A DNA stretch of 64,000 nucleotides from Scyliorhinus canicula (lineage: Eukaryota). The stretch lies in NCBI RefSeq assembly GCF_902713615.1, contig NC_052153.1, positions 139,293,879-139,357,878 on the forward strand. Reading direction: 5' to 3'. Positions 1 through 64,000 of this stretch are shown piece after piece. The translations under genes and the position numbers were made by a program. The notes under the pieces are model-generated. The model saw only the letters and a program-made list of their open reading frames with translations. It had not been told where the DNA came from and searched no databases. Position 1 is the stretch's first letter, and the number at the start of each line of letters is the position of its first letter.

Positions 1-236
1 ACCCCCCCCCTTAACCTTACTTTTATTAGGACACTACGGGCAATTTATCATGGCCAATCCACCTAACCCGCACATCTTTGGACTGTGGGAGGAAACCGGA
101 GCACCCGGAGGAAACCCACGCACACAGGGGGAGGACGTGCAGACTCCACACAGACAGTGACCCAGCCGGGAATCGAACCTGGGACCCTGGAGCTGTGAAG
201 CATTTATGCTAACCACCATGCTACCCTGCTGCCCCA
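1..236 (-). mobile_element. HE1-type V-SINE (tRNA-derived head + V core), runs off window
   Basis: Minus strand GGGGCAGCAGGGTAGCATGGTGGTTAGC..GGTTCGATTCC (A/B boxes), then V core GTGGGTTTCCTCCGGGTGCTCCGGTTTCCTCCCACAGTCCAAAGA. Confidence 0.9.
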
Positions 237-332
237 AGACATGGGGAGAAAGTGCAAACTCTGTAGACAGTCAATCAAGGCCTGAATTGAACTCAGGTAT
301 CTGGCACTGTGAGGCAGCAGTGCTAATCACCA
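237..332 (-). mobile_element. Older V-SINE 5' fragment
   Basis: Diverged copy of the same head, abutting the younger copy. Confidence 0.7.
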
Positions 333-1902
333 AGCCATCAATTCCATGCAATAGATCTGAAGTGCAATTCACATGAAACCTTTCCATATCTGTGGTCAAT
401 TTAAACTATAACATCAGGCGACTCATGGCAGCCTTTTTTGGAGTGTTTTATCTTGCTTTTTCTTTAAATGCAGATCTTCTTTAAACAGATCAATATGTCT
501 GTGATTAGCTAGTGAAGTTGTAGGCAGATCTCACTCAGTCAGTTTCCTGTCACCATTGAAATTTATCAATGCACTCTCCAAATCCCCGCCTTCCTCAATG
601 CAAACAAGCAACAGACCTGAGAAATGTAACTTGTTCTGAAATTTAGCTCCAAACATTGATGAGGGGATATTCTTTGATAATTTGATCACTCCTCAGAAAT
701 AATATGACGTGCGCTACATCTGAAGGTATAATTGTTTTAATCAAAAATTAACCATCAATATTAAGCAAAAATTTTTGGAGAGATCCTCACATGCATGGTG
801 GGAAAATGCATGCCCTCATCCGTCTATACCCTGAGGTGTGGCTTACTATTGTTAGCCAAGACTTATTTAAAACCTGTGCCAGGTAGATTCTTGGGGAAAA
901 TAGCATGTGCTTGGTTTCTGGTGTAGGAAGCTTCCCGTTTTTGCAGATCATTGCAAAATGACTATGATAACAAATTAAGAATTTAACTTTGGAAAAGAAA
1001 ACCTAAGAAAACATAAAAGCCTAAATGCTATTCCAGCTGAGATCAATTAACTCATCACAAATCAAGGGCCAAACATACAATATCCTGACTGGAATGGATC
1101 AATACCACATTGTGTGGTCCCTTTGCCAACTGAACCAAAACAACAGTCAATTTGACAAACACCAAAAGGCACATATATATAAGGTACGGAATATAGACTG
1201 TACTAGTCTACTAATAGAAATCAGATAGCTCATTGCAGGTGTTAAAGACCTATGCTTTTGGCACACACAAGCTAAAAAAGAGTATTTCTAGAAAATCTTG
1301 AATTATCAATGGTGAAATATATTCATTGGTATCTATCATCCAATAGAATCTTAATTACAGTTTCTGAATTGAGCTTCATAATTGCTGGTAACATCTTCTA
1401 CTTATTTACCTTGAGTAAATTATCATTTTGCAATTTCTTACGTTTGAAATGTGTCAAGTATCTGAATAGTGAAATAATCAAAACTTTTGTGTTTAATAAA
1501 TAAAGTATGCAGTGCATAAAACTGAAGTTAGTGGCTCACAAATTTGGTGGTTGAGAAAACTGCATAGTTTACATTTAAGTAACCGTGAAAACTTTCACTC
1601 ATTTTAAATAACTTTGTTTAATGAAATTATTTTCAAATTTTCATTTCATTACCAGAATAAAATTAAAATAATCAAACAGTTGGGCAGTTTTGTTAGTCAG
1701 ACAAATGACAATCCCATTGTATTACTGCTCCCCCATGCATATTGGCTGGGTAAAATTCTCATCTTTGTGCGGCAGAGCAAGTTAAAACATGTTGAATCCT
1801 GCTGCTTATAATATGAAGTGTGATTTTACCATCTCATAACACATTACAGTACAAATAACAGAATCCTGAGCGTGACTTAAACTATGTGTTTGTGGATTGT
1901 AG

Positions 1903-1965
1903 GTGCCGCAAGATAGAAGCCAGCACAAAAGAATTTCCTGAAAAGTCCAGTCATATTCTTGCTAT
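1903..1965 (+). CDS. Candidate host exon (CRKIEASTKEFPEKSSHILA), unidentified
   Basis: ttgtag acceptor, gtgaga donor, 63 nt with an open frame in unique DNA; no homology recognised. Confidence 0.2.
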
Positions 1966-2135
1966 GTGAGATTAAATATGACATTTTGTGAAATTTGTGA
2001 AAAGTAGATGAATGCTTTCATAAGAGTTGTTTTAAGTCCCTCTTTAAAACATTGAAGAATTTTATTGCTCAGAGAAATAAACCTTTAGAAACTATTGACC
2101 ATTTGAAGAGAAGCAGATTATAAAGCTCCTTTTGA

Positions 2136-2313
2136 ATAAATAATAATAATAATAATCGCTTATTGTCACACGTAGGCTTCAATGAAGTTATTGTGAAATG
2201 CCCCTAGTCCCACATTCCGGTGCCTGTTCGGGAAGGCCAGTATGGGAATTAAACCCGCGCTGCTGCCTTGTTCAGCGTTACAAGCCAGCTGTTTACTGTG
2301 CTAATATAGCACC
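2136..2313 (-). mobile_element. Short tRNA-derived SINE (head B + tail 2)
   Basis: Homologous to 17963-18142 and 34108-34287; (ATT)n end. Confidence 0.8.
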
Positions 2314-2314
2314 A

Positions 2315-2460
2315 TGGTGGCCTGAGACATACACTGGAGGCTTCCGAAAGCAAACAAAAGAGTTTATTGATGAACGGTAAAGGCAGTTAGATAACAAGTA
2401 CAGAACACAATACAACAGGTCTTTACACTTAAGGTCCCTGGTCCACACTATTTGGGGTCG
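2315..2460 (-). repeat. 3' LTR (recognisable part) of Gypsy element
   Basis: TGGTGGCCTGAGACATACACTGGAGG..CAGGTCTTTACACTT matches 6681-6785 joined to 7466-7500. Confidence 0.7.
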
Positions 2461-4634
2461 ACTCCATGTCTACCCCTCAACTCCTCAGATGATCAGTGTC
2501 CTTTTTGATGGTCTTCCTGTTAACATAGGTCACATAAACAATGGCCCTGATTGGGCCACAAACCATCCTTCTAACCAAAGCGAAACAGCAGTGAAATTTC
2601 CAAACAAAACCGGGTCTCCCATCCGGAACGACCTGTCACCTCTCTGCTCTGACTGCTGACTCTTCTGGGAGGTCTAAGGTGCCTCCAACCTCCATGCCAA
2701 ATTTGGAAATACAAGATCCAATCGGGTTTTCAACTGAAATCCCCTGAGCAGCTCAGCTGGTGTGGTCCCCGTGGTTGAATGAAGGGTTGAGTTGTACAAT
2801 AAAAAAAATTAGCCAAACTCTAATGAAGTGGTTTATCTGATTGCTTTTACATTGCATTTTTGGAAGTTTGACCAGCCCTCTCAGCCAGATTGTTTGATGC
2901 TGCATTGTAGGGGGCTATCCTTGTGTGTTGTATATCATTTTCTCTCAGAAAATGCTGGAAATCATCATCGGTGAAAGGGATGCCATTGGCCGAAGCAAGT
3001 GACTCGGGAAGCCACTTGGAGTGGGTATCTACCAGCACCAAAAACATCTTGCCCAGGAATGGGCTTGCATAATCAACTTGGACTCTGGGAAATCTGGCCA
3101 TTCCCAGGGATGAAGGGAGGTGGAAGGTGGCAAACATTGCTACATTTGGCAAGGGTGGCACTGTTGTACTAGTTCTTCAATGGCTTTGTCTATGCCTGGC
3201 CACCAGCTATGACTGCGTGCCAACATCATCATGCTTCTCTGCCCTGGGTAGGCGCTGTGTAACTCTTGGGGGTCCACTGGCCTGAGGCGGAACAACCAAC
3301 GATGATCCCCACATAATCACGTCACTTCACATGTCAACCCGTCTTGATGAGTGAAGTAGTGTCTCAGCTGTTCAGATGTCTCGTAATGCCAGACAGACTA
3401 TATCATTAGTTTTTGAAAGAATATGGTCTCTTTGGTTCCAGCTGCGGATGTGCCCCATAGACACTGATAGGATGTTTAGGGCTTGAATGATCTCTGGAGC
3501 ACCGATGGTAATGGTGTACTCTTGGTAGGGGGAGGTGGCTTACTGCAATTTTCAACCAAGGCTGGTGCTGAAAAGCATAGTTGTAAGCCACCAACAGCAG
3601 GACCCAATGCTGCACCCTCGCCGAGGCATTGGGCGGTATGGCCTTATCTTAACAGGCCCAGTAATGGCTTTTGGTCAGTCACTATGTCCAGCCATTCGAC
3701 CAACATTTACTGGTGGAATTTCTTCACACCGAGTATGATTTCTAAGCCCTACTTCTTAATCTGGGGAGAGTTTCAGAAAGGGTCCTTGAGGCAAAGGCGA
3801 TAGAGATTCTGAACCATTTACCATTCTGTGGGATAAAACCGCCCTGATAGCATAAGGGGATATGTCACATGTCAGCAGGATTGGTTTCCCTGAAGGAATT
3901 GCACCAAAAGGTTTGATGACTGTAATACTTGCTTCGTGTCTCGGAAGGCTTCCTCTTGAGGCTCCATTCCTTGCCACCGCTGATTCTTCCTTTAAAGTTG
4001 GTGTAACAGTGCCAATGTTGTGGCTAGATTCAAAATAAACCTTCCATAGTAATTGACCATACCAAGGAAGGACTTAAGTTCGTTGACATTTTTGGGTGCA
4101 GGGACATCTCAAATGGCCTTGATCCTTTCATCCAAAGGGTGCAACCCTGTTGCAACAACACAAAGTCCCAGGTATACTGAGGGCATTTTTTGCATTTTAG
4201 ACAGACCCCTGTACCACAAAACCTCAGGTTGGCCATGTTTTCTTCTGGTGTAGCGCCGGTGGCTAGCAGATGATCAAGGTAACCATCAACATCTGAATTC
4301 CCTGGAGATTTTTCATTGTGCGTTGGAAGATAGCACAGACTGAAGCGATATATACTGGAAGAGGCCTTTATGGGTCTTGGTTGACACAAATCTCGGAGAT
4401 TCCTCATCCAACTCTAGTTGCTGGTAGCCCTGACTGAGGTCCAATTTTGAATATGTGAGGACCTCCGGCAGCTTGAGGTCTTCAATTCGGGGATTCAGAT
4501 ACTGATCAACCTGAGCACCTTGATTTATTGTCAGCTTATAGTACCCATGCATCCTTGTTGACTGATTACGTTTAAGGGCAGGGACTATTGGTGCTTCCCG
4601 TTCTGGAAACTGCACCAGCTTAATTATCCTCAGC

Positions 4635-4708
4635 TTTTTCACAGTTACATCATTGCAGTGTTAATGTAAGCCTACTTGTGACAATAATAAAGATTATTAT
4701 TACTATTA
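4635..4708 (+). mobile_element. Isolated SINE tail-2 fragment inside Gypsy pol
   Basis: CATTGCAGTGTTAATGTAAGCCTACTTGTGACAATAATAAAGATTATTATT. Confidence 0.8.
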
Positions 4709-5515
4709 GCTCTTCCAATTTCTTTAGCTCTGCTTAAACCTTCTGATGCAATGCGCATGGCACTGGTCTGGTCTGGCTCTGACGAAATTGGATATCGAAT
4801 TTGGATTGACATTTATTTTGGCTTTTATGCCCTTAATCCGGCCCTATTCATTGTAGAAAACATCTTCATACCTCCTTAAGGTAGCTTAGAGCACGCCATC
4901 AGATATTTTGAGGTTTTCCAGCCTGTTGGTCGAATCTTTTCTAATCACTCTGTTCCCAACAGACTGGGCCTACGTCCTTCCGCAACAAACAAAGGCAGAT
5001 TGGTCGCTTGGCCCCTGTAGGCCACTGGGGTCATGGCTGTTCTGAGGATTTCCAAAGTTTCCCTGGTGTTTGTTGAAAGCTTGGCTGTAGTACATTTTAA
5101 ACTTAAAGCCTATATTCCTGCATGCAGATATTGGAAGGTCCGCTCACCCACAAGGGTCACCCAAGCCCTGGGGTTGACTTCCATTTTAAGGGGTCTACCA
5201 TTTACCATTAAGACCATTTCAATCAGTGCCCTCTTATTTAATTGGAATTCATTCAAACGATACATTACACACTCTTCTTCAAAGCTCTTATCTAATTTCT
5301 CAGTGGCACTATGGATTGCTGCTGCTGTTTTGTTTTTGCATTGGCGCATTTTGCCACATTAGCAATGTGCTAGAATGTGCCCACTTCAGTTGTAATGACG
5401 GCACATGAATTACCGAACACGGCAGGTTTGCTGGGGATGGTTCCACTTCCAACAATAACAGTCCACCTCAAATTCGATTTGACACCCCACTTCCCTCCCA
5501 CTCGTTGGGGTCCAG

Positions 5516-6052
5516 TTGGATTTGGATTGGATTGGATTGGATTTGTTTATTATCATGTGTACTGAGGTACAGTGAAAAGTATCTTTCTGTGAGCAGCTCA
5601 AACAGATCATTTAGTAATGAAAAGAAAATAAAATAAAAAGAAAAGACATAAAAGGGCAACACAAGGTCCACAATGTAAATACATAGACACCGGCGTCAGA
5701 TGAAGCATACAGGAGTGTACTATTAATCAGGTCAGTCCATAGGTGGGTTGTTTAGGAGTCTGGTAACAGTGGGGAAGAAGCAGTTTTTGAAACTGTTCGT
5801 GCGTGTTCTCCGACTTTTGTATCTCCTGCCCGATGGAAGAAGTTGGAAGAGTGAGAAAGCCGGGTGGGAGAGGTCTTTGATTATGCTGCCTGCTTTCCCC
5901 AGGCAGTGGGAGGTGTAGATGGATTCAATGGATGGGAGGTAGGTTTGTGTGATGGACTGGGCTGAGTTCACAACTCTCTGAAGTTTTTGCGGTCTTGGGC
6001 TGAGCAGTTGCCATACCAGGCTGCGATGCAGCCAGATAGGATGCTTTCCATA
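5516..6052 (-). mobile_element. Rex1/Babar-type LINE 3' end
   Basis: QKLQRVVNSAQSIT..DLSHPAFSLFQLLPSGRRYKS..FFPTVTRLLN; (CCAAT)n tail. Confidence 0.85.
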
Positions 6053-6668
6053 GTTCAGTAACATGGACCATGTCTGGCTCTGATCTGTGCCTGTTCACCC
6101 TGCCACAAACCTCACGGCAACCCATATTTGGTTAACCTATCTTTCAGCCACACTTTGAATTTCAGTGGCACATTTTTTGGCGTACTCCGTCAGCTGAGCT
6201 AACTCGATTGCTTTTTCCAATGTCACTTTGATCTCTGTCAAAATCTTCTTCTGGATATTAAGTTATGGATCCCACAAACCAACCGGTCGCGCAATATGCC
6301 ACTGAGCGCTGTCCCAAACTCAGGGCTCGGTAAGCTGGCGAAGCCTGGCCATGAAGGCTGAGACAGTCTCATGATGGTCCCTCATTACTTAGTTAAATTT
6401 ATAATGTTGGAGGATGATCGAGGGCGTTGGATTATCAGAAGTTTCAGCTTCCTCGCCTGATCTCATTTACGGTAAAGAAGAATCAGAGCTGTTCGATGTA
6501 CTGACTCCGTGACTCAACTGCTTGTTAAAATGGGACTAGTTTCCCAATGATAGCCATTTCCATTCATGGTTTAAATGATTCCAATCCTTGTTGGAGCTTC
6601 TCTACTTTCTCAACTGTTCCTTCCTTCCCCCCTCAATTCACGATGACTGTCGCTGCCAGAAACTTTTA

Positions 6669-6679
6669 CCTTGTCACCA
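6669..6679 (-). promoter_or_regulatory. Primer binding site (tRNA-Ser(GCU)-like, CpG-decayed)
   Basis: Minus TGGTGACAAGG next to LTR end CA; compare TGGCGACGAGG. Confidence 0.65.
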
Positions 6680-6680
6680 A

Positions 6681-7630
6681 TGTGGTGGCTCAAGATATAC
6701 ACTGGAGGTTCCAGTAATAACCAAGGGGGTTGACTGATGAAAGGCAAAGGCAGGTAGGTAACATGCACAGAACAGGAGATATCACGGACGGGATTCTCCC
6801 AAATCCCCGCGATGGCCCGACGCCAGCGTAAAAAACGGCGCAAACCACTCCGGTATCGGGCCAACTGGAAGTTACGTATTCCTCCACACCTCCGTGGGCG
6901 AAGCCTGTGGTGGAGGGGATGGTGCCATGCCAACCAGCGCTGAAGGTCTGTCACGAGTTAGCACATGCGCAGAACCGCTGTCGTGGTTCCGCGCATGCGC
7001 AGAACCGCCGGCGTATTCTTGCGCATGTGCAGGGGGTGTCTTCTCCGCACCGGTCATGGCGGAGCTCTACAGAGGCTGGTGCAGAAGGAAGGAGTCCCCC
7101 AAGGCACAGGCCCGCCCGCAGATCGTTGGCCCCCGATCGCGGGCCAGGCCACCGTGGGGGCCCGGATCCCCCCGACCCCCCGAGGATCGTAACAGCCGGT
7201 GTACCAGCCAGATCCCACCATGTGGGACCATGTCCATTTCACACCGGTGGGACTGGCCAGAAACCGATGGCCGTTCGGCCCATCGGGGCCCAGGGAATTG
7301 TCAGGCGGGCCGCTGCCAACGGTCCCAGACTGGCGTGGCGTGATCCCTGCCCCCTTCTGAAAACCGGCGCCGGAGAATGCGGCAGCCGGCGTCGAAGCGG
7401 CGGGGCGGGATTCAAGCCGTTCCCCGGGGATTTTCTGACCCAGCGGGGGTCGGAGAATCCCACTCCAGGTCTTTACACTTCAGCTTCCTGGTACACACTG
7501 CCCAGGGTCCGACTCCCAGGACTCCGCACAAAAACCCAAATGGCCAATTTTCGCAGGCTCCTGTGCGATTGGCCTTGAGTTGGTCATGCAGTCTGTGGAT
7601 CCTGCCCCCTTAAAGGAGCTACACTACCAG
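6681..7630 (-). repeat. 5' LTR of Gypsy element, split by a MITE
   Basis: Starts TGTGGTG, ends CACTACCAGA; homology to 2315-2460 resumes after the MITE. Confidence 0.7.
6786..7465. mobile_element. GC-rich PIF/Harbinger-type MITE
   Basis: TIR GGACGGGATTCTCC..GGAGAATCCCACTC; internal homology to 39162-39874. Confidence 0.85.
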
Positions 7631-7906
7631 AAGTACCAAATGATAATTCTTTTCCTGGACTTTGAATGATCGATTGTGGCTCTCTAGCAGAATTTCTGGT
7701 TTATTTGCTACAATTTTAAAATGTATTTGTTTCTGTTACCTGTGTTGAGCCACATTGTTTGATGTCAGCATATTGTGGATCATTTATAAATTGAGGAAAG
7801 AGAAGTATATTTGCATTTCAGTTTTATTGTGAGTTTTTTGCTGAATATGATCCACCATAAGCAGGATATGCCCTTTCTCTCAAATATGAAGCAAATGTCA
7901 CTGTAG

Positions 7907-7935
7907 TTTATATCAGAGAATACAATGGTACTTCA
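7907..7935 (+). CDS. Candidate micro-exon (LYQRIQWYF)
   Basis: ctgtag/gtatga; phases bridge 1903-1965 and 13166-13230; weak acceptor. Confidence 0.1.
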
Positions 7936-8046
7936 GTATGAATGACAGGATCCACTTGTGGGAGACTGATGTCCATTTAAACTAGGGAATAAATAAGTTC
8001 AGCGGTAGATTTGGTAATGTTGTATGCATTAAAATCAGTCATGTAG

Positions 8047-8364
8047 CTTGGTGGCACAATGGTTAGCACTGCTACCTCACAGCTCCAGGGACCCAGGTTT
8101 AATTCCGGCCTCGGGTGACTGTGTGGAGTTTGCACTTTTTCCCTGTGACTGCGTGGTGTTCTGGCTTCCTCCCACAATCCAAAGATGTTCAGGTTAGGTG
8201 GATTGGACATGTTAAATTGCTCCTTAGTGTCCAAAAGGTTAGGTGGATTTACTGGTTTATGGTGATCGGGTGGAGGCATGGGCTTAAGTAGGGTGCTCTT
8301 TCCAAGAGCCGATGAAGATTCAATGGGCAGAATGGCCTCTTTCTGAACTGTAAATTCTATGATG
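8047..8364 (+). mobile_element. HE1-type V-SINE with CR1-like tail
   Basis: tRNA head, V core, tail ATGGGCAGAATGGCCTC..TTCTATG. Confidence 0.88.
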
Positions 8365-8579
8365 AAATTAAACATGTATGTTTTGTTTAATTCCTATCTC
8401 GAGCTATGCAGTACTTAAGTCAATTGTAGCAGCCTAATTTTTCCTTGAACTAAGCTGAGCCCAATCAGAACAGACAAGGGGTTAGAACTGGTACCTTCCG
8501 TTCCAGTTGACATACATCAGGCATTGAATTTGCCCATTGAAGCATTGTGATCCTCACCACACATATAACAGGAAATAAT

Positions 8580-9962
8580 GGGAGAGATTATGCATTGCCT
8601 GTTGCTGGTAGCGGAGATCCAATGCGGCAGAGAATCTTGTGTTGAGGACAAAAACAGGGTTTACGCTATTTGAGATGCTCTAGTCTCCCCTGGCGGTGGC
8701 ATGAGGTTCATACCCTCGTATGAAAGTATGTATTTAATGTAGATGCCCCCAAAGTCCATTGGATGCCCCCTCGTCTTACAATGCAAATCCTGCCCACACC
8801 AAGCCCTCCCCTTCAGACCCCCTCATCAGACCCTCCCCATCAGAGATCCCCCACATATCAGAGAACCACCCATATCACAGAACACCCCCATAACAGAGAA
8901 CCCCCACAACAGAGACCCCCATAAATCCCTCCATCCCCACTCCCCCCCTCCCCACTCCCCAGCCCGGCCTGGTAGCTAAAGAGCAGTCCCAGCTGAAATA
9001 GTGAAAATAATCAGTGCTTTTTCACTCACTTGTTCCTCAAAACTGCTGCCTCAGACAGATGTCTGGAAAGCAGCAGCTGTGCAGCTGTTACTTCATGGAA
9101 ATCTAAAACCACATCACAAGGCTTTAAACCCCTCAGATCATTAATCTGAAAGGCTTCTATTCATTTCAAAGGGAAATAGCTTTCAGTAGGCTGTAATTGA
9201 CAGCTTCCAGATAACCAGATGCCTGGGGGGATTGTTTGTTTTCATTTCCCTTCATGCTTGAATGCATCTCAAGTATCCTGCTGTGAACTTAGCCGCAATG
9301 TTTCAAAATATCTAGGAGTTAAGAGCTTTCACCTCTTTTTCTCAGCAGAAAGCATTTAACTGCTTTTGATGTGGTGAGGATTTGTTAATCATAGCAAAAG
9401 TGTTCATAAACACTGTGCTTAGCATCAAAGTAGGGTACTTGAGGTGCATTCCATTTCCAGTGTGAAGGGAAAGATCCATATGCAATCCACCAAGCAACTG
9501 GCTCTGGAGGAATAGAATTATTGGCTAGTGCACTATACTGCCATGTGAAATTGAGTGAGAGTTTTGCATTTCAAAAGCTGTCAGGGGCTTTGAAGCCCAA
9601 GTGTACTTGGCTTTCGAGGAAACCTCTGATCCTTGTCACAGCTGTTGCTTCAAAACACTTTTGTCTGAAACGACAGGTGTTAGGGAAGGATAGGTGAAGA
9701 TGCAGCGATCTTTCACTGTACTGCCTAAACTGCCCATTAGCTTTCTTGCAGGGGTGAATCGGGCTCACAACCGTTAAACAAATTGAATTAGATTCAAATC
9801 ACAATTTCCATTCTCCTGCTCCCACAGAGCACTGCCACCACTGGCGGGGAAATCGGAGCAATAGGTTTGGTGCCCAGAGCCAGACACGTCTTTTGGGGAT
9901 ATTCAATTCTCCGCCTGATCGGGAATCCTGATTGCAGTGTCAGGTAATGGAGAATCCACCCC
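8580..9962. mobile_element. Old non-autonomous Harbinger-like TIR element
   Basis: Ends GGGAGAGATT..GGAGAATCCACCCC; C-rich tract then AT-rich core similar to 14.6-15.3 kb and 38.4-38.8 kb. Confidence 0.5.
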
Positions 9963-10016
9963 TGTAAAGCACACAGAAAATATTGAAGGCAGTCACTAAC
10001 TAGCTGCCAACGTAAA

Positions 10017-10251
10017 GGGTGATCGGTTTAGCTCATTGGGCTAGACAGCTGATTTGTGATGCAGAATAAGGCCAGCAGTGTAGGTTCAATTCCTGTACTG
10101 GCTGAAGTTATTTATGGAGGCCCACTTTCTCAATTTGCCCCTCACCTAAGATGTGGTGGTCCTCAGGTTAAATCACCACCAGTCAACTCTCCCCCTCAAA
10201 GGGGAAAGCAGCCTAAGGTCACCTGGGACTATGGCGACTTTACCTTACCTA
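10017..10251 (+). mobile_element. tRNA-derived SINE (head B-like + tail 3)
   Basis: GGTTTAGCTCATTGGGCTAGACAGCTG..GGTTCAATTCC head; tail CCTCAGGTTAAATCACCACCAGTCA..GGGACTATGGCGACTTTACCTT also at 60288-60425. Confidence 0.8.
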
Positions 10252-10254
10252 CCA

Positions 10255-11140
10255 ATGTAAGATCTCTTCCAGGTTTTGGAATGCCAGTGATTTTTGCCAT
10301 ATTCCTCACCTTCAGGCGTGAGTTTGAGTTGATGATTCTTGTGTAGAACTGAATCAGGCAGGCACTAGCATGGGGGGGGGGGGGGGGGGGGCAGTTTTTT
10401 TCAGGAATTCTGGTGCAATGCTGTTATGTCCCATGCTTTGCCACATTTCAGTACCTTTAATGCTTTCTCCATTTCTGTGAACTTGAAGGGACCAGGACTG
10501 CTACATTTTATATGTTGCTGCCATTGTTTTCCAGTTTCTTACCGATGATGCATTGTATTTTAATTTCCAATGGTGTCCTTGCTACATGGAGCAGATGACT
10601 GGCAACTGAGTTCAGGGTGACTGATGGGTGATTTCATGGAAATGATTTTTAGGCTGCTCCAAACAACAGATCAGACTTCAGCACTTCCAACTGGAATGAT
10701 TAAATTGAACCCTGTTGTCATTTCCTTTGGTAAGGCATTTAGCAATTCAATGAGATGGTCTGCTATATCAGGATCACCAGACGATTCGTATTCCTTTAGG
10801 TTCTGCTGCATTCTCTGAATCAAAGCATGGATGTAGATGGGTCAATAGCTAGATGATTCTTCCACGGGTATGTTATGAATAGATATAGTTACAATGATGC
10901 ATTCCAAGATCTCGCTGTATTTTGACCTAACGGCTTTACCGAAGTTTCCTCACATTTTCTTTGTACCGTTCATGATTGGAAGGCACATGCCAATGTGAAT
11001 GAGTGATGGCCTGTGTTGACTATGTGGGAAGTCATCCAGGGCTGGTGCAGGATGGGGGTGACCATCAAGGGAACTGACCCAGGACAGATCAGGTGGCTAA
11101 CCCTGAGTCCATCTGGCTGAATAGAATGTTTCTTGTTGAT
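10255..11140 (-). mobile_element. Ingi/Vingi-like (I group) LINE fragment
   Basis: Minus-strand TFYSARW..PDLSWVS..LDDFPHSQHRPSLIHIG (endonuclease end) and PFKFTEMEKALKVLKCGKA (pre-RT). Confidence 0.6.
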
Positions 11141-11520
11141 TAGGGTCATTTATCAGTGCGAGGTTGGATAGTGGCAGGAACTGGGTGCCCCAGGATCTGG
11201 CACTGGAAGAGGTGATCTTGCAGTTCCAGAAACACTGTACTGGAGGTTAGGTGATTCTGGAATTTAGGACAACTGGTTATGGTATAAAAGAGCATTGAAA
11301 CAGTCCTGGTATCAGAGAGGACTGGGGAGCAGTCTTGGGTTGGTAGGTACCAGAAGATGATTCCAGGACTTGAGAGTGAAGGACAAGAATCTGAGAAAGG
11401 TGTCCTCTGGTCTGGCAGGCCTGGTGAGAGGATTTCAAAAGATGCGAGATTAGAGACCAGCGGTACAGAAGAATTATTGATGTCTGACAATACTTGTTAG
11501 GCATTGAAGGGATAGGATAT

Positions 11521-11860
11521 CATAGAATTTACAGTGCAGAAGGAGGCCATTCAGCACATCGAGTCAGCACCGGCTCTTGGAAAGAGCACCCTAACCAAGG
11601 TCAACACCTCCACCCTATCCCCATATCCCAGTAACCCCACTCAACACTAAGGGCAATTTTGGACACTAAGGGCAATTTATCATGGCCAATCCACCTAACC
11701 TGCACATCTTTGGACTGTGGGAGGAAACCGGAGTACCCGGAGGAAACCCACGCACACACGGGGAGGATGTGCAGACTCCGCACAGACAGTAACCCAAGCC
11801 AGAATCGAACCTGGGACCCTGGAACTGTGAAGCGATTGTGCTATCCACAATGCTACCGTG
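11521..11860 (-). mobile_element. HE1-type V-SINE with CR1-like tail
   Basis: Near-identical to 41881-42250. Confidence 0.92.
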
Positions 11861-12124
11861 GTGGAGCTTAGAAAATAGGCCTCAATTCAGGCTTCAGCCC
11901 TATATTTCCCATGGGTTCCATCTGTCATCCTTTCCCAACCAGCTTCCAGCCCCTGTTCCTTTTTTTCACTCCAGTCATCAGTCAGCTCCTGTCTATATGG
12001 TTCTGCCTTAAAACATTTCTGGAAATACATTCTACCACATGGACCAAAAACAGGGGCTGTGAGTGCCATTTTCTGATGTGCATTCCGAGCATGTACCCAA
12101 GAGTGAAGGAATAGAATCATTCCT

Positions 12125-12570
12125 TAGTACTGCTGATAAAAGAGATACGTTGTCAAAGCTTTTTGTCTTGCATTTATCAGGACAGTTTGCAAGAACAGAA
12201 GTAAATACTATGTGAGAAGAGAGTGTTGATTGGTTGACAAGTGGGCTGGATTGGATTGGATTGGATTTGTTTACTGTCACATGTACCGAGGTACAGTGAA
12301 AAGTATTTTTCTGTGAGCAGCTCAAACAGATCATTAAGGACATGGAAATAAAATAAAATAAAAATAAAATACATCAGGGCTCTAATTTGTAGAGGCACAA
12401 CCATGGAGAATACACCAGGGAACAGTTAACTGCCAAGCTTTTATTCAAATTCAAAGCAGGTGGTGAAATAAAATAATAAAATAAAATAGTTGTTAATAAC
12501 AGTATACATTTTTGTTCCCTTTACTCTTTGTATTCTTGCGACCTACCCTGAAGAGTACAAGATGATCAGT
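12125..12570. mobile_element. Penelope-like terminal fragments
   Basis: GTCAAAGCTTTTTGTCTTGCATTTATCAGGACA and inverted CCTGAAGAGTACAAGATGA. Confidence 0.5.
12247..12375 (-). mobile_element. Rex1/Babar LINE extreme 3' tail
   Basis: Matches 5516-5650 including (CCAAT)n. Confidence 0.85.
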
Positions 12571-12590
12571 CAGATTTGGCAGCATCTTTC

Positions 12591-12832
12591 TTTTTTTTTG
12601 GATTTAAAAAAAAATTTAGAGTACCCAATTAATTTTGTTTTTCCAATTAAGGGGCAATTTAGCGTGGCCAATCCACCTACCTTGCACATCTTCAGGTTGT
12701 GGAGGCGAAACCCATGCAAACATGGGGTGAATGTGCAAACTCCACACGGACAGTGACCCAGAGCCGGGATCGAACCTGAGACCTCGGAGCCGTGAGGCTG
12801 CAGGGCTAACCCACTGCACAACCGTGCTACCC
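12591..12832 (-). mobile_element. V-SINE variant with A-rich tail and long TSD
   Basis: Flanks GCATCTTT(C/A)TTTTT at 12582 and 12833; tail CCCTTAATTGGAAAA..GGGTACTCTAAA. Confidence 0.88.
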
Positions 12833-13165
12833 GCATCTTTATTTTTAAGCAATACTCAAGTTCTTTACTACCAAACAGCTAATCAGTCTTTACTGTTCTA
12901 TTAGTGAACTTTCTGACTTATGCAGTCTTTAATAAATATACCTCTCTTGACAGAGCAAATATTATTTCTTAACATGTTCCAGTTTTGACTGTTTACAAAG
13001 TTGTCAATTTTTTTGTGTAAAAATAAATTATTTCAGCTTCAAAAATAGGTCAAGAAAGAAAGAATTTTTAATTCAATTTTAAACCACAACAGACAGCAGT
13101 GGAAACAGCAAAAATCCAGACTCCATGAACAATTTTTGTTTTTTTTTTCCTAATATCCAACAAAG

Positions 13166-13230
13166 AAACTAGATCTGGTCTAATAAGGGGCACTGTGTTT
13201 GAACAGCTCAGAATAGAAGTACAGCTTTTG
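13166..13230 (+). CDS. Candidate host exon (TRSGLIRGTVFEQLRIEVQLL), unidentified
   Basis: T-rich tract and AG acceptor, GTAAGA donor, one open frame. Confidence 0.35.
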
Positions 13231-14876
13231 GTAAGAAATGTAAATGCCATCACTTGCCTGAAACAAAGCTTACGGAATTCAATCTTCAGTTTGTGTTCAA
13301 GATGATGATTTTGGTTTCTGTACTGCCCCACTTTTCAGCACAAAAATGACTCATTGTCGCATCCCACCAAAAGCCTTCCAGATACCATTCTCTGTATGGA
13401 TCAAGAAGTCGGCACTTGCGCTGGTGTTTGCCTGAGCCTCATTACTATGTGCTAATAGGTGTCTTATGATATATATATATATGATGCCATTTGTGAATTC
13501 AAATGTACGGTGCCAGTGTTTCGCAAGTCTTATTCATTAACCCGAAGTGATAAGCAATCAAACCAGAAGCAGGAGTTGGATGATTACTCATCTAAGGCCA
13601 CCACAAAAATCGTCCGGATCATGGTTTTACCTCCCACACCACCACCCTGTCAATCTGTCGCACCAGGCCCTTCAACATCCTTCTGCTACTGCAGTTCCGC
13701 AGCTGGGCCACTGGATTTTCCAACACTTGAGCAACTTGTTGATTGACAGTCAGCACTCGTTTGGCACTGGCAGCCAGCTGCTTTCAATTAAACAAGAGCC
13801 AATGATTAAAATAGGCTCAGATGAGTTACATCAAGCCGGCGTTAAGATTGCTCACCTACTGACCACCTTTTATGCACTCCACATCAAAATTGCCTCCTAA
13901 GGTTTTTGGAAAAGCAAAGAAATGTTCTGTTTCTGGATGGAGGCAAAATTGCATTCTGATAGTTTCTACAAATGTTAATTCTCTGAATGGTAGAAGTTCT
14001 GTCCAGTAGTTGTGAGGTAAAAAATATCCACTAAAAACAGCAATTTGCAAGTACTTAGCACTTTTCACATAAAGACATAATAATATAAAAAACGGATATT
14101 GAGTTAAAGAAGATATAATGAGGATACATAAGGAAAAGTGATCAAAGGTTTGGTGAAATAGGTATGCCTTAAGGATGGTTTATAAGGAAAAAATGTACCA
14201 GGAAAGCTAGAACGATTTAGGGGGGGATCTTTCGCGATGGGCTTTGCAATGACTATAGAATCGGGCATCGGGAATAAAACATGTTTCATGCCAGGTGTCA
14301 AATGCACCGCGGGTCTTCCAGCCCACCCTACTGGCCCCCATGAGGTTCTTGCCCAAACCTGGTGGGAACGTGCAAATAGTTCATTGTACCTAATTTGAAT
14401 GTAATTAGCGGGCAGGGTGCCCGATTCATCGGCCTCCGAGGATGTTCCAGCCCCCAAGCTGGGAGTTCCGCTGGTGTGGATTGGTGCAAGTCCTGTGAAA
14501 AGGGGATCTGGTGGCTTGCACTCCGAAGAGTGGCAAGGTGGTGAGTTCCCTCCTTACAGTTGTGTCCACATGCTCTTTCTAGGAACCTCTTCAGAACAAA
14601 GCCAGCCTATTTTTAACAAACTACAGTTTGAAAAACAGCTGTCCTCAGAGGTATTGGAACCCTGTATAGCTACATAAATAAACAATAATATTCTTCCTGT
14701 GACACTACCTGGATCTGTCAATCAAAAGGCTTTGAAAAAGCCAATGGGCCATGAAGTTGAATGTAAGCAATGCAGTTCAGAACTTTTAGGCTTCTAAGAA
14801 TGCACATAGGCTTGAAAAATATTACAGACAATGAAAAAAACACTTCAAAGTTTTCAACCACATTAAAGGAATACAT

Positions 14877-15095
14877 TGATGCACAATCAATCACTACTGA
14901 AGTGAGATTGTAGTCCAATTGAAGGCTTTAATGAGCAAGTAGTTACCCCAGCAGCTCCGGTACAGAATGACTGCTGTGGGTGAAACACAGACTCTTATGC
15001 TCCGCCTGCTGGGAGGAACCAGCAGGCAGGTTCTACCACTCGTACTACAGTATAAGGTACATCCCACCTAGGTACCCCTAATATAGCCTACCACA
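14877..15095 (-). mobile_element. Solo LTR (219 bp)
   Basis: TG..CA ends, exact 5-bp TSD TACAT (14872-76, 15096-100), ATTAAA on minus strand. Confidence 0.85.
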
Positions 15096-15565
15096 TACAT
15101 TTACCTTCATCTCACAGATCTTTGAACTTGACATTCTAATTGACAGTTTAAAGGTTTCAGGTTACAAATGGGAAGACTCACTTTATTTTCAGAAAACTTT
15201 AATACCGACATGTTGACAGACAGTTGAAAGGGTTTAAAGGCTGCAGATGGGAAGACCAGACAAACAACCCCCATTCAAGAAAATACAGCAACCTGAGCCC
15301 TTTTAGCCCAGCCTGAGCCCCCGCGAACCTCACCACCCATGAAGGACCCCCTTGGCAACCTGGAATCTAGAGCAGAGAGGATATTTACCCTTTGCATGTC
15401 TTGGTGTGCAAGGTGCTAGTTGGCACTGCCAAGGGGCAGGGCCTGACGTGGAAACTGGGGATGTGGGGGGGTGGGGGGGTGGGGGGGTGGGGAGGTGCTG
15501 CGGGAGAGGACTGAACGGGAGGGCTGAAGGCATGGTGAAAACTGAGGGGGGGAGCCTCGCCAGTG

Positions 15566-16330
15566 ATTTGAGAAAAAAAAAATTCTCCCAAAGGAGTGTG
15601 AATCTGTGGAATTCGCTACCCCAGAGTGTGGAGGATGAAGGGACAGTGAGTAAATTTAAGGAGGAGTTAGACAGATTTTTAATTCGCAATGAATTGAAGG
15701 GTTATAGAGAATGGATAGGACAGTGGAGTTCAGGCAGGATGGGATCTGCCATGATCACATGGAAGGTGTTTAGGCTTGGGAGCTAAATTGCCTACTCCTG
15801 CTCCTAGGTTATGTGTTCTAGGCAGGAGATGCTCTGGCTGATTTCGCAATCCAGCTCTTGGTCTGTGACATTGTAGGTAGCAGATGAAGGCAGCACTGTA
15901 GCACAGGGCAGCACAGTGGTTAGCACAGTTGCTTCACAGTTCCAGGGTCCCAGGTTCGATTCCCGGCTTGGGTCACTGTCTGTGCGGAGTCTGCATGTCC
16001 GCCCCATGTCTGCGTGGGTTTCCTCCAGGTGCTCCGGTTTCCTCCCACAGTCCAAAGATGTGCAGGTTAGGTAGATTGGCCATTCAAAATTGCCCTTAGT
16101 GCCCAAAAAGATTAGCTGGGGTTACTGGGTTACAGGATAGAGTGGATAGGGTGGAGGTGTGGGGCTTAAGTATGGTGCTCTTTCCAAGGGCCGGTGCAGA
16201 CTCGATGGGCTGAATGGCCTCCTTCTGCACTGTAAAATTCTATGATTCTATATCAGCCATGATAAAATGGTGGAGCAGACTCGATGGGTCGATCGGTCTG
16301 ATTCTGTTCCTATATCTTCTGAACTTGTGA
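15566..16330 (+). mobile_element. CR1 3' end fragments
   Basis: RKKKFSQRSVNLWNSLPQSV..FKEELDRFL then 3' UTR; second tail at 16251-16330. Confidence 0.85.
15889..16250 (+). mobile_element. HE1-type V-SINE with CR1-like tail
   Basis: Full head, V core, tail. Confidence 0.92.
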
Positions 16331-17004
16331 TTGAGAGGGGGGAGGCTGAGGGACTACTGCCAGAGGCTTGCCAGCGATCCAGGGCAGCTACAACAATATT
16401 CTGAGATCGGGGTGCCCTTTAAAAACAGGGTCCTATTCTCTGAGGAGTGACCTGTCAGAGAGATTAGGCCAAGCACCTTTCAGGTCCAGCGAAAACCCTG
16501 ACCCTTTAAAAATTTTACTATGTGCCATTGAATAGCACGAAAAGCTCATCCTGCTCAAATAAAATTCAAAGTGCCGTGGAATGGCATGTCAACGTCATTC
16601 CTAGCACCAGCGGGAATCACTCCAGTTTTCTTGCTGGCGGGAGCACTTTGTCTGCAAACGGGAGAATTGGGTCCTTCGGGTCTGAATTCCAGAGCATGTG
16701 AGTGCATGCAGGATTCAAAAACAATAGTAAGAGTGGCCATGCTTTTGTGATAGGCTAAGACATCAAATTTAAAACTTTAAGAAAGACAGAAATCTCAAAA
16801 TGCAGAAGATTACTTTGAAAGCATTTATTACATTTTGTTTAAAAATCTATTTTAGAATTAGAAATTTCTGTTGCAGACAAAAAAAGGTAGAAGATGTTTT
16901 ATACAAAAAAAACTTTAGACAATTTAGCTGATTTAACAACAAGCTATGGGGAAATGTGCATGTAAGCACTTTCATTACAAATGTTGACATATGAGGAATG
17001 CAAA

Positions 17005-17730
17005 GGCAGGTTTAGAATGCATGAATGTAAACGCACGAATAGTGGTGAATAAGGTTGGTGAGTTACAAGCACAACAGGCCCTAAATAAGTATGATGCGAT
17101 AGCAATAACAGAAATGTTGCTTAAGATGGAGGACTGAGCACTTAATATTCAAGATATAAAATGTTCAGAAATTATATGGAAGGGCAAAGGGGAATAAAAA
17201 TTGCAAATGCTCCGTAGATTCTGCAGCATATGTGGAGAGAAACAGAGTTCGCATTTTATGTCAATGACCCTTTAAAAGACTTCAGAGGCAGGATGGGGCC
17301 TATTAGGGACAAGGTGGGTAACATTTGCGTTGAGGTGCAAGACAAGAATGCATAATGAGTACTTAGCACTGGTGTTTACACAGGAAGAGGAAGCTGATAA
17401 AAAATCAGTAAAAGAGGGAATGAATGGGCTGAAAATTGATAGGATGTACCAGAAAGGCTGGCAATGCGTAGAGTGTACAAATTATCTGATCTGGATGGCT
17501 TTTATTTTAAAGAATGCATGCTTAAGGACATATGGTGGAGATAGTGGAAGGGCTTCCATAATATTTCAATATTCCCTCGATATGGGGGAGGTGTGAGAGG
17601 ATTGAAGAGTGGCAAATTCAAGTAAAGCTGTCAGGCTATTCCTATTAACTACAAACTGGTCAGTTTAACATCATTGGTGGTTAAGGTTGCAGAAACAAAA
17701 GTCAAGGAAAAAAATCAACAAGCACTTCAC
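17005..17730 (+). mobile_element. CR1 ORF2 fragments
   Basis: Decayed endonuclease start (NARIVVNKVGELQA, IAITE) and NEYLALVFTQEE. Confidence 0.7.
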
Positions 17731-17962
17731 AGAATCACAGGATTCTCACAAGACAGAAGGTGGCCCTTCTGCCCATTTTTTCCTGCACCTGCACTTAATA
17801 AAGCCTACAATACCAAATGAGCAATTCATCCAGTGCCATTCCCCTACTTTCTCCCTGTAACCCTGCACAGTCTTCCTTTTAAATCAATAATCTAATTCCC
17901 TTTTGATTTCTTCAGTTGAACTTGCCTGCACCACACTGTCAGTAAATTCCAAACATTAACCA

Positions 17963-18142
17963 GGGGCTGGTTTAGCTCACTGAGCTAAATCGCTGGCTTT
18001 TAAAGCAGACCAAGCAGGCCAGCAGCACGGTTCGATTCCCATACCAACCTCCCCGGACAGGCGGCGGAATGTGGCGACTAGGGGCTTTTCACAGTAACTT
18101 CATTGAAGCCTACTCGTGACAATAAGCGATTTTCATTTCATT
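17963..18142 (+). mobile_element. Short SINE (head B + tail 2)
   Basis: GGGGCTGGTTTAGCTCACTG..GGTTCGATTCC..GTGACAATAAGCGATTTTCATTTCA. Confidence 0.88.
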
Positions 18143-18660
18143 AAATCTGTGCCCTCACATTATTCATACTTTCATGAGTGGGAATCGTTTCTCCTTGTAT
18201 CTATTCCATCCTGGCCCCTCATGATTTTGAATACCTCCATTAAATCTCCTCTCAGCCTTCTCTGAGGAAAACATTCCCTAATTCTCCAATGTACCTACAT
18301 AATCTAATTTCCTCATCATTTCCGCACTCTCTCTAATGACTTCACATATTTCCTAATGTGCAGCACCCAGAACTGGATGCAATACTCCAACTGAAGCCGA
18401 ACTAGTATCTTATATAAGTTTAATATAACCTACTTTCTCTTGTATTCAGTGTCCCTATTAATAAAGCCTGTGATACCAAATGCTTTATTAGTCACTCTCT
18501 CAACCTATCCTGCCACCTTCAATGTCTTATCCATATATACATCCTCTGTTCCTGTTTCCTTTTAGAACTGTATTTTTTATTTTGTATTGTCGCTCCATGT
18601 TCGTCCGACCAAAATAAATCATAATGTGAGGATGCTGGCGCTGGACTGGGGTGGGCACAG

Positions 18661-18822
18661 TAAGAAATCTCACAACACTGGGTTAAAGTCCAGCAGATTT
18701 ATTTAAAATCATATGATTTCAGAGCACTGCTCCTTCATCAGGGGTCACCTGACCAGTGCTCCATAAGCTTGTGATTTCAAATAAACCTGTTGGAGTTTAA
18801 CCTGGTGTTGTGAGACTTCTTA
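18661..18822. repeat. Palindromic Penelope-derived mini-element
   Basis: TAAGAAATCTCACAACACTGGGTTAAAGTCCA..TGGAGTTTAACCTGGTGTTGTGAGACTTCTTA inverted arms. Confidence 0.75.
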
Positions 18823-20151
18823 AAGTAAATCATACCACATTTCTCTGCATTGAACTTCTGCCATTTGTCTACTCATTCCACCAACTTGTCCATGTCCTTT
18901 TGAAGTTCTACATTATCCCTTCACAGTTTACAATACTTCCTAAGTTTTGTAACATTTGTAAATTTTGAAATTATGGCCTGTACATCTGGATGTAGGACAT
19001 TAATATATATCAGGAAGAGCAAGGGCCCCAAAACTGAGCCCTGGAAAACGTCACTGCAAATCTTCCTCCAGTCTGCAAATCATCCATGCACTATTACTCT
19101 TTTTTCCTGTCATCCAGCTAATTTCACATCCATGTTGCTACTGTTCCTCTTATTTCTGAACCACAGTTTTCCTCACAGGTCTGTTGTGCAGCACTATATC
19201 AAATGCCTTTTGCAAATCCATGTACACCACATCAACAACATTACCCTCATCACCTCTTTCCGATAGCTCATCAAAAAGCTCAAGGAATTTTGTTAAATAC
19301 GATTTTCCCTTAACACATGGCTTTCCATAATTAATCCGCATTTGTCCATGTTACTATTAATTTTGTCCCCAGTTACTGTTTCCGGAAGTTACTCCACCAC
19401 TGAAATGAAACTGTCTAACCTGTAGTTTCAGTGTTTATCTTTTCATTATTTTTTGGACAAGGTTGCAATATTTGCATTTTTCAGTCCTCTGGCATCACAC
19501 TAAGTTTACGGAAGACTGGAAAACTATGGCTAGTGCGTTCACAATTTTCACTCTCACTTACTTTATTACCCTTGGATGTTTCTCACTCAGTCCTGGTGCA
19601 TTATCAACTTTAAGTGTATACAGCCTATCTAATACCTCCTTCTCAATCAATTTTAACTTATTCAGATGTATTAATTACCTCCTCTTTCACCATGGCATGA
19701 GTGCATCTTCTTCCTTGATCAAGACAGATGCAATGTATTAGTTTAATAGCTCACTATTCCCTCTGTCTTCATGTGCAAATCCCCCTTTTGGTCCCTAATC
19801 AGCCCTACACCTACTTTTACATTATCTATCAGTCACTTTTCATACTCTGTCTTTGCTTCTCTTGATTTCTCTTTTATTTCCCCCACTGACCTTCTATAAT
19901 AAGCTTGGTTCTCCATTGGATTATCCATCTGATGTCTGTCATAGGCACATTATTTATTTTTCACCATCATCTCTATCTCTTTTTTCATCCAAGGATCTCT
20001 GGATTTGTTTCTCCTCTTTCCCCTTTGAGGAAACATACCTTTACTGTGTCTGAGCTGTCACTTCTTTAAAGGTAGCCCATTGTTCAGCTACCATTTTCCC
20101 ATCAACATTTGATTCCATTTTATTTGGCCCAGATCCATTCTTACTCCATCC

Positions 20152-20298
20152 AAATCTGAATAGCCCAACAATATTCATTCTTTAGACCTTTACACAAAGA
20201 ATAGTTTTTAGGGACAGCTGGAAGATATTTCCATGCAACCGTAGAATCCGTAGAATCACCATGATTCCACGGCATCACTATGAGTCAGCACCTTCAGG
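20152..20298 (+). mobile_element. LF-SINE-like 3' fragment
   Basis: GAATAGCCCAACAATATTCA..AAGAATAG..GAGTCAGCACCTTCAGG resembles the recalled LF-SINE 3' half and the copy at 50138. Confidence 0.45.
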
Positions 20299-20923
20299 CA
20301 CACTCAAGGACGATAATATTGGAAAAGCGAATGAATCATATCTGTGATCATAAATCTACCATTTTGTCAATACTTCTTGCATTAGTTCTTTCAAAGCCAA
20401 TGAAACAAACTGCCAAAGAAAATAGTCAAAGCCCCATCACTTGAAATCTTCAACACCCACCTTTAGATTATTTCCATTTATACGTTTTCATTATCAGGAC
20501 TACCACCTCAGCAGGTCAGAGCTGGGTTTATAAATATTGGTGTAACCCGTGATGCTGACACAACTAAAGCAGAAACAGAAAGAGCATGAGTGGGTGAATT
20601 GACCATGTGAGCAAAATGCAGTCATCAGGAAATGCTCAATGGAGCTCCTGATTCATGGAAGGTTTTCAAGGTCTTTTGAATTAAGATGACTCGGGTATAA
20701 GTAAAGAGGGCAATCAGCAGAACACAGTTATATAGGACAAAAACTCTTTAGGTGGATGTATCACTTTGCCTGTTGTGTAATAGGACTTCAATATGTGGAT
20801 TTTTACAGAATTCAGGAGCGATGTTTAATAATATTTAAATGTTTTATTTGTATCTATCCCATGCTATGACAAAGTGATAGATGTACCTTCTTTCCATTTC
20901 CATCAAGTGTTCTGTTATTGTAG

Positions 20924-21140
20924 CACGAAAAACCGGATTCATAATGACAAAGTATGAGCTTACCGTCAATGATGCAAAATTGTTTCAGTGATAGGAAAAT
21001 TTGTTTTAACTGTTTTGTCCCTAGCAGAAATCTTTAATTCCAAAACACTGTAAATTGCAAAGGCTTATGAGCTCTAAATGATTGTAACGTTAAAATAGTA
21101 TAGGCATGAGTATACATGATAACATTATTATTGCAATAAA
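20924..21140 (+). other. Candidate terminal exon (HEKPDS* + 3' UTR, AATAAA 21135-40)
   Basis: ttctgttattgtag acceptor, phase 0 compatible with 13166-13230. Confidence 0.2.
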
Positions 21141-21224
21141 ACTTGATCTACCAATTTTATTTTTGAACTGAAAAAGGAGTATGCTTTCTCAAGATATGTT
21201 CCAATATTAAATAAGAGTAAATCC

Positions 21225-22700
21225 TATTCTCTTCTTAGGGCATCCCTTAGGATTGTGGATGACTTGCATTCACTCCAGTTCACTGGGTTCCGAGATAGCT
21301 GATAGGTCCAATATGTGATCAACAGACTGTCACATGCAAAGCAGGTGGTGCTTGAAGGGTGGGGCAGATGAGGTGTGTGGAGGCTTGTGTGCTCTTTTCG
21401 ATGCCTCAACCTCACCTCTACATGCACCTAATGATGTGTTTAGATGTTTCCCAAATAAACCTACTCCATTTGGTTGGTCACCAGTTAGGGAGTCCCAGGA
21501 GTCTGGGCATATGTTTGATCTCTTCAAGAATGCTTTGAGGCTCTCCTACTGGGAGTCTCCTGCCATGATTGAATTCCCAATAGAACAACTGTTTTGGGAG
21601 ATCGGTATAAGGCAACCACATCCGTGAAAGAATAAGAAATAGACTGTTGCCGTGGCTCCATAACTATTCACCTAATTCACCTTTCTGAAGCACTTCTAGA
21701 TGCTTTTCAATGATATATATCATATTGGTATAAAGCAAACACCGTGGCCTGCCAAGCTAAAACTGGTTTTGGGCGATGCTTAGGCGAGGGTAGCGTTGTT
21801 GGATTGCATCTTTTGCCACTGGATTTGGAGGATCTTATTAAGGCATTGCTGATGGTATTTCTCCAATACCTCCTGTAGGTTGCTCAAGTCTCCCAAGCAT
21901 ATAGGAACTGGGCATTATTGCTGCCTAGTAAACTATGATCTTAGTTTTGAGATGCAGATCCTCAAATACTCTTTTTCTCAGTCTGCTGAAGGCTGAGCTG
22001 GCACATTGGAGGCACTGATGAATGTCATCATCTGTATCTGCCTTCATCAAATGCATGCTCTGAAGTTATGAAAAATGGTCCACATTGTCTCTCACTATTG
22101 ATCATAATCAATGGAGAAGGGGAGGTGTTTGGAGAAGTAGTCAACAATGACATGGAGCTCAGTTCATAAGCAGTTCTGCAAGTTGAAGCTCAATGACTCA
22201 GGTTGGAGTAATGTTAGTTTTGAGATCTAGGTTGAACTGTTCCCTGTCTGTTCTATAGTTTATTTCCATGCCTGTGGGTAATTTGCTGTCGGTGAGTTTC
22301 AGCATTACAGCAACAAAAATGGGAAAGATGGTTATTGCAAAAACAAAGCTTAATTTGACCTCAGTCTTCGCTGGGGGCAGCATTTTATGGACCTGTTGCA
22401 GTGACGGCAGGGCTGTAAAATGCGGCAAGCCATTCAAACGTTCATTGACTTTGGTGGGACTGGAAAAGACAGGAGGGGGCCATAAAATTCCACCCATGAT
22501 GGAGTCTGCAATGGTTTTGTTTGTGAGTATCATGGCTTACATAACATTGTGGAGTAGATGGTGACAAATATCTGAGGAAAGCCAGAGTCAAAGGTTTTTT
22601 CAGGTCGAAAGAGATCCCATTAAGAGGTTGTTCCTCGCATTTTTCTTGAAGTTGTCATGCAGTGAAGTACATGCTGCTTTGTTGGTTACATAGTAATTGC
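21225..22700 (-). mobile_element. RTE-clade LINE, decayed
   Basis: LPTGMEINYRTDREQFNL and downstream RT/3' remnants. Confidence 0.7.
22375..22495. mobile_element. Mini MITE inside RTE
   Basis: GGGCAGCATTTTATGG..CCATAAAATTCCACCC. Confidence 0.6.
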
Positions 22701-22707
22701 AAATACA

Positions 22708-23718
22708 ATCATGGAACCACTACGGTGCAGGAGGGGGCCATTTGGCCCATCATATCTGCACCAGCTCTCTAAATGAGCATTACGACTTTGCGTCATTCTC
22801 TCGCCTATTCCCCAAACCCTTGTTCATTGTTTCTACTCAAATAATCATCTAATGCTCCCTTGAATGGCTCAATTGAACCTGCCTCCACCACACATCTAGG
22901 CAGTACATTCCAGACCCGAGTCACTTACTGTGTGAAAAAGTTTTTTCTCACATCACATTTGCTTCTTTTGCAAATCACTTTAAATCTGTGCCCTCTTGTT
23001 CTTGATCCTTTTACGAGTGAGAACAGTTTTTCCTGATCCACTCAGTCCAGCCCCCTGGTTTGAATATCTCTATTAAATCTCCTTCTAGCTGTCTTCTCTC
23101 CAAGGAGAACTGTCCCAACCTCCCCAATCTATTCTCACAACTGAAGTTTCTCATCCCTGGAACCAGTCTTGTAAACCTTTTCTGCATCCTCTCCAATGCA
23201 TTCATATCTATCCTATAGTGTGGAGCCCAGAACTGTACACAATGTGCATGGTAGCACAGTGGTTAGCACTGTTGCTTCACAGCACCAGGGACCCAGGTTT
23301 GACTCCTAGCTTGGATCACTGCCTGTGCGGAGTCTGCATGTTCCCCCTTGCCTGCGTGCATTTCCCCCGGGTGCTCCGGCTTTCTCCCTAAAGATGTGCT
23401 TGTTGGGTGAATAGGACATTCTGAATTCTCCCTGTCTACCCGAATAGGCAGTGTGGCGACTGGGGGCTTTTCACAGTAACTTCATTGCAGTGTTAATGTA
23501 AGCCTACTTGTGACACTAATAAAGATTATTAGCTAATAAGGATATTATTCCAGCTGAGGTCTAACTAGTGTCTTGTATAAGTTCAGCATAACCTCCTTGC
23601 ACTTATACTCTATTCCTCTATTAATAAAGTCCAGAATACTATATACTATATTAACTGCTCTCGCCATCTGTCCTCCCACCTGTAATGACTTGTGCACATA
23701 AGCACCCAGGGTCCTGTG
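22708..23718 (-). mobile_element. CR1 3' portion
   Basis: ALERMQKRFTRLVPGMR..LGQFSLERRQLEGDLIEIFK. Confidence 0.88.
23248..23532 (+). mobile_element. V-SINE head + tail 2
   Basis: HE1-like head then GTGGCGACTGGGGGCTTTTCACAGTAACTTCATTGCAGTG..GTGACACTAATAAAGATTATT. Confidence 0.88.
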
Positions 23719-23894
23719 CAGTCTTTTCCACTTGGTTTGGTTTACAAGTTAATATTGCCTGGGTCCTTTCTTATCAGTTAGCTCATATTGCACACAGTGC
23801 TGTGGGAGGGGGAGATGAAGGGAAGAAGAATGGCAAGTGACATTTCTTAGATTTTAGAAATTTCATCGGCATTTGCCAGACAGTTAGCACAGCT

Positions 23895-24105
23895 CTATGA
23901 AAGATCTGCATTGTGCAGAGTTCTGCAATCCCATTGCCTTTCTCCCTGAATTCCTTTAAGCTGTGGGGTGACCACATCTATAAATATGCTATCCATGAAG
24001 TGCTCAACTTCATGGATGCATATCTGTAATGCCAGCTGCTGCTCAAGCTCTGAAATCCAGAGTTCAAGCTGCTGAACTTGAAGGCACTTCCTGCACAAAT
24101 GGTTG
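23895..24105 (-). mobile_element. CR1 ORF1 fragment
   Basis: CRKCLQVQQLELWISELEQQL..VVTPQ (zinc finger/leucine zipper). Confidence 0.7.
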
Positions 24106-26270
24106 TATAAGTAGCACCATTGGCTTGAGTCTACAGTTCATCAAAATTCACAGATATGCTATGGATTTGCAATATCTTTTAAAACCAGAGGAAAATTGGA
24201 GGTATTCATCATTTTTTAAAAAATTGGTTTCAATAGCTCCCTTTTTATGTTCATGTGTACACATGCCAATTCCAGGCTAAGAGGGCAGACAGGTTACTCG
24301 TTCCTATACTCGGGCTGTTCTACTTTTGAACGGCATACCCTGGCTTGCCTGCTAACATTCCCCTCCTCCCTTCTGTAGGGAAATGCTTTGCATCTGTTCA
24401 ACATCTCCAATAAATAGCCCATCTTAAATGACAGGCTCGCCATGTGGGGAAATAAAAGATCTGGGTTAAATATTTAACATTTTAATGAGTTATCGTAATA
24501 TGAATGAAAGAAATGTAAGAATTAAATTTTGGGTTTCTCAATTGAAGTGTTTCCATAAAGTGAAATAAATGTACATCATTTAAGTTGTCAAACTTTATAG
24601 GTTTGATTCTAGAAAACAACAGGGTTTTACAAGTAGAGGAACACTAAACAGTTAAACTACGCTGCCTTTCTTTATGGAGAACACTTTTCCTTTCCCATCT
24701 CGTGGCATATGTTTTCTGCAAGTTTTCAACCGATACTTTATCGTAGGTAAAAATGCTTATTCGACTGGTCTCCTATTGCCACAATGCACTTCATTGTTAG
24801 GATGTAACCAGATGCTAAACTAAAAAGCTTGATCTTTTTGTCCAAGAGAAAGCTTTCTCTGCACAAAGATAAGATTGGGTCAGGGTAGGATTGGTCCTTC
24901 CTTTTAGAAGGAATGAAACATAGCAAAAGTACCTAATGGCAGGGTAACTTAAATCACACATAGGAGCATGGCTATGTCCAAAGCTGGTTTTGGGTTTAAC
25001 ATCTTCCATTTAACATGGAACTATCTGAAATTCTATGCCAGGCAGTGCTGACAAGTCAAATCTCTAATAGCTTGTATGAATTTGCGTGAGGCTAATTGTG
25101 CAATTCAGTTAAACTTTATCTCTCGCCACAAGCCTCTTGGGCTAGTGCAGCTGAAATTGCCGTAATATACTGGTACAAGCTTCATGAGTATTGTTCATAA
25201 GTTTAAATCTGTTGTAAATTAACTTTACTACAGTTAATGCAATTTATACAAATCAAGAGGAAACTGGAAAATCCATCATTTAGTCTAGTTTGGAGGGAAA
25301 TTGGACATTAAATGATATTGATGACAGGACGAATAGTAGTAGCTTTATTGCAAGCAGTGTTGTTCGAACACAATGGCAGTTCTGTTGAATTTATATAATG
25401 GTGACAATGTCTAGTCTCTTTGCAGATAGTTGCTACATAGTACGGCTCTTATGTACTTCTAGTTTTGTGCAAAGAGGGAACATTCATTGTGCAAGCCAAC
25501 ATTTACAGGCATATCACAAAAAATGTTCCTGTTTTGTACTGTATAGTCAGCATGAACCTTTGAGCATATTTCGATTGTTAGAAACAGAAACTTAAACAGT
25601 TTTCTGACTCCGTGTAAATAATTGCTTTTTTGTACTCATTCATAATGTTTTCATTGGTGCAATGGGGAAACAAAATATCAAGTAGCTCTTTGTGCAGTTA
25701 TCACATTTCTATAAAAAAGACAATGAGTGAGTAATTGAGATAAATGCCAGCGGCTATTTTCTGTCTTTGGAGTTCTGAAATATAGGAGGCAATGGAGCAG
25801 GTTTCAATTATTGGAAAAAAAGATTCCCACCCATTTTTGACATATAATTCAAGTTTAAATTATGGTTGTATCCCACTACCCTGGTCTCAATAGGTATAGC
25901 TAGTTTTAGAAAGCTGTCCTCCGTTAGTGATGAATTTTTGGTTTCTGGATATATAATCAATATATGTTGAAGATGTAAACCATGAAACACTGGTTTAATG
26001 TAACACTAGACAAACATATGAAAGCAGCAAATCAAAATTTCCAATGACTAATATAATATAGTGCAGTAACTATTTCTCCTTGCATGTTGTCAATGGGATT
26101 TTTTAAATTTTACGATTATGAAATAATTTCTTTACTTTGCAAGAGCAACATATGTTACATGAAGTTCACAACCACAGTGGCATATAATTTTTGAATGTTT
26201 TGTCCGTTCATTTTATTCATTGCAGCATTCAAGAGAACATTAATTTTAATTAGGTAACAACTTTGGAAAT

Positions 26271-26316
26271 CACCATGTGGACATGCCCGGTTTCACCTTG
26301 TGGACATGCCCGGTTT
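26271..26316. repeat. 23-bp tandem duplication containing two GGACATGCCC decamers
   Basis: CACCATGTGGACATGCCCGGTTT CACCTTGTGGACATGCCCGGTTT. Confidence 0.9.
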
Positions 26317-26419
26317 AAAATACTGTAGAAGTGTCAGGTGACAAAGGAAGATCAAATCATTGCACTATTGGAGAAATTGAACATAAATGTGTGGCCACAA
26401 TTCATCTATTCGGAGTTTC

Positions 26420-26950
26420 TTTTTAGAAATTCATTAATGGGGTGTGGACATCACTGACAATGCCAGCATTTATTGTCCATCCTAAATGCCATAGAACCGC
26501 AGAATCTCTACAGTGCAGAAGGAGGCCATTCCGCCTATCGTGTCTGTACCGACCCTCTGAAAAAGCACCCTACCTAGGCTCACCCCACATCCTGTCCCTG
26601 TAACCCTGCAACCCCAGATAACCTGCACATCATTGGACCCTAAGGGGAAATTTAGCATGACCAATCCACCTAACCTGCACATCATTGGACTATTGGAGGA
26701 AATAGGAGCTCCCGGTGGAAACATGCAGACATGGGGAGAACAGGCAAACTCCATAAGAGTCACCCAAGTCTGGAATTGAATCTGGATCCTTGGCACTGTG
26801 AGGCAGCAGTGCAACTACTTGCTGCCAGGTCCTTGAGAATTTGCTGGTGAGTCACCTTTTTGAACTGCGGCAGTCCATATGGTGAACCACATTGTCGTTA
26901 GTGAGGAAGTTCCAGGGTTTTGGCCTGGAATGATAAAGGAACAAGATATG
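26420..26950 (-). mobile_element. LINE (CR1/L2 group) 3' end split by a SINE
   Basis: Minus tail GGACAATAAATGCTGGC..CCACACCCCATTAATGAAT; continues 26831-26950. Confidence 0.65.
26490..26829 (-). mobile_element. HE1-type V-SINE
   Basis: Full-length, diverged. Confidence 0.88.
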
Positions 26951-27594
26951 CTTCTAATTCACTTCCTGATCTCAGAAATACTGCGACAGAGTGGTGGCCA
27001 AGTACCTTCACTGAGCAGGGAAATAAAATTTATCCAGTCAATCCAGGCTTCTCGAGTTATCACTCACAAGCTGTTTCTATGAAGATTTGGCTGTATTCTA
27101 GAAGGAGGTAGTCCAGAATCTTCTCAGCCATTGATAGATATGGTAAGAAAGAATTGAGCAGGGGTAAAAAGTCTCATGCACAATTAAACATTTAAACAGG
27201 AGTAAAAGTGAATGCTGAAGTACACAGCTGATTCTTTAGCATCTGTGAAGAGAAATATTAGGTCATGTATGAAGATACATGCTTTGTCAGGACCGAAAAC
27301 TGGGGTATAAAGGAACTCCTTTACAGGGCTGAAGATCTTGCTTATCTCCCAGTTTCCCATTTTAACAAACCTCTATATCTTAGACATTCACCTGCATTTT
27401 GTATTTCCAAATACTCAGGGAACCTATTTCCAGCAATTTTTACTTCCATATCAGAGTTCTCAGATTTGTACTTTTTTTTTCTGGTGCCAATTTTCTGATT
27501 GTTGCTGGGAAGCCTTAACTGCCAGCTCAGTATATTGGTAAATCACTACACAAATAATAATCTTTAATGTCACAAGTAGGCTTACATTACAGTA

Positions 27595-30500
27595 GTGAGA
27601 AAGGATATTGGCTCTGAAAATGTGGAATCTGTACTGGTAGAATTGAAAAATACCAAGGGACAAAAAACTTTAGTGGGTGTCATATATAGACCCCCAAACT
27701 ACAGTGGTGAGGTTGGGAATGACATTAAACAAGAAATTAGAGATGCATGTAACAAGGGAATATTGGTAATCATGGGTGATTTTAATCTTCACATAGATTG
27801 GGCATAGCCACCACGCTGTAGAGGAGGAATTCCTGGAGTGTATACGGGATGGTTTTCTTGACCGATATGTGGAGGAACCAACTAGAGAGCAGGTCATCCT
27901 AGACTGGGTACTGTGTAATGAGAAGGGAATCATTGCCAATCTGGCTGTACAAGACCCCTTGGGGATGAGCAACCATAACATGATAGATTTTTTTATCAAG
28001 ATGGAGAGTGAAGTAGTTGATTTGGAGACTAGGGTGCTGAATCTTAATAAAGGGAACTATGAGGATATGAGGCATGAGTTGGCCTTGATAGATTGGGGAG
28101 ATTACTTAAAGGGATGACAGTGGACAGACAATGGCAAACATTCAAGGAATGCATGGAGGAACTACAGCAACAGTTCATTCCTGTCTGGCACCAAAGCAAA
28201 GGGGGTAAGAGGGCCAATCCATGGTTTACAAAGGAAATTAGAAATAGTATCCGATACAAGGAAGAAGCATAGAGATTGGCCAAGAAAAATAATGGGCGCG
28301 ATTCTCCACAAATGCGGAGAGTCGTAAAGGCTGCCGTGAAACCGGCCGTGTTTCACGGCAGCATCCGCGCCCCCTCCCGGGACCCAAATCACCCCCCCGG
28401 TCGGGGCTAGCATCGCGGCCCCGGGAAGAACGGCAGCGCGGGCTTGGCGAACGTTCGCTAAGCCCGGCCACCAAGACTCACGGCGGCTGCGCGCACGATG
28501 ACTTCAGCCGCACATGCGCGGGTTGGATGTCTCCAACCCGCGCATGCGCGGATGACGTCATCGCGCATATGCGTCAAACCCGCGCATGCGCGGACCGTCA
28601 TGCCCCTCAGCCGCCCCGTGGACTGATCCTGCGGGGCAGCGGAGGGACAAAGAGTGCGCGGGCCCATGCCACCCTTGGCACGGCCGTGCCAATCGGTGGC
28701 ATGGTTGTGCAGAACGGCACTTTGCGGCCGTTTTCACGAACTGTGATAGCAGATGTGTTTAAATTCGTGAAAACGGCCGTAAAGGACTGGGAAATCGGCC
28801 CATCGGATAGGGAGGAATCGCTGCTCGCCGTAAAAAAACAGCGAGCAGCGATTCGTGTCGTGGGGCGGCCGTGGGGTGGGGGGGGGATTGGGAGGTCGGG
28901 AAAAATGTCGGGAAGGCCCTCCCGCTATTCTCCGACCCGTCGTGGGGGGCGGAGAATCGCGCCCAATAGGTCTCAGGATTGGGAGCAGTTTAGAATTCAG
29001 CAAAGAAGGATGAAGGGATTGATTGAGAAGGGGAAAGTACAGTACAAAAGGAAGCTTGCAGGGAACATAAAGACATAAAGACTGACGCTAAGAGTTTCTA
29101 CAGATATGCGAAGAGAAAGAGATTGGTAAAGAGAAATGTAGGTCCCCTACAGACAGAAACAGGGGAATGCATAATAAGGGACAAAGAAATGGCTGAGCAA
29201 CAGTATTTTGGTTTTGTCTTCACAAATGAGGACACAAATCAGGTCCCAGAAATGTTGGAGAATGAAAGGTTTAGTGAGAGGGAAGAACTGAGGGAGACAA
29301 CATTAGTAGAGAAATGGTGCTGGGAAAACTGATGGGATTGAAGGCGGATAAATCCCCAGGGCCTGAGAATCTGCATCCCAGAGTGCTTAAGTAGGTGGCT
29401 CTAGAAATAGTGGGTGCACTGATGGTCATCTTCCAGAATTCTACAGACTCTAGAACTGTCCTGCAGATTGGAAGGTAGCTCATGTCATCCCGATATTCAA
29501 AAGGGAGGTTAATTAAAACGCATGGGATTGGGGGAAATGTATTGAGGTGAATAGAAGACTGGTTGGCAGAGTGGAAACAAAGAGTAGGGATTAATGTGTC
29601 CTTTTCAAATTGGCAGGCAGTAACTAATAGGGTACCACAGGGATCGATGCTGGGACCCCAGCTATTCACAATATATATTAATGATTTGGATGAGGGTATA
29701 AAATGTAACATCTCAAAGCTTGCAGTTGATACCAAATTAGGTGGGAGGGTGAATTGTGACGAGGATGCAGGGGTCCTACAGCAAGATCTGAACAGGTTGG
29801 GTGAGTGGGCAAATGAATGGCAGATGCAGTATAATTTGGATAAGTGTGAGGTTATTGACTTTGGAAGCAAAAACAGGAAGGCAAATTACTATCTGAATGG
29901 TTGTAAATTGGGAGAGGGGAGTGTGCAGCGGGACCTGGGTGTCCTTGTGCACCATTTGCTGAAGGTAAGCATGCAGGTGCGACAGGCGGTAAAGAAGGCT
30001 AACGGTATGTTGGCCTTCATTGCAAGAGGTTTCGAGTACAGAAGCGGTGATGTGTTGCTGCAATTGTACAGGGCCTTGGTGAGACCACGCTTGGAGTATT
30101 ATGTGCAGTTTTGGTCTCCTACTCTGAGGAAGGATGTTCTTGTTCTTGAGGGAGTGCAGCAAAGGTTTACCAGACTGATTCCAGGGATGGCGGGACTGTC
30201 ATATGAGGAGAGATTGACTAGGTTGGGATTGTTCTCGCTGGAGTTCAGAAGAATATGGGGGGATCTCATAGAGACTTATATAATTCTAACAGGACTAGAC
30301 AGGGTGGATGCAGATGTTACCAATGGTGGCTCTGTCCAGAACCAGGGGTCACAGTCTGAGGATCCAGGGTAAACCATTTCGGACAGAGATAAGGAGACAT
30401 TTCTTCACGCAAAGAGTGGTGAGTCTATGGAATTCATTACCACAGAAAGTAGTTGATGCTAAAACTTTGAATATATTCACGAGGAGTCTGGAAATAGCAC

Positions 30501-30646
30501 TTGGGAGAATGGGATCAAAGGGAGAATAGGAGAAAGCAGGATTAGGCTATTGAGTTGGATGATCAGCCCTGATCGTAATGAACGGCGGAGCATGCTCGAA
30601 GGGCCAAAAGGCCTCCTCCTGCTCCTATCTTCTATGTATCTATGTA
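27595..30646 (+). mobile_element. CR1/HER1 LINE, 5'-truncated, internal RT deletion near 29510
   Basis: VIYRPPN, IMGDFN, PTREQVILDWV, SNHNMI (endonuclease); VPQGSMLGPQLFTIYINDL, LAVDTKL (RT); (TATG/TATC) tail; stops and frameshifts. Confidence 0.95.
28294..28964. mobile_element. GC-rich Harbinger-type MITE, young
   Basis: Perfect 14-bp TIR GGGCGCGATTCTCC, TSD AAT; removal restores CR1 frame KKNNRSQDWEQF. Confidence 0.95.
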
Positions 30647-31654
30647 TTAACACTGCAAATGTATTAACACTGCAAATGTGAGAAGCCCCTAGTTGCCAAA
30701 TTCCGACGCCTGTTCGGGTACACAGAGGGAGAATTCAGAATATCCAAATTACCTAACTGCATGTCTTTCGGGACTTGTGCGAGGAAACTGGAGCACCCGG
30801 TGGAAACCCATGCAGACACGGGGAGAACATGCAGACTCCATACAGACAGTGACCCAAGCGGGGAATCGAACCTGGGACCTGGAGCTGTGAAGCAACAGTG
30901 CTACCCACTGTGCTACCATTGTGGATAGAAACACCTTCCCGTTATGGATAGAAATGCTCATGAAATATGCCTACATCAGTTCTTTCATCTTTATTTTTAA
31001 AATCTGCATGTTAAGTTTTAACATGCAAAACTATTTGAATAAGCAACAATATGTAATCTTCTTGTATTTGGGTCAGAAGACTTTTTTTTGGAACAGAACA
31101 ATGGCTATCACAATGTCCCTATTGGATATCTGATAAAAGAGGATCCTATTGAATCCTCACACTGCAGTTATGCTGTAAAACCTGTAGCTAGAGAGTGCAA
31201 TTCACAGCCAGAAATGTCCTCGTTGTACACACAGCAGTCACCATAAGGTAACTTTATGCATACATGCTTAGATGTGTTCACAGGGTTGTCCTCTCAATAA
31301 AGTTATTAAGTTTTGTGATGCAGATGAAAGCAACCATTTCCTCAAAACACTATACATGAGTTTGCTTCTGTTTATCAAGTGCCCAGAAATTGGGCAGCTT
31401 GGCTGAGAACTTTCATAAATATATACAATGCTGGAATTATACTCTGGTTCTACTCTATACTACATAAAGTCTAACGAGGATGAGCCATCATCCTCCAAAT
31501 CTGAATGGAACCAGCTGACTTCTGACAATGCATAGGTGACAGCATAATTACACCACAAAATCAATCATATCACAACTTTTTTTTAAAACGGGGCCCTAGA
31601 ATTATGAAATGTAATATCAACGCACAAACATTTAAAACATTCGTAAGAGATGTT

Positions 31655-31843
31655 GGCCAAAATTTTGCCATCGTTGTAATTCACTTTACATGCCAGCAGC
31701 GCACCCCCACCATGGGTTTCCCAGCAGCTTGGGGTGGCTTTGATGGGGAATTCCATTGACAAGCGGCAGGAAGATAGAATCCCACCACTAGCGTACAGCG
31801 CGCCGCCGAGAAACACGTGGTTGGGAACTCGAAAATCCCACCC
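31655..31843. mobile_element. Small MITE
   Basis: GGCCAAAATTTT..GAAAATCCCACCC, TSD GTT; similar size and core to 60455-60643. Confidence 0.7.
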
Positions 31844-31989
31844 GTTTGTTCAATTTTAGTATCAGTATTAAAATAAATTATGAAGCACGTCAATTTAAAT
31901 GGGAACAGAGACATTTCAGATGGATATGTTAATCATTGGGATGTTAGTAATACCAGAATGGGAAGAGCAGTGTTTCCATCACCTAAAGA

Positions 31990-32690
31990 TCAGAAAGACA
32001 CAACGTCTTGTCACTCCAAAAGCCTCAAACTCACCTAACCATGGGCTTTTTTCCTCCCTTGCCAACCTTCTGAGGTTAAACCATACTGTTTGCAATTTTG
32101 ATGTCTCATTGAACACTGAAATGAGCTTCGATAAACATGACATCAGTAAGGTCACCTAGTTCCATCCAAGTAATATGAATTGATTTCACTCCAACTCAGC
32201 TCATCTGCTCTTCAAACCCTCATCCATGCCTTTGTTGTCTGTCGACTTCACTATTCCAATACATTGCTGCTGGCCTCCCAACTTCCATCTTCCGTAAATC
32301 TGAGGTCATCTAAAACTCTGCTGCCAATGTCCTCATTTACACCAAAACGTTTTCACCTATCAATCCTGTACCTACTGACTAACACTGGCTTCCTGGTAAA
32401 GCAGTGCAGCGATTTTAAATTCTCATCCTTGTTTTCAAGTCACTCCACGGCCTCACCCCTGCCTATTTTTGTGTACTCCCCTATACAATCCCCTAGAGAT
32501 ATTTGTACTTCCCCAATTCTCGCTTCTTGAGCATCCCCAATTTTAATCACTCCACCATTCTCTTTCCTCCTTTAAGATACTTCTCAAAATCTCCCTTTTT
32601 GATTAAGCTTAATAGAATCTCCTTATGTGACTTGACATCAAATTTTACTTTATCATACCCTTCAGGAGCCTTGATATATTTTACTACCTG
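31990..32690 (+). mobile_element. L2 LINE 3' fragment
   Basis: LSSSALQTLIHAFVVCRLHYSNTLL. Confidence 0.8.
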
Positions 32691-32734
32691 AAAGCTATGT
32701 GGCAAGTGAGCATCAGGCTGAAGATAACAAGTTT

Positions 32735-33063
32735 CATGGCTTTCATAGCATTTAAAGTGCAGAAGGAGGCCATTCAGCCCATCGAGTCTGCATCGGCTCT
32801 TTGAAAGAGCACCCTACCCAAGCCCACACCTCCACCCTATTCCCATAACCCAGTAACCCCACCCAACACTAAGGGCAATTGGCCACTAACCAAATTTGCA
32901 CATCTTTGGACTGTGGGAGGAAACCGGAGCACCTGGAGGAAACCCACGCACACATGGGGAGAATGTGCAGACTCCGCACAGACAGTGACCCAAGTCGGGA
33001 ATCGAACCTGGGACCCTGGAGCTGTGAAGCAATTGCGCTAACCACTATGCTACCATGCTGCCC
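32735..33063 (-). mobile_element. HE1-type V-SINE
   Basis: Head, V core, CR1-like tail. Confidence 0.9.
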
Positions 33064-33674
33064 AAAGTTAAAAGAAAAAGTGAGAAAAAAACAACAGGAG
33101 CAAAAGGAGAGAGTATGAGAAATGACTGTAATAAAAGGATGGCAAATAGAGGAGTGGGGCAGAATAATGAAGGCACTTTGCATGGCTAAAGTATTAAATG
33201 AATGCTCTGCAACTGTCTTTACCTAAGAAGAAAACATTGCCAAATCCCAATGAAAGAGGAGTTAGTTGAGATACCCAATAGACTAAAAATAGGTAAAGAG
33301 GAGGTGTTAGAAATGTGGGTTGAACTTCAAGTTTAAGTCACTAGGACAGAGGAGATGCATCGAGGTTAATGAAGGACGTAAAGGTTGAAGTTGCAGTGTC
33401 ACTGACCATATTCTTCCAATCCTTTTTAGGTACAGGGTGCTGCGAGAGGACTGGAGAATTGCAAATGTTTACCCTTGTTCAAAAATGGTGTAAGGATAAA
33501 CCTAGCATCTACAGGCCAGTCAGTTTAACTTGGTGGTGGGAAACCTTTTGGATATGATAATCCAGGACAAAATCACCGATCACTTGGACAAATGTAGATT
33601 ACTAACATTTAGCCAGCATTCATTTGTTAAGGAAAAATTGTAACTTGACTGAGTTTTTCGTGTTGAGGCAACAT

Positions 33675-33917
33675 CTGTGTGGAGTCTGCACGTCCTCCCT
33701 GTGTGTGCGTGGGTTTCCTCCGGGTGCTCCGGTTTCCTCCCACAGTCCAAAGATGTGCGGGTTAGGTGGATTGGCCATGCTAAATTGCCCGTAGTGTAAG
33801 GTTAATGGGGGGGTTGTTGGGATACGGGTTACGTGGGTTTAAGTAGGGTGATCATTGCTCGGCACAACATCGAGGGCTGAAGGGCCTGTTCTGTGCTGTA
33901 CTGTTCTATGTTCTATG
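33675..33917 (+). mobile_element. 5'-truncated V-SINE
   Basis: V core, (TTCTATG) tail; same subfamily as 1-236. Confidence 0.88.
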
Positions 33918-34068
33918 AAGAGTTGAGAAAAGTAATGTTACTGATGTGGTGTACTAGGACTCCCAAAAGATATTTGATAAAGTGCACAGAACAGGTTTTA
34001 CATCAAAGTTAAAGTGCATGGACAAAACGTGGCAGCATGGATACAAAATTGACTGAATGACAAGAAAC

Positions 34069-34107
34069 ATTAATTAATTAATTAATTAATTATTAATTAT
34101 TAATTAA
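34069..34107. repeat. (TTAA)n microsatellite
   Basis: Seen directly. Confidence 0.9.
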
Positions 34108-34287
34108 GGGGCTGGTTTAGCTCACTGGGCTAAATCACTGGCTTTTAAAGCAGACCAAGCAGGCCAGCAGCACGGTTCGATTCCCGTACCAGCCTCCCCG
34201 GACAGGCGCCGGAATGTGGCGACTAGTGGTTTTTCACAGTAACTTCATTGAAGCCTACTCATGACAATACGCGATTTTCATTTTCAT
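34108..34287 (+). mobile_element. Short SINE (head B + tail 2)
   Basis: Near-identical to 17963-18142. Confidence 0.9.
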
Positions 34288-34575
34288 CTTTATTGTCACA
34301 AGTAGAGTTACATTAACACTGCAATGAAGTTACTGTGAAAAAACCCTAGTCGCCACATTCCGGCGCCTGTTCGAGTACACAGAGGGAGAATTCAGAATGT
34401 CCAATTCACCTAACAAGCAAGTCTTTCAGGTCTTGTGGGAGGAAACCGGAGCACCCGGAGGAAACCCATGCAGACACAGGGAGAATATGCAGATTCCGCA
34501 CAGAGAGTGACCCAAGCGGGAATCGAACCCGGGACCTTGGTGCTGTGAAGCAACAGTGCTAACCACTGTGTTAAC
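34288..34575 (-). mobile_element. V-SINE head + tail 2
   Basis: Matches 23248-23532 reversed. Confidence 0.9.
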
Positions 34576-36244
34576 ATGTCGTCCTTTACAGAGAGTAAAG
34601 GTGAACAGTTGCTTTTTGAACTGAAGGACAATATATTGTGGGGATCCCCAGGGACTATTTATTAGCTTTTCTTGACCTATTTTAAAAACATAGGCTTGGG
34701 CATGCGAAGCACAATTTCAAAATTTGTGAATGACACAAAACCTGGGATTGTCGTTAATTGTGAGAAAGAAGAAAATACTTATAAGAGGACTTGGACATGC
34801 TGGTGGAATGGGCAGACACGTAGCAGATGACATTCAATGCAGAGAAGTGTGAAGTGATATACTTTGATGGGAAAAATGAGGAGCGGCAATATGAAATAAA
34901 GGATATAACTTTTAAATGGGTGCAGAAGCAAAGAAAATTGGAGATATAAATGCACAAATTGTTGAAGATGGTAGGACATGTTGAGAAATATTTTATTATT
35001 CCTTATGAGATCTGGGGCTATATAAATAGAATCATAGAGTATAAAAGCAATATGCTATGGTGAACCTTTCACAAACATGCAATGGTTCGGCTCAACTGGA
35101 GTATTGCATTCAGTTCTGGGTATGCCACACTTTAGGATGGATATGAAGGCTTTAGAGAGGATGCTGAAAAGATTTACAGGAATGATTCTAGAGATGAGGG
35201 GCTTCAGTTAGAAGGTTAGATCAGAGAAGTTGGTGCTGTTTCCCTGGGAGAATTGAAGGTTGAGAAGAGATTTAATAGAAATATTCAAAATCATGAGTGA
35301 TCTGGACAGGTTAGATATAGAGAAATTGTTCCCATTGTCAGATGGGTCGAGAACCAGAGGGCACCATTTAAGGTGAATGGCAAAAGTCCCAAAGAGGACA
35401 TGAAGCAAAAACCTCTCTATGCAGTGAGTGATTAAGATTTGGAACACACAGCCTCAGAGTGTGGCAGTGGCAGATTGAACCATGGCTCTAAACAGGGAAT
35501 TGGATAATTATCTGAAGAGAAATAAAAGCAGGAATATTGGGGGAAAAGCAGGAGTGTGGTTCTAGTTGAACTGCTCTTTTGGAGAACCAGAATCGGCATG
35601 ACTGACCGTGCTGATGGAGATTCTCTGATAATTGTAAGTTGTAGTTCATATTATTACAGTGTCATTGAGTTTCCTCATGTTAATGAACCAGCTACCCATT
35701 GGACATCCTGCCTAGCTTTCCTCAACAAGTAATCAGAAACCAAAACTGGGCAGTGTACTATAAAAGGCAGCCGATCCAGTACTGACTTTTTACTTCCCCT
35801 GTCATAGGTGAACATTACCCCAGTATGTATCAACAAATCTTTCAGAAACGACAGTTCTCGTTAAATGAGTGGACTAGTTTGACAAAGTATTCATTTTTGG
35901 TGATCACCCTAAACCTTTCCTATACCTGTTAGGTTAATAAAATGAGTCAAGTTTTCAAAATATTTCAAAAGCTATGACTGTTCTTTGCTTCCGGCTAGCT
36001 ATACAAAAGTGACAAATGTGTGGCTAATCCCACTGTCAGCCTGACTGGATGGAGACAAGTGTTGTTCTAGAAGTGGAAGTATGCAATTTTTGTGATGGAG
36101 AAGATTTGGATTGGAAGTCCAACTCAGGGTGGAATGGAACAGGGCGTTTGTAAGAGGACGGGACCAGCCTGACGCAGTGTCCAGGAGGGGATGCAATTGT
36201 TGCCATTTGTATCTTGTACCACAGATGGAGGATAATGGTTTATG

Positions 36245-36537
36245 TTAAGACCATCAGACATAGGAGCAGAGGTGGGCTATTTGGCCCATCAAGTCTGCTC
36301 TGCCATTCAATGAGATCATGACTGATCTGAAATAAAAATCCTCAAATCCACTTTCCACCTTAATCCATAACTCATGATTCCCTTACTGATTAAAAATCTG
36401 TCTTATCTCAGCCTCGAATATACTTAACAACCCAGCCTTCACAGCCTTCTGCGATAAAGAATTCCACAGATTCACTACCCTCTGAGGGAAGAAATTCCTT
36501 CTCATCCCTGTCTTTAATGGACGAACCATTACTCAGA
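36245..36537 (-). mobile_element. CR1 3' end
   Basis: Reverse of RRNFFPQRVVNLWNSL and CR1 3' UTR. Confidence 0.85.
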
Positions 36538-37052
36538 ACTCCAACAAGCTGAGCTCCTCAGTGCAAGAAGAGATTGCGACAACATTTTCAAATGGCACCC
36601 AGATTGTTCAACCGCGCGATGTGACCCCCTGAAGCCCCCGTCGCCTCATCTCACCTATAAGGGGGTCCTCGGACCCCTCACACCTCACTTCACACTGGCT
36701 GGGCATCCCCAGGCCGATCCCCAGTATGGGCTAAATGCCAACCTCAAGTGTCATTGAATGGGGACCAGCACTAAACGGTGCATGGCTGGGATCTCCTCGG
36801 CGAGGCCGGTAGATGCAGGGTGGCCGTTCAATCCGGCGTCAGCGCGGCTAAGTGGGTTTCTAAACTCACTTAGCTGTGTGAGACTGGGTCCCGTTCATTG
36901 TAGGTGGGACCCAGATCACAACATCTGGTCAGATCTGGTTAGGTCTCACAAGACATAATGCCCATCGGTTCTCCCAGGTGAGGCCTCTCCCCGGGATTTA
37001 CTGGCCGCATCATGCTCCAATCCTGGCGGCACGTGGCCAGTTAATCAAGCCC
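36538..37052. mobile_element. Harbinger-like non-autonomous relic
   Basis: Collinear with 56290-56920; ends TTAATCAAGCCC. Confidence 0.65.
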
Positions 37053-37419
37053 TATGACTCCAGGCAAAGAACAAGGGGCAGATAGGAAACCTGGAGAGCA
37101 GGTTTGCCACAGGTCCCACCAAATTGCTGCACGATTACCAGTTTGATTGACAGATTATGTATCTGACCTAGCAATCCTTATCGAAGCTGTCCTTGGGGTA
37201 TAAAATTCCTTCCCATGCCTGCAGATGATAGAAGGACCAACACATAATAATGAAGAGGAAGGGATGAAAGATAATAATTGGGAAACTCCACAGTGTTGAG
37301 GTAGATATAGGAAACGAACCCACTGGTGCAAATTCTCTGGGTACGAATAGATATGCAAGAATGTGCCCAAGTCTGGGAAATCATATGGTCATAGACAATG
37401 CTGGAGAGTTGTACGTAAA

Positions 37420-37690
37420 ATTACATAGAAGTTACAACATGGAAAAAGGACATTTGATCCAACCTGTCCCTGTCACCTTTTACCCTTCTCACAAGCAAAT
37501 ACTCCAGTCACATTTATTCACCATGTTCCTAGATCCTTTTATCTACTTTCCTGTTGACAGTTTGTGACTCAACCACTAATGTGAGAAATGATTTCCACTA
37601 CCTCACAACTCACCTCTGTGTAAAGAGGTTTCTTTTGCACTCTATTCTACATATCTTACATTTAATTTTGTATCTACGACCTCAGGTCAG
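37420..37690 (-). mobile_element. Old CR1 3' fragment
   Basis: CATAGAAGTTACAACATGGAAAAAGG..CTCTGTGTAAAGAGGTTTCT. Confidence 0.6.
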
Positions 37691-38879
37691 TCAAGAAAAC
37701 ATAAGTCAGTTGACGATGGAAGAATATACCTTTTCTCAGAGTTGAAAGTTATTACATATGAAAAACATTTTCGATGGAAATAGACAAGTGAAAGGAGGGG
37801 GTGGTACAATATTCTTTTCATCCTTTCATCATTTAAAATCCTTCTATCATATTGCCCACCACTCTGCATCATTCTAGCTTTAATTTATCAAACCTTTCTT
37901 TTATGTGTTTCCTTCCAGCAGAAAGAAATCTACCATCCTCATAATGGGTAGTGGGAGTTAGGAAAGTTCCTGGCTCTGCCTGCCTGCCTTGGGAGAAAGT
38001 TCCTGCACAGATGGGATTTTCATTGTGGGGGTGGGGGGTGGGGGGTGAGCTGCAGTCTCACCATAAAACCCGCAACAAGGTTTGGAGGCAGACAGGGGGG
38101 CTGCTGGGTGTGGAGTCAGGCTGTGCTGTGTGATTCCATGCCAGTTATGATAAAAGCAGAAAGGCCCTCCGCCTCTCAACCTTCACATTCCCTCACCATC
38201 CACATTTTCCCCATGCCCCATCCATGCCATTTCATGTCCCCCATCCACTATTTCTCGCCCCTCATGTCTCTGTGTCAAGTTATGCATCCCCAATTAACCC
38301 CGAGGCCTCCATGCCAAGCTATGGCACTTCCATGCCATTTCTCCTGTTATTAATTATATAGAAACAATTAATGCTATAGTGACAGTAGGATGTGTAAAAA
38401 GAAAGATTTTTAAAAAGAAAGATTTTTTAAAAAGTCATTGATAACTTTTCCCTTTTCATAAAAAAAAGCTAATTTTCCTATAGTCCAATAAAAATGCCAA
38501 TTGCCCAGACACTTTAAAGTATCAATAGCAGAAACTGTAAGCTTTTGAAACTTCTTTCTCATGTAAATAATCATTGTGAAATTGACAGCTTGGAGAGCCA
38601 GAGTTGTCAATCAAGCAATGTTTTTCATGAGGCTGAGGTGCTCGAATAGTCCCTGCCAAGAATACATCATGAGACTTTGCCAAGAGTCCAAAAATACATT
38701 AGCCTCTTAAGGTCATGAGGTCATATGGGTGGTTTGGGAGGCATACCATGATGTGCATGAGGAGGACCTTTTGAATTTAACTTTCAAAAACTTCCCTCAT
38801 GCAGAACATTAAACCTCTGAGATGTTTTGATCCATAACTCTTTGAAAGGAGTTTCCATGCAAATTAGAATTAGTGCTGG

Positions 38880-40000
38880 TATTTTTTAAATCGTATCACC
38901 ACATTTACAGCATCCAACTCCATATCCACTTCATCACCGAAACTGCCTACTTAGACCTCCATAACGATACTCATCTCCAGGCCTGCTTCAGCTCGCCTAC
39001 TGCTGAAACCTTAATTCATGACTTTGCTAACTTCACACTGGAATATTCCAATGCTCTTATAGCCATCCTTCCATCTTACACTCTGTAAAATTGATCTCAC
39101 TGAAAGCTTTGTTTTCTCCATCTTAACTCACACCAAGTCATGTTCACTCATCACACTTGTGGGGCTGGATTCTCCCCTACCCGGCGGGGCAGGGGTCCCG
39201 GCGGGATGGAGTGGCGTGAACCATTCCGGCGTCGGGCCGCCCCATAGGTGCGAATTTCTCCGCACCTTTAGGGGCCAAGCCCTAACCTTGAGGGGCTAGG
39301 CCTGCACCGGAGTGGTTGGCGCCCCGCCGGTCAGCGGGAAAGGCCTTTGGTGCCATGCCAGCTGCGGCCGAAGGGACTTCGCCGGCCGGCAGAAGTCTGC
39401 GCATGCGCCGGAGCATCAGCGGCTGCTGATGTCATCCCCGCGCATGCGCAGGGGTCACTTCCACGTCGGCCATCGTGAAGGCTATGGCCAACGCGGAAGG
39501 AAAAGAATGCCCCCACGGCAAAGGCCCGCCCACCGATCGTTGGGCCCCGATCGCGGGCCAGGCCACCGTGGGGGCACACCTCATGGCCAGATCACCCCAC
39601 GGCCCCTCCCAGCTCCCTGGAGCCCGCCCGTGCCGCCAGTCCCGCCTGTAAGGGAGGTGTTTTGATTCACGCCGGCGGGACCGGCATTACAGCAGCGGGA
39701 CTTAGGCCCATTGCGGGCCGGAGAATCGCCAGGGGTGGGCCCGCCGACAGGCGCGGCGTGATTCCCGCCCCTGCCGGATCTCTGGTGCCGGAGACTTCGG
39801 GAGACGGCGGGGGCGGGATTCATGCTGCCCCCTGGCGATTCTCCGACCCGGCGGGGGGTCGGAGAATCCAGCCCGTGGTCACTACCCTACTCTGCCGCCC
39901 GGATTAACAACACCACAATTTTAATGTTCTCATCCTCTACTATCTCTGTAGCATCCTCAGCCCTATAACTCTCCTGTATCCATGCACTCCTTCAATTCTA
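38880..40000 (+). mobile_element. L2 LINE fragment split by a MITE
   Basis: FSSPTAETLIHDFANFTLEYSNAL. Confidence 0.75.
39162..39874. mobile_element. GC-rich Harbinger-type MITE
   Basis: Perfect TIR GGGCTGGATTCTCC, TSD GTG. Confidence 0.95.
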
Positions 40001-40214
40001 ACCATAGATTCATTGAGTCACAGAATGTTTACAACACAAAAGGAGGTTATTTGGCCCATTGGGTTCACCTGTACACCTGACCGAGATCTGTAGTCCCTAC
40101 TCTGACCCATTATATATCACCCTCCAATCTGGAAAATAATGGTGCATCACTACTCTCTATTTCCTGCCAATGTCAACGTTGTATCTATGTTACCACTAGC
40201 CTTTTTATTTTATT

Positions 40215-40345
40215 TTTTTATTTTTACTTTTTTTATTCATTAATGGGATGTGGGCGTTGCAAGCTGTGCCAACATTTATTGTCCATCCCTAATTGCCCTT
40301 GAGGGCAGTTAAGAATCAACCACATTGCTGTGGGTCTGGAGTCAC
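40215..40345 (-). mobile_element. 3' part of SINE family C
   Basis: Reverse of 60175-60270. Confidence 0.75.
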
Positions 40346-40498
40346 CTGGAAGGTTGATAGTAGTTTTAAAAACCCTGCATATTCATACTGAACCATCCTT
40401 CTGTAAGAATGGGACGATTGGCGTTGCCCAATCATCGTGGTAATAGGCTCAGTGACTCCTTTCTTCAGTAGCCTCTCGAGTTCTTCTTCCACTTTAGG

Positions 40499-40848
40499 TC
40501 ATAGAATCATAGATCCCTACAGTCCAGAAGGAGGCCATTCAACCCATCGAGTCTGCACCAGCTCTTGGAAAGAGCACTCTACCTAAGCTTAAGCCCACGC
40601 CTCCACCGCATCCTGGTAACCCAGTAAGCCCACCTAACCTTTTTGGACAATAAGGGGAAATTCAGCATGGCCAATTCACCTAACCTGCACATCTTTGAGT
40701 TTGTGGGAGGAAACTGGAGCCCCGAAGGAAACCCACGCAGACACAGGGAGAAAGTGCAAACTCCACAGACAGTCACCCGAGGCCGGAATTGAACCTAGGT
40801 CCCTGGAGCTGTGAGGCAGCAGTGCTAACCACTGTGCCACCATGCCGC
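40499..40848 (-). mobile_element. HE1-type V-SINE
   Basis: Full-length. Confidence 0.9.
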
Positions 40849-41197
40849 CAAATAACATAGGCACGCTATCTGCCGTTATCTTAAGTTTCACATCAATCCC
40901 AGTCATGGATCCAAGAGACTCTTTGCATGCTTACCTTGCATTACCTTTGCAGCTTTCTCAGAAGTGGTTGATGATTGTTTGTAGAATTAACAAATTGGTT
41001 CGTAGCATCCCAGTTTAGCTGAATCTTCGTTAACCAAGATCCACCAAACATTGCTGGAAAGTTCGCTTGAACAATGTGAAGAGGGACCTCAACTTTCTAC
41101 TTGTTAATTCCCACAGTCACCTTGATCAAGCCCTTCGTCGGCACGACTCCCTTGGTATAATTTCTGAAGAAAACATCAGGGTAGCTCGGTAGCACAA

Positions 41198-41510
41198 GGG
41201 CGGAATGGTAGCACAGTGGTTATCACTGTTGCTTCACAGCGCCAGGGTCCCAGGTTCAATTCCCGGCTTGGTTCACTGTTTGTGCGGAGTCGGTTCATTT
41301 TACCTGTGTCTGCATGGGTTTCCTCCGGATGCTCCGTTTCTTCCCACAAGTCCCAAAAAACATGCTTTTAGGTAAATTGGATATTCTGAATTCTCCCTCA
41401 GTGAACCGGAACCGGTACAGGTGCCGTAATGTGGCGATTAGGGGAATTGCATAGTAACTTTATTGCAGTGTTAATATAAGCCTACTTGTGACAATATAAA
41501 GATTATAATA
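41198..41510 (+). mobile_element. V-SINE head + tail 2
   Basis: Head, V core, AAGCCTACTTGTGACAATATAAAGATTAT. Confidence 0.88.
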
Positions 41511-41880
41511 GTTGTATTGGCAGATAATCAATTTCTGAAGGCATATTAATTCAGTTATAAGTGATACTGCAGCACCCATATCCATCTCGATAATATTCCC
41601 ATTTAATTTTTGATAGACCCAAAATCGTTGCCTGTCTCCTTGTACTGCTAAAACGTCAAGCTTACATTCCTGAAGCTGACTTGACACTTGGATACTCAGT
41701 GAGTCTTCAGTTGGATCACTTAATTGGTAAACTCGCCCTGTAGACTTTGCAGTATATTTCGTGGTACACGTCTTTTGTGCTGATGCAGGTTGGTGTGACC
41801 AACATGCCTTTGCAATGTGACCAACTTTACCACAATTTTTGTATTTCTTCTTGCTCTAACAATCTCTACCCCTCTAACAA

Positions 41881-42250
41881 GGGGCAGCACGGTAGCATTG
41901 TGGTTAGCACAATCGCTTCACAGCTCCAGGGTCCCAGGTTCGATTCCGGCTTGGGTCACTGTCTGTGCGGAGTCTGCACATCCTCCCCGTGTGTGCGTGG
42001 GTTTCCTCCGGGTGCTCCGGTTTCCTCCCACAGTCCAAAAATGTGCAGGTTAGGTGGATTGGCCATGATAAATTGCCCTTAGTGTCAAAAATTTCCCTTA
42101 GTGTCAAAAAAATTGCCCTTAGTGTTGGATGGGGTTACTGGATTATGGGGATAGGGTGGAGGTGTTAACCTTGGGTAGGGTGCTCTGTCCAGGAGCCGGT
42201 GCAGACTCGATGGGCCGAATGGCCTCCTTCTGCACTGTAAATTCTATGTA
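41881..42250 (+). mobile_element. HE1-type V-SINE, young
   Basis: Full-length; internal AAATTGCCCTTAGTGT present three times. Confidence 0.93.
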
Positions 42251-42877
42251 AAAAAATCTCCAACCATATGTCCCACTCGATCAGAACAATGATGTGGTAG
42301 GTTCTTAGTGAACCTGCTTTTCACAGGCGCTATCTTAGGGACTTTAGCTCAAACTCCAATCAGCGAAACATCTCTTGCAGCAAGTTCCATGTACATCGCG
42401 ATTTCTATAGCAGACTGTAGGGTTAATGCACCTTCAGTCAACAATTTCCTTTGGATGGGTTCATTCCTGAGGCCACAAATTATTAAGTCGGGAACTGTAC
42501 CATCCAAAGTCTGGCCAAATCCATAGTACTTTGCTAGCTTTTGCAGTGATGCAACAAATTATGAAAAGTTTTCCCCTCCCTCCTGTGCACAATTGTGAAA
42601 GCGGAACCTTTCAGCTATTAGTAATGGACAGGGAGAGAAATGTTCTTGCAAGACAGTCATTATCTCATCATATGACTTGTTTCCAGGTTTAGCTGGGTGT
42701 ACTGAATTCTGTAGCAACATGAATGTTTTCCTCCCAACTGAGCTGAGAATGGTCACAGTATGCAGGTCTACTGGCATCTGAATGGCTTTAAGGAACAACT
42801 GGAACCTTCCTTCATACGAGTTCTATGTCTCCTTTTCATCAAAATTCCCTCAATGTGCCTTAATTCTGCCACTTTTT

Positions 42878-43135
42878 AAAATAATCTTTATTGTCACAGA
42901 TAGGCTTACATTAACACTGCAATGAAGTTACTGTGAAAGTCGCCACACTCAAGCTCCTGTTCGGATACACAGATGGATAATTCAGAATGTCCAATTTACC
43001 TAACAGCATGTCTTTCGGGACTTGTGAGAGGAAACTGGAGCACCCGGAGGAAACCCACGCAGACACAGTGAGAACGTGCAGACTCCACACAGACAGTGAC
43101 CCAAGCTGGGAATCGAACCTGGGACCCTGACCCTC
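42878..43135 (-). mobile_element. V-SINE head + tail 2
   Basis: Matches 34288-34575. Confidence 0.88.
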
Positions 43136-44349
43136 GAACCTAGACCGCGCTGCCAGTGCATTTTCGGATTGAGCTCCCTGATCTGTGCCACTCAGTCTTC
43201 AGCTCATCTTCCCTATCTTTATTTTCTCTCTATTTAAAGCAGACAAACTCGCAGTGCACAAACAGACTAGCTGTTTCTGCGCCCCACTATCGATTCTCGG
43301 GCAGTAGGTTACGGAACTGGCAGCCCTGTAGGTTTGTATTCTTGCAGCGCGTTTCAGTGCCTCATACACAATCTCCGCAGCTCGAACCACTACAGCGATA
43401 AGTATACTGAAAACTTTGCTCCTTTATTGAAGCCTCCAGTAATTCGCAGTTGCCCGATAGCTTTTTTATTGAAAACCCTTTTACTTGCATCGAGCAGCTG
43501 TCGCGATTGAACAGCTGATTTGCCAAGCCTACTACAAACTGTACCGTGTCCGAATGTTTATCTGAGAGTTGTTTTTACTGCACATTGATGATTTCACCTT
43601 GGAAGTCAACGCTATTTCTCCCATGGTGTATGGGCCTAGATCTTCATCGATGATTCCTTCTTCTGGCTCACAAAACCGTTGTCAAAAGTTGTTCTTCTCC
43701 TGTTCTTCTTTTACGGCCCAGATCTCATCGCCAGTTTCGCTGTTATGTTCTTTGTTGCAGCCACAAAGAGGAAGGATCTGAGGTGGCACATGTTGAGCTT
43801 GTATAACATGGTGCAAGGCGTTTATTTACAAGGTGCTGGTCAAACAGGGTACAATGGTGAATGCCACAAAAGCCCGTGAAATGCTCTGATAATGACATTA
43901 TATAAGATGTGACATTACACCAGCCAATGGTGTATACTGATACAGAAGAAAAGCATACTGATCAAGAAATATTTCCTGAACACATTTTTAAAATTCCTTT
44001 CCTTTTTCTTCCTTTTATTACTGAGCCAGGCTATTTTAGGATAATTGGTGCCCTCCATTATAACTACTCCATAGTTTTGCACCTCTCTGAAATTTCATGC
44101 AATTCACCGGTCCGGTCCCAATGATGAGTTCTGGATCTCACCCAAAAATGTCGAGAAGATCATTAACCCTCATTTTCATTCATTTCCATCTCATTAGTGA
44201 GATTGAAGTGGAATGCAGCAGCCTCCTGGAAATTACCTGACTTGCCAGTGAGAAATGTGCGGCTTCTAAGGGGAAATGAGGCGAGTAGCCATTTCCATTT
44301 TCCGGCTTTTAGCTCAAGGGCACCGGAGCAGGTGGTTTGAAAATGGCCA

Positions 44350-44690
44350 ATACAGATGCCAGGGTGCCCAGAACAAAGCCACAAAAAAAGGAACCCACAA
44401 AAAAATGCCAAAAACAGGATTTTGGGGGGTGGGAGAAGAAGGGGGGGGGGGGGGGGTATAGGCCAAACGACAAAAGGGGGTGAAAGGAAGGGGAGGGCAC
44501 TGCTCACATGTAAATAGCATATAACCGCCCACTGTACAGTAAGGAAAGGAGCCTGAAGCAACAAGTGGAAGGGGTGGGCAGAGGAGGTACTGGGACAGAT
44601 TTATATTGTACATTATAACTGATGCATTTATCCTGACCAAATGTACAATGTATAAAATGTAAAAACTGCAATAAAAACATTTTGAAAAAT
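44350..44690 (+). mobile_element. L1-like 3' UTR fragment
   Basis: G-rich tract then TGTAAAAACTGCAATAAAAACATTTTGAAAAA; absent from the right arm. Confidence 0.5.
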
Positions 44691-45005
44691 ATGTGGAGGT
44701 CCAGAACAGGGACAAGCTGCAGCCTGTCTGTCCTACCAACTAATTTCAGGACAGATCCTTGCTGTTCCTACAATGCTGAAATTCAATTTCACTCCCTTTG
44801 ACTGTGACCAGCCTCTAGCTCCACAACTGCAGGCTATTGCAAGTGAGGAATTGGCCTTGTTAGTTGTGAGAGCACTTCACAGCTGCAGCCTGTGTTTGCT
44901 GCTTGCTCCTGCTGGTGGCTGCACATGCCTGGAAACTGCTGTTGCTGTTTCCTTCCTTTTCTGCAGCTGGAAAGAAGGACAATTTTATCTAAATTTTACC
45001 TGGGT

Positions 45006-45367
45006 CCTGGAACACTGGGCTCAGGGGGACGTATATCTCCAGAAGGCAATCTGGTTTGAAGCAAGAAGACGCTGTGGAACCTGATGAGCAACATTGATCC
45101 AAATGGCCGACCTGATGACGCTGTTGAAGAAATGCTTTCACAAATTGCTGATGCTTTTGTTGCTGGAGTGGAGAGTGCTGCATGTAACTCGCACGTCACC
45201 GTGGATTAAATACACTGGAAGTCAAGGATGGTCAACTGCATCTTGAACGGCAGTGGAATATATGGATACCAGAATTTGGTTCTGGTGAGATTGAGCCGTC
45301 TGGGAGGGCCTTCACAGCTGTGGTTCCTGGATGGAGAATGGCACTGATACATGGAACAAGTAACATG
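45006..45367 (+). pseudogene. TAF12: Intronless TAF12 (TFIID subunit 12) pseudogene fragment
   Basis: PGTLGSGGRISPEGNLV*SKKTLWNLMSNIDPNGRPDDAVEEMLSQIADAFVAGVESAAC/LARHRGLNTLEVKDGQLHLERQWNIWIPEFGSGEI..RMALI aligns with vertebrate TAF12 PGTPGAGGRLSPENNQVL..LEVKDVQLHLERQWNMWIPGFGSEEI..RMALI; stop 45057-59, frameshift ~45185. Confidence 0.93.
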
Positions 45368-46169
45368 TTGATGGACAGATCATTTCTACAACAAAGGTCT
45401 GGACATGATACCACATTCTCAGGTTTATCTTCCATTTCTGTTGAGGAACCTGCGAGGGGTGATACCGTGTGTTTGATGTCTTTTGTGAAAATGAGCTGAT
45501 ATAACTTTGTATTGGTACTAAAATGGAATGGTGACATTTCCCTGTTGTTTAATGGTTAGTGTGATGTGTGGAATGTTATGTAGTTGATTTTCAGATCTGT
45601 TGACCGTGTATCAAACAAAATATTCTCAACTCACAAGTTGAGGGTACATGTGTCATGCCTCAGAAGATGATTAGCACATAGAATTTCAAGGAAACTTTAA
45701 AGCCTGAACATTGTGCCTGAAATTTAGGAGCATCAGCACCACAGAGACAGCTGCCAAAAATCAGATACTGGGGACCCTCTTGTGACCAAAGGTAAGTGTG
45801 TGGATTAGGGGAGGGCACCAGCAGAAGTCTGGGATCTGGGGTCTAGGGACACAACGGGCTCACTGGATGGCACTCAGAGAAGGCAGGACAGTCATGGTAA
45901 GGGTTGGGGGTGTGGGGTGCGGGGGACGGTGACCTTGTGGGATTTGTGGGTCCTGGGATGGAAGGCCGAATGGATCATTGGTCTCTCGCTTTCGCCATTT
46001 CCTTCCAGATTAAAGAATGTTTGCTGGTGTGGATCGCGCAAAGGCTGCCTTCACGTTGCTTGTGGCAGCCGAGGTAGGCAGATGGCGGAGAAGTCGGCAG
46101 CGGCGATGATACAGACTGGAGGTGGCACCAATGTGCAGGGAACCGCCGCTCACCCTGAAGACCCGGCCG

Positions 46170-46708
46170 CCCCCGTGCACGCAGAATAGCATGCCCGACA
46201 TTTATTACCCGTGGCGATGGTGCAGAATCCTGATCCCTGGGCATCTTGATGGGCTTGGTCCAGGCCACATTTGATGTGGTCTGTTGCCCAGGCATACAGG
46301 GCATCCGTGACCTCATGGATGCACTTGTGGGCTTTGGCTTGCAATATACTGCACAAATCCCTGCTCGTGCCCTGGAATCATTTGGTGGCATATAAGTTCA
46401 GGGCTGTGATGACCTTCACAACCACTGGGAGTAGGTGCCCTCCTCTTCCACGGGGTGTTGAGATGTAATCTCCTGAGGCACATGGCTGTCCATCATCTCC
46501 TCGAACAACCAACGATACTTGTACACCTTGGGCCATCGCCGGCGTCCCCCTCCGGATCCCTCCTCTGCCTGATGGGTGGCCAGGTCTGCAGGGTGTACAG
46601 CAGCCTCCTGCGTCAACACTTCTGGCACCTTTTCTGGCGTCTGGCCACCTAGGCTGCCACCAGCGCAATGAGGGCTGCCGCTGCCAGGTCGAGAACACCA
46701 TCCATCAT
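46170..46708 (-). pseudogene. Harbinger (HARBI1-like) transposase N-terminal remnant
   Basis: WPKVYKYRWLFEEM, GGHLLPVVVKVITALNLYAT, AHKCIHEVTDALYA..DQAHQDA, VINVGHAILRA (decayed IDCTH motif). Confidence 0.85.
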
Positions 46709-47343
46709 GCTATCTATAAGGAATTGGAGAAGGGCTTCCATCCCAGGACAGATGAATCCCCCAAGTCTCCCCCACCCGTATGTGTACCACCTCCTCGAAG
46801 GGTGCCATCCACCGTGCCTGTTTTGCTGGAGACTCCTGCTCTGCACGGTCACACTCGGCCACAGCAGAAGCCCCTAGACACTAGACCACTGCCTAGAACA
46901 TTAGGGGGACTGAGCGCACGTATCCTGCTTGATCCACACACTCCCCCTCTGATCGCTGGATATCCTCAGTGCTGAAGCCAAGATCTTGGGTGTTTGATTG
47001 TTGTCTGCTGCCTCTGTGGTGCTGACGCCCTCAGGGTTAAGGTAAAGTTTCCAGGCATCGCAGGTTGATTGGAATGCTAGGCAATAACACTTGTCTGTGA
47101 CATGACACATGTACCCACAGGAATGCACTTGAGAATATCTTCTTTATTAACGGTCAACAATACCTTTATATAAAAAATATAAAAACAAACTACTTAACAG
47201 TCCACATATACATTAACCGACAAAGAAAGACAATGTGCCATTCTAAAGGCACCTTTTCACTACAGAATATCGGTACAAATACAAAGCCACAACAGTGGAT
47301 TTATACAAAGAAAACCAAATAGACATTAAACATTAAACAGTCA

Positions 47344-47551
47344 GGGGCAGCACGGTGGCGCAGTGGTTAGCACAACTGCCTCACGGCGCCGAGGTCTCAG
47401 GTTTGATCCCGGCTCTGGGTCACTGTCCGTGTGGAGTTTGCACATTCTCCCCGTGTCTGTGTGGGTTTCACCCCCACAACCCAAAGATGTGCAGGCTAGG
47501 TGGATTGGCGACACTAAATTACCCCTCAATTGGAAAACATGAATTGGGTAT
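47344..47551 (+). mobile_element. V-SINE variant (short tail) with 11-bp TSD
   Basis: TSD TTAAACAGTCA at 47333-43 and 47552-62. Confidence 0.9.
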
Positions 47552-47562
47552 TTAAACAGTCA

Positions 47563-48500
47563 ACAATACAAGGAAGTTACCAACATCCAAAGAAACCTGC
47601 CGCTCTCTCTGCCCCTCCCGCAGCTCACGGCAACGAACTCACATCAGTGGAAGGTTGCTTGGGGGTAGCGCGACAATACATCGGAAAGTCTGGACTCCAG
47701 GCCATAGAAGCATAAGGGGTTGCAGCAAATAAGCATACAGCCTCCAGGCATTAAACAGTAAACAGTAATAGTACAATAGCAAGCACACAGCTTCCTAACA
47801 TCAAGCATAAACAAGCAACAGAATGAAATGGCACCAGCAATCTGCACAGCTTCCAAACCTGAAACAATCACCAGCATAATAAAGCCACCAGCAATTTTCA
47901 AAGGTGTTTCTTCATGACCTTCAAGTTGTTCAGTTGAAGCAAGCTGCCAGCCTTCTCATCCTGTAGGATAGGCATCTGGTCACCAGCTCCACCCAGTCCT
48001 TGTTCCAGGCCATAGAAGTTAAGGAGGCGCTAGCAAGCAAACACAGAATTCCAAACATGAAACATTGCACAGTCAACAGTACAACACAAGCACCAGCAAA
48101 CTGCGAGAACAGTTCTTCATACCTCCAGCAAGTTACTCAGTGGAAGCAGCCACCACCCTTCCCCTTTGTCAGCACTGGCAGTGGTTGCACCTTACTCTCT
48201 CCGCTTCCTCACTCCAGGCAAAAGAAGCAAATGGAGGCAGCAGCAAGCAGACACACAGTTTCCAATTGTCAGCAACAGCAGTGAGTCATTCCCTCTTCTC
48301 TCTCCCCCTCTGGCAGCTATCAGCAGCAGACTCGCAAGGCAGGAACAGTCATTACCCGAAAGCCACTAACACAGAGCAGAGCAGAAGAGTGAGGTAGCAC
48401 CACTTCCTCTTCTTCAGATCAACAATAGGCCAGCCAATCTGTCCCTTGCCTGACTCCAGGGCACAGAAGCAGAAGAGACAGTAGCAAAAAACAAAATGGG
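47563..48500 (-). repeat. Four-unit degenerate repeat with variable segments
   Basis: TCCAGG(C/G)..AGAAG at 47696, 48004, 48213, 48455, each followed on plus by a CAGCAA/ACAG-rich stretch. Confidence 0.65.
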
Positions 48501-50137
48501 CCAGCATGCCCTCTGCAGCCAAAGCAGAAGCAGCCAGCACGCACACCCTACATGGCCACTTGAGAGCAGTGAAGTGCTCACATAACAAACAATGCAAATT
48601 CCTTATTAGCAAAAGCTTTCAGGTGTGCAGCTAGTGGCTGCTCACAGCCAAAGGGAGTTAAAGTGACTTTCAGTCTATAAGCCTGAAAGGGCTCTGTCCT
48701 GGAAGTGTTTGGTAGGACAAACAGGCAGCAGCTCTCATTCCCCTGTTATGGGTATACACAGTATTGGAGGATGGAGGTCTCGTAGATGCCAAGCCCCTCA
48801 CCCTCTCCCGACAGCCAGGGTGACCTTGTCCTATGACTCTCAGCCCCCCGACTAGGCCCATTCTTCCTGGGGGGGTATCCCATTCCCCAACCCCCCTCCT
48901 GAGCACTGTGGCATTCCCTCCAGTGCCCCTGGGCTGCAAGGCAGGGAATGGAAATGGCTACTCATCTTCTCAGCAGCCATTGCACCAGCTTCCTGTCCTT
49001 AAAAAGGAATGCTAAATAGTACCTGCATGACCTCTTTCTGGGGAGCAGGTTTGTTTCTGGGAGGCCATTAGATCAGGCTTACATCCCGCTAATGAAATGG
49101 AGATTGGTTTTAATTGGTGTCAATTGGTGTCTCGCCACTCTAGAGCCCATCACCGGGAGCAGGCCAGTTAGATCACAAACTGATTTCCTCCCGGCATGGA
49201 TCTTGATTTTGTCTCTCCTGCTATTTAACTGTCGCGAATTCAACACGGCCATTAAATCGCACGCTTAATATTAAATCTTCATAGAAATGGTGTGGTTAAG
49301 TATATGATCATTATACAGTTCAAAAATATTTTTTGTAAGAGATGCCTACTTTTGAACCGTGTGCTCTTGAGACTCCCTTACATGTTAAAAAGATTTGTGA
49401 AAGACAAGCAAATAAATTCATCCTCTGTAAGGCAGTTAAGACACAGCATTTGTGAACAATAGTGGACTTCCCCAAGAGATACATAGGGGCATTTTTAAAA
49501 TTGGAACATCCTCTTTAGGCCAATGAGCACTTAAAACAAATGTTTATTTGGGGAAATAGCTAGTTATATAGCAGGCTTGATAAATATAAATAATGCTAAC
49601 TTATTTTTGATGAGATGGGATTACCGTGCTGAAATATGTATAAGTGAGTTTGGCCTTTTTCTGACATTGGTAAATGACACGCCTGATTCACCAGGAATTC
49701 CATTGCATTTTTGCTCATGAACTTTGTAAAGGTAACCATACTTACATTGGTATTTTTAGTCAGTGTATATCTGCTGAGTTACTAAATGAAAGGACATTTT
49801 ATGTGAAGGCTTTGGCCTGTTCTGCAACAATTATAGCCTAAGTCAAATGTATATAAAATACCATGATCATACTTGGGCACTTAAAGTCAGTTTGGATACC
49901 TGAACATATAATTCAGGATAAATTTTACATTTTTATTGATGACTAAATAGTTTTGAAGGTTTAACAGATGATTGAGAGTATACTACAAGGACATAGTACA
50001 ATTTAGGTTTAAGGTAGCATCATAATGCAAAACTCAAACAGTTTATAATCACCCAGGCCTCAAGTGAAAGTGCCCCAAGCACATTCACAGTCATATTTGT
50101 TTTTATAATATCAGATATTTGCTGTTTGATTTTGATT

Positions 50138-50535
50138 ACTCTCTGAAGTTGCTTACTCATTTTGGGATTTGATTCCATTTGTGCTAATTTTATAAGTATC
50201 TCACGACATCAGTCCTTCTCCAAGTTCGTGTCTGGATATTGGGTGCTGTTGGATTATTCAAGTGTGGTAAATATCACAGCCAAGTCTAATCCTTGCCCAA
50301 TGTCCACACATTCACATTTTTCAATGGAAATGACTCCGTGTCAACCAAGAGCTGGAACTAGCGCTAATTTTCATATTCTTTAACTGATGGACACAGGCTC
50401 TTTGTGGTTACCCTACCTCTGTTTTGGCTAGGTCAGATAGCACAGTACAGGCCATGGACTGAGCCTGGGAGTTTCCTGATATGTATGGCTCAATATCACT
50501 CTGCGCTTTGTACTTATCCAGTGAACCATCAGGAT
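50138..50535 (-). mobile_element. LF-SINE-like ancient SINE, near full length
   Basis: Minus CCTGATGGTTCACTGG..GAGCCATACATATCAGGAAACTCCCAGG..TGTGTGGACATTGGGCAAGGA..TTGGCTGTGAT..GAGTAAGCAACTTCAG collinear with the recalled LF-SINE consensus. Confidence 0.7.
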
Positions 50536-53104
50536 ATAGACAGTATTTTCACTAAAACAAAGACTGTTTTACTAAGTTATACTACTGCTATACCTAATCA
50601 TAGCAGAGTATTTGATGCTGCTCTGCTTACAATTTTAGATTTGATTATTAATAGGTTTCCAGAATTTGATGGAGAATGAGCTTATGGTTGTGTGTAAGAA
50701 GATAAAGCAAATGCTTCAGACACTAAACATCATTTGCATACCCTGCGTAGCCAATTTATCTTTGCAACGTAGTTTAATACATCTGTCACACTGGATGAAA
50801 AATAATTTTGTTAAGTACACTGTTCAGTATGTTATTCTGTATTTCAGGATTGTTTTCAAATAAAAATCTTGCATAAGAATTTGAAACACAATAAACTGAA
50901 ACTAGTCTCGTGCATGCAATTTATTGCATTGGATTTTTTTAAAAAGCCTTTCTAAAAAGCACGGACTATTAAACGGCGTTTTAAACTGCTAGAAATAGAT
51001 TGGCAAAAAGTGCTGGATACCGTGTCTGAATTTGCATATAAATAATCAAGTGACTCTCAGGATTCACAGTGCCATGTGAAAACTGAGGAAAGCCATTTGC
51101 TGGCACACATAAGATGCCACCGCCATTTTGTGTGAACAAACAAAAGCAGCAGCGCCACTAAAAGAATTATGAAGCTATTCAATGGGTGACATGTACAAAG
51201 AGGGAATAATATGTACAATACTGCTCCTGACTACAATACGCTACGTCTTAAGCTTGATGTGTGTAAAACTATTTCTCACACACTCTGCATTCTTAATTGA
51301 GATTCTGTGAGAGGTTCCCAGTTCAAATCATTGGACCGATTCAGGTTTCCCTTTGCTTTTGTTTCAAAGACTATTTCTTAGAAGATACAAAGGAAAATGG
51401 AAAACATTTACGATCACATGGTTTAAAAACTTTTTTTAAAAATTACAATGCCTGATTGAAATGCTGAATATTGTCTATTCGGCAATGCATAGACGTAGCA
51501 TGAAATGTGCCAAATGCCCCAATTTTAAAATCTTTTGTATAGGAATTCTAAAACTCAATTGACTGCAAGCTTGAAAACTGGACTGAACCAATATTGAGCC
51601 ATTAGGATTTTTTTAAACTTCAGAACAAAATGAAAGGCAACATTCACTTTTCTTGAAATTATTCTTTTCTCAAGACTATAAATTTTTTTTTAAATATTGA
51701 GTTCCCTTCTTTTTTGATTCAGTACTGCCCAGATATATGATAACTCTTTACCAATATACTTAAACTATTTCTTACATTATTAAAAATTCTGAGTACAGAG
51801 TCTTCAGCCTTTCTTTCCCATGAGGTCCAGCTGTCACAGTACACCAGTGACATTATTATGTAAATTATTATGGAGCTTTCTCTTTCATTGAGTTAACCTT
51901 TTGCAGACTGAACTTGATTTGAAGCTGGAAGCAGTAACATGCTTGGCATGATAAATAGTAAACTTTTGTTCCCCGTATCAATGATTAACTGTTAAAACAG
52001 TAAGGATATCTTGCAATAAAACATGAATTATTATAGGTCTACCAGATTTTATAAAATGCCACAATAATAACTTTGTGATTATAAATGTTTCTAGATGACT
52101 TACTATGCCCACACAAACAAAATCACTTTTATATCTAAAAATTGATCATACACTTAACAAAAAATGTAAATTGGTACCAAGAAAGTCATTTACGTGCATA
52201 TATATGGCTAGTTGTCATTACCTCATTAGTTTACATTCGGAACTTCAATAAAAACCCAGTGATAAATTTTATCAACTCATAAATGTGGATTGTTTCTTTA
52301 ACCTTTTTTACTTAAACTTGTTAAATGTTTGCTTTTTCATTAATGTCAGTTGTGTTTTTGTATTTGTATGATTAAATACTATTAATAATTCTCAATAGAA
52401 GATGCCTGCACTATTGAACTGCTGGCATCTTCATTTTAATTTTAAATATTGGCATTTAGAGGATGCAGAAAACACTTGAGAAACTGTAAATACAGGAATG
52501 ATTTTGTAACAGAAATAAAGTAACTCAAGAATAAGAACATGTTGAGCCTCTTTCATGAGTGGACTAAATATTGCGGTATATTCTGTGTTGCGTTCCTATC
52601 ATTACTGTGTTTAATAAAAATAATTAATTTAAGTTTAACCTAAGTTGAGAATGATTCAAAGTTTATCATATACTTCATATGCCTCAGTAGATCATGTGAC
52701 CTGCCTCTCGTATCTCTACAGCGTCAAGTGATGGCTGCCTTCCCTTATAGGATTATTATATAAAGTTAAGATTCACAAGATTTCTTAAACCAAAAACAGA
52801 TTAGAATGCAAACTCAAGCAAGGATGAGGGTTTAGTTGTGTCAGTGTAATAGTCGTTTTTTTTCAATAAACAAAAATGATTTTTTAAAATCAGAATTTGG
52901 TGCTTAACTGTCAGGAATTAAAATGAATGCGTATTTTGATTTACCAGATTATAGTGAACAAACACAATAAAACACTACTTGGCCAAAGCAGCAATGAAAG
53001 TAGAAAAACTGGACTCTGTGCTCCTGGAATAAGGATTAAAAGAAAAATCAACCATACTTACACTTCTAATTGCTTGACCAATTTGAATCAGGTGGGAACC
53101 TTAT

Positions 53105-53296
53105 TACCAAAGAGAAAATGCTGGAAACTCTCAGCAGGTCTGGCAGCATCTGTAGGGAGAGAGAAGAGCTAACGTTTTGAGTCCAGATGACCCTTTGTCA
53201 AGCTAAAAGACTTGGAAAGTGGGAAATATTTATACTGTGGGATGAGAGAATGAAAGATGAATCGTAGCCACAGAAACCAAGGGAACAGAGTGCTAG
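53105..53296. mobile_element. Penelope-like terminal fragment
   Basis: AAATGCTGGAAACTCTCAGCAGGTCTGGCAGCATCTG..GAGCTAACGTTTTGAGTCC. Confidence 0.65.
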
Positions 53297-54039
53297 GGGA
53301 ACGTTATTACTCTATTCAAATCAGAGTCCACTTTGGTGCAAATTTTACTGGCCAACTGAGTGGAAGATGGCCTGTGAATGCTCTGTTCTGTAAAGGTTAG
53401 TGGTACAGCAGAAGAGGCCTGCAGATGGATCTGCTAAATTATTGTGGGGTCAGGACAAGCAGAAATGCTCTTGTGGGCTCCAGAACAATAATGTTGGCTG
53501 TTGTTACCCTAAGCTTTCCTATCCCACCCTGCTAGTTCCGCCATCCCTGTTTTATTTGTTATTAAAATATCAAAGGTCAGAAAAAGGTTGTTTAACTGAC
53601 TGAAGATTCATCCAGTCAGGCCATGAAGTGTCCATTCACGTTTTTATTTTTGTAGTAAGGTGCTGCATGATATGTTTGGACATGTCAAGTGGGAATGGTG
53701 GAAATGTGCAGTGGGACAAATTGAAGGCAAGAGGTCAAGTCATGAGATTGCCATGAATATGTCCAATTAGAATGGACAACCTGAGAGTTGCCTGATATTA
53801 TGCTGGCCAGAGGTGATGAGCTGAAGGGAAATGAGCATCTGATGCTCACAGTCAGTCAGCAGCAGGATAATGAGGCGCAGAATCTCAAAACAGTCTTGTT
53901 CTTCCACTGGCACCTTTGTGTGACTGACCATCACCAAATCGTTAAAATCTACCCCCATTGCTTTTACAGGGATTCACCATCAAACCTCACATTTCTTTTT
54001 TGTGGCTGCCAGAATGCTGGTTGCCCAACCTTCTCTATC

Positions 54040-54760
54040 TCTTCCTGTCAGACACCTATTTCACTTCTAATTTTGCTGCATTTGAGTCTCTTACCACCAC
54101 ATTTTTCCATCTGGTCTTAGGCCTGCCTCTTCTACTTCTCCCCACAGGCCCAACTCTTACTTGTTTCACCACATTTCCTCTCCCTTTCTGTAACTGATGA
54201 CCACACGTTTTCAATCTATTCACTGACACCCTCAATATCTTCACCATCCCTCTGAAGTGCTGGTTCCTGATTTTTCCTTTCATGTTACTCCACACATCGC
54301 ATCTCATTTGTATCCAGTCATTGCCTCTCTTTTTTTCTGTTGCCCCCAAGTTGCTCCACTATATAACAAGGCCAGTCCTACATAGTTCTGCATATTTTTT
54401 CTTTCAATTTTAGTGTAACATTTCTATTGCATAACACTCCACTGTACTTCTTCCAATTATTCCAACCAAAGCTAATCCATTGCTTTATTTCCATTCCCAT
54501 GCTTCCACCTCCAGACACCATTGACACCAGGTACTTGAAGCGACTCACTTTCTTCAAGTCTTCATCCATAATCTTTATACCTTCACACTGATCCTCTTCC
54601 CTAGCCTCAAACGGATATTCCATAAATTGGAACTTCACTCTCCTGACCTTCAGACCTATGTCTTCCAATACTTTCCTCCAGTTCTCCAAATATCTGGGTG
54701 TCATCTCATTATCCACATATCATTGCTCATTTGCAAACATCATTGACCATTATGTTATAA
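54040..54760 (-). mobile_element. RTE-clade LINE RT/C-terminal fragment
   Basis: LENWRKVLEDIGLKV..FKYLVS..GWNNWKKYSGVLCN; GRSRRGRPKTRW. Confidence 0.85.
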
Positions 54761-54986
54761 GTTCGATTATCTTTACCATCCAAGCAAGGGTAAATCTATC
54801 CATTGAATTTATTGTTCGTTTAAAACCCCAACTAAAAGTCAAATCTTAATTAGCTGTGCCAGCTGGTGACGCTGTCTTAAAGTAAAATGTCTCTTTGTTC
54901 AGGAGTTTTTAGACAACAAAGATATCTCAGAATCGAACACACACGGTTCATTATAACAGAATAATTTCTCTTATTGCATAAGCATT

Positions 54987-55315
54987 GAGTGGCATGGTGA
55001 CACAGTGGTTAGCACTGCTGCCTCACAGTGCCAGGGACCCGGGTTCAATCTTGACCACAGGTGACTGTCTGAGTGGAGTTTGCACGTTCTCCCGGTGTCT
55101 GCGTGGGTTTCCTCCAGATGTCCGGTATCCTCTCAGTCTACAGATTTGCAGGTTAGATGGATTGGCCATGCTAAATTGCCCCTAAGTGTCCAAAGGTTTG
55201 GTGGGATTACAAGGATAGGGTGGGGGAATGTGCATTTGTATGGTGGTCTTTCATAGGGAAGGTGCAGACTCAGTGGGTCAAAGGGTCTCGTCCTGCACTG
55301 TAGGGATTCTGTGAA
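54987..55315 (+). mobile_element. HE1-type V-SINE
   Basis: Full-length, diverged. Confidence 0.88.
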
Positions 55316-55331
55316 AAACCATTGAGACCTG

Positions 55332-55915
55332 GGGCGGGATTCTCTCAGCCCAGGTCGGGCTGAAGAATCACCGGGACGGGCGCGAATCACTGGAGAACGG
55401 AGAATTGACGCCATTGGCGCTGGTGCGGTCAGCGTGGCGCCGGCCGGGGGCCCCCGCTCTACGCGCCCACCCCGGCAATCCTCTGCCTGGGATGGGCCAA
55501 GCGGCCACACAAAAAATCTGAGTCCCGCTGGTGCCGTCCACGTGTGGTCTTACCCGACGGGACCTCGGCGTGCATTCATCCAGGGACGGCCTGGTGGGGG
55601 GGAGGGGGATCCGACCCCGGGGGTGGGGGGGGGGTGCTCTGCTGTGGCCTGGCCCAAGATCGAGGCCTACCGATCAGTGGGCCGGCCTCTCGGGCAGGGG
55701 GCCTCTTTTGTTCAGCGCTGGGCCCTGTAGCCTTACGCCATGTTGCGTCGGGGCCGGCGTGGAGAAGGGAACCACCGCACATGCGCAGACCCGTGGCGCC
55801 CATCTGATGCTGGGATCAGAATCGCTGATCCTGAGGGCATATTGACGCCGTCGAGAAATGCGACGGCGTTTACAATGGCGTCAACACTTAGCCTCAGGGT
55901 CAGAGAATCCCACCC
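55332..55915. mobile_element. GC-rich Harbinger-type MITE
   Basis: TIR GGGCGGGATTCTCT..AGAGAATCCCACCC, TSD CTG. Confidence 0.92.
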
Positions 55916-56167
55916 CTGGTTCTTCAATGTCACTTTCTATGAAACCTCTCTGAGAATATGTAGAATCCTATCGTTGAGAATTCTACAAGAGTTAATGTCC
56001 ATGAGGTTTACTGACTGAGACTACAATCTTTTTGGTGGCTGCTATTTATTGTCAGTTTAAATCTTGGGTTACATTATCATACCTTTTTGAATATAATGAA
56101 GTATAAATGCAAGATAAACAAACTGATCTAAATATAATGATTTAACTAAAAATAAAGAGTCCATTCT

Positions 56168-56920
56168 GGGTGGGAATCGAGGGATTGTTCCCGGTGCTTC
56201 AAGCACCAGGAACAACTCTGCTATCTAACAGTACTCGCCCCGCTGAGGCCACACTTAGCCACATATCTTGCACGATAGTTCCATTGAGCGGAGCTTCTCA
56301 GTGCAGGAAGAGATCGGAGTGCCATTTTTAAATGGCTCCCCAATCTTCTGACCCCCTTGATGCAACCCTTGGACCTCCCATTGCCCCACCTCACCTGTTA
56401 GGCGGTCCTCAAGCCCCCACTGCACATCAACACATACCAGCAGGGCACTCCGGGGCCCAATCCCCAGTGCAGGCAAAATGCCAGCCGAGCACCTTAACAC
56501 TGCCAGCCTAGCACCCTGGCAGTGCCCCTGCCAGCCTGGTGGTGCCCCCCTGCCTGGAGCCAGCTACCCGGGACCTCCTATCTCCTGGGTAACCCCCCCC
56601 CCCCAGTGCCATTCCACCTGGTCTCCCTTTGTGGGACCAGTGCTAAACGGCGCCTGGCTGGGGTCTCTTTGGCGAGACCGACAGATGCTGGGTGGTCATT
56701 CGATCTGGCAGCAGCACGGTTATGTGAGTTTTTAAACCTGCTTAACTTTGCGAGATTGGGTCGCACCCATTATAGGTGGGATTCGGATCCCAACATCTCG
56801 CGAGATCTCAATAGATCTCGCCAGGCATAACGACCCAACGGGTCTGGAGCGGCCTCTGCTAGGATCTACCGGCTGCATCCCATTCCAATTCCGATGGGAC
56901 GTGGTCGATAAATCATGCCC
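56168..56920. mobile_element. Harbinger-like non-autonomous element
   Basis: Ends TAAATCATGCCC; collinear with 36538-37052. Confidence 0.65.
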
Positions 56921-57559
56921 AATGAATGCAAACTTCAAATTCACTTTGAGAAAAAAATTAAAAACGATATTGAAATAAATAACAAACTTACAATCAAAAA
57001 TTTTAAATGTAGTTTTTGCTGTCTTTGTCTCAGCCATGAGGAAACCTTTCTGAAGGTCTTGACTCAATGATGTTCCCATGACACCTGACTGACTTATTTG
57101 CTTCAGTTTGTAATGTAAAGAAAATCTGTTGCCTTTTGAAATAATATACCATTGTCCATCATACCGCTCAGTTTCTTTGTCCTACAAATTTTTGAAAATC
57201 AAAAGAATGTGATTCTGTAAAAAGCAAGTTATCCGCTTAACTATGGCTCCTTGTCTGGTAAAGTCTGTACTTCTGTCTGTCTCTCTATTTCTGTGAAAAT
57301 AATATGTATGTATTTTTCAAAGAGGATTTTTTAGCTATATTCTATTTGAATTAAAATTTTAACCTTTTCATCGACTGAGCCAAATCCTTTACAATTGCAT
57401 TTCCAGTCTCACCTGCTCAGTTAGAACACATGACAATCAGGAAGAGGAAGAGGCTCAGAGCTGATCCTTGGTATCATTCAACTTTGGATTCAAAATGCTG
57501 ACTCTCCCCAACATTGCTTCATACTCTTGTACCATCTAACCTCACACATGTGCAGCATT

Positions 57560-58830
57560 TTACAGTCGGACAGTGGGCTGATGTCCTTCGTGATCCGCTG
57601 TAAAATCAGGCACTGAAATCATTATGTCTTATTATGGAAAGCGAGCAGGCCAAAATGTCGGAAGCCCACTCACCTTCTCAAACAAGCCAATTATGTGTTT
57701 GTTGTGGCAATTAAGTTGCTAATTCATCGCTATATTCTGGAATGCATACACCCATTCCATCAGCATTGCCAAGAGAGGGTCCCTAGGAAATTCACAAACA
57801 TCAGCATTAATTTTGGCCTCTCCCAACTGGTCTGATCCCTTATTGACTGGTCAGAGTCCAGATATCCTACTTCATTTTGCCCAGAACTGTCAAATTTTTC
57901 ATTTCCCAAGCTATTTCCAATCTTTCTCAGGGGTTATGGGCTCTCTTCACCTTTGAAACATGGTTCAGTATTGGGATGCATCTGCCCTTCAGTCCAAGAA
58001 TCCCACAATCTCTGGCACTTCCCCACATTGTGCCATACATCCTGCACCATATAACCTTCCCCACCCCCATGTCCCAGCCCCCAAGAGCCTTCAGGATAAC
58101 AAGGCTCCTTAAACCATCATTGTAGGTGAACATCCATCCATGCCCCTTGCAAACTTTTCCCATGCACAACACATACATATCCTCCCACACGTGTGCTCAT
58201 GTCAAGAGTTTAGATCCTCACTCACCCGTACAGCATGGAGAAGGTCATTTACCTTTTTTCTACATCATAGCCAGGTCCTAAAGATGACCCAATAGTCTCC
58301 TGATCTCCTCTGCTATCTCCACCATAGCTTTCTGTTGAAGGAGAACCTCCCACCAAACAGTGATAGCTTGCAGGAGGGCACAAGGAATTATAATTAAATA
58401 GTGCGGCCCTCTGTGAGTGTTCCTCTGCCATTGTTGATAATTGGGTGTGCTGATTGCACTGCTTGGGGTGTGTGAATATTTGTCCTCAGTGACCAGTGGT
58501 ATTGAGTGCTTCAGGACAACTGGGTCTGACAGGATTGCAGTAGCCCCTCTACTTGCCCCTGAACGGCAATGTCTGCCCCTGAACTGCACTCTGTCCTTCT
58601 CCTGCAGATCCTCCATTCCACTCACACATGCTGCCAATAATTGCTTCCACTTCTACACCTGCCCACATTGCAGCCCTCAAACATTCTTTGGACTTTTTCG
58701 TTCACTGAAATTCCTGTTGTTTGGCTGTTAATTAGCTAGCTGAAGTGTGATTGCTACAGTATCATGGGACTGGGACTGGGCAGAACTGGGCAAGCTGTCC
58801 GCTTCTGCGTCCGCACATGACACCCGCTCA
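57560..58830 (-). mobile_element. Harbinger relic with Myb/SANT-like exon (~58225-58380)
   Basis: KAMVEIAEEIRR..KKVNDLLHAVR followed by donor GTGAGT. Confidence 0.6.
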
Positions 58831-59939
58831 CGGAATGCACGATTATGCCTATGAAGTTTGGTGACTTGGGCACACTAAACCAAAAGGCTTTCCAATCCTT
58901 CTGTAATCTGAACATTTTAAGAGTGAATATTTTCAGTAATGGGATAAAAAAGAACCTAATTAGTGAAAAAGAATTATCTTTGCGCTCCATCACTCCACAT
59001 TGGAAACAATTCTATTTCAGCCTGAGACAATCTCCATGAAATTAGATTTTCATACCCAAAAAGAGGTGACAGCCAAACAGCTGTTAATTAGGATCAAAGG
59101 TCAATTGTAAAAGGAAATCTCTTTGTATTATGCCTAGTTATATTCTGTGGAAGTATTCTATAGAATTAAAAGGCAACATATTAATATGTTTTTTGAAAGA
59201 TGTCCACATTTTAGTTGATACCTAATTTACATTTACATTAAACTCAGTCGCATGCATTGTAACAGATTGCTGAGATATGTGTTTACAATATGATTTCTCA
59301 CACAGTGAGATCCTGATCTAAATTGATCACAGAAGATATCTCCCAGAGAGGGAGCTTTATGTTGGGTCATGTTCAGGAACATTCCAATAACTAAATATAG
59401 AGCAACCATGGCAGAGATTTTTGTTGAGGTCTCCAAGCCAACCCATTAATTGGGAAGGTAGGAAATGCAAAGAGATTTCAGGAAGGTCAAAACAATAAAT
59501 TCAAGCAGAAAATACATCAGGCATGTTCACTGTGTGGCACAGAACTTGCAGGAAGGTATGCCTTCAAATACCCTCTCAAACTTTTGATAACAGTGGTCTC
59601 GTAGCGAAGAACCTGAAGGAAATTTGGAAGGGGTGGCATCTGTAGCACAATGGAGTGTGATGGGTGTCATTGTAAACTTTACTTAAAATTTAAGAGACTG
59701 AAAAAAAAATATCATTTTTATCATTCTGTTGAAGGAACATCCCCCTGAATAAATGGTGAAACATGTGAATTTTTTCCCTCCATGCTGCGGTATTGGCTTT
59801 CATAGATTAACCATTTCTTATCTAGCGTTTAATATAATATTGTGGTTTACAGATATTACAATGCAGTACAAAATATGCCACCAGTACTGTATAATTTTAT
59901 TGTTCACAAATAGTTGCAACTATTAAAGTACATGTAGGA

Positions 59940-60270
59940 AGGCTGTGGCGTAGTGGCATTATCACTTGACTAGTAATCCAGAGACCGAAAGTCAGAATCT
60001 GGGGACCCAGGTTCGAATCCCACCATGTCAGATGTAGAAATTTCAATTCAATAAAAATCTGGAATTAGAAGTCTAAAAAGTGACCATTAAACCATTGTTG
60101 ATTGTCATAAATACCCATTTGGTTCACCAATACCTTTAGAGAAGGAAATTTGTCATCCTTACCTGGTCTCCATGTGAGACTCTAGACCCATAGCAATGTG
60201 GTTGACTTACATGGGCAATAAATGCTGGATCAGCCAGCGACGTCCACATCCCATGAATGAACAAAGAAAA
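59940..60270 (+). mobile_element. tRNA-derived SINE family C
   Basis: TGGCGTAGTGG A box, GGTTCGAATCC B box, tail GGGCAATAAATGCTGG..CCACATCCCATGAATGAA. Confidence 0.82.
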
Positions 60271-60287
60271 TGAGGAGTTTTATTATC

Positions 60288-60425
60288 AGTAAAGTAAAAG
60301 CAAAGTAAAATCACCGTAGTCCCAGATGCTCTTAGGCTACTTTGACCTGTGAGGGGATGAGCTGACTGGTGGTGATTTAACCTGAGGATTACCTGTGGCA
60401 AGGGGCAAGGTTCAGAAGCCGGGAT
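60288..60425 (-). mobile_element. SINE tail-3 fragment
   Basis: Reverse of 10120-10251. Confidence 0.75.
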
Positions 60426-60454
60426 CTTCGGAAAACAACTACAAAATAAATCAT

Positions 60455-60643
60455 GGGCAGGATTCTCCCGCCCACCGCACCCATTTTATGGAGTGGCACG
60501 CCCCCGCCGGCAGGGGGATCCTCCATCCCGGCAGCCAGCCAAAGGAATTTCCCATTGTGGGCACTCCCACACCGTCGGGAAATCTGCGGGCGTCAGTGCA
60601 TTGTCAGCGAAGTGAAGGATCCCACCAATGGAGAATCCGGCCC
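60455..60643. mobile_element. Small Harbinger-type MITE (189 bp)
   Basis: TIR GGGCAGGATTCTCC..GGAGAATCCGGCCC, TSD CAT. Confidence 0.9.
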
Positions 60644-61089
60644 CATAACTTGCATTTATAAAACAAGCAACTGTTTAGAATATCCCAAACATTTTACAGG
60701 AGTCAAACAAATATAGAGCAGTGGTGGAAGGGTTAAGAGAGATAACTGAAATGCTCAGTTTTGACACTAATTATCTACTTTTAATAATTATCTATTTTAA
60801 ACTTGTGCAGTCAAGTGGCTGATAACAGCATCTCAGAGTCTACATCTGGTGAACCTCTGCTATTGGAGATCTTTTGTTCTTCAGAGAAGTTCCCACTTTT
60901 TTCTCCTCTGACTCAGAGCTCTCAAATCTGCCTCTTAAATCTGAAGTAAAGTTTATAATGATATACCAGGGTCCCTCTTCAAATTAGGAGCAGGAGTAGG
61001 CATTGCCTACACCACATAATTGGTGGGAATGGATAGGAGGAGGTGCAGGGTGAAGGGAAGACAGACAGTGAGCCAATGTGTGGTCAATG

Positions 61090-61350
61090 CACCTTGTGTT
61101 CTTCATGCATGTCTTTATTACCTCTGGACTTAACTATTCCAAACTTTTCCTGGCTTGGATTCCCCCTTCTCTCCTGCATAAAACTGTGCAAATCCAAATC
61201 TCTGCCTTCAATCACATCAAGCCCCGTTTACATATCACCACTGTGTTCAATGACTTACATTTGTTCCTGATCCAGCAGCATCTCAATTTTAAAACTTTTA
61301 TCCACATTTTCGAATCCCTTCATGTTCTTGCCCCTCCCTATCTCTCTAAT
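61090..61350 (+). mobile_element. L2 LINE fragment
   Basis: HVFITSGLNYSKLFLA..HITTVFNDLH..LAPPYLS. Confidence 0.78.
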
Positions 61351-61377
61351 GTCCACCAACAGCACCAAGAAATTCAT

Positions 61378-63170
61378 CAAAGAACAAAGAACAATGCAGT
61401 ACAGGAACAGGCCCTTCAGCCGCCCAAGCCTGCGCCGACCATTGTACCTGTTTAAACTAAAACCATCTGCACTTACGAAGTCTGTATCCTTCCATTGCCA
61501 CCCTATTCATATATTTGTCTAGATGCCCCTTAAATGCCGCTATCGTACCTGCTCCCATCACCTCCCCGAAACGCGTTCAAAATATTTACCACCCTCTGTG
61601 TAAAAACTTGCCTCGCACATCTGTTCTAAACTTTTCCGCAAGCACTTTAAATCTAAGTCCCTAATACTTGACTCTCCTACCCGAGGAAAGAGCATCTGAC
61701 TATCCACTCTGTCCATGCCATTCAATCTTGTAGATCTTGATCAGGTCGCCTCTCAACCTCCCTTGTTCCAGTGAGAACAGACCGAGTTTATCTCACCTCT
61801 CCTCATAGCTAATGCCCTCCCCATACCAGGCAACATCCTAGTAAACCGCTTCTGAATCCTCTCCAAGGCATCCACATCCTTCTGGTAGTATGGCGACCAG
61901 GGTTTTGCACAATATTCCAAATGAGACCTCTAAAATCCTGTACAGCTGCAACATGGCTTGCCAATTTTAAAATTCATTGCCCCAATCAATGAAGGCCAGT
62001 CTGCCGTATGCCTTCTTGACCACCTTAGCCACATGCATTGCCATTTGCAGTGATCGGTGGACATGCACGCCCAGATCTCTCTGTCTGTCAGTCCTTGCAA
62101 GAGTTCTACCATTTATTGTGTAATTCTTACGTGCATTGGATCTTCCAAAGTGCATTACCTCACACTTGCCCAGATTAAACTCCATCTGCCATTTCTCTGC
62201 CCAAAACTCCAACCAGTTTATATCCTGCTGTATCCTCTGACAATCCTCTTCACTATCCGCAACTCCACCAATTTTTGTATTGTCTGTGATCTTATTAATC
62301 AGACCAGCTAATTTTCTTCCAAATCATTTATATATACCATCAAAGGCCCAGAACTGATCCCTGTGGAACACTGCTAGCTGCAGCCAGCCATTCAGAAAAG
62401 CACCCTTCCACTGCTACCCTCTGTCTTCTGTGTCCAAGCCAGTTCTGTTTCCAACTTGCCAGCTCTCCTCTGATCCCATGTGACTCCACCTTTTGTACCA
62501 GTCTACCATTAGGTACCTTGTCAAAGGCTTTAAAGACGTCTATGTACACAACATCTACTATTTTTCCCTCATCTATCATCTTTGTCACCTCCTCGAAAAA
62601 CATAATCAAATTAGTGAGGCACGACCTCCCCTTCACAAAACCATGCTGTCCATCACTAATAAGTCTATTGGTTTCTAAATGTGAGTAAATCCTAACCCTT
62701 AAGAATCTTTTCCAATTGTTTCCCTGCCAGTGACGTAAGGCTCACTGGCCTATAATTTCCTGGATTATCCCTGCTGCCCTTCTTAAACAATGGAACAACA
62801 TTGGCTACTCTCCAGTCCTCCGGAACTTCACCTGTAGCCAATGTAGCCAATCTTACAAAGATTACCGTTCAAGCCCCAGCAATGTCCTCTCTTGCCTCCC
62901 GCATATTCTAGGATAGATCCCATCAGGCCCTGGGGACTAATCTACTTTAATGCTTTATAAGATGCCCAACACCTCCTCTTTATTAATATCAACATGACGA
63001 AGAATATCTACACACACTAATCTAAACTCCTCATCCACCAAGTCTTTCTCTTTGTTGAATACTGAAGCAAAGTATTCATTTAGTATCTCTCCCATTTCCT
63101 CTGGTTCCATACATAGATTCCCTCCGATATCCTTGAATGGACCAACCCTTTCTTTGGCTACCCTCTTGCT
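61378..63170 (-). mobile_element. CR1 LINE 3' part
   Basis: GRSCLTNLIMFFEEVT..KAFDKVP..VPQGSVLG; WAEKWQMEFNLGKCEVMHFG. Confidence 0.93.
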
Positions 63171-63267
63171 CTAAGACGGAACTGTCCAACGTTTCACACC
63201 GGAGACATTCACAGAGGCTCTCTGGGGTCAATGTTGAAACCTACCACGCAAATCCCACATATGTCAG

Positions 63268-63840
63268 GGGCTGGATTTTCCAATTCTGGATTTTCCAATT
63301 CTCCACGCCGGCTTGGGAATGGTGGCGTTTATGCAAAACGGACACCGATTCCCCATTTTGCTGGGGGCTAGCAGGATGGTAGCGTAGAGCAGTTGGCACA
63401 TGCTGCTAATATGCCCCAGAGAATTGCTGGGTCCATGGCCGTGCATGTGTACGGCAGTGGCCTGCAGCGGCCGTACCATGCTTCATGGCAGAGACCACTC
63501 GCGGACCCGGCCTGCGAAATAGTCCACCCCTTTGGCTGGCTTGCGCGCCCCGGACCACCCCCCACAGCGCCCCCAGCCCCGAATAATGTCTCTTACCTGC
63601 CCACAGATTGGCCCTCCCCCGAATGTGGCGGCACTGGACTGATTCCGCAGCTGCCACGCTGAGTTCCCAATGGATGAGACCACACGTCTCCCGTGCCATC
63701 GGAAGCTCGGCCGGTCAGGTGCGGTGCATTGGGGGGGGGCGGGCTTCAGGCAATGGCCTGAGGCTTGTCGATATGTGGCACGGCATACTCTGCGATTCGG
63801 TCGGGAAATGAGAGTCTCCGGCCATTCGCCGACCACGATT
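63268..63840. mobile_element. GC-rich MITE, right end missing
   Basis: Left TIR GGGCTGGATTTTCC after CAG. Confidence 0.75.
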
Positions 63841-63844
63841 TCAG

Positions 63845-64000
63845 ATAAAGTGGTGGAAAGATTTAGGAAGGGAATTACAGAGTTTATGTTCGTGGCAGCT
63901 GAAGCCACTGTCACAAAACGATAGACTGATTAAAATCAGGGATGGTCAAGAAGCCAGATTTTGCCTCAGTATTCACCAAAGAGAAGGACTTGGTGGATGA
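63845..64000 (+). mobile_element. LINE (CR1/L2) fragments
   Basis: FASVFTKEKD at the window end. Confidence 0.5.

Follow-up and report, generated by a model that had tools for sequence, protein, structure and literature searches.

The segment at 44149-49137 of the window (the whole 64-kb stretch of shark DNA analysed here) forms an imperfect palindrome in which two 5' halves from one PIF/Harbinger family, diverged from each other, are joined tail to tail at about 46173-46195. Judged from its sequence, it is a dead, rearranged relic of this DNA-transposon family, and both copies appear to lack the catalytic domain. The left copy carries a dead piece of TAF12 coding sequence, which we regard, with somewhat more confidence than doubt, as the single old cargo of one Harbinger sub-lineage that was later carried along and decayed. 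The divergence between the two arms is 22-35 %, and their gene structure and shared sequences are as follows.

44149-46172, plus strand: left arm, a Harbinger-family 5' half with blockwise inverted homology to 49137-46574, containing an outer region, a putative exon 1 with donor, a long first intron, an acceptor, an ATG and about 30-50 codons.
44283-44328, plus strand: conserved block starting at a decayed splice-donor-like site, GAG/GCGAGTAGCC, matching 48963-48918 at 80 %.
44688-44968, plus strand: upstream shared block of the left arm, aligned to 48765-48468 at 70 % over 300 nt (E 1e-37).
45467-45768, plus strand: downstream shared block of the left arm, aligned to 47324-46990 at 65 %.
46001-46172, plus strand: acceptor-like site (46010), ATG (46018) and short N-terminal transposase remnant of the left arm, by direct reading; 45991-46114 aligns to 46731-46608 at 65 %.
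46195-46704, minus strand: N-terminal transposase remnant of the right arm, with an ATG at 46704 and about 170 codons interrupted by stops and frameshifts.
46990-47324, minus strand: downstream shared block of the right arm, by alignment to the left arm.
48468-48765, minus strand: upstream shared block of the right arm, by alignment to the left arm.
48918-49137, minus strand: right outer region with a CCAAT-rich promoter-like stretch, a putative exon 1 and a decayed donor, aligned to 10585-10390 of the related shark locus L001 and to 44149-44328 of the left arm.

The assignment to Harbinger is confirmed indirectly, via the proteins matched by the N-terminal transposase remnant. The right remnant ends just before the expected start of DDE_Tnp_4, and no catalytic (DDE) domain was detected in the whole 64-kb window by Pfam or by tblastn of 14 DDE_Tnp_4-type proteins. 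In the latter search, only 46464-46180 on the minus strand was matched, with 39-51 % identity and E-values down to 8e-21. A 75-aa piece (46153-46377, minus strand) finds proteins in which DDE_Tnp_4 directly follows the matched stretch. Among the 14 proteins matching the surviving 80-aa stretch, ten were scanned, and PF13359 lies directly after this stretch in nine of them. A word-index protein search with the transposase piece yielded no candidate.

At the 5' side of the transposase, the left acceptor and start read ttccttccag/attaaagaATG (46010/46018; the slash marks the splice junction). The proposal that the cargo slot lies upstream of the splice acceptor preceding the transposase ATG holds as an acceptor-plus-ATG reading; in the right arm, the ATG is found at 46704 of the minus strand. 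The GAG/GCGAGTAGCC site probably served as the corresponding donor; by reading and alignment, the homologous donor-like site in L001 is GAG/GTGAGTAGC. Neither the short TIRs nor the 3-bp TWA duplications characteristic of PIF/Harbinger elements are clearly readable at the element ends, where the arm homology fades at about 44090-44149 and 49137-49245. Elements of this superfamily also have a second gene, encoding a Myb/SANT-like DNA-binding protein; the two arms here comprise 5' halves only. A segmental inverted duplication of the locus was also considered; it is improbable, as the inverted homology ends roughly where the element does. An Rfam scan of 43900-47330 gave no match. Elsewhere in the window, LINE reverse-transcriptase debris is present, with RVT_1 at 29563-30369.

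The sequence shared by the arms on both sides of the slot exceeds chance by far. A stricter alignment pairs 44715-44884 of the left arm with 48733-48565 of the right upstream (78 %, E 1e-31), and 45598-45763 with 47159-46995 downstream (69 %, E 4e-12), while the wider block limits (44688-44968 with 48765-48468 and 45467-45768 with 47324-46990) were obtained with gentler scoring. By direct reading, all words quoted for these blocks in the initial annotation are present in both arms. The arms fail to align in three intervals: the slot holding TAF12 on the left and a tandem array on the right, 44329-44687 versus 48917-48766, and 45769-45933 versus 46989-46766. The latter two would be expected between old, indel-rich copies and, since the arms also differ there, the slot is not one special site.

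The slot of the left arm contains two features.

45006-45367, plus strand: dead TAF12 coding piece, corresponding to human residues about 41-159, recognised by Pfam PF03847, alignments to human TAF12 from PDB and frame translations.
45368-45466, plus strand: stretch found in the left arm only, following the TAF12 stop position, with no counterpart in the right arm.

That the left arm holds TAF12 coding sequence is borne out by two matches to PF03847 (45060-45206, profile positions 1-43, E 5e-10; 45188-45496, profile positions 44-68, E 4e-6) and by gap-free alignments to human TAF12 residues 60-101 and 102-159. The identity to human TAF12 is 59 of 100 residues, and the reading frame is broken by stops at 45057 and 45207 and by one frameshift near 45188-45206. 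The homology begins at a CCTGGA word (45006) and runs in the sense orientation, the same as that of the transposase gene. The stretch at 45368-45466 would represent about 100 nt of a truncated TAF12 3'UTR, and the entire piece (45006-45466) is flanked on both sides by element blocks common to the second arm. It aligns to human TAF12 over about 120 codons without interruption and is therefore intron-free. Since the TAF12 coding sequence of vertebrates is split by introns, this suggests an origin from spliced mRNA.

The reported lack of a poly(A) tail and TSD at this piece was also upheld. Neither AATAAA nor ATTAAA occurs in 45360-45620, where any 15 successive nucleotides contain at most 7 A. 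No credible TSD, which for a processed pseudogene would be about 7-20 bp long, was found at the TAF12 borders; the sole shared word is a 7-mer (44984 and 45424), which lies off the 3' border and of which 0.4 are expected by chance. In the rest of the 64-kb window, the right arm included, tblastn detected no TAF12.

The right arm is filled differently between the same blocks.

47333-47562, plus strand: tRNA-derived SINE (47344-47551, about 208 bp) with an 11-bp TSD found by direct reading; about 20 other copies are present in the window.
47563-48467, minus strand: degenerate tandem array, recognised by self-matches at 65-77 % and by a unit listing.
48465-48222, 48221-48010, 48009-47749 and 47748-47563, minus strand: array units A, B, C and D/E, respectively.
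Within 47871-48119, minus strand: TAF12-like stretches in units B (48119-48055) and C (47923-47871), both matching 45116-45185 of the left arm.

The SINE, with TTAAACAGTCA as its TSD on both sides, is a later insertion. All array units open with CCTGGA(G/A), and their last part resembles the end of the upstream shared block; 48491-48438, at this block end, matches 48246-48196 (E 2e-5) and 47732-47693 (E 6e-5) within the array. As the units are homologous to each other at 65-77 % and to the block end, the array is attributed to tandem duplication and not to distinct inserts. It is too decayed for TRF, which did not detect it. Apart from one chance-like PDB match, no similarity to host proteins was found in the right filling by Pfam or PDB. 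The exception, a marginal LIM-like match (E 0.01), stems from a Cys-rich ORF that overlaps the shared block and was taken as chance. The initial annotation was correct in that the contents of the arms differ between the blocks, but its description of the right filling as unrelated repeat units did not stand, as the filling consists of a SINE with TSD and an array of the element's own sequence.

In the mechanism that we consider, each copy would have comprised an outer region resembling a promoter, followed by exon 1 with a donor, a long first intron up to the acceptor, and the ATG with the first 30-170 transposase codons. The TAF12 mRNA piece (codons about 41-161 and about 100 nt of 3'UTR) would sit in the first intron of the left copy, which tolerates insertions because it is non-coding. 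A Harbinger sub-lineage would have taken up TAF12 once, probably when a break in the element was filled in from a cDNA or RNA template or, less likely, by retroposition followed by trimming. The uptake would date to about the time of the last common ancestor of the two copies, after which the cargo would have been carried passively while decaying. At the same place in the right copy, a tandem array may have grown from the element's own sequence before the SINE inserted, and this array may still hold a remnant of the same TAF12 piece. With an assumed identity near 90 % between the live shark protein and its human counterpart, the decay of TAF12 is estimated at about 15 % per site, which would be close to half of the arm divergence of 22-35 %.

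Another explanation is a one-off processed pseudogene, for which a LINE reverse transcriptase would have copied a 5'-truncated TAF12 mRNA into the Harbinger relic, and decay or a small deletion would have removed the poly(A) tail and TSD afterwards. The TAF12 piece resembles a processed pseudogene in being intron-free, 5'-truncated, dead and derived from a housekeeping gene, and its sense orientation, the RVT_1 debris at 29563-30369 in the same window and the failure of word searches and exact look-ups to find a second TAF12 copy also agree with this origin. However, unlike in a processed pseudogene, a poly(A) tail, a poly(A) signal such as AATAAA, an A-run and a credible TSD are all missing, and the 3' end of the piece lies inside the UTR, about 100 nt after the coding sequence. 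Furthermore, the decay of the copy fits the age of the arms and not a later hit, and a TAF12-like stretch is found at the same place in the right arm. A processed pseudogene is therefore considered rather unlikely. The TAF12-like stretch in the right arm also bears on the possibility that a single TAF12-bearing element gave rise to the two arms. A segment reaching from the block end into the beginning of TAF12 would then have been tandemly duplicated in the right arm and the rest of TAF12 deleted, so that the array would be decayed TAF12 cargo and no different filling. Outside the array, no part of the window matches units B and C better than TAF12 45116-45185 does (unit B with a score of 23 and E 2e-4, unit C with a score of 19 and E 0.016); the orientation is as expected, and 300 shuffles gave no match of this strength. 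Behind the stretch in unit B come 46 nt similar to 44880-44927 and then CCTGGA, as this model predicts, and the start of unit C, CCTGGAACA, is exactly the start of the TAF12 piece. On the other hand, the stretches are only 55-65 nt long. For the first approximately 95 nt of both units, from CCTGGA to the TAF12-like stretch, neither a comparison with shuffles (z -1.7 and 1.6) nor a three-way test revealed a likeness to TAF12. None was seen in unit A or in units D/E either, and a TTGCTG-rich composition may inflate the local match. A shared TAF12-bearing ancestor of this form is a tentative alternative, less likely than not.

The initial annotation also inferred a variable slot collecting host mRNA pieces. 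In the form considered here, a fixed Harbinger site would repeatedly take up such pieces, perhaps by template switching at CCTGGA, and the cargo would differ from copy to copy. The arms do differ between conserved blocks, and the TAF12 homology as well as every array unit start at CCTGGA, which occurs 5 times in about 900 bp of the array compared to about 0.2 expected. Nevertheless, the array units are homologous (65-77 %) to one another and to the upstream block end, no unit resembles a protein family or a solved protein, part of the right filling is an ordinary SINE with TSD, the arms differ in two other intervals as well, and TAF12 is the only host gene seen. Such a site is very improbable, and nothing here shows active recruitment of different host mRNAs by the intron. 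A variant in which the CCTGGA-bounded first-intron site is a recombination hot spot, where repair after excision or breakage copies in host mRNA or cDNA, appears hardly more credible; copies across the genome would then carry varied spliced fragments, with TAF12 as the amplified winner. What stands of the claim is a Harbinger with an intron-free TAF12 piece, free of poly(A) and TSD, upstream of the transposase ATG exon; the variable slot is not supported, as the only other filling available is a SINE and an array of the element's own sequence.

For the favoured single old cargo, the distribution among related copies is informative. About 90 kb around eight related Harbinger ORF loci, including three shark assemblies, contained no TAF12 and neither of the two shared blocks. 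TAF12 and the two blocks are thus regarded as a trait of this Harbinger sub-lineage. Among the eight loci, the outer region of the right arm is shared only by the second copy in L001. A second TAF12-bearing copy with the same flanks was not found by word searches, exact look-ups or in the approximately 90 kb of related loci. Word-index protein searches with two TAF12 pieces yielded no candidate, and ten ORFs of the window, including the Harbinger/TAF12 junction ORF, were absent from the protein collection in an exact look-up.

Cut-and-paste transposons of plants commonly capture host coding sequence. In animals this is rarely documented, the nearest example being Turmoil-1 of C. elegans, a member of the Harbinger superfamily (PMC2572040). 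Turmoil-1 contains fragments of the host genes rsp-2 and cpg-3 (Sela et al. 2008, PMC2572040), and according to that paper the transduplication of coding genes is otherwise unknown in animals. Its cargo lies in 760-bp terminal inverted repeats and has kept an intron (PMC2572040), and was therefore captured from genomic DNA. The shark element is likewise an animal Harbinger-superfamily element with a fragment of a host protein-coding gene. In contrast to Turmoil-1, it belongs to a vertebrate host, and its intron-free cargo occupies the first intron, on the 5' side of the transposase ATG. In plants, Pack-TYPE elements are known as Pack-MULE and Pack-CACTA and have been searched for in Harbinger-PIF; they are defined as short and non-autonomous with intact TIRs and TSDs, and usually carry genomic fragments (PMC8903248, PMC13317346). 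Capture has been proposed to proceed through repair or template switching, or through co-mobilisation by copies close by (PMC8903248, PMC13317346). The shark element shares with them a host gene fragment between transposon sequences, but its cargo looks mRNA-derived with no intron kept, the carrier retains the 5' gene structure of the transposase, and no clear TIR or TSD could be read at its ends. Literature searches found no paper linking Harbinger and TAF12 and none on TAF12 exon structure or TAF12 retrocopies.

If the single-cargo reading is true, a vertebrate Harbinger carried, and perhaps spread, a spliced piece of a host gene, which would mean that animal DNA transposons can take up mRNA-derived sequence. 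The locus would also offer a natural system for the capture route, with RNA- or cDNA-templated break repair on one side and retroposition on the other. Were the hot-spot reading true instead, this would be a vertebrate, RNA-fed counterpart of the plant Pack elements. The two fused 5' halves allow a TAF12-filled and an array-filled site to be compared side by side, and this comparison weighs against a variable cargo slot.

The stretch 43500-50500 contains an imperfect palindrome, as seen both by direct reading and by repeat search. Local BLAST of its left against its right side gave inverted matches at 44283-44328 / 48963-48918 (80%), 44715-44884 / 48733-48565 (78%, E 1e-31 within the window) and 45598-45763 / 47159-46995 (69%, E 4e-12), as well as inner matches at 45934-45967 / 46765-46732 and 45991-46093 / 46731-46629. 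The initial annotation had described two Harbinger arms sharing sequence on both sides of a slot with differing contents; every word it quoted occurs in the left and the right arm. The paired blocks under gentler scoring and the right-arm filling are:

44149-44253 / 49137-49033, inverted pair, outer block
44688-44968 / 48765-48468, inverted pair, upstream shared block
45467-45768 / 47324-46990, inverted pair, downstream shared block
45991-46114 / 46731-46608, inverted pair, block at the transposase start
47344-47551, tRNA-derived SINE, flanked on both sides by TTAAACAGTCA
47563-48467, degenerate tandem array, unit length about 210-260 nt

The assignment to PIF/Harbinger was confirmed indirectly. 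Translated pieces around 46000-46700 had no Pfam match, and a word-index protein search with the transposase piece returned no candidates. An exhaustive HMMER search with the 75-residue piece 46153-46377(-) matched 16 proteins at E 1e-7 to 7e-4, several of them from the shark assemblies GCA_902713615.2, GCA_047496885.1 and GCA_036365525.1. PF13359 (DDE_Tnp_4), the PIF/Harbinger transposase domain, was present in 9 of the 10 matched proteins scanned with Pfam, beginning a few residues past the matched stretch, and in tblastn the matched proteins aligned to the window solely at 46464-46180(-) (39-51% identity, E down to 8e-21). The right arm therefore retains the start of a Harbinger transposase that ends just before the catalytic domain; no DDE domain was found anywhere in the window. 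The remnant covers the first ~170 codons in the right arm (ATG at 46704, minus strand) and just ~30-50 codons in the left arm (ATG at 46018, plus strand). Both abut tail to tail at ~46173-46195, with a possible short overlap where 46151-46172 resembles 46595-46574. This fusion may have arisen by deletion between two inverted neighbours or as a foldback-type derivative. A related Harbinger locus in GCA_902713615.2 (L001) likewise has two convergent transposase-like segments, separated by ~3 kb. One is an ORF at 6001-6960 (+); the other, at 10585-9940 (-), is decayed and has lost internal sequence, so that the beginning of intron 1 directly adjoins the middle of the N-terminal coding part.

The outer region of this minus-strand copy aligns to 49137-48965 of the right arm; where it terminates, GAG/GTGAGTAGC forms a canonical splice donor. 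The corresponding position reads AAG/ATGAGTAGCC in the right arm (48963) and GAG/GCGAGTAGCC in the left arm (44283), and acceptor-like sites lie directly before both ATGs. Based on these signals, 44283-46010 (left) and 48963-46712 (right) probably represent the first intron of the transposase gene. The shared blocks and the slot would then be intron sequence, which agrees with the earlier placement of the slot upstream of the acceptor preceding the transposase ATG.

The left slot does hold TAF12 coding sequence, as had been proposed. Searched separately and without a joined model, 45060-45206 corresponds to positions 1-43 of the PF03847 profile and to human TAF12 residues 60-101, and 45188-45496 to profile positions 44-68 and residues 102-159. 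Upstream of 45060, the frame translates from 45006 as P-G-T...G-G-R-I-S-P-E-G-N, which we take to be human TAF12 residues 41-55. The copy comprises ~120 uninterrupted codons and runs ~100 nt beyond the stop position; the downstream shared block then starts at 45467. The TAF12 piece carries two stops, at 45057 and 45207, and a single frameshift near 45188-45206. The vertebrate TAF12 gene has introns within this coding stretch. Between the copy and human TAF12, 59 of 100 aligned residues are identical. Assuming that the live shark protein is ~90% identical to the human one, the copy has decayed by ~15% per site. This is about half of the arm-arm divergence of 22-35%, and the cargo would therefore be about as old as the last common ancestor of the arms and not a late arrival.

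The arms do differ between the shared blocks, but the differences are not confined to this interval. Besides the slot (44969-45466 vs 48467-47325), the arms lack alignment in 44329-44687 vs 48917-48766 and in 45769-45933 vs 46989-46766, so the slot is one of three such intervals and not a unique one. More than half of either arm lacks a recognisable partner sequence on the other side, a pattern typical of old, indel-rich copies. The left-only interval 44329-44687 contains 16 consecutive G (44441-44456), stretches rich in A and, ~30 nt before the shared block, an AATAAA within its AT-rich end; it matched no protein or RNA family, has no further copy within the window and could be another insertion.

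The right filling had been described as unrelated repeat units; it consists instead of the SINE and an array whose units repeat the end of the upstream block. The SINE, flanked by the same sequence on both sides, is an ordinary later insertion and the sole part of the region with further copies in the window, where a dense cluster of its family lies at 40490-43140 in direct and inverted orientation, with many inverted pairs of 40-110 nt. The junction of the upstream block with the first unit (48491-48438) recurs at 48246-48196 (E 2e-5) and 47732-47693 (E 6e-5), indicating that the array grew from the element's own sequence; units B and C are 65% alike over ~200 nt. ORFs in the array matched neither a Pfam family nor, credibly, any PDB entry. 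A Cys-rich ORF at 48355-48612(-), overlapping the upstream block, had a marginal PDB LIM-domain match (E 0.01) and none in Pfam, and was taken as chance.

The array may itself be decayed TAF12, although this is less likely than not. Outside the array, units B and C both match best to TAF12 at 45116-45185, oriented as homologous arms would be (unit B, score 23, E 2e-4; unit C, score 19, E 0.016); their next best matches across 128 kb scored 16, and 0 of 300 dinucleotide shuffles reached the TAF12 scores. In unit B, 46 nt similar to 44880-44927 and then CCTGGA come after the TAF12-like stretch, an order that would be expected if a tandem duplication had taken in the block end together with the TAF12 front. 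Against this, units B and C showed no TAF12 likeness in the ~95 nt that separate CCTGGA from the TAF12-like stretch. The word CCTGGA marks the start of the TAF12 likeness (45006) and of each array unit, where it merely belongs to the repeat itself.

Word searches, exact look-ups and a survey of ~90 kb surrounding the ORFs of eight related Harbingers found no second copy of TAF12 or of the blocks; the survey shows that neither is a general feature of shark Harbingers. The observation itself was confirmed, and its interpretation is partly supported: a Harbinger-family element carries the TAF12 piece, but a fixed site that keeps acquiring host mRNA pieces is not supported. The best reading, which we hold with slightly better than even confidence, is that a Harbinger sub-lineage took up TAF12 cDNA once, into the first intron, and then carried the cargo passively. 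Entry may have occurred when a break in the element was repaired from a cDNA or RNA template. This is favoured over LINE-mediated retroposition because no poly(A) signal, A-run or credible flanking duplication was found at the copy's borders, as already noted initially, and its 3' end probably lies inside the 3'UTR.

No paper linking Harbinger with TAF12 was found in the literature searched. The nearest published parallel comes from C. elegans, where the Harbinger Turmoil-1 acquired fragments of rsp-2 and cpg-3 within its terminal repeats and retained an intron (PMC2572040), whereas the shark cargo is uninterrupted and lies in the putative first intron. Plant Pack-TYPE elements provide the general model (PMC8903248, PMC13317346). 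Elsewhere in the window, an ORF at 29563-30369 carries a reverse-transcriptase domain (RVT_1, E 3e-8); it is probably LINE debris and bears on TAF12 solely as a possible source of retroposition.
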